Assembly: GCA_016795345.1 (NCBI GenBank) | Contig: JAEUHO010000268.1 | Location: 1-42,439, forward strand | Reading direction: 5' to 3' | From: Planctomycetia bacterium | GTDB taxonomy: Bacteria; Planctomycetota; PLA2; JAEUHO01 | Length of the DNA: 42,439 nucleotides | Part shown: positions 1-42,439 of the stretch, in pieces | Numbering within the stretch: position 1 is the first letter of the stretch | How the letters are laid out: each line of letters begins with the position of its first letter | Made by a program: the position numbers and the translations under genes | The notes under the pieces: generated by a model | Told to the model about the DNA's origin: nothing | Seen by the model: only the letters and a program-made list of their open reading frames with translations | Database searches by the model: none

Positions 1-110
1 AGGGCTACGACCCCGTTGTCTCGGTGTCGACAGCGAGACGGAGGGCTACGACCCCGTTGTCTCGGCGTCGACCGCGAGACGGAGGGCTACGACCCCTGGG
101 TCTCGAGGTC
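1..110. repeat. Tandem 41-bp hairpin-repeat array (2 full units plus 1 degenerate unit), cut by the window edge
   Basis: Units 1-41 and 42-82 read AGGGCTACGACCCCGTTGTCTCGG[T/C]GTCGAC[A/C]GCGAGACGG and are 39/41 identical. A third, degenerate unit starts at 83 and contains the hydrolase stop codon (87-89). Each unit carries CGAGAC...GTCTCG stems around a GGGCTACGACCCC core. Confidence 0.85.
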
Positions 111-827
111 GCGGAAGGCGGCGTCGAGTGCGGCGTGCAGGGCGGGCAGGTCGGTGACGCCCGCGCCGGAGGAGCGGCTGAAGAAGTGGTTCAGGCCGGG
201 CAGCACCACCACCCGGGCCCGCGGGCCCGCGTGGCGCTGCACCTCGTGCGGGGGCGCCACCACGTCGTGCTCGCCCACGAGGATGCGCGCCGGGACCGGC
301 ACCCGCTCGAGCCGCTCGATCACGCGCGGGTCCACCGCCGCGTCGCGGATGGGACGCCCGAGGAGGAGGTCGCCGAAGTCGCGCGCGGTCCGCGGGACCC
401 GCGTCGCGGGCGCCGCCAGGACGAGCCCCGCGATCGGCGGCGCCGCCGGCGCGCGCACGGCCTCGAGCCAGAGCCGCGCGCCGTAGGAGAAGCCGGCCCC
501 GTAGCGCGGGAGGCCCTCCGGCGCCCAGCCCGCGACGGCGTCGGACGCCACCACGAGGTCGACGAGGTGCCCGACCGCGTCGTCGACGTCGCCGTCGCTG
601 TGCCGGACGCCGCGGACGTCGAACCGGAGCGCCACGAGGCCCGCCGCGACCCCCCGCTCGGCGATCGCGACCACCACGCTGTGGTCCATGTGCCCGCCGT
701 GGCCGGGATGGGGGTGCGACACCGCGATGCTGCCGCGCACCGGGCCCGTCGGACGCATCAGCACGGCGTCGAGCCGGTGTCCGTCGGAGTCGAGGATCCG
801 CGGCTCGCTCGTGTAGGTCGCGGTCAC
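87..827 (-). CDS. Alpha/beta-fold hydrolase (small COG2945-like esterase family)
   Basis: This is the last 246 codons of ORF 87..2192(-). The upstream part of that ORF is R/G/P-rich shadow sequence. GTG at 825-827 overlaps the TGA (824-826) of the upstream ParA-like gene (GTGA coupling). The protein VTATYTSEPRILDSDGHRLDAVLMRP... contains a G-F-S-Y-G nucleophile elbow and an HPHPGHGG segment. Confidence 0.75.
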   Translation of the reverse strand: MTATYTSEPRILDSDGHRLDAVLMRPTGPVRGSIAVSHPHPGHGGHMDHSVVVAIAERGVAAGLVALRFDVRGVRHSDGDVDDAVGHLVDLVVASDAVAGWAPEGLPRYGAGFSYGARLWLEAVRAPAAPPIAGLVLAAPATRVPRTARDFGDLLLGRPIRDAAVDPRVIERLERVPVPARILVGEHDVVAPPHEVQRHAGPRARVVVLPGLNHFFSRSSGAGVTDLPALHAALDAAFRDLETQGS

Positions 828-2593
828 GGGGCCGGCCGGCCGTTCGCGCGGGACGTCGCGGGCGGGCGCAGCGGCATCCGCGCGAGCCCCAACGGACGCC
901 CCGGCTTCAGCACGGGCAGCGCCGGGACCGGCCGGCGCGGCGCCGCGGCCGCGACGACCTCGGGCGCGGGCGCGACCACCGGCGGCGCGGCGGTGGGCAC
1001 GTCGGCGGCCGAGACGTTCGACGCGGGGACGTCCGCGGCGGGGACCTCCGCTGCCGGGGCCTCCGCGGCGGGGACGTCTACGGCAGGGATCTCCGCAGCC
1101 GGCGCTTCCGTCGCCGGGACGTCCGCGGCCGACGGGACGGGCGGCGCCGGCTCGACGGTCGCGGCCCCCGCCGCCAGCGCCTGCGCGACGACCGCGCTCG
1201 CGGCGACGGAGCGCGCGTCCGCAAGCGTGGGGGCCCCGGCGTGCGGGGCGTCGGCGTGCGCGGCGTCGGCGTGCCCGGCGTCGATGTGTGCCGCGTCGAT
1301 GTCGGCCGCGTCGGCGGCGTGGGCCTCGAGGTCGGCGGCCGCGACCGTCGGCGGCTCGTCGATCGTCGCGACCGCGGACGGCGCGGGCGCGGGTTCGGCC
1401 GCCGGCGACGGCGCCACGTGCGCGACGACGACCTCCGCCTCGGGCGCGGCCGCCGGCGTGGGGGGGGGCGCGTCGCCGTCGTGGGGCGGCCCGTCGAGCG
1501 CGGCGCCGTCCGCCGCGGCGGCGGGCACGTCGGCCGCCGGGCCTTGCGTCGGCCGCTCGTTGTGCGCGCCCAGCTTCTTCGTCACCGCGGCCGCCGCCTG
1601 CGCGATCGCGGCCGCGATGCCGCGCTTGGGGGGCGCCTTGGCGGGCGCGGCCGGCGGCGGCGTCGCCGCGGCCGGGACCCCCGCCGCCGAGCCCCCTGCG
1701 GCCGGCGCCGGGGCGCGGGGCGCGGAGGGCGTCGGCGGCGCGGCCGGCGCCACCGCCGCCGCGGCCGGTGCCGCCTCCGGGACCGCCCGCGCGCCCGCGT
1801 CCACCTCGGCGGCGAGGGAGGCGTAGTCGGCGGCGCCGGCGCAGTCGGGTGCGTACTCGAAGATGTGCTTGCCGTAGCTCGGGGCCTCGGCCAAGCGCAC
1901 GTTCGTGCGGATCCGCGTGTCGAAGACGCGCTCGCCGTAGTGCGCGCGCACCTCGTCCATGATCTCGCGGGAGAGGCGGGTCGGGTCGACGAGCGTCGGG
2001 ACGATGCCGCCGAGCACCAGCTGCGGGTTGATGCGGCGGCGCACCAGCTCGATGGTGCGGTCGAGCGCCGAGAGGCCGCGCATCGCGAAGAACTCGGTCT
2101 GCAGCGCGATGAAGACCTCGTTCGCGGCCGCGAGGGCGTTCAGCGAGAGCAGGCCGAGGCTCGGCGGGCAGTCGAGGAAGACGAAGTCCCACGCGTCGGC
2201 CGGGAGCTCGGCGAGCGCGTCGCGCAGCAGGACCTCGCGGCCGATGACCGAGGCGAGGTCGAGCTCGCAGCCGGCCATGTCCTCGTGCGACGGCACGACG
2301 CAGAGGCCCGGGGTGGCGGTCGGCGCGACGGCCTGCGCCACCGGCAGCCCCTCGACGAGCACGTCGTAGACCGACGGCCGGACCGTCCCCGGGGGCGCCT
2401 CGGCGAGCAGGTGGTCCGTCAGGTTGCCCTGCGGGTCCATGTCGACGAGCAGCACCCGACGTCCCCGCAACGCGAGGCCCGCGCCGAGGTTGACGGAGGT
2501 GGTCGTCTTGCCGACGCCGCCCTTCTGGTTGACGACCGCGATGATGCGCACGGGGAGGTTCCGGACCGCGACTCTACGCCCCGGTCGGGACAT
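824..2593 (-). CDS. ParA/Soj/MinD-family ATPase with a ~330-aa Ala/Pro/Asp-rich low-complexity C-terminal tail
   Basis: The N-terminus VRIIAVVNQKGGVGKTTTSVNLGAGLA...VLLVDMDPQGN has the deviant Walker A KGGxGKT of the ParA family. About 260 aa of ATPase domain is followed by a repeat-rich AP tail. The start overlaps the truD 3' end by 20 nt. No parB is present in the window. Confidence 0.85.
   Translation of the reverse strand: MSRPGRRVAVRNLPVRIIAVVNQKGGVGKTTTSVNLGAGLALRGRRVLLVDMDPQGNLTDHLLAEAPPGTVRPSVYDVLVEGLPVAQAVAPTATPGLCVVPSHEDMAGCELDLASVIGREVLLRDALAELPADAWDFVFLDCPPSLGLLSLNALAAANEVFIALQTEFFAMRGLSALDRTIELVRRRINPQLVLGGIVPTLVDPTRLSREIMDEVRAHYGERVFDTRIRTNVRLAEAPSYGKHIFEYAPDCAGAADYASLAAEVDAGARAVPEAAPAAAAVAPAAPPTPSAPRAPAPAAGGSAAGVPAAATPPPAAPAKAPPKRGIAAAIAQAAAAVTKKLGAHNERPTQGPAADVPAAAADGAALDGPPHDGDAPPPTPAAAPEAEVVVAHVAPSPAAEPAPAPSAVATIDEPPTVAAADLEAHAADAADIDAAHIDAGHADAAHADAPHAGAPTLADARSVAASAVVAQALAAGAATVEPAPPVPSAADVPATEAPAAEIPAVDVPAAEAPAAEVPAADVPASNVSAADVPTAAPPVVAPAPEVVAAAAPRRPVPALPVLKPGRPLGLARMPLRPPATSRANGRPAP
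1000..1135 (-). repeat. 15-bp periodic coding repeat (pentapeptide A-A-[E/D]-[V/I/A]-P units) inside the ParA-like tail
   Basis: The plus strand shows about 7 consecutive 15-nt units of the form GCGGGGACGTCCGCG/GCGGGGACCTCCGCT/GCCGGGGCCTCCGCG. On the minus strand these translate as ...ADVPATEAPAAEIPAVDVPAAEAPAAEVPAADVP... Confidence 0.8.
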
Positions 2594-3896
2594 CGGTTGC
2601 CCCGTCGTCCTCCTCGACCGCTTCCTCCACCCCGGCCGGCGCGTCGTCGTCGTCCGCCGGGGGTTCGACCCCCGGTCCGCCGTCGTTCTTCATCAGCTCG
2701 CGGAGCACCACGGTCGCGAACGCGCCGGGGGGGAGGGTGAACCGGGCCACCACCGTCGTCGCGTCCTCGACCTCCAGGGACGCGTCGCGGAGGGGCACGC
2801 GGTACGGGCGCCGGGCGCCGCGGATGCGGACGTTGGGCTTGCGGAAGGCGTCCTCGGTCAGGCCCTCGCCGTCGAGGACGGCCCGCTCGATCGCGAGGGG
2901 CTCGCCCTCGGGTTGGCGCGCGTCGTACCCGGGCAGCGGGCCCGCCGGGGAGGCGCGGAAGTCCGCGGCGAGCGGGGCGTCGGCCTGCGCGTCGCGGACG
3001 AGGAAGAGCGCGCCGCTGTCGTGCAGCCACCCGAGGTCGCCCGGGAGGAGCCGGTCGTGGTCGTCGCGGGCCAGCCGCGCGTCGAGGCAGCGGTTGAACA
3101 GCCACGACTGGTAGGCCGAGACGTAGATCCGGCGCGCGCGTTTGCCGAGGGCCAGGAACGCGTCCTCTGCGGTCCCGCCGCGGAGCAGGGCCGAGATCGC
3201 CTGCTTCTGGACGCGGTGCTTCATCGGGAACAGGTCGAACGCCGCCGCGAGGTCGCCGCGGTCGAACGCCTCGCGCGCCTCGAGCACCCGCGTGTCGCCC
3301 TCGCGGCGGTGGGGGCGCCCGCACAGGTGCGAGAGGAACCCCGCCCAGTCGTCGGTCACGACGGCCCGGCCCAGGAGGTGGCCGTCCTGCTTCAGGCCGA
3401 AGCGCTGGGTGCCGTATGCGTTCGGGACCCCGCGGCGCACGAGGGTCGCCAGGGCCTCGCGGGCCGCGTCGAGGTGCGCGAGGTTCGCGTCGCGCACGCG
3501 GATCGTGAACCGGTTGCCCCGGAGGTGCCCGATCCGGAGGCGCGACGGGTGGCGCTTCGCGGAGAGCACCTTGATCTTCGGGTGCCGGATCGCGAGCAGG
3601 CGCTCCGGCGAGACGCGCTGGACCGACATCAGCTGCCGCGTGACCGCCCGCGCGTCCTTGAGGCCGGCGTACCCGATGCTGTGCTCGCTGACCTTCGCGG
3701 TCTTGCTCACCCAGAGGAGGGCCTCGAACGTGGACGTGCCGCGCTTCTCGAGCTCGAACAGGACGTGCTCGCCCTCGCCCAGCGCCCCGTAGAGGGGCAG
3801 CTCCTCCACGAGGAAGTCGTCGTTCGTCGCCCGGATGCGCCCGCCGACGCCGGGTAGGCCCTCGGTCAGGCGACGGGTGCGGGCCGGGCCGTCCAA
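2574..3896 (-). CDS. truD: tRNA pseudouridine(13) synthase TruD
   Basis: The 440-aa ORF has GEGEHVLFELEKRGTSTFEAL and the GYAGLKDARAVTRQ motif (catalytic Asp context of the TruD family). Overall layout matches TruD, with an acidic C-terminal extension. Apparent TTG start at 3894-3896. Confidence 0.85.
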   Translation of the reverse strand: MDGPARTRRLTEGLPGVGGRIRATNDDFLVEELPLYGALGEGEHVLFELEKRGTSTFEALLWVSKTAKVSEHSIGYAGLKDARAVTRQLMSVQRVSPERLLAIRHPKIKVLSAKRHPSRLRIGHLRGNRFTIRVRDANLAHLDAAREALATLVRRGVPNAYGTQRFGLKQDGHLLGRAVVTDDWAGFLSHLCGRPHRREGDTRVLEAREAFDRGDLAAAFDLFPMKHRVQKQAISALLRGGTAEDAFLALGKRARRIYVSAYQSWLFNRCLDARLARDDHDRLLPGDLGWLHDSGALFLVRDAQADAPLAADFRASPAGPLPGYDARQPEGEPLAIERAVLDGEGLTEDAFRKPNVRIRGARRPYRVPLRDASLEVEDATTVVARFTLPPGAFATVVLRELMKNDGGPGVEPPADDDDAPAGVEEAVEEDDGATDVPTGA

Positions 3897-3968
3897 GGGG
3901 CCGTCAGGGCCTGGGACGAGACGAGCTCGTCGAGCCCGGCCCGGACGACCCTGTCGCGGGAGGGCGCC

Positions 3969-5426
3969 TCACTTGGGCTCTTCGAGGATGCGGAACGACT
4001 TGAAGATCTCGGCCACGTCGGCCTTGTACTTCTCGAAGCCGTCCTTGCGCGCGGTCACGCGCATGACGAAGGTCCGCGCGTCGTACGTGAACGTCCACTG
4101 GCACTGGATGTCGGTGCCGACGCGGGCGAGGTTGCCCCGCATGCCCCAGCGCCACGCCTCCTTCACGCGCTGCCCGCCGACCTTCGCCGCCTTCACCTCG
4201 GTCACCACGCCGAGGCGCTCGACGTCGGCCTTCGACAGGCCGTTCTTGAGGTCGTCGGGCGGCGGGCGCTTGAGCTCCTTCTTCTTCGCGACGTCGGGCA
4301 GCGAGAGGAAGGGCGTCTTCTCGGAGTTCGTCGGGAACGGGATCAGCTCGATGGGGCCCTCGGGGTGGCTGTTGAAGAAGTTGGTCCCGAGGTTCTTCAT
4401 CCAGTCGTCGAGGTCGAACGCGGTCGTGCCCGCGCGGCCGACGCGGTAGACGAGCAGCTCGACGATGCAGTCGCTGCCCGCGTCGACCGCGCTCATGTCG
4501 AAGCCGACGTTGCGGTCGGACTCCTTGCTCCGGTCGAGCTCCTTCAGCTTGAACTTCGCGGGCTTGACGACCTCGAACCCCATGGCGAGGTCCTTGACCG
4601 GCTCGCGCTTGCTCTCGGGCTTGTCGCCCTTCTCGCCGCCGTCGTCCGCCGGCGCCGACGGCGGGGGCTTCTTGGCCGACAGCGCCTCCGACTTCAGCAC
4701 CTCGAACGACAGCTCGATCATGTCGACGTCGTCCTTGAGCTTCTCCCGGTCCTTCGGCGTGGACCAGCGCCAGATCGCGAGGCGCGTGAGCTTCTTGCGC
4801 AGGACGAACACGAACTGCACCGCGACGCAGGGGGCGTCGTTGCCGCCGAGGTTGCCGCTCGGCGCCTCGACGATCAGCTTCGCGGCCGGCAGGCCCGCGA
4901 TCCGCGTCTCGCCCTCGACCTTGTAGGCCGGCCACGCCGCCGGGTCGCGGCCCCAGCGCGACATGACGAGCCGCCGCACGTCGGGGGTCTCGGCCAGCGT
5001 CACCAGCGCCTTGTCGAGCTTGTCGTAGGCCGCGCCGATCCGGGCGTGGAGGTCTTCGGAGACCTCGTCCACCCGCTTGGCCTGCTCCTCGAGCAGCTGC
5101 CAGTCCTTCAGCCAGTCCTCGTACTCGGCGGGCAGGCCCGGCGCCGTCTTCGGGCCGACGTCCTGGACCGACAGCATGAGGCGCGCGCCCTGCCCGGTGC
5201 CGGCGGTGCCGTCGTGCAGCGTCGCGAGCTTGCGCTCGCCCGCCTTGACGACGCCGAGGTCGGCGAAGTGGCTGACGTCGGCGAACTCCCACGAGTCCGG
5301 CATCCGGAGCAGGTAGTTCCCGACGTCGTCGTCGGCCACCTTGTCCGCGACGGCGCGCGGCGCGGGGACGGCCGCGACCACGGCGGCGCAGGCGAGCAGG
5401 AGCAGGGACGATCGGAGACGGCGCAT
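3969..5426 (-). CDS. Secreted protein of unknown function (signal peptide)
   Basis: The true gene is the C-terminal 485 codons of ORF 3969..6929(-). ATG at 5424-5426 gives MRRLRSSLLLLACAAVVAAVPAPRAVADK (classic signal peptide). The composition is Lys/Glu/Asp-rich and protein-like, unlike the R-rich shadow sequence upstream. It contains repeated 'xxxP..W' strand motifs. Confidence 0.75.
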   Translation of the reverse strand: MRRLRSSLLLLACAAVVAAVPAPRAVADKVADDDVGNYLLRMPDSWEFADVSHFADLGVVKAGERKLATLHDGTAGTGQGARLMLSVQDVGPKTAPGLPAEYEDWLKDWQLLEEQAKRVDEVSEDLHARIGAAYDKLDKALVTLAETPDVRRLVMSRWGRDPAAWPAYKVEGETRIAGLPAAKLIVEAPSGNLGGNDAPCVAVQFVFVLRKKLTRLAIWRWSTPKDREKLKDDVDMIELSFEVLKSEALSAKKPPPSAPADDGGEKGDKPESKREPVKDLAMGFEVVKPAKFKLKELDRSKESDRNVGFDMSAVDAGSDCIVELLVYRVGRAGTTAFDLDDWMKNLGTNFFNSHPEGPIELIPFPTNSEKTPFLSLPDVAKKKELKRPPPDDLKNGLSKADVERLGVVTEVKAAKVGGQRVKEAWRWGMRGNLARVGTDIQCQWTFTYDARTFVMRVTARKDGFEKYKADVAEIFKSFRILEEPK

Positions 5427-5476
5427 CGGGTTGCCTCGCGACGGGCCGGGACCGCGGGGCCCGGCGGCCGTCGAGG

Positions 5477-7150
5477 TCACTTGAAGTTGATCGTGTTCTG
5501 GAGGTCCTTCCAGTCGCCGGCGAGCGTCTTCTCGGCGTCCTTCCCGCCGTACTGGGCGCGGATCCAGACGATGTCCTTGCCGGCCTTGACGACCCAGCCC
5601 TTCTCGAGGAACGGGAACCCGTCCTTGTCGCCGCGGAACTCGTAGGTGTGGCCCTTGCCGTTCTTGAAGCTGCCTTCCTTGGAGTTCGCCTTCTCGCCCT
5701 TCCCGCGCGTGTCCGTGTTGGTCAGGTCGGTCTTCCAGTCGTTCTCGTGCTTGTCGATCATCGACTGCAGCGTGAACGGCGGCGAGCCCTTTCCGATCTT
5801 CTCGGCGCTGTCCTTGATGATCGCGACGAACAGGTAGGCGCCCGGCTTGCGCACCTCGGCGGCGAACAGGTAGCCCTGGGCGCCCGAGATGCTCAGCTCG
5901 CCGAACTGCGGCGGCTTCTTCAGGTTGACCGAGCCGATGATCTCGCGCTTCTTGCCCAGGTCGCGCCAGTTCTTGCGGTCGGACGTCGTCGTCTGGAACG
6001 GCGCGAGGAGCGGGCCGCGGATGCCGACGGTCGTGTCGGCCCACGCGAGCCCGTTGACCAGCGCCTTCATGAAGTCCGACTCGGACGACTCGGCGCCCTC
6101 GTGGGCGGTGATCAGGAGGCGGTACAGCTGCTGCTGGAGCGTCACGAAGTAGAAGCGGAAGAACAGCGGCCGGCCGTCCTGGTTGGCCTTGCCGGACAGC
6201 GAGTAGTACGCGCCGCGCGCGTTGCCCACCTTGCAGTCCGCGTCGATGTTCGGGATCGGCGTCCCGTCGAAGTTCTGCTTCGCGAAGTCGTCGAAGTTGC
6301 CGTCGTTCTTGACGATGCCCGCGGGCGGGATGTCGGCCGTGTCCACCTTCGGCAGCGTCAGCTCGGCCACGATCAGCGGCGCGTCGTTGAGCGTGAGCAC
6401 CGCGGCGGCGAGCAGGCCGTTCTGGCCGCGCTCGAGGCCGGGGTTGCCCTGCGGCGCGAAGCCCCACTTCCACACGCGCTCGGGATCGCCGTCCTTCACC
6501 GGCGGCGCCTTGCGCTCGCCGCCCTCGGGCAGCGTCCACGTCAGCCCGACGTTCGGGAACTCGCGCTTCATCGCGTTCGCGGGCGCGCCGCCGCCGTCCG
6601 CGGCCGCCGGCGCCGACAGGACGCGGTACCCCGCGAGCACCTCGTCGATCTCGCTGCCGACGTCGGCGTGCGCGGCGTTGACCGACATCACGCTCACCTG
6701 GTGGTAGTTGTCGCCGACGATCCCCGCGCGCACGAACCACTTGACCGACGAGCCGTTCTCGGCCTTCCCGAGGATCGTCACGGCCTTCGCGCCGACGCCG
6801 GCCCACGACACGTCGTTCTCGTCCACCTCGGTCTCGGTGAGGACCTTCAGCTTGTTGTCCTTCATCATCGAGACGAAGGTGTCGAGCGTGGCGCCGGCGG
6901 CCGGCTTCACGAACACGTTCGCCGTGCACTCGACGCCCGCCGAGACCGGGCGCTTCGCCTTCGCGTGGTAGCCGGCCTCGCGGTCGGAGGCCGACGGCTC
7001 GACCACGTCCCAGGCCGCGGGCAGGGTCCAGGAGAAGTCGTGCTCCTTGTCGGTCACGACCTTCTGCGCGGCGTCCTCCGCGGAGGCGACGCCGCGCAGG
7101 AGGAACGGGACGAGCAGGGCACCGACGAGGGCCGCGAATCGGGTACGCAT
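5477..7150 (-). CDS. Secreted protein of unknown function (signal peptide)
   Basis: This is the C-terminal 557 codons of ORF 5477..7456(-). ATG at 7148-7150 gives MRTRFAALVGALLVPFLLRGVASAED. Globular composition with repeated motifs such as DFSWTLPAAWDV and GLTWTLPEGG. Confidence 0.75.
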   Translation of the reverse strand: MRTRFAALVGALLVPFLLRGVASAEDAAQKVVTDKEHDFSWTLPAAWDVVEPSASDREAGYHAKAKRPVSAGVECTANVFVKPAAGATLDTFVSMMKDNKLKVLTETEVDENDVSWAGVGAKAVTILGKAENGSSVKWFVRAGIVGDNYHQVSVMSVNAAHADVGSEIDEVLAGYRVLSAPAAADGGGAPANAMKREFPNVGLTWTLPEGGERKAPPVKDGDPERVWKWGFAPQGNPGLERGQNGLLAAAVLTLNDAPLIVAELTLPKVDTADIPPAGIVKNDGNFDDFAKQNFDGTPIPNIDADCKVGNARGAYYSLSGKANQDGRPLFFRFYFVTLQQQLYRLLITAHEGAESSESDFMKALVNGLAWADTTVGIRGPLLAPFQTTTSDRKNWRDLGKKREIIGSVNLKKPPQFGELSISGAQGYLFAAEVRKPGAYLFVAIIKDSAEKIGKGSPPFTLQSMIDKHENDWKTDLTNTDTRGKGEKANSKEGSFKNGKGHTYEFRGDKDGFPFLEKGWVVKAGKDIVWIRAQYGGKDAEKTLAGDWKDLQNTINFK

Positions 7151-7363
7151 GGCGAGGGAAGTTCCAGGGGCGCGGCGGATCGCGACGGACCCGGCGCAGC
7201 CCCCGATTCTACCCCCCGCCGGTACCCCCCGGACAGAGGTCGCCCCGCCCGCCCGAGGGGGCGGCGCGGCGAGGGTCGGACCGCGACGATCCCGTCTCCG
7301 GGGAGGGGGGCATCGCGCCTCCCCGCCACCGCGGACCCGCGACGGGACGCGGAGCGATCCTCC

Positions 7364-7447
7364 GGGACGCGAGGCCCGGTCGCCGCCGGCGCGACCGTCG
7401 GCCGCGCGGTCCGCGTGGCGTCGCGTCGGCCGCCGGGCCTCGCGGTC
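7364..7447 (-). terminator. Long imperfect hairpin downstream of gyrA, built from the GACGCGAGGCCCGG repeat motif
   Basis: GGGACGCGAGGCCCGG (7364-7379) pairs with CCGGGCCTCGCGGTC (7433-7447), with a 1-nt bulge and a ~53-nt loop. It lies 70-150 nt 3' of the gyrA stop (7518-7520). There is no U-tract, so terminator function is an inference. Confidence 0.35.
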
Positions 7448-7517
7448 GCGGGACACGACCGCGGCCGCGAGGTCCGGTGGGACCGTCGCGGCCGCGGAGG
7501 GGGAACGGGCGCGGCGG

Positions 7518-10010
7518 CTACTTGCCGTCGGGCGCGAGCGGCAGCACCTGCTGGCCGTCGCCGTTCGTGTCGTCCTCGTGGACGACGCGCGCGACCGAGA
7601 CGATCTTGTCGCTCTCCTCGAGGTTCATCAGCCGCACGCCGCCCGTGGAGCGGCCGATCACGCGGATGCCGGAGACCGGCTGGCGGATCGTCTGGCCCTT
7701 CTGGGTGATGCAGATGATGTCGTCCTGGTCGGTGACCGGCTTCACGGCGATCACGTCGCCGTTGCGCTCGATCAGGTCGGGCGAGAGGTTCTTGAGGCCC
7801 TGGCCGCCGCGGCCCTGGGGCTCGCCGCCGCGCAGGTACTCGTCGAACGACGTGCGCTTGCCGTAGCCGTTCTCGCAGACCGTGAGCAGCGACGCGGTGT
7901 CGTCGACGACGGCCATGTCGACGACGCGGTCGTTCTTCTCGACGCGGATGCCGATGACGCCGTAGGCCTGGCGGCCCATGGGGCGCACGGCCTCGTTGAC
8001 GACGAAGCGGATCGCCATGCCCTTGGCGGTCGCGAGCACGACCTGCTGGCCCTCGCGCATGAGCGCGACGCCGACCACGGCGTCGCCCTCCTCGAGGCCG
8101 AGCGCGATGATGCCGCCGCGGCGGATGTGCTGGAACTCGCCGAGGGAGGTCCGCTTCACGTAGCCCTTGCGGGTCGCGAAGAGGATGAACTGCTCCTCGT
8201 TCTCGAGGTCGCGGATGGGGAGGAGCGCCTGCACGCGCTCGCCCGCGCCCATCTCGAGGAAGTTGACGATGGCCCGGCCCTTCGCGTACCGGCCCATCTC
8301 GGGCAGGTTGAGGACCTGGTCCTTGTAGACGCGGCCGCGGTCGGTGAAGCAGAGCAGCCAGTCGTGGGTGTTGGCGATGAGGAGGTGCTCCATGAAGTCG
8401 CCCTCCTTCGCCTCGCCGCCGATGATGCCCTTGCCGCCGCGCTGCTGCTTGCGGTAGGTCTCGAGCGCGGTGCGCTTGATGTAGCCCTCGTGCGAGAGCG
8501 TGACGGCCACGTTCTCGGACTGCACGAGGTCCATCAGGTTGAGCTCGCCGGCCTCCTCGGCGATCTCGGTGCGGCGCTTGTCGGCGTGCCGCTCCTTCAG
8601 CTCGGCGAGGTCCTCCTCGATCAGCTGGAGCACGAGCTTCTCGTCGCCGAGGATCGCCTTGTACTCGGCGATCTTGGCGAGCAGCTCCTTGTGCTCGGTC
8701 TCGAGCTCCTTGCGCTCGAGGCCCGTGAGCTTCGAGAGCGTCATCCGCAGGATCGCGTCGGCCTGCAGCACGGAGAAGTCGAACTGGTCGACGAGCCCCT
8801 GCTTCGCCGTCGGGGTGTCCTTGCTCTTGCGGATGAGCGCGATCACCTTGTCGATGATGTCGATGGCCTTGAGGAGGCCCGCGACGATGTGCTCGCGCTC
8901 CTCGGCCTTGCGCAGCAGGTACCGCGTCCGCCGGGTGATGACCTCCTTGCGGTGCCGGATGTACTGCTCGAGGATCGCCTTCAGCGGCAGCAGCTCGGGC
9001 TTGCCGTCGACGAGCGCGATCATGATCACGCTGAAGGAGTCGCGCAGCTGCGTGTACTTGTAGAGCTGGTTGAGGACGATCTCGGGGTCCTCGCCGCGCT
9101 TCACGACGACGCACAGGCGGATGTCGTCCGCCGACTCGTCGATGATGTCGGCGATGCCGGTGATCTTGTCGTCCTTGACGAGGTCGCTGATCTTCTCGAT
9201 GAGCGTGCGCTTGTTGACCTGGTAGGGCAGCTCGTCGATGACGACCTGCTGCTTGCCCTGCCGGCCGCTCTCGACGTGGCACTTCGCGCGCACGTCGAGC
9301 TTGCCGCGGCCCGTCTCGTAGGCGGCCTTGATCGCGCCGCGGCCGCAGATGCGCCCGCCCGTCGGGAAGTCGGGGCCCGGGAGCTTCTTCATGAGCTCCG
9401 CGGTCGTGCAGTCGGGCTTGCGCAGGACGAGCGTGATCGCGTCGCACACCTCGCCGAGGTTGTGGGGGGGGATCGACGACGCCATGGCGACGGCGATGCC
9501 GGACGCGCCGTTGACGATCAGGTTCGGGAACAGGCCCGGCAGGACGGTCGGCTCGGTGCGCGTCTCGTCGTAGTTGGCCTTGAGGTCGACGGTCTCCTTC
9601 TCGAGGTCGGCGAGGAGGTCCGTCGCCGCGCCCGTCATCCGCGCCTCGGTGTACCGCATGGCGGCCGGCGGGTCGCCGTCGACGTTGCCGAAGTTGCCCT
9701 GGCCCTCGACCAGCGGCGTGCGCATGTTGAACGACTGCGCCATGCGCACGAGCGTCGGGTAGATGACGCTCTCGCCGTGCGGGTGGTAGTTGCCCGAGGT
9801 GTCGCCCGCGATCTTCGCGCACTTGCGCGTCTTCGCGCGGGGCCCCAGGTTCAGGTCGTTCATCGCGACGAGGATGCGCCGCTGGCTCGGCTTGAGCCCG
9901 TCGCGGACGTCGGGCAGCGCCCGGTCCACGATCACGCTCATCGCGTACCGCAGGTAGGACGACTTCAGTTCGTCCTCGATCTTGATCTCGTGGATCCGCT
10001 CACCGAGCAT
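7518..10010 (-). CDS. gyrA: DNA gyrase subunit A
   Basis: 830 aa with unmistakable GyrA motifs: LRYAMSVIVDRALPDVRDGLKPSQRRIL, GNYHPHGESVIY, the active-site context PAAMRYTEARM, and C-terminal beta-pinwheel repeats. ATG at 10008-10010, TAG at 7518-7520. Confidence 0.97.
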   Translation of the reverse strand: MLGERIHEIKIEDELKSSYLRYAMSVIVDRALPDVRDGLKPSQRRILVAMNDLNLGPRAKTRKCAKIAGDTSGNYHPHGESVIYPTLVRMAQSFNMRTPLVEGQGNFGNVDGDPPAAMRYTEARMTGAATDLLADLEKETVDLKANYDETRTEPTVLPGLFPNLIVNGASGIAVAMASSIPPHNLGEVCDAITLVLRKPDCTTAELMKKLPGPDFPTGGRICGRGAIKAAYETGRGKLDVRAKCHVESGRQGKQQVVIDELPYQVNKRTLIEKISDLVKDDKITGIADIIDESADDIRLCVVVKRGEDPEIVLNQLYKYTQLRDSFSVIMIALVDGKPELLPLKAILEQYIRHRKEVITRRTRYLLRKAEEREHIVAGLLKAIDIIDKVIALIRKSKDTPTAKQGLVDQFDFSVLQADAILRMTLSKLTGLERKELETEHKELLAKIAEYKAILGDEKLVLQLIEEDLAELKERHADKRRTEIAEEAGELNLMDLVQSENVAVTLSHEGYIKRTALETYRKQQRGGKGIIGGEAKEGDFMEHLLIANTHDWLLCFTDRGRVYKDQVLNLPEMGRYAKGRAIVNFLEMGAGERVQALLPIRDLENEEQFILFATRKGYVKRTSLGEFQHIRRGGIIALGLEEGDAVVGVALMREGQQVVLATAKGMAIRFVVNEAVRPMGRQAYGVIGIRVEKNDRVVDMAVVDDTASLLTVCENGYGKRTSFDEYLRGGEPQGRGGQGLKNLSPDLIERNGDVIAVKPVTDQDDIICITQKGQTIRQPVSGIRVIGRSTGGVRLMNLEESDKIVSVARVVHEDDTNGDGQQVLPLAPDGK

Positions 10011-10307
10011 GGAACGTCTCTCCCGGAGCTGCGCGGTCTCAAGGCTGGCGATCTGGGCGAACCCGAACCGCCGGGCGGGCCACCCTCCGGCGACCCGATC
10101 GGCGGTTGGTTTCCGCGAGCAACGCGCCGGCTGTCCCCGCTCGTTCGGAGCGAGGCGCAGGCGCGTAACTCTCGGCGGAGCATGGACTTAGAGCGTCCAT
10201 GCCCGAAGCCGTGTAGTGTACCGCAGCCCCCCCCCAGTCCCCATCGGATTCTGGCCACCTGCCGGGGGGGACGAAGCCCGCCCGCCCCCGCGTCGAATCG
10301 AGGTCCC

Positions 10308-11492
10308 ATGCCCCCGACCGCTCCCGCCGAAGCGCCGGCCACCGGGCCTCGCGTACCCCCTCGTCGACCGTGGTCCCGACTTCGGGGTGCGCGCGTCGCC
10401 ACCGGGGGGCTCGCGCTCGCGCTGGCCGCGCTCGCGGGGTGCGGGCGGGAGGCCGCCGTCGGCGGGGCGGGGCGGCGGGTCGAGGGGCCCCCGGGGCGCG
10501 GCCTGACGCAGATCGTCGTGTCGGGGACGCCGTACGAGATGGGGGTCCACCAGGGGCGGCTGCTGCGGGACGCCGTGCGGGCCCGGGTCGCGCGGGCGCT
10601 GCCGGACGAGGTGGCGGGCGTGGCGGCGGGGTACGCGAGGCCCGTGCGCGACCTGCTGCCGGTGGGGGCGTGGGACGAGCTGCGGGGGATCGCGGAGGGG
10701 GCGGGGGTGTCGGTGGACGACCTGTTCGACCGCGAGCGGGCGCGGGAGATCCAGCGGTGGCACGCGCCGGCCACGGAGCCGGGGCTCGCCTCGTTCGCGT
10801 CGGCGCCGGGCGAGGCGCCCTGTCTCGCGGTGGCGTTGCCGTGGGCGGCGAGCGCCGTGGGCGCGGCGTTCGGCCGCGGGGCGGCGGGTGCGTCGGCGTG
10901 GGACGAGCTGGTCGTCGTCGAGCGGCACCCGGCGGGGGGCACGGCGACGCTCGTGATCGCGGCGCCGGGGTCGGTGGGCGGGATCGCCGGGGTGTCGGCG
11001 CGCGGGGTGGTCGCCGCGTTCGGGGAGGACCCGTCGCGGTCGCCGGAGCAGCGGTCGCTGCGGGGGGCGCCGTTCCCGGTGGGGTTCCGGTACGCGCTCG
11101 AGCGGGGGGCCGACGCCGACGCGGTGGTCGCGGCGCTCCCGCGGACGCTCGGGCACCGGGTGGTGGTCGCGGACGCGGCGAACCGACGGGTGGACGTGTT
11201 GTTGGCGCTCGCGGGCGAGGATCCGGTGGCGTCGCCGGCGCAGGCGTGGGTGCTGCGGCCGGCGGGTGGGCCGGACCCGAAGACCGATCCCGCGACGGCG
11301 GCGAACGTCGAGGCGCAGGACCGGAAGCTCGCGTCGTACAGCGCGCGGCCCGGCTGCGCGGACGCGGCCGACCTGGCGGAGGCGGGGATGCCGCCCTCCC
11401 CGGTGGCGGGGGCCGTCGTGGTCCTGTCCCCGGCCGGGTGCTCGATCCTCCTGGACGCGCAGGAACCCGCGACGCACACGTTCGCGAAGTAG
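10308..11492 (+). CDS. Lipoprotein, peptidase C45 / acyl-CoA:6-APA acyltransferase-like (Ntn-hydrolase family)
   Basis: This is the last 394 codons of ORF 7047..11492(+). ATG at 10308. Lipobox LAALAGC. GTPYEMGVHQGRLLRDAV resembles the conserved N-terminal motif of C45-family proteins. A candidate nucleophile Cys lies in GEAPCLAVAL, and there is a later IAAPGSVGGIAGVSARGVVAA segment. Confidence 0.6.
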   Translation: MPPTAPAEAPATGPRVPPRRPWSRLRGARVATGGLALALAALAGCGREAAVGGAGRRVEGPPGRGLTQIVVSGTPYEMGVHQGRLLRDAVRARVARALPDEVAGVAAGYARPVRDLLPVGAWDELRGIAEGAGVSVDDLFDRERAREIQRWHAPATEPGLASFASAPGEAPCLAVALPWAASAVGAAFGRGAAGASAWDELVVVERHPAGGTATLVIAAPGSVGGIAGVSARGVVAAFGEDPSRSPEQRSLRGAPFPVGFRYALERGADADAVVAALPRTLGHRVVVADAANRRVDVLLALAGEDPVASPAQAWVLRPAGGPDPKTDPATAANVEAQDRKLASYSARPGCADAADLAEAGMPPSPVAGAVVVLSPAGCSILLDAQEPATHTFAK

Positions 11493-11500
11493 GGCTTCGC

Positions 11501-11529
11501 GGAACCAAGGGCAACGACCCCGTTGTTCC
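11501..11529. repeat. Single copy of the GGGC[T/A/G]ACGACCCCGTTG hairpin repeat, 3' of the C45-like gene
   Basis: GGAACCAAGGGCAACGACCCCGTTGTTCC lies 9 nt after the TAG at 11490-11492. Arms are GGAAC(C)AA / TTGTTCC. Confidence 0.75.
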
Positions 11530-11626
11530 AGCTTCCCCCCGGTCGGGGGACGACCCTGAGCGGCGTGCCGACGAACCCGTCGTCTCGGGGTCGGGTGCGG
11601 GGGGACGCGAGGCCCGGCGCGGATCG

Positions 11627-13639
11627 TCAGCGCGGCGCGGGCGGGACCGCGGCGAGCTCGGCCTTCGCGTCGGCGGCCAGGTCGTCCCAGTTCGGGCCGT
11701 CGCCGGCGACCCGCGCCTGGAGCTCGAGGTCGCGGCGTGCCTGGGCGGCGATCGCCGGGTCCGGGTCGCGGAGGCGGATCGCGGAGGTGAGGAAGCGGAG
11801 GCGGGCGCTCCGCAGCGCTCGGTCGCCGCCGCCGTCCACGAGCGGCTCGGCTTCGGCGCGCAGCCGGCGGGCGTCGGCGAGCCCGCGGACGGGGTCGGGG
11901 TCGCGGAGCGCGACGCGGGCGAGGTCGATGCGGGCGTGGAAGCCGATCAGCTCGCGGACGCCGTCGAAGGTGCCGCGCGAGAGGGCGAGGGCTTCCTCGT
12001 AGCCGGGTTTGGCGGCGAGGAGGCCGGCGCCGTGGCGCGCGTCGAGGTCGGCGGCGTTGAAGCGCGCGAGGCAGGCGAGGGCGCGCAGGCGGAGGTCGTC
12101 GGGACGGCGGGCGAGGTGGGCGGCGGAGGCGAGGAACGCGTCGCGCGAGCGCGCGTACGCGGCGCGGGCGCCGTCGGCGTCGCCGGCCTTGGCGAGGCGG
12201 CTGCCGTCGTCGGCCGCAGTCTCGCCCTCGCCGAACGCGAGGGCGGACTGCCCGCGGACGAGGCCGCCGGGCGCGCGGGCCGCGGTGGAGGCGAGCGCGA
12301 GCACGGCGAAGCCGACGAGCAGCCACTTCACGCGGCGGGTGTCGGTCGCGAACGCCTCGCGGGTGGGGCGGTCGAGGGCGAACTTCGCGAGGTAGGCCGT
12401 GCGGTCGGCGATCGAGCCGTGGCGGTGGCTGTACTTCGCGCCGCCCTCGCCCGCGACGCGGTCGAGCGCGCCGATCATCGCGGCGGTGCCGGCCGGGACG
12501 GGGGCCGGCGCCGCGGGGACGGTCACGTCCGGTGCGTCGGGGAGGAGCGCCGCGCCGTGGAGCGCGCCGAACACGTCGGCCTGGCGCTCGAAGCGGCGGG
12601 AGAGCCAGCCGAGCATGCCGAACCAGAAGAAGGCGAGGGAGAGGAACGAGAGGAACAGGCCGCCCGCGGGGCCGAGCGCCGGGCCGAGGAGCTCCTCGGC
12701 GGAGCGGAAGAAGAGGATCGAGGAAAGGCCCACGAGGAGGAACCACTGCAGGTGGCGCAGGCGCGCGTGGCCGGCCTCGTGGCTGACGACGGCGAGCATC
12801 TCGTCGAGCGGGAGCCGGGCGAGGAGCGCGTCGGAGACGATGACGTAGCGGGAGCCGCCGGTGAGGCCGACGACCATCGCGTTGAGCACGCGGCCGCGCG
12901 TCTCCCAGAGGAGGAGGTCCTTGGTGCGGACGGAGAGCGCCGCCATCTGCTGCTCGATCGCGGCGCGGACCGGGCCGGCGGGCAGCGGCGTCGTCTTGAG
13001 GAGCCGCCGCATGATCGCGGGGGCGAAGTAGCCGATGGCCGCGGAGAGCAGGAAGACGACCAGCACCTCGACGTCGGGGAACGCCTGGTGGACGAGGTGG
13101 GCGCGGCGGATGGGCTCGACGCGCAGCTCCGCGAGGACGAAGAAGGCCTCGCCGAGCGCGGTGAGCACGAGGAGCGGGACGAGGACGAGCGCGTTCCGCG
13201 CGAGGCCGCGGCGGATGGCGCCGGGCGCGTCGGCGTCGGGCTGGAAGTGCGTCTCGACGCGGCGGATGGCGGACCAGCCGCTGAAGACCATGATCGCCAG
13301 CGGGAGGAAGAGGACGACGTGCGGGGCGAGGAACCACACCCGCGGGACGTGGAGCGAGACGAACGCGCCCCAGTCGAAGAGGCTGAGCGCCAGCACCCAG
13401 CCGAAGAGCGGCCAGAGGCTCGTGCCGCGGCCCGCGCGGACGAGGGCCTCCGCGTCGCGTTCCTCGACGGCGCGGATCGCGCGGTCGGCGGCCATGCGGG
13501 TGAGCGCGACCACCACGAGCGTGACCGCCCCGGTGCCCGCGAGGGTGCGGACGGGGTCCACCGAGGCGCCCGCCGCGGGGTCGGCCAGCGAGAACAGGCC
13601 CAGGATCAGGGCGACGAGCAGGGTGAAGTCCGGGACCAT
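11627..13639 (-). CDS. M48-family zinc metalloprotease, polytopic membrane protein with TPR-like C-terminal region
   Basis: 670 aa with several hydrophobic helices. The HExxH motif is in VVSHEAGHARLRHLQWF. An Ala/Arg-rich helical-repeat C-terminus follows. ATG at 13637-13639, TGA at 11627-11629. Confidence 0.85.
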   Translation of the reverse strand: MVPDFTLLVALILGLFSLADPAAGASVDPVRTLAGTGAVTLVVVALTRMAADRAIRAVEERDAEALVRAGRGTSLWPLFGWVLALSLFDWGAFVSLHVPRVWFLAPHVVLFLPLAIMVFSGWSAIRRVETHFQPDADAPGAIRRGLARNALVLVPLLVLTALGEAFFVLAELRVEPIRRAHLVHQAFPDVEVLVVFLLSAAIGYFAPAIMRRLLKTTPLPAGPVRAAIEQQMAALSVRTKDLLLWETRGRVLNAMVVGLTGGSRYVIVSDALLARLPLDEMLAVVSHEAGHARLRHLQWFLLVGLSSILFFRSAEELLGPALGPAGGLFLSFLSLAFFWFGMLGWLSRRFERQADVFGALHGAALLPDAPDVTVPAAPAPVPAGTAAMIGALDRVAGEGGAKYSHRHGSIADRTAYLAKFALDRPTREAFATDTRRVKWLLVGFAVLALASTAARAPGGLVRGQSALAFGEGETAADDGSRLAKAGDADGARAAYARSRDAFLASAAHLARRPDDLRLRALACLARFNAADLDARHGAGLLAAKPGYEEALALSRGTFDGVRELIGFHARIDLARVALRDPDPVRGLADARRLRAEAEPLVDGGGDRALRSARLRFLTSAIRLRDPDPAIAAQARRDLELQARVAGDGPNWDDLAADAKAELAAVPPAPR

Positions 13640-13731
13640 GGACGGAGGATGCTACGGGAACGGGGTCGGGCGGGATCGGAATCCGGGGGCGATCTCGCTA
13701 GAATCCGGGGCTCCCTCGGAGGCCGTCGTCG

Positions 13732-14835
13732 ATGTCGCGTTCCCGCAGGTGCTCGAGCCGCGTCGCGGTCCTCGTCGGTGTCCTGTTCTCGGCCCCCGTC
13801 TCCGGCCGCCTCGCCGTCGCGGCGGACGCGCCGCCGGCGCCCGCGGCGGCGCCCGGCGCCGTCTACAAGAACCCGAAACTGGGCCTCACCGTCGAGGGGC
13901 CGTCGGGGTGGAAACTCGCCGAGGTGTCGGCCGGGTTGCCGCAGTGGACGACGCTCGCCACGTTCTCGGACGCCGCGTCCGGGTCGTCGGTCGTGTTGTC
14001 GGTGCGGCGGGCGGTCGCGGTGACGCTGCCGCGGCTGCGGGCCGAGGTGACGAAGACCTTCGCCGACGACAAGTCGTACAACGTCGCCGCGGTGACGGAC
14101 CTCGCGGTGTCGGGACGCCGGCCGCTGCCGGGCGGGCTCGTCGACGCGACGCAGCCGCGCGCGGTCGAGACGCCCGCGCCGGCCGCGGGCGCGCCGCCGC
14201 CGGCGGCGCCCGCCGGTCCGCCGCCCATGATCACGTGGCGCGTGCAGGCCGCGTACCTGCTCGGCGGCGAGTGGGAGTTCCAGGTGCTCGCGCAGGCGAA
14301 GGCCACCGGCTTCGCGCGCGTCGCGCCCGCCATCGACAAGATGATGAACAGCGTCACGGTGAAGGTCGCCGGCTCGGCGTTCGCGCAGAAGGGCGACGGC
14401 ACCTTCCGCGACGACGTGGCGGGCTTCTCGGTGCGGTACCCGCAGGGGTACGGCGTGCGCGTCCCCGACCGCACGCAGCACCTCGCGGAGTTCGCGCCGG
14501 CGGGCGACGGGCCCGTGCTGGGCGTCTACCGCTACGAGACCGACGCCGACCTCGACCACGAGGCCTCGCTCCTCGTCGAGTACTACAAGGGCCCCGAGGT
14601 GGGCGGCGAGGCCGAGTCGGGTCGCACGCAGGTCGCGGGCCGCGAGGCGGCGTTCGTGCGCGGCAAGGGCGTCGTGGGCGGGCGCGAGCAGATCTTCTTC
14701 GTCGCGGTCGTGAAGCGCGGCAACGACACGTTCCGTCTGCGCTGCGCGGCCGACGCGACGCAGGAGGCCGCGGCGCGGGCCACGTTCGACGCGTTCGCGC
14801 AGTCGTTCGTCATGACGAACCCCGCGGGCAACTGA
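13732..14835 (+). CDS. Secreted protein of unknown function (signal peptide)
   Basis: The 367-aa ORF starts MSRSRRCSSRVAVLVGVLFSAPVSGRLAVAADA. GGAGG at 13718-13722 precedes the ATG. It carries motifs LGLTVEGPSGWKLAEV and GFSVRYPQGYGVRVPD, similar in style to the two secreted proteins at 3969-7150. Confidence 0.8.
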   Translation: MSRSRRCSSRVAVLVGVLFSAPVSGRLAVAADAPPAPAAAPGAVYKNPKLGLTVEGPSGWKLAEVSAGLPQWTTLATFSDAASGSSVVLSVRRAVAVTLPRLRAEVTKTFADDKSYNVAAVTDLAVSGRRPLPGGLVDATQPRAVETPAPAAGAPPPAAPAGPPPMITWRVQAAYLLGGEWEFQVLAQAKATGFARVAPAIDKMMNSVTVKVAGSAFAQKGDGTFRDDVAGFSVRYPQGYGVRVPDRTQHLAEFAPAGDGPVLGVYRYETDADLDHEASLLVEYYKGPEVGGEAESGRTQVAGREAAFVRGKGVVGGREQIFFVAVVKRGNDTFRLRCAADATQEAAARATFDAFAQSFVMTNPAGN

Positions 14836-14842
14836 CCGGGCC

Positions 14843-15190
14843 GTGGCGCGCGCATCGTCCGGGCCCGGCCCCGCGCCGGACGCCGACGACGGGCCTCGCG
14901 TCCGTCGGCTGAACGCGGGCGGGTTCCGCGCGACGATCGCGGGCACGCCGCTCCCCGCGCCCGCGGGCGCGCGGCCGGCGTTCGACGTCGCCGCGTACGT
15001 GGCCCGGATCCCCGAGGGGGACGTCGAGGGCCATGGACCGCTGGGCCCGGTGGCCGGCCTCTGGCGGATGCCGTCGGGCCGCTACGAGCACGTCCTGGTC
15101 GCGACCGCGACCTCCGGCGTCGTCCTCGCGCTGGTGCTCGACCTCGCCGACGGCGTCGTCCACGGCCACCATCTCCTCGACCTCCGCTGA
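14843..15190 (+). CDS. Hypothetical small protein (115 aa), start uncertain
   Basis: GTG at 14843 lies 8 nt after the preceding stop. Third-position GC is high, and the sequence is non-repetitive in its second half (GLWRMPSGRYEHVLVATATSGVVLALVLDLADGVVHGHHLLDLR). I recognise no family. Confidence 0.4.
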   Translation: MARASSGPGPAPDADDGPRVRRLNAGGFRATIAGTPLPAPAGARPAFDVAAYVARIPEGDVEGHGPLGPVAGLWRMPSGRYEHVLVATATSGVVLALVLDLADGVVHGHHLLDLR

Positions 15191-15272
15191 CAGCGAGACA
15201 ACGGGGTCGTAGCCCTTCGTCTCGGCGTCGACAGCGAGACAACGGGGTCGTAGCCCTTTGTCTCGGTGTCGG
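15191..15272. repeat. Tandem 41-bp hairpin-repeat array (2 units), reverse-complement orientation relative to the array at 1-110
   Basis: Units 15191-15231 and 15232-15272 read CAGCGAGACAACGGGGTCGTAGCCCTT[C/T]GTCTCGG[C/T]GTCG[A/G]. This is the reverse complement of the 1-82 units. The array starts directly after the TGA at 15188-15190. Confidence 0.9.
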
Positions 15273-15295
15273 CAGTAGGATGGGGCGCGGAGGGC

Positions 15296-16732
15296 GTGGT
15301 GTCGCGACGCGTGATCGTCCTCGGGGTCGTCGGCAGCGCGGTCGCCCTCGCGGCGATCGCGGCCCTGGGACCGCGGCCCCGCTCCGGGGACGCGAGGCCC
15401 GGCCCGGCGCGCTCGCCGCCGGTGCGGGTCGTCGAGACGCCGCCCCTGCCCGACGACCGCGTGGCCCGCGCGCTCGCGCTGGCAGAGCGCGCGACGGGCC
15501 TCGTCATCGACCTCGACGGCCGGCCGGTGGCCGGGGCGCGCGTCGTGGCCCGCCTGCCGGACGGCACGGCCTCCGCGACGACGAGCGATGCGAAGGGCCG
15601 GTTCGCGGTCGCGGTGCCGGGGTCGGAGTCGTTCACCGGCGTGGCCGTCGAGGCGACCGCCGCCGACGGACGCCGCGGCACGCGCCTCGGGTTCCTGCGG
15701 GGGCGTGCGGGGGATTTCCCGGTCGTGGTCGGGGAGCGGCGGACCCTGCGCGTGCGCGTCGTGGACCCGCGCGGGACGCCGGTCGAGGGGGCGCGGGTGA
15801 TGGCCGGCATGCACGGCACAGGGTGGGGGGGCGACCTCGCCGCCGCCGAGTCCGCGCGGGACGGCACGGCCACGCTCGATCTCCTGCGCGTCCCGTCGGG
15901 CACGTGCGTCGTGGGCGCCGAGCACGCGGACGTCGGTCGAGGCGAGAGCCAGGTGCCGGCCGACGCGGCGGACGGGACCGACGTCGAGGTCCGCCTCGAT
16001 CGCCCGCCGGTCCCCTCGTCGCCGCCGCGCGCGGACGTCGACGTGGATATCGCGGGGGTCGTGCTCGAGGCGGGTCGCCCGCTCGCGGGGGCGACGGTGA
16101 GCGCGGCCGGGCCCCGCCCGTTGCCCGAGGTGGTCACCGACGCCGAGGGCCGCTTCCGCTTCCGCGGGCGGGGGGCTCCGCCCAACTCGATCCTCGTCCG
16201 TCGGGCCCATGGCGTGACGACGTGGGCTTCGCTCGAGCGCGGCACCCGCATCGACCTCGAACCGCTCACGGAGCTCGTCGGGCGCGTGCTCGACGACGAC
16301 GGTGCGGGCGTGCCGGGCGTGACGGTCACCGACATGGCCCAGCACACGGTGACCGCGGCGGACGGCGGGTTCCGACTCTGGAGCAGCTACGCGGACGCGG
16401 ACTTGCTCTTCCGCGCGACCGGGTTCCTCGGCGTCAACCAGGGCGTGGGTGCGAGGGAGCCGGTGGTGACGCTCCAGCGCGGCGGCGCGGTTGCGGGATA
16501 CGTGCTCGCGGAAGACGGGACGGGGCTCGACGGCGTCCGCTGGCGCGTCGAGGGCGAGCCGCCGGACCCCAAGTTCGTGACCCGATACGGCGGCTCGTTC
16601 CGCGGGCCGCTGAGCGGCGGCCCGTGGACCTTGGTGTTCGAGGCCGACGGGTACGCGTCGGTGACGGTGCCGGGCGTCGAACCCGACAGCGTCGTGCCGA
16701 CCTTCCGCATGCGCCGCCTCCCGCCCCGCTGA
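15296..16732 (+). CDS. Membrane-anchored protein with carboxypeptidase-regulatory-like (Ig-like beta-sandwich) repeats
   Basis: From ORF 15266..16732(+). The GTG at 15266 lies inside the hairpin repeat, so GTG 15296/15299 (after GGAGGG 15289-15294) are more plausible. The start remains uncertain (15266-15311). There is an N-terminal TM helix VIVLGVVGSAVALAAIAAL. Repeated motifs GLVIDLDGRPVAGARVVARLPDG...TTSDAKGRFAV are typical of CarboxypepD_reg-type domains. Confidence 0.7.
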   Translation: MVSRRVIVLGVVGSAVALAAIAALGPRPRSGDARPGPARSPPVRVVETPPLPDDRVARALALAERATGLVIDLDGRPVAGARVVARLPDGTASATTSDAKGRFAVAVPGSESFTGVAVEATAADGRRGTRLGFLRGRAGDFPVVVGERRTLRVRVVDPRGTPVEGARVMAGMHGTGWGGDLAAAESARDGTATLDLLRVPSGTCVVGAEHADVGRGESQVPADAADGTDVEVRLDRPPVPSSPPRADVDVDIAGVVLEAGRPLAGATVSAAGPRPLPEVVTDAEGRFRFRGRGAPPNSILVRRAHGVTTWASLERGTRIDLEPLTELVGRVLDDDGAGVPGVTVTDMAQHTVTAADGGFRLWSSYADADLLFRATGFLGVNQGVGAREPVVTLQRGGAVAGYVLAEDGTGLDGVRWRVEGEPPDPKFVTRYGGSFRGPLSGGPWTLVFEADGYASVTVPGVEPDSVVPTFRMRRLPPR

Positions 16733-16763
16733 CGCAAGGCCCGCGCGCCGACCCTGGGGAACG

Positions 16764-16794
16764 TGGAACAAAGGGCTACGACCCGTTGTTCCAC
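16764..16794. repeat. Single copy of the hairpin repeat, 3' of the CDS ending at 16732
   Basis: GTGGAACAA-AGGGCTACGACCCG-TTGTTCCAC has perfect 9-bp arms around the conserved GGGCTACGACCC core. Confidence 0.85.
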
Positions 16795-16871
16795 AATCCG
16801 GGGGTGGCCGTTACGGGCGCGTTGCGGACGCGGGGGAGGGGACGCGAGGCCCGCCGGGTATCGTCGCGGGC

Positions 16872-18761
16872 ATGGAACGCCGGGGCCCCGCGATCCGCCT
16901 CCTGCTCGTCGTTGGCGCCCTCGTCGTCGCCTACGCGCTGGTGCTGCTGGTCTACGCCCTGCGGGGGCCCCGCATCGTCTATGTCGACGTCGAGCGTGAG
17001 GCCGCGCGCGGCGAAGGCGGCGCCCGGCCCGGCGAACGCGCGGTCCCGCCGCGGACGGCGGCGGAACCCGAGGACCGCCGCGGGCCGGGCCTTGCGTCCC
17101 CGAACCCCCGAGTTCCTCCCGAGGAGGTGCCGACGGCGGCCGACGCCGAGGCGGTCGTCGCGATGGACGGCGGAAGCGTCGTCGGGTTCGTGACCCCGGT
17201 GCCCCGTGACGGCGAGGCCCGTGCGCTCACGTTCCGGTGGCGCGACGCCAGCGGCGTCCACGACGTCGACGTCGCGCTCCGCCCGGACGGACGGTTCTCC
17301 CTGCGACTGCCCGACGCCGCCCTCGTCGGGAAGCTGACGGCGCGGGTCGGCGAGCACGCCGGATCGATCGGCGTCATGGGCCCTGGGGCCTACGTCGTCG
17401 CGGTTCATCACCGGGTCGCCGCGGTCGTTCGTGTCCTCGATGATCGCGGGGACCCGATCGTGGGCGCGAGCGTGCGAATCAACCCTCGCGACCACGGGGG
17501 CGAGTGGTTGACGACGGCCACAGGGCCCCGCGGCGAGGCCGCGATCGACGTGCGGCCCGGGACCGCGACCCTGGAGGTGTGGGCGATGGGGGCGGCCACG
17601 TCGACGCTGCCGGTCGAGTTCCGTGCGGGCGATCCGCCGATCGAGGTGCGGCTCGAGCGCCCGGTACAGGGCGTCGTGTACGTCGGCACGATCACCGACG
17701 AGCGGGGTCCGGTCACCGGGGCAACGGTGCGGCTCGATTCAGCCTACGGACTCCGATTCGTCGACTTTGACGAAGTGATGGTGGGCGGGCCCCGTCATGC
17801 GAGCGTCGGGCTCGAGGACGCGACGACCTGGGTGGACGGGCTCGACGCCGACGCCGGGGACGGCGTCGCGCGGACCGACGCCGCGGGTCGATTCACGCTG
17901 GCGCCGCTGATGGGTGAGCCACGGACCCTCTGGGTCGAGTTGCCGGACGGGAGCGAGGTCCCGGCGGATGTCGCGTGGGAAGCCGACGCGACCGGCGCGC
18001 GCGAGATGCGCGTGCGCGTGCCCGCGGCGCGGTGGGTCGAGGGCGTGGTTCGTCGCGGCGGCCGGCCCGTCGAGGGGTGGGAGGTCCTGTTCGGGGGGCG
18101 CGGACGGAGCGCCGGCCCCGTTCGGACGGCGGCGGACGGGTCGTTCCGATGCGCGATCCGCGGGGATCGTCGCGGGACGCCGTTCGTCCGCGGGCCCGAC
18201 GGTGAGGAACACCACACCGAGCCGCGGGACGGCCGATGGGAGTTCGACGTGCCGGCCGTCGGTCGGGTGCGGGGGCGTGTGCTCGATCGCGAGGGGCGGC
18301 CGGTCGCCGGCGCGGGCGTCGGCGTGAAGGACGCGCCGGCCGCGCTCCGGGCGACGACGGGTGCCGACGGCGCGTTCGACGTCGAGGTCGCGGTCGGCTC
18401 GGTGCGGTTGACCGCGGTGGCGAACGGGTACGCGCGCGCGACGAGCGCGGCCGTCGTGGTCGAGCCAGATCGGGTCGCGGAGCGCGACGTGCGCGTCGAA
18501 CCCGGTGGCCCGTTGGCCGGCCACGTGACGGACGCGTCGGGCGCGGTCCCGCCGGGGGCGACGGTGCGCGCGATCGGGAACGGGGGCATCCGCTCCGATC
18601 AGCGGGTGAACGTCGGCCCGCGCGGCCTCTGGCGGATCGACGATCTGGCGGGGACGTCGGCCGAGGTGACGATCTCGGCCCCCGGGCACGAATCGGTCGT
18701 GCTCCGGGACGTGAGGCCCGGTCGCCTCCTGCCCCCCGTCGTCCTGCGCCGCGCACCCTGA
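16872..18761 (+). CDS. Membrane-anchored protein with carboxypeptidase-regulatory-like repeats (paralogue of the upstream gene)
   Basis: 629 aa with TM helix IRLLLVVGALVVAYALVLLVYAL. Repeats include GRVRGRVLDREGRPVAGAGVGVKD...TTGADGAFDVEV and PLAGHVTDASGAVPPGATVRAIGNGG. Confidence 0.75.
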   Translation: MERRGPAIRLLLVVGALVVAYALVLLVYALRGPRIVYVDVEREAARGEGGARPGERAVPPRTAAEPEDRRGPGLASPNPRVPPEEVPTAADAEAVVAMDGGSVVGFVTPVPRDGEARALTFRWRDASGVHDVDVALRPDGRFSLRLPDAALVGKLTARVGEHAGSIGVMGPGAYVVAVHHRVAAVVRVLDDRGDPIVGASVRINPRDHGGEWLTTATGPRGEAAIDVRPGTATLEVWAMGAATSTLPVEFRAGDPPIEVRLERPVQGVVYVGTITDERGPVTGATVRLDSAYGLRFVDFDEVMVGGPRHASVGLEDATTWVDGLDADAGDGVARTDAAGRFTLAPLMGEPRTLWVELPDGSEVPADVAWEADATGAREMRVRVPAARWVEGVVRRGGRPVEGWEVLFGGRGRSAGPVRTAADGSFRCAIRGDRRGTPFVRGPDGEEHHTEPRDGRWEFDVPAVGRVRGRVLDREGRPVAGAGVGVKDAPAALRATTGADGAFDVEVAVGSVRLTAVANGYARATSAAVVVEPDRVAERDVRVEPGGPLAGHVTDASGAVPPGATVRAIGNGGIRSDQRVNVGPRGLWRIDDLAGTSAEVTISAPGHESVVLRDVRPGRLLPPVVLRRAP

Positions 18762-18764
18762 GTT

Positions 18765-18853
18765 GGAACAACGGGGCGACGACCCCGTTGTTTCGCGGTG
18801 GACGAGGGGGCCCCCGGTGCGCGTGGGAACGAAGGGCGACGACCCCGTTGCTC
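18765..18853. repeat. Two copies of the hairpin repeat, 3' of the CDS ending at 18761
   Basis: Copy 1 is 18765-18794, GGAACAACGGGG-CGACGA-CCCCGTTGTTTC (stem of 10 or more bp, 6-nt loop). Copy 2 is 18825-18853, GGGAACGAAGGGCGACGACCCCGTTGCTC (degenerate). Confidence 0.85.
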
Positions 18854-18899
18854 GGGGACTTGGGGGAGGGCTGGACCGCGGGGGGGGCGGGGCGATAGG

Positions 18900-18919
18900 A
18901 TTTGAACGTAGGTTCAAAT
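18900..18919. promoter_or_regulatory. Perfect AT-rich palindrome, candidate TetR operator/promoter element
   Basis: ATTTGAAC-GTAG-GTTCAAAT has 8-bp perfect arms and a 4-bp spacer. It lies 19 nt upstream of the likely GTG start (18938) of the TetR gene and is the most AT-rich spot in this part of the window. Confidence 0.55.
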
Positions 18920-18937
18920 TCAGGAAGCCCCCGCGAC

Positions 18938-19543
18938 GTGACGAGCACCGCGACCAGCCGCGAGAAGCCGCCGAAGGGCGAGGCCACCCGCGCGCGGATC
19001 CTCGTCCGGGCGGCCGCGGCGTTCCGCGACCTCGGCTTCCACGACGCCACCATGCGCGACATCGCGGCGGCGGCCGGGATGCAGGTCGGAAACCTGTACT
19101 ACCACTTCTCCGCCGGCAAGTCGGACCTGCTCTACGAGTGCCAGCGCACCGCGCTGAAGCTGCTGCTCGACGGCGCCCGCCGCGTCGAGGCGGGCCCGGG
19201 CACCGCGCCCGAGAAGCTGCGGGCGCTCGTCGCACGGCACATCCACTGCCTGCTCGTCGAGACCGGCGGCAGCGCCGCGCACCTCGAGTTCCGCGCCCTG
19301 CCGCCGGCCCGCCGCGCGTCCATCGCCCGCGGCCGCCGCGCCTACGAGGCCGTGCTGCGCCGCACGCTCGCGCGCGGCGCGAAGGCCGGCGAGCTCCGCC
19401 CCGTCGACGCGAAGCTGGCCGCCCTGGCGCTCCTCGGCGCGCTGAACGGCATCGTGACCTGGTGGCGTCCCGAGGGCGACCGCTCGCCCGAGGCCATCGC
19501 CACGTCGTACGCAGAGACCCTGGTCGGAGGACTGCTCCCATGA
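18938..19543 (+). CDS. TetR/AcrR-family transcriptional regulator
   Basis: The HTH region is ATRARILVRAAAAFRDLGFHDATMRDIAAAAGMQVGNLYYHFSAGKSDLL. The track ORF begins at TTG 18902, but that codon lies inside the palindrome, so in-frame GTG 18938 is preferred. The stop TGA 19541-19543 overlaps the next ATG (ATGA). Confidence 0.85.
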   Translation: MTSTATSREKPPKGEATRARILVRAAAAFRDLGFHDATMRDIAAAAGMQVGNLYYHFSAGKSDLLYECQRTALKLLLDGARRVEAGPGTAPEKLRALVARHIHCLLVETGGSAAHLEFRALPPARRASIARGRRAYEAVLRRTLARGAKAGELRPVDAKLAALALLGALNGIVTWWRPEGDRSPEAIATSYAETLVGGLLP

Positions 19544-20139
19544 GCCCCCACGGCAACGCCGCCGGCAAGCCGGCCGCGCAGAAGCGCGCGAAGAAGGTGA
19601 CGCTCACGCTGCGCGTGAACGGCGAGGACCACGAGGTCCTCTTCGCGCCGCACAAGACGCTCCTCGAGGTGCTCCGCGAGGAGATGGGCCTCACGGGCAC
19701 CAAACACGGCTGCGAGCTCGGCGAGTGCGGCACCTGCACCGTCGTCGTCGACGGCGAGCCCATGCTCTCGTGCCTGATGCTCGCGGTGGAGTGCGACGGC
19801 CGCGAGATCACGACCGTCGAGGGCCTCTCGACCGCGAAGGGCCCGCACCCGCTGCAGGAGGCGTTCGCCGACCTCAACGCCGCCCAGTGCGGCTACTGCA
19901 CGCCGGGCTTCCTCTGCGCGAGCAAGGCCCTCCTCGACCGCAACCCCTCGCCGACGCGCGAGCAGATCCGCGACGACCTCGCGGGCAACCTTTGCCGCTG
20001 CACGGGCTACGCGAAGATCTTCGAGGCGGTCGAGCGCGCCGCCGCCGTGATGCGCGGCGAGCCGGTGCCGCCGCCGCCCGGCAACGAGGACCTCGGCGGG
20101 GCCGCGCCCGCGCAGGGGGAGGTGACCCGTGGCGCCTGA
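19540..20139 (+). CDS. [2Fe-2S]-binding small subunit of a xanthine-dehydrogenase/CO-dehydrogenase-family enzyme (HcrC/CoxS-like)
   Basis: In the frame of ORF 18763..20139, ATG at 19540 follows GGAGG (19526-19530). Two cluster motifs are present: GCELGECGTCTVVVDGEPMLSC and QCGYCTPGF...NLCRCTGY. Confidence 0.92.
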   Translation: MSPHGNAAGKPAAQKRAKKVTLTLRVNGEDHEVLFAPHKTLLEVLREEMGLTGTKHGCELGECGTCTVVVDGEPMLSCLMLAVECDGREITTVEGLSTAKGPHPLQEAFADLNAAQCGYCTPGFLCASKALLDRNPSPTREQIRDDLAGNLCRCTGYAKIFEAVERAAAVMRGEPVPPPPGNEDLGGAAPAQGEVTRGA

Positions 20140-22564
20140 CCCGAAGCAGCCCCCGTTCAAGACCGTCGGCAAGTCGCCCCGCAAGGTGGACGGCATGGCG
20201 AAGGTCACCGGCGCGACGAAGTTCGCCGACGACCTCTCGATGCCGCGGATGCTGCACTGCAAGCTGCACCGCAGCCACGTCGCGCACGCCAAGATCCTCG
20301 CCATCGACACGTCCGAGGCCGAGGCGATGCCCGGCGTCGTCGCGGTCATCACCGGCAAGACGATGCCGATCCCGTTCGGCATCCTCCCCGTCTCGCAGGA
20401 CGAGCACGCGCTGTGCGTCGACCTGGTCCGGTTCGTCGGCGACCCCGTCGCCGCCGTGGCCGCGGTGGACGAGGAGACCGCCTTCGAGGCGGCGCTGAAG
20501 ATCAAGGTCACCTACGAGCCCCGCAAGCCGATCTTCTCGGCCGAGGCGGCCCTCGAGAACCCCGAGCCGCGGCTCCACGAGTACGGCGACGAGGGCAACG
20601 TCCACAAGAAGATCTCGATGGAGTTCGGCGACGTCGAGCAGGGCTTCGCCGAGGCCGACGAGGTCTTCGAGGACACCTTCTTCTTCGAGGGCAACACCCA
20701 CCTGCCCATGGAGCAGCACGCGACGCTGGCCTGGCGCGACCCCGACGGGAAGCTGACCGTCTGGTCGTCCACGCAGACGCCGCACTACCTCCACCGCGCC
20801 ATGAGCAAGGTGCTCGAGATGCCGCCCTCGCGCGTGCGCATCGTCGCGTGCCCGAACGGCGGCGGCTTCGGCGGCAAGAGCGACCCGTTCAACCACGAGA
20901 TCGTCGTCGGCAAGCTCGCCATGCTGACGAACCGGCCCGTGAAGATCGCGCTCACCCGCGAGGAGGTCTTCTACTGCCACCGCGGCCGTCACCCCGTCCT
21001 CATGCACTTCAAGACGGGCGTCAAGAAGGACGGCTCCATCACGTCGATGGCGTGCAAGACGCTGCTCGACGGCGGGGCCTACGGCTCGTACGGCGTCGCG
21101 TCGACCTACTACACGGGCGCGCTCCAGACCGTCACCTACAAGGTGCCGCACTACCGCTTCGACGGCGTGCGCTGCTTCACCAACAAGCCGCCGTGCGGCC
21201 CGAAGCGCGGCCACGGCACGCCCCAGCCGCGGTTCGGCCTCGAGGTGCAGCTCGACAAGATCGCCGACCGCCTGGGCCTTGACCCGGCCGAGATGCGCCT
21301 GCGCACGCTGCAGCCGGCGAACTCGGTCACCGCGAACTACCTGAAGATCGGCTCCATGGGCCTCGGCGAGTGCATCCGGAAGGTCGTGGAGGCCTCCGGG
21401 TGGAAGGACAAGCGCGGGAAGCTGCCGCGCGGCCGCGGCGTGGGCCTCGCGTGCTCGTCGTACATCAGCGGCGCGGGCCTCCCCATCTACTGGAACGCAC
21501 TGCCGCACTCCGGCGTGCAGCTCAAGATCGACCGCGGCGGCGGCGTCACCGTCTTCTGCGGCGAGACCGAGATCGGCCAGGGCTCCGACACCGTGCTGGC
21601 GCTGTGCGTGGCCGAGGTGCTCGGCCTCGACCTGCTCGACCTGCGCGTCGTCGTCGCCGACACCGACCTCACGCCCGTGGACCTCGGCTCGTACAGCAGC
21701 CGTGTCACCATGATGATGGGCAACGCGGCCGTCCAGGCCGCGGAGCGGGCCCGCGAGCTGATCGCGAAGGCCGTCAGCGAGAAGACGAAGGTCCCCGTCG
21801 CGCAGCTCGAGTTCGCCGCCGGGCGCGTCTTCGACGTGTCGGACCCCACGGGCAAGACGTCGATGTCGTTCGCCGAGGCCGCGGTGATCGCCGAGGCCAA
21901 GTGGGGGACGCTGGGCACCGTCGGCTCGTACACGCCGCCGCCGTCGCCGGGCCGTTACCGCGGCGCGGGCGTCGGCCCGTCGCCCGCCTACTCGTACTCC
22001 GCGGCCGTCGTGGAGGTCGAGGCGAGCGAGGACACCGGCATGGTGCAGGTGAAGAAGGTCTGGGTGGCGCACGACATCGGCCGCGCGCTGCACAAGGCCA
22101 TGACCATCGGCCAGGTCGAGGGCGGGGTCTACATGGGCCTCGGCGAGGCGCTCATGGAGGAGATGACGTACCGGGGCAACCGGTTCGGCGTCCACAAGTT
22201 CCCGTCGATGCTCGAGTACAAGTCGCTCACGACGATGGAGATGCCGGAGGTCGAGACGTTCCTCGTCGAGGACCCCGACCCCAACGGCCCGTTCGGCGCG
22301 AAGGAGGTGGGCCAGGGCCCGCTCCTCCCGATGATGCCGGCGGTCGCCAACGCCGTGTACGACGCGCTCGGCGTCCGCGTCGACGAGATCCCGGTGTCGC
22401 CCGAGAAGGTGCTGCGGGCGCTCGCGGCCAAGGACCGCCGGTACGGCCCGAAGGGCTTCCCGGTGATCCCGATGCCGCCGGTCACGAAGGTGCTGACGCC
22501 CGCGCAGGGCGGCACCGGCCGCGCGACGGAGCACGAGACGCAGGCGGGAGGGGTCCGGTCATGA
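20129..22564 (+). CDS. Molybdopterin-binding large subunit of a xanthine-dehydrogenase-family hydroxylase/reductase (HcrA/CoxL-like)
   Basis: 811 aa, GTG start after GGAGG (20118-20122). The N-terminus is VGKSPRKVDGMAKVTGATKFADDL...LHCKLHRSHVAHAKI. Typical aldehyde-oxidase/XDH a/b-hammerhead and Mo-binding domain sequence follows (GGGFGGKSD, ETEIGQGSDTV, FGAKEVGQGPL). Confidence 0.92.
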   Translation: MAPDPKQPPFKTVGKSPRKVDGMAKVTGATKFADDLSMPRMLHCKLHRSHVAHAKILAIDTSEAEAMPGVVAVITGKTMPIPFGILPVSQDEHALCVDLVRFVGDPVAAVAAVDEETAFEAALKIKVTYEPRKPIFSAEAALENPEPRLHEYGDEGNVHKKISMEFGDVEQGFAEADEVFEDTFFFEGNTHLPMEQHATLAWRDPDGKLTVWSSTQTPHYLHRAMSKVLEMPPSRVRIVACPNGGGFGGKSDPFNHEIVVGKLAMLTNRPVKIALTREEVFYCHRGRHPVLMHFKTGVKKDGSITSMACKTLLDGGAYGSYGVASTYYTGALQTVTYKVPHYRFDGVRCFTNKPPCGPKRGHGTPQPRFGLEVQLDKIADRLGLDPAEMRLRTLQPANSVTANYLKIGSMGLGECIRKVVEASGWKDKRGKLPRGRGVGLACSSYISGAGLPIYWNALPHSGVQLKIDRGGGVTVFCGETEIGQGSDTVLALCVAEVLGLDLLDLRVVVADTDLTPVDLGSYSSRVTMMMGNAAVQAAERARELIAKAVSEKTKVPVAQLEFAAGRVFDVSDPTGKTSMSFAEAAVIAEAKWGTLGTVGSYTPPPSPGRYRGAGVGPSPAYSYSAAVVEVEASEDTGMVQVKKVWVAHDIGRALHKAMTIGQVEGGVYMGLGEALMEEMTYRGNRFGVHKFPSMLEYKSLTTMEMPEVETFLVEDPDPNGPFGAKEVGQGPLLPMMPAVANAVYDALGVRVDEIPVSPEKVLRALAAKDRRYGPKGFPVIPMPPVTKVLTPAQGGTGRATEHETQAGGVRS

Positions 22565-23538
22565 TGCGGCTTCCGGCGTTCAAGTACCTCGCGCCCCACT
22601 CCGTGGCCGAGACCGTCCTCATGCTCTCGAGCGAGGGCCCGGGCGCGACCGTCGTCGCGGGCGGGACCGACCTCTACCCCAACATGAAGCGGCGTCACCA
22701 GGTGCCGAAGACCGTCGTCTCGCTGCGGCGCGTCGCGGACCTCCGCGGCACCCACGCGGGCGCCGACGGCTCGCTCCGCATCGGCGCGAGCACCACGCTC
22801 ATGGCCCTCGAGCGCGACGCCCGCCTCAAGGCCGAGCGTCCCGCGCTGTGGGCCGCCGTCCGCTCCATCAGCACGCCCGTGCTCCGCACCATGGGCACCA
22901 TCGGCGGCAACGTCCTCCTCGACACGCGCTGCAACTACTACGACCAGAACCTCGAGTGGCGCCGCGCGATCAACAACTGCCTCAAGTGCGAGGGCGACAC
23001 CTGCTGGACCGCGCCGGGCAGCGACCGCTGCTGGGCCGTCAACAGCAGCGACTCCGTCCCCGTGCTCATCGCGCTCGGCGCCCGCGCGCGCCTCTCGAGC
23101 CCGCGCGGCCACCGCGAGGTGCCCGTCGAGTCGCTCTACCGCGACGACGGCATCTCCTACCTGACGAAGGACCACGACGAGGTCCTGACCGAGCTCGTCC
23201 TGCCGCCGGTGGGGCCCTGGAAGAGCCACTACGGCAAGCTCCGCCGCCGCGGCACCTTCGACTTCCCGGTCCTGGGCGTCGCGACCGCGCTCCGCTTCGA
23301 CGGCGACCGCGTGGCCGAGGCGCGCATCGTCCTGAACGGCGTGGGTTCCTCTCCGCTGCGGTGCACCGAGGCCGAGGGCTTCCTCCTGGGCAAGCGCATC
23401 GACCCCGAGACCGCGAAGGCGGCCGGCGAGATCGCCTTCCGCCCCGCGAAGCCGCTCGACAACACCGACTTCGAGAACGCCTGGCGCAAGAAGATGGTCA
23501 AGGTCTATGTTCGCGACGGCCTTCTCGCCGCCAAGTAG
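22561..23538 (+). CDS. FAD-binding medium subunit (HcrB/CoxM-like) with an extra Cys-rich insert
   Basis: ATG 22561 overlaps the upstream TGA (ATGA). The FAD-binding motif is VVAGGTDLYPNMK. The insert is CNYYDQNLEWRRAINNCLKCEGDTCWTAPGSDRCWAV (Cys124/140/143/148/157). Confidence 0.9.
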   Translation: MMRLPAFKYLAPHSVAETVLMLSSEGPGATVVAGGTDLYPNMKRRHQVPKTVVSLRRVADLRGTHAGADGSLRIGASTTLMALERDARLKAERPALWAAVRSISTPVLRTMGTIGGNVLLDTRCNYYDQNLEWRRAINNCLKCEGDTCWTAPGSDRCWAVNSSDSVPVLIALGARARLSSPRGHREVPVESLYRDDGISYLTKDHDEVLTELVLPPVGPWKSHYGKLRRRGTFDFPVLGVATALRFDGDRVAEARIVLNGVGSSPLRCTEAEGFLLGKRIDPETAKAAGEIAFRPAKPLDNTDFENAWRKKMVKVYVRDGLLAAK

Positions 23539-23539
23539 G

Positions 23540-23647
23540 GCGACCGAAGGGCGGGCGGGCCGAGACTTCGCGACTGCGGGGCTAGCGTACGCAAGGAGTA
23601 CGCGTCGCCCCGCATTCGCTCGTGCGGCCCGGCCGCCCTTCGGTCGC
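23540..23647. repeat. 108-bp near-perfect palindromic element (long hairpin) immediately 3' of the FAD-subunit gene
   Basis: Outer arms are GCGACCGAAGGGCGGGCGGGCCG (23540-23562) and CGGCCCGGCCGCCCTTCGGTCGC (23625-23647), matching 22/23. Inner arms are GCGACTGCGGGGC / GCCCCGCATTCGC, and the apical stem is GCGTAC-GCAAGGA-GTACGC. A partial direct copy of the right arm (TCGCTCGTGCGGC...CTTCGGTCGC) recurs at about 23666-23700. Confidence 0.85.
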
Positions 23648-23879
23648 TGACGTCGGACCGTGAGGAGACGCCACGCTCGCTCGTGCGGCGCTTCGGTCGC
23701 TTCGTTGGGCGGCGTCGCAGGAGCAGAGCCGAGAGCGACGCGGGGCGGCGGCAGGGAGCGGTCGAGAGTTCGGGACGGCGAGGCCCGGCGGCCGTTCGTG
23801 TGCCAGCACGGAACCGTGCGGGCCGATGCTCATGGTCACTCGACGTCTACGCTCGGCTCGCGCGTACACCGACACGGCC

Positions 23880-24470
23880 TCAACGCGGCGCACGCAGCGA
23901 GGCCATGGCGCGGATCGTCCCGGCGAGGCTGGGGCTCCGAAGCGCGGCGCGATCGGGAACCCAAGCCGTACCCACGAACTCGAGCAGCGTCGAGACGTAG
24001 CCGGGGCCCACGGCTACTGCGGAGCCCGCCGGCGGCGGAACGCCCTCGCGGATGTGGCGGTGCGTGGACTCTCGGCAGAGGTTCAGCAACGTCTCCTTCG
24101 GCCGGGCGAGCGACTCGGGCTGGACCGGAATCCGAGGCGCGCTGACGCCGAAGAAGGCGCCGAACGCTACGTGATCCGCAAGAAGCCAACTCTCGACGCT
24201 CCTGACCGCGATCCGGAGACGAAAGGAAGCCGTCGGAGTCTCCGAGAGCGAGCGAAGGAAGGACGGCGCACACTCCGCGCTCTGGTCGAGATCCCAGACG
24301 ACCAGCCAGGGTGAATGCCGTGCCGCCTCGGCGTAGGCTCGGAGTTTCGCGAGCAGTTTCTCGCGGCCACGGGCCGGGTACGCGCGACCGACCACGACGC
24401 CGACGTGCGCGGCCACCCGGCGAAGGACGGCGTCGTCCGTCTGACCTTCTACCGCGATGCTAATCTCCAT
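23880..24470 (-). CDS. Small Toprim-like protein (DUF4276/DUF4435-style), partner of the upstream ATPase
   Basis: 196 aa. The N-terminus MEISIAVEGQTDDAVLRRV supplies the Toprim-type strand plus catalytic Glu. SPWLVVWDLDQ is a DxD-type acidic motif. The ATG at 24468-24470 overlaps the ATPase gene's 3' end by 11 nt. Confidence 0.65.
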   Translation of the reverse strand: MEISIAVEGQTDDAVLRRVAAHVGVVVGRAYPARGREKLLAKLRAYAEAARHSPWLVVWDLDQSAECAPSFLRSLSETPTASFRLRIAVRSVESWLLADHVAFGAFFGVSAPRIPVQPESLARPKETLLNLCRESTHRHIREGVPPPAGSAVAVGPGYVSTLLEFVGTAWVPDRAALRSPSLAGTIRAMASLRAPR

Positions 24471-25620
24471 CGTCCGGTGCGTCCGAGAAGAGCGACAGTT
24501 GCTCTAGGCGCCGCGGCGCGGTGGCGGGGACCACTGCTTCGGCCAGGGACGCTCCACCAGCGATCAGCGCGGCGATCTCCTTGTCGTCCGCGCTTACGGC
24601 GACGTCGGTTCCGTTGTCCGTCGGGCTGAGGAGCAGGACCTCTTCAGGGGCGATGCCCTCGTCCACGAGCAGATCTGGAGAGTGCGTGCTGACGATCACT
24701 TGGCGCCCCCGCTTGCGCGTGAGACGCCAGAACATCGCCGGCAGCAGACGGACGACGGCTGGATGCAACGACAGTTCCGGTTCCTCGAGCAGCAGCGGGC
24801 CCGACCCATCCGAGAGTGCCCAGAGGAGGCCGATGAGGCGAAGGGTCCCGTCGGAGAACTGGTCCTCCGACTGCCAACCGGCGCCCGGACGCCAGTGCTC
24901 ATACCGCGCCCGAAGGTGCGGGCGCCCGGCGACGTCGCGGTCAACGCTCAGACTCGCGAACTGAGGAACCGCGACGCGCAGGGCTTCCCCGATGCGCGCG
25001 AGTCTCTGCTCGAGTCGTCGTGGATCGCGAGCCTTCATGTGCGCCAGTTGTTCGAGGAAGTCGGCTCCGAACGGATCCTGTTCGACCCGGCGGACGCGTT
25101 CGGGTTCACGGATCAGGTGCGGCACGAGATGCAGGTACCGGATGCTTGCGAGGGCTTCTGCGACCGCGCGAAACCGCACGTTGGCGCTGGTGCTCTCGAG
25201 GTGGGTCTCCGTCAGGCGTTTCGGGTCGCCGGCATCCTGGGCGTCCGGCCTCGAGTCGATCAACTCGTCCCCATGCCAGACGCGCTCCTGCTTCACCACC
25301 GGGATCTCGTTGTTGTCCTGGCTGAACCGGAGTTCGTAAGTCCACTGGTCGGTCTCTGCAAACTCGATCGCGACGCGGATACAGACGTCCGAGGGTTGCC
25401 GTGCGTGAAGGCACCGAATGGCGGACAGCCCTCCCCGAACCGAGACCGCGCGCTGGAACGTGCCTTCGGGATGCGCGACGTCGCGCAGGAAGCGAAAGGC
25501 ATCGAGGAGATTCGACTTGCCCGACGCATTCGGTCCGGCGAGGAAAACTCGACGGCGGAGCGCAACGTCGACGGTTCGGAAGTTCCGCCAGTTCTCGAGG
25601 AAGATGTGCAGGAACCGCAT
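24460..25620 (-). CDS. ABC/SMC-like ATPase (AAA_15/AAA_21-type), OLD/AriA/GajA-like N-terminal module
   Basis: 386 aa. MRFLHIFLENWRNFRTVDVAL..VFLAGPNASGKSNLLDAFRFL carries the Walker A at residues 29-36. GTLRLIGLLWAL is signature-like. LLLEEPELSLHP is the Walker B/D-loop and VIVSTHSPDLL the H-loop. Confidence 0.8.
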   Translation of the reverse strand: MRFLHIFLENWRNFRTVDVALRRRVFLAGPNASGKSNLLDAFRFLRDVAHPEGTFQRAVSVRGGLSAIRCLHARQPSDVCIRVAIEFAETDQWTYELRFSQDNNEIPVVKQERVWHGDELIDSRPDAQDAGDPKRLTETHLESTSANVRFRAVAEALASIRYLHLVPHLIREPERVRRVEQDPFGADFLEQLAHMKARDPRRLEQRLARIGEALRVAVPQFASLSVDRDVAGRPHLRARYEHWRPGAGWQSEDQFSDGTLRLIGLLWALSDGSGPLLLEEPELSLHPAVVRLLPAMFWRLTRKRGRQVIVSTHSPDLLVDEGIAPEEVLLLSPTDNGTDVAVSADDKEIAALIAGGASLAEAVVPATAPRRLEQLSLFSDAPDDGD

Positions 25621-25761
25621 TCGCGTTGCTCGCCGGAGAGCGGGAAGTCTATCACGCGGTCGGCCGAGCGGGCTCGATGCTGGCGGCTGGCGGTGACCAC
25701 CGGCCGGTTGACCCGGGAGGACGCCGCGAGGCCCGTACGGGCCAAGTACGGGTCGTCCCGA

Positions 25762-27096
25762 TCAACGTGAGGGCTCCGGATGCGGTCTGGCGGGTGAAGT
25801 TCCCGAGATGGCGCGAGGCGCGGCGAGGAAGCGGCGCTCGACGAGGGTGTGGAAGGGGAGCGCGACCAGGAAACAGGCGGCGACCGTCGCCGCGGCGGAG
25901 GCGTAGAGGAGCGGACCGTGGGCCAGCGCCCGCGGGACGACGAGGCCCGCCACGAGCATCACCACCGGGAAGTGCGTCAGGTAGAGCGAGTAGGAGCGCT
26001 CGCCGACCCAGGCGAGCCCGCGACCGAGGGGGGACGAGGCCAGCCGGTCGTCGTGGGGGAAGAGCGCCACGAGGAGCGCCGCGAACGCCAGGCAGACGAG
26101 CGAGGTCTTCGCATCCTGCGGGAACCCGTCGCCGCCCACGCGGAAGGCGAGCACGTACGCCGCGACGGCCGCGACGAGGCCGACGTCGAGGAGGAGGCGG
26201 TCGCGGCGCGTCGGGGCCGACGTGAGCCGCGCGTGGACCCAGAGGCCGCAGAGGAAGTCGGGCCAGAGGTCGAGGAGGAAACCCCGCGGGCGCAGCGAAG
26301 GCACCGCGCGCACGAGCACCGCCGCCGCGGTCGTCGCGACGGTCGCGACGACGCGGGTACGGCGACCGCGCGCCACCCACGCGAACGCCACCCACGCGTA
26401 GAACGGCACCTCGTAGCAGAGCGACCAGAGCGGGCCGTTGGCCCCGTAGTCGGGGTCGATGCCGAACGTCTTGAGCGACGTCTCGACGAGCAGCAGGCTC
26501 GAGAGCCAGTGCCAGCCCGCCGCGAACGGGTCGAAGAGACGCGCCGAGAGGCCCGCGGCGGCGAGCCCGGCCACGACGAGCCCGATCGCCGCCGCGAGCG
26601 CCGTCGCGGCCCAGAACGTCGGGAAGATGCGCCGGGCGCGCCGGCGGAGGAAGGTCGCGGCGGCCGCCGGGCCTCGCGTGCCCCGCGCCGCGGCCGCGAT
26701 GCAGGCCCCGCTCACCACGAAGAAGAGCTGCACGCCCAGGAAGCCCCACTGCTCGAGCCACCGCAGCGGCCGGTACGCGAGGCCCGCGTGCGAATCGCCG
26801 AGCAACACGCCGCCTGGAGCCCATTCCAATGGCCTCCCTGCTGCGCCCGGCGATCCTCTCGCTGCGGCGGGCTTGCTAGCCGATCAGCCCCTCAACGGGT
26901 CAGGAACCCGTCTCCGGGGCTTCTCGGCTGCGCTTGCCCGCCTCGCGTCGGTCTCGCCGGGCTCGCGACGGGCACCATTGGAATGGGCTCCTGGGTGGAA
27001 CCCGAGGACCGCGAGGCACGCGACGCCGCGCCACGCGTCGAGCGACGCGTAGCGCCACGGGGCGGCGGGCGGCGGGGACGGGGCCGCGGCGGGCAT
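25762..27096 (-). pseudogene. Acyltransferase family 3 (OafA-like) gene interrupted by a MITE insertion
   Basis: The N-terminal fragment (27096 down to 26884) reads MPAAAPSPPPAAPWRYASLDAWRGVACLAVLGFHP, then runs into element sequence and a stop. The C-terminal fragment is ORF 25762..26829 (TTG inside the element, then GGVLLGDSH...WGFLGVQLFFVVSG...). Removing 177 bp restores one in-frame ~385-aa acyltransferase-3 protein with about 10 hydrophobic helices. Confidence 0.8.
26818..26994. mobile_element. MITE-like palindromic insertion (172 bp plus 5-bp target-site duplication)
   Basis: Perfect 15-bp terminal inverted repeats are AGCCCATTCCAATGG (26818-26832) and CCATTGGAATGGGCT (26975-26989). 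They are flanked by the direct repeat CCTGG (26813-26817 and 26990-26994). The interior is largely self-complementary, with the dyad centre at the ACGGGT/ACCCGT stem (26895-26911). Confidence 0.8.
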
Positions 27097-27184
27097 CGAG
27101 GGAGTGTGGCCCCGGGCCGGGCCGCCCGCCAACCCCGCGGCGAGGGCCTGGGAGGGACCCGCCCCGCCCGGTAGGCTCGTCGCC

Positions 27185-28756
27185 GTGGCGATCAAGACCT
27201 CGTTCCGCACGAAGCTCGTGCTCGCGTTGTGCGGGCTGTCGTTCCTGACGGCGGCCGTCGTGCTCCACGCGGCGTGGCGGCGCGCCCGCGAGTCGCAGAT
27301 CGACAACCTGCGCCGGCTGCTCGAGGCCGTCGCCGCCGCCGTCGCGCCGACCATCGACGGCGACGCCCACGCGGCGTTCGACCCGACGCAGGTCGGCGCG
27401 GCGACGCAGCCGTACGAAGTCGAGCTGCGGAAGCTCGGCGCGCGGGTGCGGGCGGCGCACGCGCGGTTCAAGGAGGTCTACACCCTCGGGCACCTCGAGG
27501 GCCCCGGCCCCGGCAAGGGCCGGCTCGTGCTCGCCGAGAAGGACGACGAGCTCGGCAAGGTGTACGACTACGCGCGCTTCCCCGCCATGGTGAAGGCGCT
27601 CGGCGGCCCCGCGTCGGACGACGACCTCACCGAGGACGAGTACGGCGTGACGCTCTCGGGGTACGCGCCCATCAAGGACCGCGCGGGCCGCACCGTCGGC
27701 CTCCTCGGCATCGACGTGGACGCGGAGACCGTCGCGGCGATGCGCGAGCGCCTCCTCGGGATCCTGGCGCTCGGCGTGCTCGGCGCGGCGCTCTTCTCCG
27801 GCGCGCTCGGGTTCCTCCTCGCGTCCCGCATCAGCCGCCCCGTCCGCGTGCTCTCCGAGGCGATGGACCGCGTGGCCGCGGGCGACCTCGGCACGCGCGC
27901 GCACTGGCTCGGCGCCGACGAGTTCGGCCGGCTGTCGCAGAACTTCAACCGGATGGTCGAGGGCCTCGAGGAGCGGCAGCGGCTCAAGCAGTCCCTCGCC
28001 CTCGCCATGGAGATCCAGCAGAACCTGCTGCCCGCGGGGCCGCCCACCGTCACCGGCGTGGACGTCGCCGGGTTCTCCGACTACTGCGACGAGACCGGCG
28101 GCGACTACTTCGACTACCCGCGCACGTGGGAGGTGCCCGGCGGCCGCGTCGCGTTGACCGTCGGCGACGTGACCGGCCACGGCATCGGCGCCGCGCTCCT
28201 CATGTCGACGGGCCGCGCCGTCCTGCGCAGCCACGCGGAGCGCGACGTCGCGCCCGGCCAGATGCTCGGGCCCGGCGAGCTGCTCGGCGTCGTGAACCGC
28301 CACCTCGCGCACGACGCGACGTCGGGCAAGTTCATGACGCTCTTCTACGGCGTCCTCGACCCCACGGACGGCACGCTCGTGTACGCGAACGCGGGCCAAG
28401 GCGGGTGCTTCGTCCTGCACGCGGAGGACGGCCGGTTCGAGGAGATGCCCGCGGGCGCGCCGCCCGCCGGCGTCGTGGACGGCATCACCTTCCCCGAGGC
28501 CCGCGTCGAGCACGTCCGCCCGCCGGACGTCATCGTGCTCGCGACCGACGGCGTCTGGGAGACCATGGACGCGCAGGGCGCGCAGTTCGGCTACGAGGGC
28601 ATCGAACGCGTCGTGCGCGCGCACGCGCACGGCACCGCCCGCGAGATCGCCGACGCGGTCCGCGTCGCCGTCGAGGCCCACCGCGGCGACGGCGCGCAGG
28701 CCGACGACGTGACCCTCGTCATCGCGAAGCTGCTGCCGCGCCGCGTCACGACCTGA
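27185..28756 (+). CDS. Membrane sensor PP2C/SpoIIE-family serine phosphatase with periplasmic Cache-like and HAMP domains
   Basis: From ORF 27104..28756(+). In-frame GTG 27185 (VAIKTSFRTKLVLALCGLSFLTAAVV) is preferred over GTG 27104, which would leave no promoter space. The HAMP region is RPVRVLSEAMDRVAAGDLGTRAHWLGADEFGRLSQNFNRMVEGL. The SpoIIE/PP2C motifs are IQQNLLP...GGDYFDY...VGDVTGHGIGAALLMS...TDGVWE. Confidence 0.85.
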   Translation: MAIKTSFRTKLVLALCGLSFLTAAVVLHAAWRRARESQIDNLRRLLEAVAAAVAPTIDGDAHAAFDPTQVGAATQPYEVELRKLGARVRAAHARFKEVYTLGHLEGPGPGKGRLVLAEKDDELGKVYDYARFPAMVKALGGPASDDDLTEDEYGVTLSGYAPIKDRAGRTVGLLGIDVDAETVAAMRERLLGILALGVLGAALFSGALGFLLASRISRPVRVLSEAMDRVAAGDLGTRAHWLGADEFGRLSQNFNRMVEGLEERQRLKQSLALAMEIQQNLLPAGPPTVTGVDVAGFSDYCDETGGDYFDYPRTWEVPGGRVALTVGDVTGHGIGAALLMSTGRAVLRSHAERDVAPGQMLGPGELLGVVNRHLAHDATSGKFMTLFYGVLDPTDGTLVYANAGQGGCFVLHAEDGRFEEMPAGAPPAGVVDGITFPEARVEHVRPPDVIVLATDGVWETMDAQGAQFGYEGIERVVRAHAHGTAREIADAVRVAVEAHRGDGAQADDVTLVIAKLLPRRVTT

Positions 28757-28897
28757 CGTCGGGCGCGCGCGGCGACCGGGCCTCGCCGTCCCGGGCACCC
28801 GACCGCGCGGTCCGCGACCGCGGGCGCCGCGCGGGCCGGGGGCGCGACCCGCCGGCGGACGACCGCGAGGCCCGGCGGCCCGCGGGGCGGCGGTCGT

Positions 28898-30106
28898 TCA
28901 GCGCGTGAGCGTGAACGCGTCGATGACGACGCCGTCGGCGCGACGGACGGTGACCGCGAGCGACGTCGGCGTCGCGACGACCTCGAGCCCGTGGAACGCC
29001 ATCACCGACGTCGCCGTGAGCGCCCGGCGGCCCACGGGCGTCAGCTCGGCGCCGCCGCCGCCGCTGACGACGTAGACCGGGCCCGACGGGTCCGCATAGG
29101 CGGGGCCGCCCGACGTGTCGGTCGCCGCGCCCGCGAGGACGGGATGCGTGCGCTCGTAGTCGTGGTCGTGGCCGGCGAGCACGAGGTCGACGCCGCGCGC
29201 GTCGAGGACGGGTCCGAGGCTCGCGGCGAGGCCGGGCGTGTCGCCGTGCTCGCCGGACGAGTAGACGAGGTGGTGGAACGCGACGACGCGCCACGGCCGC
29301 GACGTCGCGGCGAGGTCGCCGTCGAGCCACGCGCGCTGCGCGCTCGACGCGGAGAGGTCGGCGTTGCTGTCGAGGACGGCGAGGTGGACCGGGCCGACGT
29401 CCACCGCGTAGTAGCGCTCGGAGCCGTCGCGGACGTTCGTGGGCAGCGGGACGGCCCCGAGCAGCGCGGCGCCGCCCGCCGTGCGGACGTCGTGGTTGCC
29501 GAGGACCGTGAAGGTCGGCGTGCGGGCGAGAAGCGCGGCGTACGGCACGAGCAGGCCGGCGCGCTGGTCGGCCTCGGTGCCGTCGTCGTAGCCGAGGTCG
29601 CCGAGGAGCAGCAGCGCGTCGGGGTCCGTCGCGGCGAGGACGTCGCGGACGGCGCGCGCGCTCGCGGTGCCGGTGCCGACGTCGCCCGCGACGGCGAGGC
29701 GCGCCGTGTCGGTCGCGCCGGGGAGCGTGCGGACGGCGTGGTCGCCGCCGAGGGGCTGCCCGTCGGCGAGGAGGCGGAAGTGGCGCGTGACGCGAGGCCC
29801 GGCGGCCGGCAGCGCGAGCTCGTGGTCGGTGGTCGGCGAGGACTCGGCGACCACCGCGCCGTACGACGGGGTCGGGCCGAACTCGACGGCGCCGACCGAC
29901 GGGGCGGCGGTGCGCCACGCGACGACCAGGGTGCCCGGCGACGGCGCGCCCACGACGGGGCCGTGGACGACGCCCGCCGGGAACGGCGACGGCTCGGCGC
30001 CGCCGCCGCCCCCGCCGCCGCACGCGGCGAGGAGGACGACGGCCGCGAGCGCGAGGGCGCGGCCCGGCAGGCGGAGGCGACGGGGCACGGGCATCGCCTC
30101 CATCAT
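28898..30106 (-). CDS. Lipoprotein, calcineurin-like metallophosphoesterase (purple-acid-phosphatase-like)
   Basis: 402 aa with lipobox VVLLAACGGG and an N-terminal FN3-like segment (LVVAWRTAAPSVGAVEFG). Metallophosphoesterase motifs are AVAGDVG, LLLGDLGYDDG, VLGNHD, HHLVYSSGEHG and LAGHDHDYER. Confidence 0.88.
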   Translation of the reverse strand: MMEAMPVPRRLRLPGRALALAAVVLLAACGGGGGGGAEPSPFPAGVVHGPVVGAPSPGTLVVAWRTAAPSVGAVEFGPTPSYGAVVAESSPTTDHELALPAAGPRVTRHFRLLADGQPLGGDHAVRTLPGATDTARLAVAGDVGTGTASARAVRDVLAATDPDALLLLGDLGYDDGTEADQRAGLLVPYAALLARTPTFTVLGNHDVRTAGGAALLGAVPLPTNVRDGSERYYAVDVGPVHLAVLDSNADLSASSAQRAWLDGDLAATSRPWRVVAFHHLVYSSGEHGDTPGLAASLGPVLDARGVDLVLAGHDHDYERTHPVLAGAATDTSGGPAYADPSGPVYVVSGGGGAELTPVGRRALTATSVMAFHGLEVVATPTSLAVTVRRADGVVIDAFTLTR

Positions 30107-30189
30107 CGGCGCGGCGGCGGGCGGTGCCAGCGTCGTCGCGGCGGGGAGCGTGCCCGGGGGCCCCGGCGGCGTGGTGGAATCGCGCGCCC

Positions 30190-31062
30190 ATGACGCCCGC
30201 CGCCCCCGACGACCGTCCGCGTGCCGACTCGCCGACCGCGGTCGCGGACCGCATCCTCGCGGAGGCGCGCGCCCCGCGCCGCCCGCGACGGATCGCGTGC
30301 CTCACGGAGGAGACGGTCGAGATCCTGTACGGGCTCGGCGCCGGCGACCTCGTCGTCGGCGTGAGCAAGTACGTCGAGCGGCCGCCGGAGGCGAAGCGGA
30401 AGCCGCGGGTGTGCGCGTTCGTGAAGGCCGACTTCGAGGCGGTGGCGGCGGTGGAGCCGGACCTCGTGCTCTGCTTCAGCGACCTGCAGGCGGAGATCGC
30501 CGCGGAGTGCGCGCGGCGCGGCATGAACGTCGTCGTGTTCAACCAGCGCAGCGTCGCGGAGATCCTCGGCGTGGTGCTCGCCGTCGGCGGGCTCGTGGGC
30601 CTCGAGGCGCGGGCGCGGGCGATGGTGGAGGCGCTGACCGCGCACGTGGGGGCCGTGGCGGAGCGGGCCTCGCGTCTCCCGAGGCGGCCGCGTGTCCATG
30701 TCGAGGAGTGGGACGAGCCGCTCATCACGGGGATCCGCTGGGTGGCCGAGGTCGTCGAGCTGGCGGGCGGCGCCTACCTCTTCCCGGAGCGCGCGGCGGG
30801 GGCGGCGGCCAAGGAGCGGATCGTCGCGCCGGAGGAGGTCGTCGCGCGGGATCCCGAGGTGATCCTGGCGTCGTGGTGCGGGAAGACGGTGCGGCTCGAC
30901 GCGATCCGGGGGCGACCCGGCTGGGACCGGACGGCGGCGGTGCGCGCGGGACGGGTGTTCGACGTGTCGCCGACGATCCTGCTCCAACCGGGGCCGGCGG
31001 TGCTGACGGACGGCCTCGACGAGGTGCACCGACTCATCGCGGGGGCCGTCGCGGGCCGATAG
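30190..31062 (+). CDS. Periplasmic-binding-protein type 2 (BtuF/cobalamin- or iron-siderophore-binding-like), no obvious signal peptide
   Basis: In-frame ATG 30190 within ORF 30124..31062. RIACLTEETVEILYGLGAGDLVVGVSKY...DLVLCFSDLQ...VHVEEWDEPLITGIRWVAEVVELAGG matches the Peripla_BP_2 layout. Confidence 0.7.
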   Translation: MTPAAPDDRPRADSPTAVADRILAEARAPRRPRRIACLTEETVEILYGLGAGDLVVGVSKYVERPPEAKRKPRVCAFVKADFEAVAAVEPDLVLCFSDLQAEIAAECARRGMNVVVFNQRSVAEILGVVLAVGGLVGLEARARAMVEALTAHVGAVAERASRLPRRPRVHVEEWDEPLITGIRWVAEVVELAGGAYLFPERAAGAAAKERIVAPEEVVARDPEVILASWCGKTVRLDAIRGRPGWDRTAAVRAGRVFDVSPTILLQPGPAVLTDGLDEVHRLIAGAVAGR

Positions 31063-31279
31063 GGGGGGACCGGGGCGGGGCCCTCCGCCGGCCGGGCGGG
31101 TGTTCGTGTCCCGTCCGGGCCGCGGAAGCGAGACCGCTTCAGTTCAAGGGGAGCGCACGTCGATAGCGACTCGGCGTCCCCGGGTTCGGAACCCGCCGGG
31201 GGTGCCCACCCCCGGGTGTGCCGGGGGCGTCCGCCTTCCTGTCGCGCGGGCTAGAGTCCCCTCGGACGCGTGCGCAGGG

Positions 31280-32725
31280 ATGCGGTGGGTTCCGCGAGGT
31301 CCCGCCGTGCTCGCCGACTCCCCTGCGTCCCCCCGTCCGGCCGTCCGACGGGCTCCGCGTCGCCGCGCCACCCGCCTCGCTCCCCGCGGCATCGCGCTCC
31401 TGTGGGCCATGCTCGCCGCCATGCTCGTGGCGGGGATCGTCGTCGCGGGCACCCACAGCCAGCTCGCGGTGGACCGCATGGGCGACGCCGAGTTCGCCGC
31501 CGAGGGCCAGGCCCGCGCGGTCGCCGAGGCCGGGCTCATCGACGCGCTCGCGTGGTTCCGCCGCCAGCAGACGCAGCCCGTGACGACGTTCGCGCCGCAG
31601 CGCAACCTCGCGCTCAACCCGGTCGTCAACGAGACCGACGACCCCGCGATCGGCCTCGTGCGCGAGTACGAGATCATGCCGTCGCTGTGGGGGCGGTACG
31701 AGGTGCGCAAGCCCGTCGCCGCCGAGGCGTGGACCGACACCAACGCGAACGGTCGCTACGACTACGGCGAGACGTTCACCGACACCGACGGCGACGGCAA
31801 ACGCGACCCGGCCCGCGAGACGCGCGACGTGTCCACCGAGCGCGGGTTCGCGGGCGCGGGCACGGTGTGGCGCATCGTCGCCCACGGCCGCGTGTACCGC
31901 CGCCGCGACGCGGCGCAGCCGCTCGGGTCGGCGGTGAACCCGCGGCTCGCCGGCGTGACCGTGGCGGCGGAGATCCGCCGCTTCGTGATGGTGCCGCCCG
32001 CGGTGGCGGCGCTGTGCGTGAAGACGGCCTCGACGACGGTGATCGGCACCCGCACGCGCATCGTGGGCGGCAGCAAGGGCGGGCTCATCAACAAGTCGAG
32101 CACCGGGACGGCGAACACGACCGGCGCCGAGATCACGGGCACGCCGGCCAAGGGCACGATCACGTCGTACGACGACACGACGGAGACGATGTTCGGCGTC
32201 ACGCTGCCCGAGCTGAAGGCCATGGCCGACGCGTCGTGGGCGTCGGCGGCGAACTTCCCGAAGAAGATCGGCGACTTCACGCTGAACGTCGTCCCGGGCC
32301 CGATCACGTTCGACGACGCGCGGCCGCTGCGCGGCACGGGCATCGTCGTCGTCGACGGCAACGCGACCTTCAACGCCGGCAACAACTCGTTCTTCAACGG
32401 CATGCTCGTCGTGCGCGGCAACCTGACGCTGCGCGCGCCGGTGTACTTCCGCGGGACCGTGGTCGTGACCGGCGCCGTCGACATGTCGGGCACCGGCGGC
32501 GACTACAGCGAGCTCAACTACGACGCCAACATCCTGACCGAGGTGCTGACGATCCTCGGCCAGTACCGCTTCTCGACCGCGACGTACCTGCAGGCCAACG
32601 TCCTGCCGGACGGCACGCCGGACGAGGAGGACCTCGTCTACCTGCAGCACCAGGGGAAGACGCTGCCCGGGACGCCGATGCCCTCGGCGCTCGACGACAG
32701 CCTCCCGCCCCCCGGCATGAGCTGA
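31280..32725 (+). CDS. PilX/GspK-like minor (pseudo)pilin-type protein
   Basis: In-frame ATG 31280 within ORF 31100..32725; the start is uncertain. The hydrophobic N-terminal helix RGIALLWAMLAAMLVAGIVVAG is followed by AEGQARAVAEAGLIDALAWF (PilX_N/GspK-like). There is one D-x-N/D-x-N/D-G pair (TDTNANGRYDYGETFTDTDGDGKRD). The C-terminus is beta-helix-like: VVVDGNATFNAGNNSFFNGMLVVRGNLTLRAPVYFRGTVVVTGAVDMSG. Confidence 0.6.
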   Translation: MRWVPRGPAVLADSPASPRPAVRRAPRRRATRLAPRGIALLWAMLAAMLVAGIVVAGTHSQLAVDRMGDAEFAAEGQARAVAEAGLIDALAWFRRQQTQPVTTFAPQRNLALNPVVNETDDPAIGLVREYEIMPSLWGRYEVRKPVAAEAWTDTNANGRYDYGETFTDTDGDGKRDPARETRDVSTERGFAGAGTVWRIVAHGRVYRRRDAAQPLGSAVNPRLAGVTVAAEIRRFVMVPPAVAALCVKTASTTVIGTRTRIVGGSKGGLINKSSTGTANTTGAEITGTPAKGTITSYDDTTETMFGVTLPELKAMADASWASAANFPKKIGDFTLNVVPGPITFDDARPLRGTGIVVVDGNATFNAGNNSFFNGMLVVRGNLTLRAPVYFRGTVVVTGAVDMSGTGGDYSELNYDANILTEVLTILGQYRFSTATYLQANVLPDGTPDEEDLVYLQHQGKTLPGTPMPSALDDSLPPPGMS

Positions 32726-32743
32726 GCCGAACGGAGCCCCCCC

Positions 32744-35700
32744 TTGAACCCCGCCACCTCCCGACCCGGCTCGACCCCGAGGAGTCCTCGCGTGACCCGC
32801 ACCCGCCACCGCCGCCGCGGCTTCTCGCTCCTCGAGATGCTCATCGCCGGCACGATCATCGCGGTCGTCGGCATGGCCGGCGCCGCCTACGTCTCGCGCT
32901 CCACGCAGGGCGCGGACTGGTCGCGCGACCGCGTCTTCGCGCGCCAGAAGGCGCTCTCGATCCTCTCGGAGCTCAAGTCGTTCGTCGAGGGCTCGGCCAA
33001 CCAGACCGCCGACGAGCTCGACGGCTTCGACGACGGGTTCACGTACAACGCGTCGCTCACCATCGCGCCCGACCCGGTGAACCCGGAGGTGCTCGCCGCC
33101 CCGGCGCACCCGCTCTCGGGCAACGTGGCCGAGGGCACGACGGAGTGGCGCTGGTACCGCCAGATCTCGGTCCGGCGCTTCACGGGCGTGATCACGCGCG
33201 ACCTGCGCATCTGCACGGTGCGCGTCTACCGCCACCGCGCCGGCGGCTCGGTCCCCGGCGAGCAGATGGCCGAGGTGTCGTCGGTCGTGCGCACCGTCGC
33301 CGACTCGTACCCGACGAGCCAGGTCTACGACGTCTACCTCCTCGCCCTCGAGAACATCCCGGGCTGGTGGGTGTACATGGACGCCATCAAGCCGTTCGTG
33401 GACGCCACGCTGCAGGACCTCGAGGCCCGCAACCCCGGCCTCGTGTTCCGCACGCACTGGATCACGACGAGCGGGTACGGCCGTGACGAGGAGTACGCGC
33501 CGTACACCAACGAGACGCGCATCAGCACCGACAACACCCCGTGGGGGTACGTCTACCCGGGCAAGATGCCCGGCGGGCTCGCGGCGAGCCGGTACTACGT
33601 CCCGTCCGGCATCCGGGCGCGCGTGAACCTCGACGGCGAGTACACCCCGGCCTTCCAGAACGGCTACCGCACCGCGGAGCCCTTCGCGGACGGCAACGGG
33701 AACGGCACGTACGACTGGAGCGAGACGTACACCGACACGAACGGCAACGGCGCGTGGGACGGGGCGCTGGCCCACCCGTACGCCTTCGCCGACCAGCACA
33801 ACCACGCGATGCGGTGGCCGGACGAGGACGCGAAGTTCAGGGCCCGCGTGGCCGCCGGCCTCGACACCGACGACACGCCGACGTACCGCCTCCTGCTCGA
33901 CCGCATGATCGCGGACCCGACGCGGTTCCACAACGCGATCTTCATCAACCTGCACGGCGAGCTGCTGCCGATGCCGGCGGTCCGCAACTACTCCGACGCC
34001 GCCAAGGACCCGGTCAACCTGCCCGGCTGGCGCTGCGTCACGCATCCCGAGACGCTGCTCGTGCGCCGGGTCGCGGGCGAGTCGCAGCCGGTGGCGACCG
34101 CCGCGCGCTGGCGCGTGTACGCCTACAAGACCGAGTTCCCGACGACCGAGCCGATCATGACGCTCCGGGAGCCGATCAACGACGTCAACGCGAACGGTCA
34201 GTGGGACGCCGGCGAGCCCTACCAGGACTGGAACGGCAACGGCAAGCACGACGGCATGACGCCGATCCTCGTCGAGCTGGCGGGCGTCGACGCCACGGCG
34301 GCGGTCAACGCGGCCTCGAGCCCGTCGCTCACCGTGAAGTTCCTGGCGGGCGGCGTCGACGCCGACGGCAGCGGCGCCATCGACCTCTACCAGCCCTGGA
34401 CCAACGGGCGGACCTACCCCGAGGCGTGGACCGACGCGAACGGCGACGGGAAGTTCAACCGGAGCGAGGAGTACTTCGACGCCAACGGGAACAACCAGTA
34501 CGACGCCGGCGAGCCGTGGATCGAGGTGGACGGCAACGGGGTCCGGACGGCCTCGACCGAGGCGTTCGTCGACGCGAACGCCAACCTCCGTCCCGACCTG
34601 ACGGATGCGCCGGCCGACGTCTACACCGACGCGAACGCGAACGGGAAGTGGGACCCGGCCGAGCCGTACATGGACGTCAACAACAACGGCATGCGCGACG
34701 GCCCGACCGCCGCCGTGTTGCCCTGGCGCGCGTGGAACGCGGCGGTGGACAACGTGAACCCCGCGACGCGGAAGGCGTACGCGGACGCGTACGGCGAGCC
34801 CTACCGCGACGTGAACGGCAACGGCGTCTGGAACGCCGCCGAGGTGCTGCTGTACGACAACAACGGCAACGGCGTCTGGGACGGCGGCTACCGCCGCGGC
34901 GAGATGTGGTTCCGGACCCGCCTCGACGCGACGACGCAGACGACGATCCTCGAGCTGTACGGCACCCCGCTGTACGCGGGCGAGACCGGCGACAACCGCG
35001 GCCTCGACGCCACGCAGCGCCTGTACGACCTCGAGTACATCCCGTGCCCGACGCCGGGCACGGCCTCGTCGTCGGCGCCGGCGTTCGAGCGCGACCTCTA
35101 CAACAGCACCGCCGACGTCCCCAAGAACACCGCGCGCTGGACGATCGAGGTCCCGATGGCGACGCTGAAGTCGAAGCTGGCCCTCCCGGCCGGCGCGAAC
35201 AACGGCGACACCATCGACCGCATCCTCGAGGTCCGCACGCGTTTCGGGACCGACCTGACGACGGGCGCGATGTACCCGGTGCGCAACGCCCCAACGAACC
35301 TCTCGAAGGCCTACGCGTACTTCTACAACCTCTCGACGAAGATCCCGTTCTCGGAGCGGTACCAGTTCCAGGGCGACCCGCGCCACAGCCCGTACGCCGA
35401 CACCGCCCGCTACGGCACCACGTTCCCGCACGGGCACAACTGGTACTTCGACAACTTCAACGGCGCCGTCGACGCCCGGCCGAAGTGGCTCGGGTTCGAC
35501 ACGGCGCGGTTCGCCGACGGCTGGACCGGCGCGCAGCAGCTCGACACCGCGCGTTACTTCCAGTGGATGCGCACCGCGGTCACGACGACCGAGGCGGTCT
35601 ACACGACCCTGACCGGCTTCTCGTACTTCTACCTGTCGGTCGGCGGCGACGTCGGCTACGACTCGGCCAACGGGTTCGCGAGCTCGATCCCGATGAACGG

Positions 35701-36919
35701 CACGCCGTTCGGGAACACGTCGGCCTCGGTCTACGAGGACACCATCGCCGGCGGCGGCACGTCGGGCATCGGCGGCAGCCAGAAGTACCTGCGCGCGAAC
35801 GACGGCTCGACGGGGTCGATCCGTTCGGGCGGGCACTGGTGGAGCAAGCCGTGGCTCGGCGAGCTCTGGCAGGACGCCGCGTACAACAACCAGTGGGCGC
35901 AGTGGGGCAACCTCCGCGCGACGAGCGACGCGACGCCGCAGACCTATCGGCTGCTGCGGCGCGGTAGCGTGCCCTCCGCGCAGCAGCCGGCGGGCACCGC
36001 GCTCGCCAACCGCTCCGCCCGCACCGGCGAGCCGGGCTCGACGTCGTACTTCAACATCGGGACCTCCGGCTCGACGTTCCACCACCAGTACCGCGACGGA
36101 CAGACGGGCAATCTCACGGGCGACGGGACGCAGCTCGCGACGAACTACAACTTCCCGTTGCCCACGTCGGCGGCCATCAGCCGGCCGTTCGCGCTGGCCA
36201 CGAACGTCGACGGCGGCCTTGGCAGCGAGTTCTCGTACAACACGGAGTACCCGAAGTTCACCGCGGCGAAGGTGGTGGACTTCTACAACCACGCCGGCGG
36301 CACGCTCGGCAGCGCCCTGGTCCGGCACGTGGACCCGACGGGCACCAAGGCCTCCCACGTCGTGGTCAACGGCATCGACCGCACGGTGGGGTCGGGCTCG
36401 GCGTTCATCGCCCGCTACTCGCTCATCACCCTCGTGCACGCGGTGTTCGCGGCGGGCCTCGCCGGCCCGGGACGCGTCAAGCAGCTGCCGCGCGTCCAGA
36501 TCACGTCGCCGACGATCGTGACCGAGCTCTACGACCCCGCGGCCATCGCCATCCAGTGGAAGAGCGAGTGGAAGCGCTGGGACGGGCTCAAGTACACGGC
36601 GGCGTACGCGACGACGTTCGCGGAGACCGAGAGCGACCTCGCGTACGTGCTCCTGCTGTCGCGCGACGGCGGCAACTCGTGGACGAACCTCAAGACGGGC
36701 GCCCCGGCCACGCCGGGCGTCCTCCCGCGGACGGCGCTCGGCGCCATCGACCTGACGAGCATCTGGGTCGACGCGGGCTCGGGGAACGAGTCGTGGACGT
36801 GGAACACGCCGGCGGCGTCGTATCCCGAGGGCTCCTACTTCATCCGGATCGAGTGCTTCCGCCAGACCGAGAACCTCCACTACTCCTTCCACCAGGAGAA
36901 GATCTATGTCAACCGCTGA
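32744..36919 (+). CDS. Giant prepilin-type N-terminal cleavage/methylation-domain protein (~1,375-1,391 aa) with multiple Ca-binding-like D/N-x-D/N-G repeats
   Basis: The class III signal is RHRRRG|FSLLEMLIAGTIIAVVGMAGAAYV (Gly -1, Phe +1, Glu +5). There are two candidate starts, each 7 nt after a GGAG: TTG 32744 and GTG 32792. The GTG gives a 10-aa leader. The long body is non-repetitive and protein-like, with about 10 DxNxNG-type loops. Confidence 0.85.
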   Translation: MNPATSRPGSTPRSPRVTRTRHRRRGFSLLEMLIAGTIIAVVGMAGAAYVSRSTQGADWSRDRVFARQKALSILSELKSFVEGSANQTADELDGFDDGFTYNASLTIAPDPVNPEVLAAPAHPLSGNVAEGTTEWRWYRQISVRRFTGVITRDLRICTVRVYRHRAGGSVPGEQMAEVSSVVRTVADSYPTSQVYDVYLLALENIPGWWVYMDAIKPFVDATLQDLEARNPGLVFRTHWITTSGYGRDEEYAPYTNETRISTDNTPWGYVYPGKMPGGLAASRYYVPSGIRARVNLDGEYTPAFQNGYRTAEPFADGNGNGTYDWSETYTDTNGNGAWDGALAHPYAFADQHNHAMRWPDEDAKFRARVAAGLDTDDTPTYRLLLDRMIADPTRFHNAIFINLHGELLPMPAVRNYSDAAKDPVNLPGWRCVTHPETLLVRRVAGESQPVATAARWRVYAYKTEFPTTEPIMTLREPINDVNANGQWDAGEPYQDWNGNGKHDGMTPILVELAGVDATAAVNAASSPSLTVKFLAGGVDADGSGAIDLYQPWTNGRTYPEAWTDANGDGKFNRSEEYFDANGNNQYDAGEPWIEVDGNGVRTASTEAFVDANANLRPDLTDAPADVYTDANANGKWDPAEPYMDVNNNGMRDGPTAAVLPWRAWNAAVDNVNPATRKAYADAYGEPYRDVNGNGVWNAAEVLLYDNNGNGVWDGGYRRGEMWFRTRLDATTQTTILELYGTPLYAGETGDNRGLDATQRLYDLEYIPCPTPGTASSSAPAFERDLYNSTADVPKNTARWTIEVPMATLKSKLALPAGANNGDTIDRILEVRTRFGTDLTTGAMYPVRNAPTNLSKAYAYFYNLSTKIPFSERYQFQGDPRHSPYADTARYGTTFPHGHNWYFDNFNGAVDARPKWLGFDTARFADGWTGAQQLDTARYFQWMRTAVTTTEAVYTTLTGFSYFYLSVGGDVGYDSANGFASSIPMNGTPFGNTSASVYEDTIAGGGTSGIGGSQKYLRANDGSTGSIRSGGHWWSKPWLGELWQDAAYNNQWAQWGNLRATSDATPQTYRLLRRGSVPSAQQPAGTALANRSARTGEPGSTSYFNIGTSGSTFHHQYRDGQTGNLTGDGTQLATNYNFPLPTSAAISRPFALATNVDGGLGSEFSYNTEYPKFTAAKVVDFYNHAGGTLGSALVRHVDPTGTKASHVVVNGIDRTVGSGSAFIARYSLITLVHAVFAAGLAGPGRVKQLPRVQITSPTIVTELYDPAAIAIQWKSEWKRWDGLKYTAAYATTFAETESDLAYVLLLSRDGGNSWTNLKTGAPATPGVLPRTALGAIDLTSIWVDAGSGNESWTWNTPAASYPEGSYFIRIECFRQTENLHYSFHQEKIYVNR

Positions 36920-37913
36920 CCGCCGCCCGTCCCGCGGGCGCCGCGCCGCGGGCTTCACGGTGCTCGAGATGGTCGTGACGACGGCCATCCTCGGCCTCAC
37001 GACGCTCGTCATCGAGCGGACGATCACGAGCGCCATGGACGCCGAGCGCAGCATGCGCGCCGTCCGCAACACGGCGGACCGCTGCCAGGCCGCCGCGTAC
37101 CACCTCCGCGACGAGGTCACCGGCGCCCGGCGGCTGTTCCAGGCCGACGCCGTCGGCACGGCCTACCTCGCGAAGCTCGGCGTGCCGGTGGCGATGCCGA
37201 TGCTCACGGGCTCCCGCCTGCCGATCTTCGACGAGACGAAGTCGCTGGGCCCCGACACGGCGGGCTCGCCGAAGACGGGGAACATCCTCTTCTTCGTCCG
37301 CGACGCCGACCCGATCCCGTGCATCGCGAACCCGGCGACCAAGAAGATCCGCCTCATCGACGCGTACCGCTTCGTCTGCTTCTACCTGACCGTGTCGCCG
37401 AAGACGCTGGTCGCGGGCGGCCCGCCGGCCCTCGAGCTGGTGGAGTGGAAGAGCGAGCGGTTCCCGTCGTACGCCCAGGTGATGGCGATCACCACGGGCT
37501 CCGAGAAGGTCAACGTCGTCAAGGACCTCTACGCCCGGCACAACATCGACTACCTCTGGGACCTCACGAAGCCGGTGACGACCGCGTTCTTCGCCATCGA
37601 CGGCGCGGGCAACGTCAACGCCTCGCCCACGAACCCCAGCCAGATCCCCGAGGACCTGAACGTCTCGACCCGCGGCCGGTTCGTGGCGGCCAACCTCGGC
37701 ATCGCGCGCACCGACATGACCTCGAAGATGCGGCAGCCGGTGTTCACCGTGGACGACCCCGCGTCGTGGACCCCGCACGGGTTCGAGGTGAAGATCGCCT
37801 CGCCGTCGGGCGCGCGCCGCGTGTGGCTGCGGCTCACGATCGAGCAGCAGGCCTCCAAGGGCCGCATCCCCGCGCACCAGACGACCATCGTCGCCACCAC
37901 GCGCGACACGTGA
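36906..37913 (+). CDS. Prepilin-type N-terminal cleavage/methylation-domain protein (pseudopilin-like, 335 aa)
   Basis: ATG 36906 lies 7 nt after AGGAG (36894-36898) and overlaps the giant gene by 14 nt. The signal is RGRRAAG|FTVLEMVVTTAILGLTTLVIERT. Confidence 0.85.
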   Translation: MSTADRRPSRGRRAAGFTVLEMVVTTAILGLTTLVIERTITSAMDAERSMRAVRNTADRCQAAAYHLRDEVTGARRLFQADAVGTAYLAKLGVPVAMPMLTGSRLPIFDETKSLGPDTAGSPKTGNILFFVRDADPIPCIANPATKKIRLIDAYRFVCFYLTVSPKTLVAGGPPALELVEWKSERFPSYAQVMAITTGSEKVNVVKDLYARHNIDYLWDLTKPVTTAFFAIDGAGNVNASPTNPSQIPEDLNVSTRGRFVAANLGIARTDMTSKMRQPVFTVDDPASWTPHGFEVKIASPSGARRVWLRLTIEQQASKGRIPAHQTTIVATTRDT

Positions 37914-38014
37914 CCTCCGACGGCGGGCACGGGGCCCGGCCCCGCGCCCGCCGCCCGCCGGCCCGCTCCGGGCCCGGCCTTGCGTCCCGCGCCCCGCCGG
38001 GGTTCCATCGCGAC

Positions 38015-39217
38015 GTGGACGCCCCGAAGCCGCGCGTGTTCGCCGTCACGACGGACCTCGCGATGACCGGCTCGAAGCGCGTCCTCGTCGACGGCGCGGT
38101 CGGGCTGTCGCGGGAGCGGTTCCACTCCGGCGTGCTCCTCCTGTCCGACGTGGACGAGGCCGACCCCCTCCGGCGCGAGCTCGCCCGCGGCGGCGTCGAC
38201 GTCCACCACGTGCGCGTCCGATCGCGCCTCGACGTGCGGGGCCTGGTGGCGCTCCGGCGCTGGATCCTCGAGGTCGGCCGGCCCGACGTGCTGCACACCC
38301 ACTGCGCGCGGAGCGCCGGCGTCGTCCGCGTCGCCTGCGCCAGCGTCCCGCGCGGCCGGCGGCCCCGCGTCGTGGTCCACTTCCACGGCACGGTCTCGCG
38401 CCGGGCCTTGCGTTGGAAGCACCGGGTCCTCGACCGGGTGCTCCGCGGCGCGACGTCGATGGTCCTGGCCCCGACGCAGCACTCGGCGGAGCGCGGCGCG
38501 CGCGTCCACGCGTTCCGCGGGCTGCCGGGCCGCGTCGTCCCGAACGGCGTCGACCTCGGCCGCGTGGCCCGGGCGGCGCGGTCGGTCGAGTCCGTGCGGG
38601 CCGGGTGGGGCGTCCCCGACGGGACGCGCGTCGTCCTGCTCCTCGGGCGGTGGGGGGCCGCGAAGGGCCACGACGTGCTGCTCGACGCGATCCCGCGGGT
38701 GCTCGCGCACCCGGAGCCGGTGCGGTTCGTGCTGGTCGCCCCCGAGGGCGGGGGGGAGTACCGCGCGGCCCTCGAGCGGCTGATCCGTCGCACCGCGCTG
38801 CGCCGGCACGTCGTCCTCACCGGGCGCGACACCGACCCCGGCTCGTGTTACGCGGCGGCCGACGTGGTGACGATGCCCTCGCGCGACGAGCCGTTCGGCC
38901 TCGTCGCGGTCGAGGCGATGGCCGCGGGCCGGACGCTCGTCGCGGCGCGGGCGGGGGGGCTCCCCGAGGTCTGCGGCGACGACGCGGGGGTCCTCTGGGT
39001 GCCGCCCGGCGACCCGGACGCGCTCGCCCGCGCGCTCCTCGACGCGCTCGCCGAGCCCGCCGCCGCCCGCGCCGGCCGGGCCGCCCGCGCGCGCGCCCGG
39101 GCCGCGCAATTCGCGCTCCCGCACTACCTGGGCGACCTGGAGCGCGTGTACGCCACGGTGCTCCGCCGCCCCGAACTCGCGCCCGTCGGGGCCGCCGACG
39201 GCCGGCCCGCGGGGTGA
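38015..39217 (+). CDS. Glycosyltransferase family 4 (GT-B, group 1)
   Basis: In-frame GTG 38015 within ORF 37319..39217; the start is uncertain. The sequence ...VVLLLGRWGAAKGHDVLLDA...VLTGRDTDPGSCYAAADVVTMPSRDEPFGLVAVEAMAAGRTLVAARAGGLPEV carries the EX7E-type GT1 signature region. Confidence 0.85.
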   Translation: MDAPKPRVFAVTTDLAMTGSKRVLVDGAVGLSRERFHSGVLLLSDVDEADPLRRELARGGVDVHHVRVRSRLDVRGLVALRRWILEVGRPDVLHTHCARSAGVVRVACASVPRGRRPRVVVHFHGTVSRRALRWKHRVLDRVLRGATSMVLAPTQHSAERGARVHAFRGLPGRVVPNGVDLGRVARAARSVESVRAGWGVPDGTRVVLLLGRWGAAKGHDVLLDAIPRVLAHPEPVRFVLVAPEGGGEYRAALERLIRRTALRRHVVLTGRDTDPGSCYAAADVVTMPSRDEPFGLVAVEAMAAGRTLVAARAGGLPEVCGDDAGVLWVPPGDPDALARALLDALAEPAAARAGRAARARARAAQFALPHYLGDLERVYATVLRRPELAPVGAADGRPAG

Positions 39218-39308
39218 CCGGCGGAGGCCGCCGGGCGGTCGCCGGCCCCGACGCCCCCGCTCGGTGCTTGCGGCGGCGCGGTCGGCGCGTCATTCTGCGC
39301 GCTCGATC

Positions 39309-40346
<1,038 letters not shown>

Positions 40347-40355
<9 letters not shown>

Positions 40356-40408
40356 CGACGGCGCGGGCTCTGACGCGGCGCGGGCCCTGAGGGTGGCGCG
40401 CTGACGCC
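40347..40408 (+). repeat. Short tandem repeat spanning the DHS-like stop codon (GGGCTCTGACG.. x2.5)
   Basis: GGGCTCTGACGACGGCGC (40347-40364) is followed by GGGCTCTGACGCGGCGC (40365-40381) and GGGCCCTGAGGGTGGCGCGCTGACGCC (40382-40408). The first unit contains the TGA at 40353-40355. Confidence 0.7.
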
Positions 40409-40667
40409 CCCGCGCGGGCGAGGGACCCACCCGCGCCCGACCGCCGGTCGCAGATTTCCCTGACGCGGCAGGGTGCCCTCGCGCGGACGGGCGCCGTGCC
40501 GCGGGACGGTGCGCACGCCGGGTGGCGCGGACGCGAAGTGCCAGCGGCCCCGTGGGCGCAGCCCCTGCGCCGGACGGCCCGGCCCGCCCCCGCCCCGTCC
40601 CGCGGGGTCGATCCCGCGCGTCGTCGCGGGGGGAGGGGTGTCGGTGGCGCCCTCCGGCAGGGGCACT

Positions 40668-40724
40668 CGGGTGTGGGGACTCGGGCGCGGGGACCCGGGT
40701 GTGGGGACTCGGGCGCGGGGGGAC
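40668..40724 (+). repeat. 28-bp tandem duplication of a G-run-rich unit (G-quadruplex-capable)
   Basis: CGGGTGTGGGGACTCGGGCGCGGGGAC occurs at 40668-40694 and again at 40696-40724. Each copy has four G3-4 runs separated by 3-4 nt. Confidence 0.8.
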
Positions 40725-41064
40725 GCAAGGCCCGCGGGCCGGCGACCGCCCCCTCGGGGCCGCCCCGCGACCGATCCCCGACGCCGCGGGGCGGGGGCGG
40801 CTCACCGTGGGCTGCGTTCCCCGGGGGGGCGCTTCCGGGGGCCAGACGGCGACTCCAGGCCCGCGGCGGCCGTCCCCTCTCCGGTCGCCCCTCCCCCCCG
40901 GACTTGGTGGTTTCCCCGGGGGGCGTGACCACTTTCGGGGACCGTGGCTGTCCCCGGCAAGGGAAGGCCCCCCGGTGTCCATCTTGACCGAACGCTGACG
41001 AATCGTGTCGGGATGACACTTCGAGGCGATACCCCGGGGGGATGACCCCCCGGGGCCAGGGGCG

Positions 41065-41086
41065 GAAATCGACCGATGGTCGGATT
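41065..41086 (+). repeat. 22-bp direct repeat, copy 1 (candidate protein-binding site)
   Basis: GAAATCGACCGATGGTCGGATT is 21/22 identical to copy 2 at 41204-41225. It has an internal imperfect dyad (GAAATC ... GATT[C/T]). Confidence 0.7.
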
Positions 41087-41203
41087 CACGTCGCCGGGAC
41101 TCCCGGATCGACCGGCCTTGACTTCGTCTAAACGCGACACGCAAGTTGTGTAATGACAGTTGCTTACGTATTCCGTTCGTGGGGCCTCGACGGCGGACGC
41201 CGC

Positions 41204-41225
41204 GAAATCGACCGATGGGCGGATT
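41204..41225 (+). repeat. 22-bp direct repeat, copy 2 (candidate protein-binding site)
   Basis: GAAATCGACCGATGGGCGGATT has GAAATC/GATTTC arms forming a 6-bp inverted repeat with a 12-nt spacer. It lies 142 nt upstream of the ATG at 41367. Confidence 0.7.
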
Positions 41226-41366
41226 TCCGCGGATCCAACCGGGCCTCGGCGGCGTCTCATTCGGCGTGCTGGTTGCGATAGAGGCCGCAGTCGACCCCCG
41301 GGTCGACCCGGGTGCGGCGCTGGGTCCGCCCTCGGATGCGGTGGGTCTTACGAAAGGCAGGTCTCG

Positions 41367-42191
41367 ATGACGCGCTCCGCCACTTCCGCGATGCTCGCCC
41401 TCCCCCGCCCCCCGGTGGCGCCCACGCTGCCGCGGTTCGAGGCGGCGTTCCGGGCCGTGGAAGAGACGCTGAAGTCCCTCGGGATCGACCGGCCGCACGA
41501 GCTGCGCTCGCCGGCCACGGTCGAGGAGGCCCTCGCCGGCCTCCCGTCGCTCGACGGGACCCTCGTCATCATCGACCCCAACGAGCTCCGCAGCGCGGAG
41601 CTCGACCTCGAGGAGACCGTCGCCGACGAGCGCGGCGGGGGGACGTTCTTCGTCTCGCTGCCGACGCTCCACGAGCTGACGTCGCGCCGGATCCGGTTCC
41701 GCGACCTGGGCTCGTCGTCGACGGGCGTCGCCTTCCTCGACGAGGACGTTCATCCGGTCGGCTTCGGGAAGTTCCGGTTCGCCCGGAAGCCCGCGGGCTA
41801 CCGCCGCTGGCGCATCCTCGTCGCCGACACGCCCGGCTTCCGCGTCGCCCTCGTCTCGCGGCCGATCGCGGGCGGCGGCTTCGTCGGCCTGTGGACCGGC
41901 AACCCGGAGATGGTGAACGAGATCTCGGCGCTGCTCCGTGTCGCGGCCTCGGCCGCGGGCCACGAGCTCCCGGCCCCGGCGTCCGCCGTGCCCGCCTCGC
42001 TCGGGTTCGCCAGCGAGGGCGAGGTCTGGCGCCAGGCGGCCGCGCTGCGCGGGCAGCGCGAGGTCCGCGAGGGCGAGCTCCGCGAGATCGCCCGCGCCGC
42101 CGCCCTCCGCGGCGTCGAGCTGCGCCGGCAGCGCGCGGCGGCCGCCGCCGCGGCCTCGGCGACCGGCCAGTCGAAGGTGCCCGCGGCCTGA
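41367..42191 (+). CDS. Hypothetical cytoplasmic protein, possibly DICT-like sensory domain plus C-terminal coiled coil
   Basis: In-frame ATG 41367 within ORF 41160..42191, preceded by GAAAGGCAGG. The segment FFVSLPTLHELTSRRIRFRDLG...GVAFLDED...RWRILVADTPGFRVALVSRP...GGFVGLWTGNPEMVNEI resembles the DICT-domain pattern as I remember it. The tail is Arg/Ala/Glu-rich and helical. Confidence 0.65.
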   Translation: MTRSATSAMLALPRPPVAPTLPRFEAAFRAVEETLKSLGIDRPHELRSPATVEEALAGLPSLDGTLVIIDPNELRSAELDLEETVADERGGGTFFVSLPTLHELTSRRIRFRDLGSSSTGVAFLDEDVHPVGFGKFRFARKPAGYRRWRILVADTPGFRVALVSRPIAGGGFVGLWTGNPEMVNEISALLRVAASAAGHELPAPASAVPASLGFASEGEVWRQAAALRGQREVREGELREIARAAALRGVELRRQRAAAAAAASATGQSKVPAA

Positions 42192-42215
42192 CGACGGGTC
42201 GTCCCGACCGAAACT

Positions 42216-42251
42216 GACGCGAGGCCCGCGGCGTGCCGCGGGCCTCGCGTC
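42216..42251 (+). terminator. Perfect 16-bp stem / 4-nt loop hairpin 3' of the DICT-like gene
   Basis: GACGCGAGGCCCGCGG-CGTG-CCGCGGGCCTCGCGTC lies 25 nt after the TGA at 42189-42191 and is followed by GTT only (weak U-tract). The stem is built from the dispersed GACGCGAGGCCCG motif. Confidence 0.6.
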
Positions 42252-42338
42252 GTTCCCGGGACGCGAGGCCCGGACCGCCGCGCGGGGCCCGAACACGGAG
42301 TGCGACGCGAAGTGCGCACCCGTGGGTATCTTGAGCGG

Positions 42339-42439
42339 ATGCGCCGGTGGACCCTCCTCGCGTGTGTCGCGGCCCTGGGGCTCCCCGCCTGCAACGCGGT
42401 GCGCAGCGTGCGTTGGCCGTGGGCGTCCGGCGGTGGGGG
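42339..42439 (+). CDS. 5' end of a lipoprotein gene (runs off the window)
   Basis: ATG 42339 gives MRRWTLLACVAALGLPAC|NAVRSV..., i.e. a signal peptide with an L-P-A-C lipobox. The frame is open to the window end. It is absent from the ORF track, presumably because no stop is reached. Confidence 0.5.
   Translation, partial: MRRWTLLACVAALGLPACNAVRSVRWPWASGGG

Follow-up and report, generated by a model that had tools for sequence, protein, structure and literature searches.

A HEC-01-type ABC ATPase and Toprim-like gene pair, a candidate phage-defence module, in a planctomycetal chromosome

We analysed a stretch of 42,439 nucleotides from a Planctomycetia bacterium (hereafter the window) and found on its minus strand two overlapping genes whose products, by their matches to sequence models, form a HEC-01-type pair of an ABC ATPase and a small Toprim-like putative nuclease. 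Pairs of this kind are already catalogued and the type is not new. The pair lies in a cassette of about 1.93 kb which, judging from its sequence, was recently acquired by horizontal transfer in a Planctomycetota-like chromosome, and we estimate at roughly 60% the probability that this module is an ATP-controlled nuclease defending against phages, the explanation that we prefer. A preliminary description had read the pair as a split-OLD or PARIS-like immune module corresponding to no named system, an interpretation that is partly supported here.

The gene pair and its assignment to HEC-01

The pair comprises the following features.

24460..25620, minus strand: HEC-01A, 386 aa, ABC-type (AAA_21) ATPase (ORF, PADLOC and Pfam)
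23880..24470, minus strand: HEC-01B, 196 aa, DUF4276-like, Toprim-like putative metal-dependent nuclease (ORF and PADLOC)
24460..24470, minus strand: 11-nt overlap between the ATPase stop and the partner start, ATGGAGATTAG (sequence)

Both ORFs and their overlap are present as first described, and in the window both genes are intact and keep all conserved residues. The overlap between the stop of HEC-01A and the start of HEC-01B suggests translational coupling; across 73 related loci, the junction between the two genes lies mostly between -8 and +14 nt. Read from the translations, the ATPase carries a Walker A motif, G29PNASGKSN37 (G29-S36, with K35), a signature, S256DGT259 (S256-T259), a Walker B/D-loop (L278-H286) within L276LLEEPELSLHP287 and an H-loop (H313-S314) within S311THSP315. 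The partner opens with M1EISIAVEGQTDD13 and contains W59DLD62, its key residues being E8 after strand 1, D12, D60xD62 after strand 3 and an R86-I-A-V-R90..E93..D99 motif. In 74 related pairs, the Walker A, signature, Walker B/D-loop and H-loop residues of HEC-01A are at least 95% conserved, as are E8, D12, D60, E93 and D99 of HEC-01B, with D62 at 80-95%; because of this conservation, the motifs reported for the two proteins are not a product of chance. Among 131 representatives of the partner, E8, D12, D60, W95 and D99 never vary, and D62 is at least 90% conserved.

Both proteins match the models of the candidate system HEC-01 in PADLOC-DB v2 over their full length. HEC-01A aligns to model PDLC04180 with an E-value of 1.1e-147 (490 bits), residues 1-377 of 386 covering positions 1-380 of 382, and HEC-01B to PDLC04194 with an E-value of 1.1e-54, residues 3-193 covering positions 6-198 of 204; the partner also matches another two HEC-01B models, at 1e-46 and 1e-40. 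The genes are adjacent and co-directional, as HEC-01 requires, lying on the same strand with their 11-nt overlap. HEC-01 was described as an ABC ATPase with a DUF4276-like Toprim partner found embedded in Hma (Payne et al. 2024, bioRxiv 10.1101/2024.01.29.577857). The earlier statement that no named system corresponds to the pair is thus overturned, since full-length PADLOC-DB models already exist for exactly this clade; the same architecture of an ATPase with a small Toprim protein is also known in AbiL, in MADS (Mad3-4) and in some Menshen variants.

HEC-01A is an ABC ATPase of the Rad50/PtuA/GajA-like kind. It shows all the hallmarks of the AAA_21/AAA_15 group, namely Walker A, signature, Walker B, D-loop, H-loop and an ABC fold, and matches Pfam AAA_21 with an E-value of 6.9e-35 (122 bits for a cutoff of 27). 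A Foldseek search with its AlphaFold2 (AF2) model (pLDDT 86) retrieved PtuA, Rad50 and GajA with E-values of about 1e-13 to 1e-10; GajA, a clear match in structure, is like OLD a weak one in sequence. The AriA model PDLC02980 is matched at 1.5e-32 over residues 26-318, which the generic AAA_21 profile covers too, and far below the HEC-01A score, AriA in PDB sequences is matched at 1e-4 over the C-terminal ATPase motifs only, and AriA does not appear among the top 50 structural matches. By these matches the ATPase appears to resemble AriA no more than it does PtuA, Rad50 or GajA, and the term PARIS-like stands only as an analogy. Other matches include the PADLOC AbiLi (1.3e-21) and mad3 (7.6e-20, nearly full length) models.

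The presence of Rad50 among the closest structural matches (E ~6e-13), together with weak RecF and SMC_N matches at the N-terminus, could indicate a housekeeping factor of DNA repair or recombination, made of a Rad50/RecF-like ATPase and a Toprim nuclease. We regard this as very improbable: HEC-01A has no coiled-coil insertion and the pair no Mre11-like partner, the pair is missing from a close relative whose gene order is otherwise the same, its GC3 is foreign, its distribution is patchy and cross-phylum, and about a fifth of its loci are embedded in defence systems.

For HEC-01B, the assignment to the DUF4276 type, in preference to AriB/DUF4435, is supported, as is the existence of a co-transcribed pair of an ABC ATPase and a small Toprim-like protein. 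The Pfam DUF4276 profile (PF14103) scores 15.6 bits, below its gathering threshold of 30.2, and 17 of 19 members of the HEC-01B family likewise match it below threshold; an hhalign comparison with a true DUF4276 protein gave a probability of 85% (E 5.9e-6). These profiles support a remote homology to DUF4276, a family placed in the Toprim superfamily (PMC12065111). Neither DUF4435 nor AriB is matched at E <= 1 in Pfam and PADLOC, Toprim_OLD (PF20469) is not matched in Pfam, and no match was found to AbiLii, RloB (both at E <= 1) or mad4 models in Pfam and PADLOC. NCBIfam holds no model for the protein, and searches of PDB sequences with the single sequence and with profiles of 19 and 131 sequences (E <= 10) returned nothing.

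The AF2 model of HEC-01B (pLDDT 87.6) has a core of four beta-alpha units, in which E8 lies after strand 2-7 and D60-L-D62 after strand 55-60, the arrangement expected of a Toprim domain (Glu after strand 1, DxD after strand 3). Foldseek searches with this model found no match at E <= 0.001 in the PDB or BFVD. The best PDB match had an E-value of 0.07, with AriB at 0.13 and TopoI at 0.3-0.5 amid non-Toprim proteins, none of them significant, and CheY-like and PurE-like folds scored about equal to Toprim proteins; the best full-length match, in BFVD, was an RloB-like phage protein (TM 0.50/0.47, probability 0.93, E 0.075, not significant). Since Foldseek gave no match at E <= 0.001, the case for a Toprim fold is built on the motifs, the pattern of strands, the remote homology and superpositions from the literature, such as that of HEC-01B on the metal site of the Burkholderia pseudomallei OLD (Payne et al., bioRxiv 10.1101/2024.01.29.577857). 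Motifs, strand order and the RloB-like match at TM 0.5 thus agree with the Toprim fold first proposed, without being decisive. We describe HEC-01B as a putative minimal DUF4276-like Toprim protein with an intact set of acidic, metal-binding residues (E8, D12, D60, D62, E93 and D99).

The acquired cassette and its surroundings

A cluster look-up identified an empty site in a relative (locus L166) that is collinear with the window at 89-96% nucleotide identity, lacks the pair, and has only 128 nt between its flavoprotein and acyltransferase genes. Homology of the host sequence to this relative ends at position 23794 and resumes at 25724. The segment between these points and the repeat copies beside it are as follows.

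23795..25723: insert of about 1.93 kb that the relative lacks, comprising the two genes, a 3' tail of about 85 nt and a 5' leader of about 100 nt
23778..23787, plus strand: left copy of GCGAGGCCCG, found once at the empty site
25726..25735, plus strand: right copy of GCGAGGCCCG, found once at the empty site

The existence of a collinear close relative without the pair at the same site, combined with a foreign GC3, argues for horizontal acquisition of the pair. The lower GC content noticed by eye is real (0.66 and 0.69 for the two genes versus 0.736 for the window), and the signal is sharper at third codon positions, where the pair has a GC3 of 0.79/0.80 versus 0.94-0.99 in all neighbours. The two copies of GCGAGGCCCG could be a target duplication or microhomology; the 10-12-nt repeat around the cassette is not significant as a target-site duplication, 567 of 2000 shuffles being equal or better. 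A 12-nt sequence, CCGCGAGGCCCG, at 25724-25735 is identical to positions 13506-13517 of L166. No terminal inverted repeat of the cassette was found (798/2000 shuffles), and the inserted segment contains no integrase or transposase gene. A scan of metagenomes with the flavoprotein yielded distant relatives only (<=72% identity); in one of them, L086, a SpoIIE gene directly follows the flavoprotein gene.

The 5' leader presumably carries the promoter. A sigma-70 scan of positions 23400-26000 detected no promoter-like site, a terminator scan of the same interval gave one terminator-like site, no more than expected by chance, and an Rfam scan of the whole window returned nothing.

As first noted, the pair is flanked on one side by a metabolic operon, identified as a molybdopterin dehydrogenase operon, and on the other by a gene disrupted by a MITE: the latter is an acyltransferase gene, split by a 176-bp element whose 17-nt terminal inverted repeats are perfect. 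A SpoIIE phosphatase is also encoded nearby. No PADLOC matches were obtained among the neighbours in the window, so this copy is solitary and does not lie in a defence island. The 108-bp palindromic element at 23540-23647 is present, with 23-nt arms (23540-23562 and 23625-23647) that are 96% complementary, and folds as a single hairpin (-93.9 kcal/mol, z = -7.4). Its proposed role as a border of the pair did not hold: the inner stem already exists at the empty site of the relative and host-type sequence runs about 150 nt past the hairpin, up to 23794, so that it was rejected as delimiting a mobile unit.

Relatives and comparison with known systems

The partner family is large: one pattern scan found members in the genomes of 382 species, and clustering at 50% identity gave no fewer than 3065 clusters; the ATPase search gave at least 8000 candidates. 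The distribution is phylogenetically scattered. The conservation of the two genes as neighbours was borne out: in 77 of 80 related loci, from many phyla, an ATPase gene immediately precedes that of the partner on the same strand, and two of the three exceptions are cut by contig ends. The identity matrices of the two proteins correlate with r 0.855, a value reached by none of 2000 Mantel permutations, which indicates that HEC-01A and HEC-01B co-evolve. The clade was not found in phage collections (IMG/VR, GenBank phages).

Membership of a defence-linked group, as first proposed, also holds, with about 21% of relatives nested in Hma systems: in 18 of the 80 loci the pair sits between HmaA, HmaB and HmaC on the same strand. 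Together with the discovery of HEC-01 inside Hma, this nesting is what would be expected of an accessory that works only with Hma (helicase-methylase-ATPase), the solitary copy being then a non-functional or decaying remnant. Such a role is quite unlikely here, because Hma genes are missing from 34 of the 43 loci that have 4 kb or more of sequence on either side, the window ORFs are intact with all their conserved residues, and the cassette came to this site as a unit without Hma; moreover, Payne et al. (bioRxiv 10.1101/2024.01.29.577857) regard embedded cassettes as systems in their own right, and other HECs were active by themselves. The embedded setting in which HEC-01 was discovered is not required for its detection and is not that of the window copy. 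From 33 loci without Hma, 124 neighbouring ORFs were sampled, and only a few of these match defence models.

Relative to HEC-01 as described, the window pair shares the architecture, the gene order and the ATPase with its Toprim-like partner, and differs in being solitary, in a partner scoring below the Pfam DUF4276 threshold and in belonging to a clade far from the tested Pseudomonas agarici archetype (34% identity over 53 aa for B; A aligns at its termini only). The likeness to PARIS (AriA/AriB, OLD class 4) lies in the two-gene split, one gene encoding an ABC (AAA_15/21) ATPase and the other an effector of the Toprim superfamily, which probably work as sensor and nuclease, but the partner has 196 aa versus about 306 for AriB and no DUF4435/AriB match, and PARIS is described as frequent in viral genomes (PMC11464382), whereas searches of phage collections did not find the clade studied here. 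P2 Old and Gabija GajA (OLD classes 1-2) also join an ABC ATPase to a Toprim nuclease whose acidic metal site is conserved; they are single fused polypeptides, whereas the window pair is encoded by two genes, has no Toprim_OLD domain and, unlike Gabija, has no adjoining GajB/UvrD-type helicase gene. The split-OLD label is an analogy only.

AbiL (AbiLi/AbiLii) and RloA/RloB-type pairs similarly couple an AAA_21-type ATPase with a small partner of about 200 aa, in those cases an RloB-like Toprim; the small protein of the window has no sequence match to AbiLii or RloB models at E <= 1. In MADS, Mad3 is a related ATPase and Mad4 a DUF4276 homologue (PMC12065111), but HEC-01A scores 74.7 bits against the NCBIfam MAD3 model (NF047739) for a cutoff of 420, the partner does not match mad4, neither a methyltransferase nor other mad genes lie near the pair, and the window gave no other mad match. 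PARIS, OLD/Gabija, AbiL and MADS were rejected as the identity of the pair.

Proposed function and significance

In the defence reading that we prefer, HEC-01A and HEC-01B would form a complex in which the binding and hydrolysis of ATP by HEC-01A would sense an invader or a stress signal and gate the nuclease; HEC-01B would then cleave nucleic acid of the invader or of the host (DNA or tRNA/RNA), and this cleavage would stop the propagation of a phage or plasmid. The neutralisation of RloB-like Toprim toxins by AAA partners in E. coli (PMC10440598) also speaks for this reading; it is weakened by the position of the copy outside any defence island, by the few defence-model matches near loci without Hma, by the lack of a significant structural match for HEC-01B and by the absence of the clade from phage collections. 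Published phenotypes concern other members of HEC-01: the P. agarici archetype gave no protection in MG1655 against a subset of the BASEL collection (Payne et al., bioRxiv 10.1101/2024.01.29.577857), while another conferred protection on E. coli B against one or more of the phages T4, T5 and T7 (PMC12881386).

The same two genes might instead form a selfish addiction module resembling a toxin-antitoxin system, in which a Toprim toxin is neutralised by the ATPase and persistence owes more to post-segregational killing than to antiviral benefit. RloB-like TOPRIM_OLD proteins were toxic in E. coli and neutralised by their AAA partners (PMC10440598), and a small, solitary, horizontally moving two-gene cassette with overlapping and co-evolving genes has the expected form. 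We nevertheless consider this unlikely. In locus L045, an orphan HEC-01B is retained with its catalytic residues intact although no ATPase accompanies it, which argues against a constitutively toxic effector restrained by the ATPase; HEC-01A keeps all its catalytic motifs, needless for a plain antitoxin; and plasmids carry almost no member of the clade, the one match being on a Ralstonia megaplasmid. Addiction and defence by abortive infection are, besides, not mutually exclusive.

A further proposal, which we hold to be unlikely, is that the solitary chromosomal clade, with its PDLC04180-type ATPase and 196-aa partner outside Pfam DUF4276, is a self-sufficient immune system mechanistically unlike PARIS, Gabija and OLD. 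If true, it would amount to a fifth class of OLD-like ATPase-Toprim systems, whose effector would be the smallest known. The tolerance of the orphan in L045 is a hint that the nuclease may be activated, and not sequestered, by the ATPase, a relationship that would differ from the neutralisation reported for RloB-like Toprim toxins and their AAA partners (PMC10440598).

HEC-01-type pairs are abundant, and the two phage assays published for other members gave conflicting results. The two close relatives compared here differ by exactly the 1.93-kb cassette and thus offer a clean natural experiment, whose presence and absence define the minimal transferable unit as the two genes with their leader and tail. 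The general picture of bacterial immunity is left unchanged: a catalogued candidate is confirmed to occur also as a stand-alone islet outside defence islands, which bears on the weight given to defence-island context when candidates are judged.

Identity of the gene pair

The two overlapping genes of the preliminary description are present, on the minus strand:

24460..25620, minus strand: HEC-01A (A), ABC ATPase of 386 aa
23880..24470, minus strand: HEC-01B (B), Toprim-like partner of 196 aa
24460-24470: 11 nt, ATGGAGATTAG, common to both ORFs

The translations contain the motifs reported for the two proteins, and an ABC signature besides: Walker A (G29PNASGKSN37, with K35), the ABC signature (S256DGT259), Walker B with the D-loop (L276LLEEPELSLHP287) and the H-loop (S311THSP315) in the ATPase, and the N-terminus MEISIAVEGQTDD (E8, D12) and W59DLD62 in the small protein. 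The ATPase belongs to Pfam AAA_21 (6.9e-35), and also to AAA_15, and its only NCBIfam match was MAD3, far sub-threshold (74.7 bits vs a cutoff of 420). HEC-01B had no NCBIfam match and reached Pfam DUF4276 at E 0.019 and 15.6 bits, under the cutoff of 30.2, with DUF3226 likewise sub-threshold.

At the level of profile matching, PADLOC-DB is decisive. The ATPase matches the HEC-01A model PDLC04180 (E 1.1e-147, residues 1-377) and the small protein the HEC-01B model PDLC04194 (E 1.1e-54, residues 3-193), together with two additional HEC-01B models (1e-46 and 1e-40), the genes being adjacent and co-directional. HEC-01 was described as one of the candidates embedded in the helicase-methylase-ATPase defence system Hma, pairing an ABC ATPase with a TOPRIM protein, and the predicted HEC-01B structure has the same metal-binding site as Burkholderia pseudomallei OLD (Payne et al., bioRxiv 10.1101/2024.01.29.577857). 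Given these full matches and this description, the pair is already catalogued as HEC-01, and the claim that it matches no named system is not borne out; since PADLOC already holds clade-specific models, it is by profile a further member of a known candidate kind.

Predicted folds and comparison with characterised systems

The AF2 model of the ATPase (pLDDT 86, pTM 0.85) matched Septu PtuA, Rad50, retron-associated PtuA-like ATPases and GajA about equally in Foldseek (E 5e-13 to 1e-10, TM ~0.5), with no AriA chain among its best 50 structural matches. The HEC-01B model is confident (pLDDT 87.6, pTM 0.84), with a beta-alpha-beta-alpha-beta-alpha-beta core (strands 2-7, 26-32, 55-60 and 83-88) and a helical C-terminal half. 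E8 directly follows strand 1 and the DxD directly follows strand 3; the Toprim signature is described as a Glu after strand 1 and a DxD after strand 3, and both DUF4276 and RloB have been placed in the Toprim superfamily (PMC12065111).

Foldseek found nothing in the PDB at E <= 0.001 for this model: AriB appeared at E 0.13, topoisomerase I Toprim domains at E 0.3-0.5 and PH0156 at TM 0.42, intermixed with receiver-domain and PurE-like matches of similar scores. The best BFVD match, an RloB-like protein, is full-length (TM 0.50/0.47, probability 0.93) but has E 0.075, and PDB sequences yielded no profile match. Remote homology points to DUF4276, which was matched below threshold, independently, by 17 of 19 family members. 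In an hhalign-type profile alignment, a 131-sequence HEC-01B profile matched the HEC-01B of Pseudomonas agarici (85% probability, E 5.9e-6), a genuine DUF4276 member (41.2 bits vs the cutoff of 30.2); common to both are a DxD, a Cys five residues on, and then R-I-A-x-R-x-x-E-x-x-x-L-A-D. Because motif placement and remote homology stand against non-significant structural matches and empty PDB profile searches, we treat the Toprim fold of HEC-01B in this clade as probable, a less solid assignment than the literature wording. The original structural reading, an ABC ATPase with a small Toprim-like partner, was a good one, and the DUF4276-type partner holds as remote homology but not at the formal Pfam threshold.

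By analogy, the pair would work like split ATPase-Toprim systems, yet it falls outside every named, characterised one. It lacks the DUF4435/AriB of PARIS; unlike OLD and Gabija, it is unfused and has neither a Toprim_OLD domain nor a GajB-type helicase; the other mad genes of MADS are absent, in addition to the low MAD3 score; and the small protein has no AbiLii or RloB sequence match that would assign it to AbiL. The split-OLD or PARIS-like label is thus valid by analogy only.

Conservation, defence association and proposed mechanism

A word-indexed search returned 20 homologues of HEC-01B, and an exhaustive profile search 3065 clusters (50% identity) at E <= 1e-3, 1336 of them at E <= 1e-30. 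A pattern scan (one genome per species) located relatives in 382 genomes from Acidobacteriota, Chloroflexota, Planctomycetota, Proteobacteria, Nitrospirota and other phyla. The expected conservation of the two genes as neighbours was borne out: of the 80 loci retrieved, 77 have an ATPase gene immediately upstream in the same orientation, encoding a protein with 43-59% identity to the window's ATPase; two of the other three are truncated by a contig end. The A/B junctions are mostly -8 to +14 nt. Pairwise identities of A and B correlate at r = 0.855 over 74 pairs, a value reached in 0 of 2000 Mantel permutations, so that the two genes are inherited and evolve as a single unit. Nucleotide-binding and hydrolysis motifs are all at least 95% conserved among these pairs; in 131 HEC-01B representatives, E8, D12, D60, W95, D99 and G155 are invariant and D62, C67, R86, E93 and K125 at least 90% conserved. 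The ATPase family comprises at least 8000 candidates at E <= 1e-20, with source annotations going no further than 'AAA family ATPase' or 'predicted ATPase'.

Hma genes surround the pair in 18 of 80 loci (9/43, or 21%, among loci whose two flanks each extend for 4 kb or more). Typically, the gene for HmaA, an SNF2 helicase carrying a NOV_C domain, immediately precedes the pair, and those for the methylase HmaB (DUF1156) and for HmaC (DUF499) follow it in the same orientation. At E <= 1e-10, few of 124 ORFs sampled near the pair in 33 loci lacking Hma gave a defence match, namely MzaE, IetA with a subtilase, a ThsB-like TIR protein, an AriA-like ATPase, mad2 and mad8. The MzaE match (E 2.4e-87) comes from a gammaproteobacterial MAG, where the protein is encoded just upstream of the pair (locus L006, 6643-8793). 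Downstream of the pair in three loci (L012 15618-17282, L067 18194-19855, L080 10927-12678) is a second, AriA/AriAB-like ATPase of 583 aa (AAA_15 and AAA_21; PADLOC matches AriA, NsnB and AriAB); this recurrence, with two of the three loci Hma-embedded, suggests stacked ATPase-based modules. The clade was found in neither IMG/VR nor GenBank phages, and its one PLSDB match is on a Ralstonia megaplasmid. Given the few defence matches outside Hma, the defence link of the family is real but passes mostly through Hma embedding. The anticipated defence-island association therefore holds for part of the family but not for the window's copy, which, like most copies, is solitary. That the pair is an Hma accessory, inert when solitary, would be quite unlikely.

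Two published phage assays concern HEC-01. The pair from P. agarici NCPPB 2472 (WP_060782633.1 and WP_060782632.1) did not protect E. coli MG1655 from the subset of BASEL phages used (Payne et al., bioRxiv 10.1101/2024.01.29.577857), and a cold-seep HEC-01 picked at random is reported to have protected E. coli B from one or more of T4, T5 and T7 (Nature Communications 2026, PMC12881386). WP_060782632.1 is annotated as 'DUF4276 family protein'. The P. agarici pair is, judging by alignment, only distantly related to the window's: the B proteins share 34% identity over 53 residues, and the A alignment is limited to the N- and C-terminal ATPase motifs. Neither result carries over directly to the window's clade.

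In the scheme we favour, with a probability of about 0.6, the ABC ATPase would detect infection and, through ATP binding and hydrolysis, control the Toprim nuclease encoded beside it, which would stop the invader by cutting DNA or RNA; substrate, trigger and stoichiometry are inferred. The same logic is common to OLD, Gabija, PARIS, AbiL and MADS Mad3-4 (PMC11464382). Control might take the form of sequestration and release, toxin-antitoxin style, a variant supported by RloB-like Toprim/AAA pairs, in which toxicity is neutralised (PMC10440598). ATPase-dependent activation of the nuclease is favoured by an orphan HEC-01B homologue (L045 9998-10594; 198 aa, catalytic residues intact) that has no ATPase gene and is separated by 134 nt from an M20 peptidase gene in divergent orientation. 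A full pair sits between the same two neighbours in L016; the ATPase seems to have been cleanly deleted from L045 and the lone nuclease gene tolerated. Beside these two variants, a selfish addiction module would be an unlikely reading.

A transferable cassette and its empty site

The relevant features of the window are:

Convergent with the pair: TetR, then Fer2, molybdopterin and flavoprotein subunits of a dehydrogenase
Upstream of the pair, same strand: Acyl_transf_3 gene
Further neighbours: HAMP-SpoIIE phosphatase, gyrA, M48 peptidase, CarboxypepD_reg proteins
23540-23647: 108-nt palindrome, 23-nt arms, 96% complementary
23795-25723: window-specific segment of ~1.93 kb, the pair with a ~85 nt tail and a ~100 nt leader
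26816-26991: MITE-like element, 176 bp, perfect 17-nt terminal inverted repeats GGAGCCCATTCCAATGG

The neighbours are ordinary genes, and PADLOC gave no meaningful match among ten further window proteins. At >=90% identity, the molybdopterin subunit falls into one cluster with a protein of the Planctomycetota MAG GCA_046350655.1. The 683-kb contig L166 of that MAG has the gene order of the window, with 89-96% nucleotide identity, and lacks the pair, its flavoprotein and acyltransferase genes being just 128 nt apart. Host homology stops at 23794 and restarts at 25724, which delimits the segment. The GC dip first seen by eye is confirmed (0.66 and 0.69 for the pair vs 0.736 window-wide), and the GC3 contrast is far stronger (0.79 and 0.80 vs 0.94-0.99 in all twelve other genes measured). 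Segment and foreign GC3 together show that a two-gene cassette was gained horizontally; precise loss in L166 is formally possible, but composition argues for gain. A housekeeping repair factor would be very improbable, being contradicted by presence/absence polymorphism, foreign composition and patchy distribution. GCGAGGCCCG flanks the cassette and is single-copy at the empty site, a repeat too short for significance; the cassette lacks both terminal inverted repeats and a recombinase gene.

The palindrome, formerly taken as a border of the pair, is real and folds as a single hairpin (-93.9 kcal/mol, z = -7.4; one copy in the window). It was rejected as a cassette boundary: its inner stem-loop is also at the empty site (L166 13414-13470) and host homology runs to 23794. 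Specific to the window are the outer arms of 23 nt and, on the right-hand side, ~90 nt that include a third partial arm copy (23688-23714). The inner stem probably serves the dehydrogenase operon as its terminator, and the whole looks like a small palindromic element grown around, or inserted into, an existing terminator. The MITE disruption of a neighbouring gene was correctly recognised: the element, present once in the window and missing from L166, sits ~35 codons into the Acyl_transf_3 gene, so that this ORF now starts inside or just after it.

In the more distant L086 (194-2512; flavoprotein 72% identical), a SpoIIE-type phosphatase gene directly follows the flavoprotein gene, with neither acyltransferase nor pair between them, so that genes seem to have been gained or lost repeatedly in this interval. 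Another non-aligning segment of the collinear genomes (window 16793-18775, L166 6837-8633) encodes a 698-aa CarboxypepD_reg-repeat protein in the window and a 541-aa TPR protein in L166; counting the cassette and the MITE-like element, the compared stretches differ in at least three places. ORFs of 572 and 1397 aa (31007-32725 and 32726-36919), of host composition (GC3 0.94-0.98), had no Pfam or PADLOC match at the thresholds used; the larger is conserved in L166, called there as a 1391-aa gene, and both are large conserved proteins.

Of the new facts, the most useful are where exactly the transferable unit begins and ends and how the window compares with a natural empty site.
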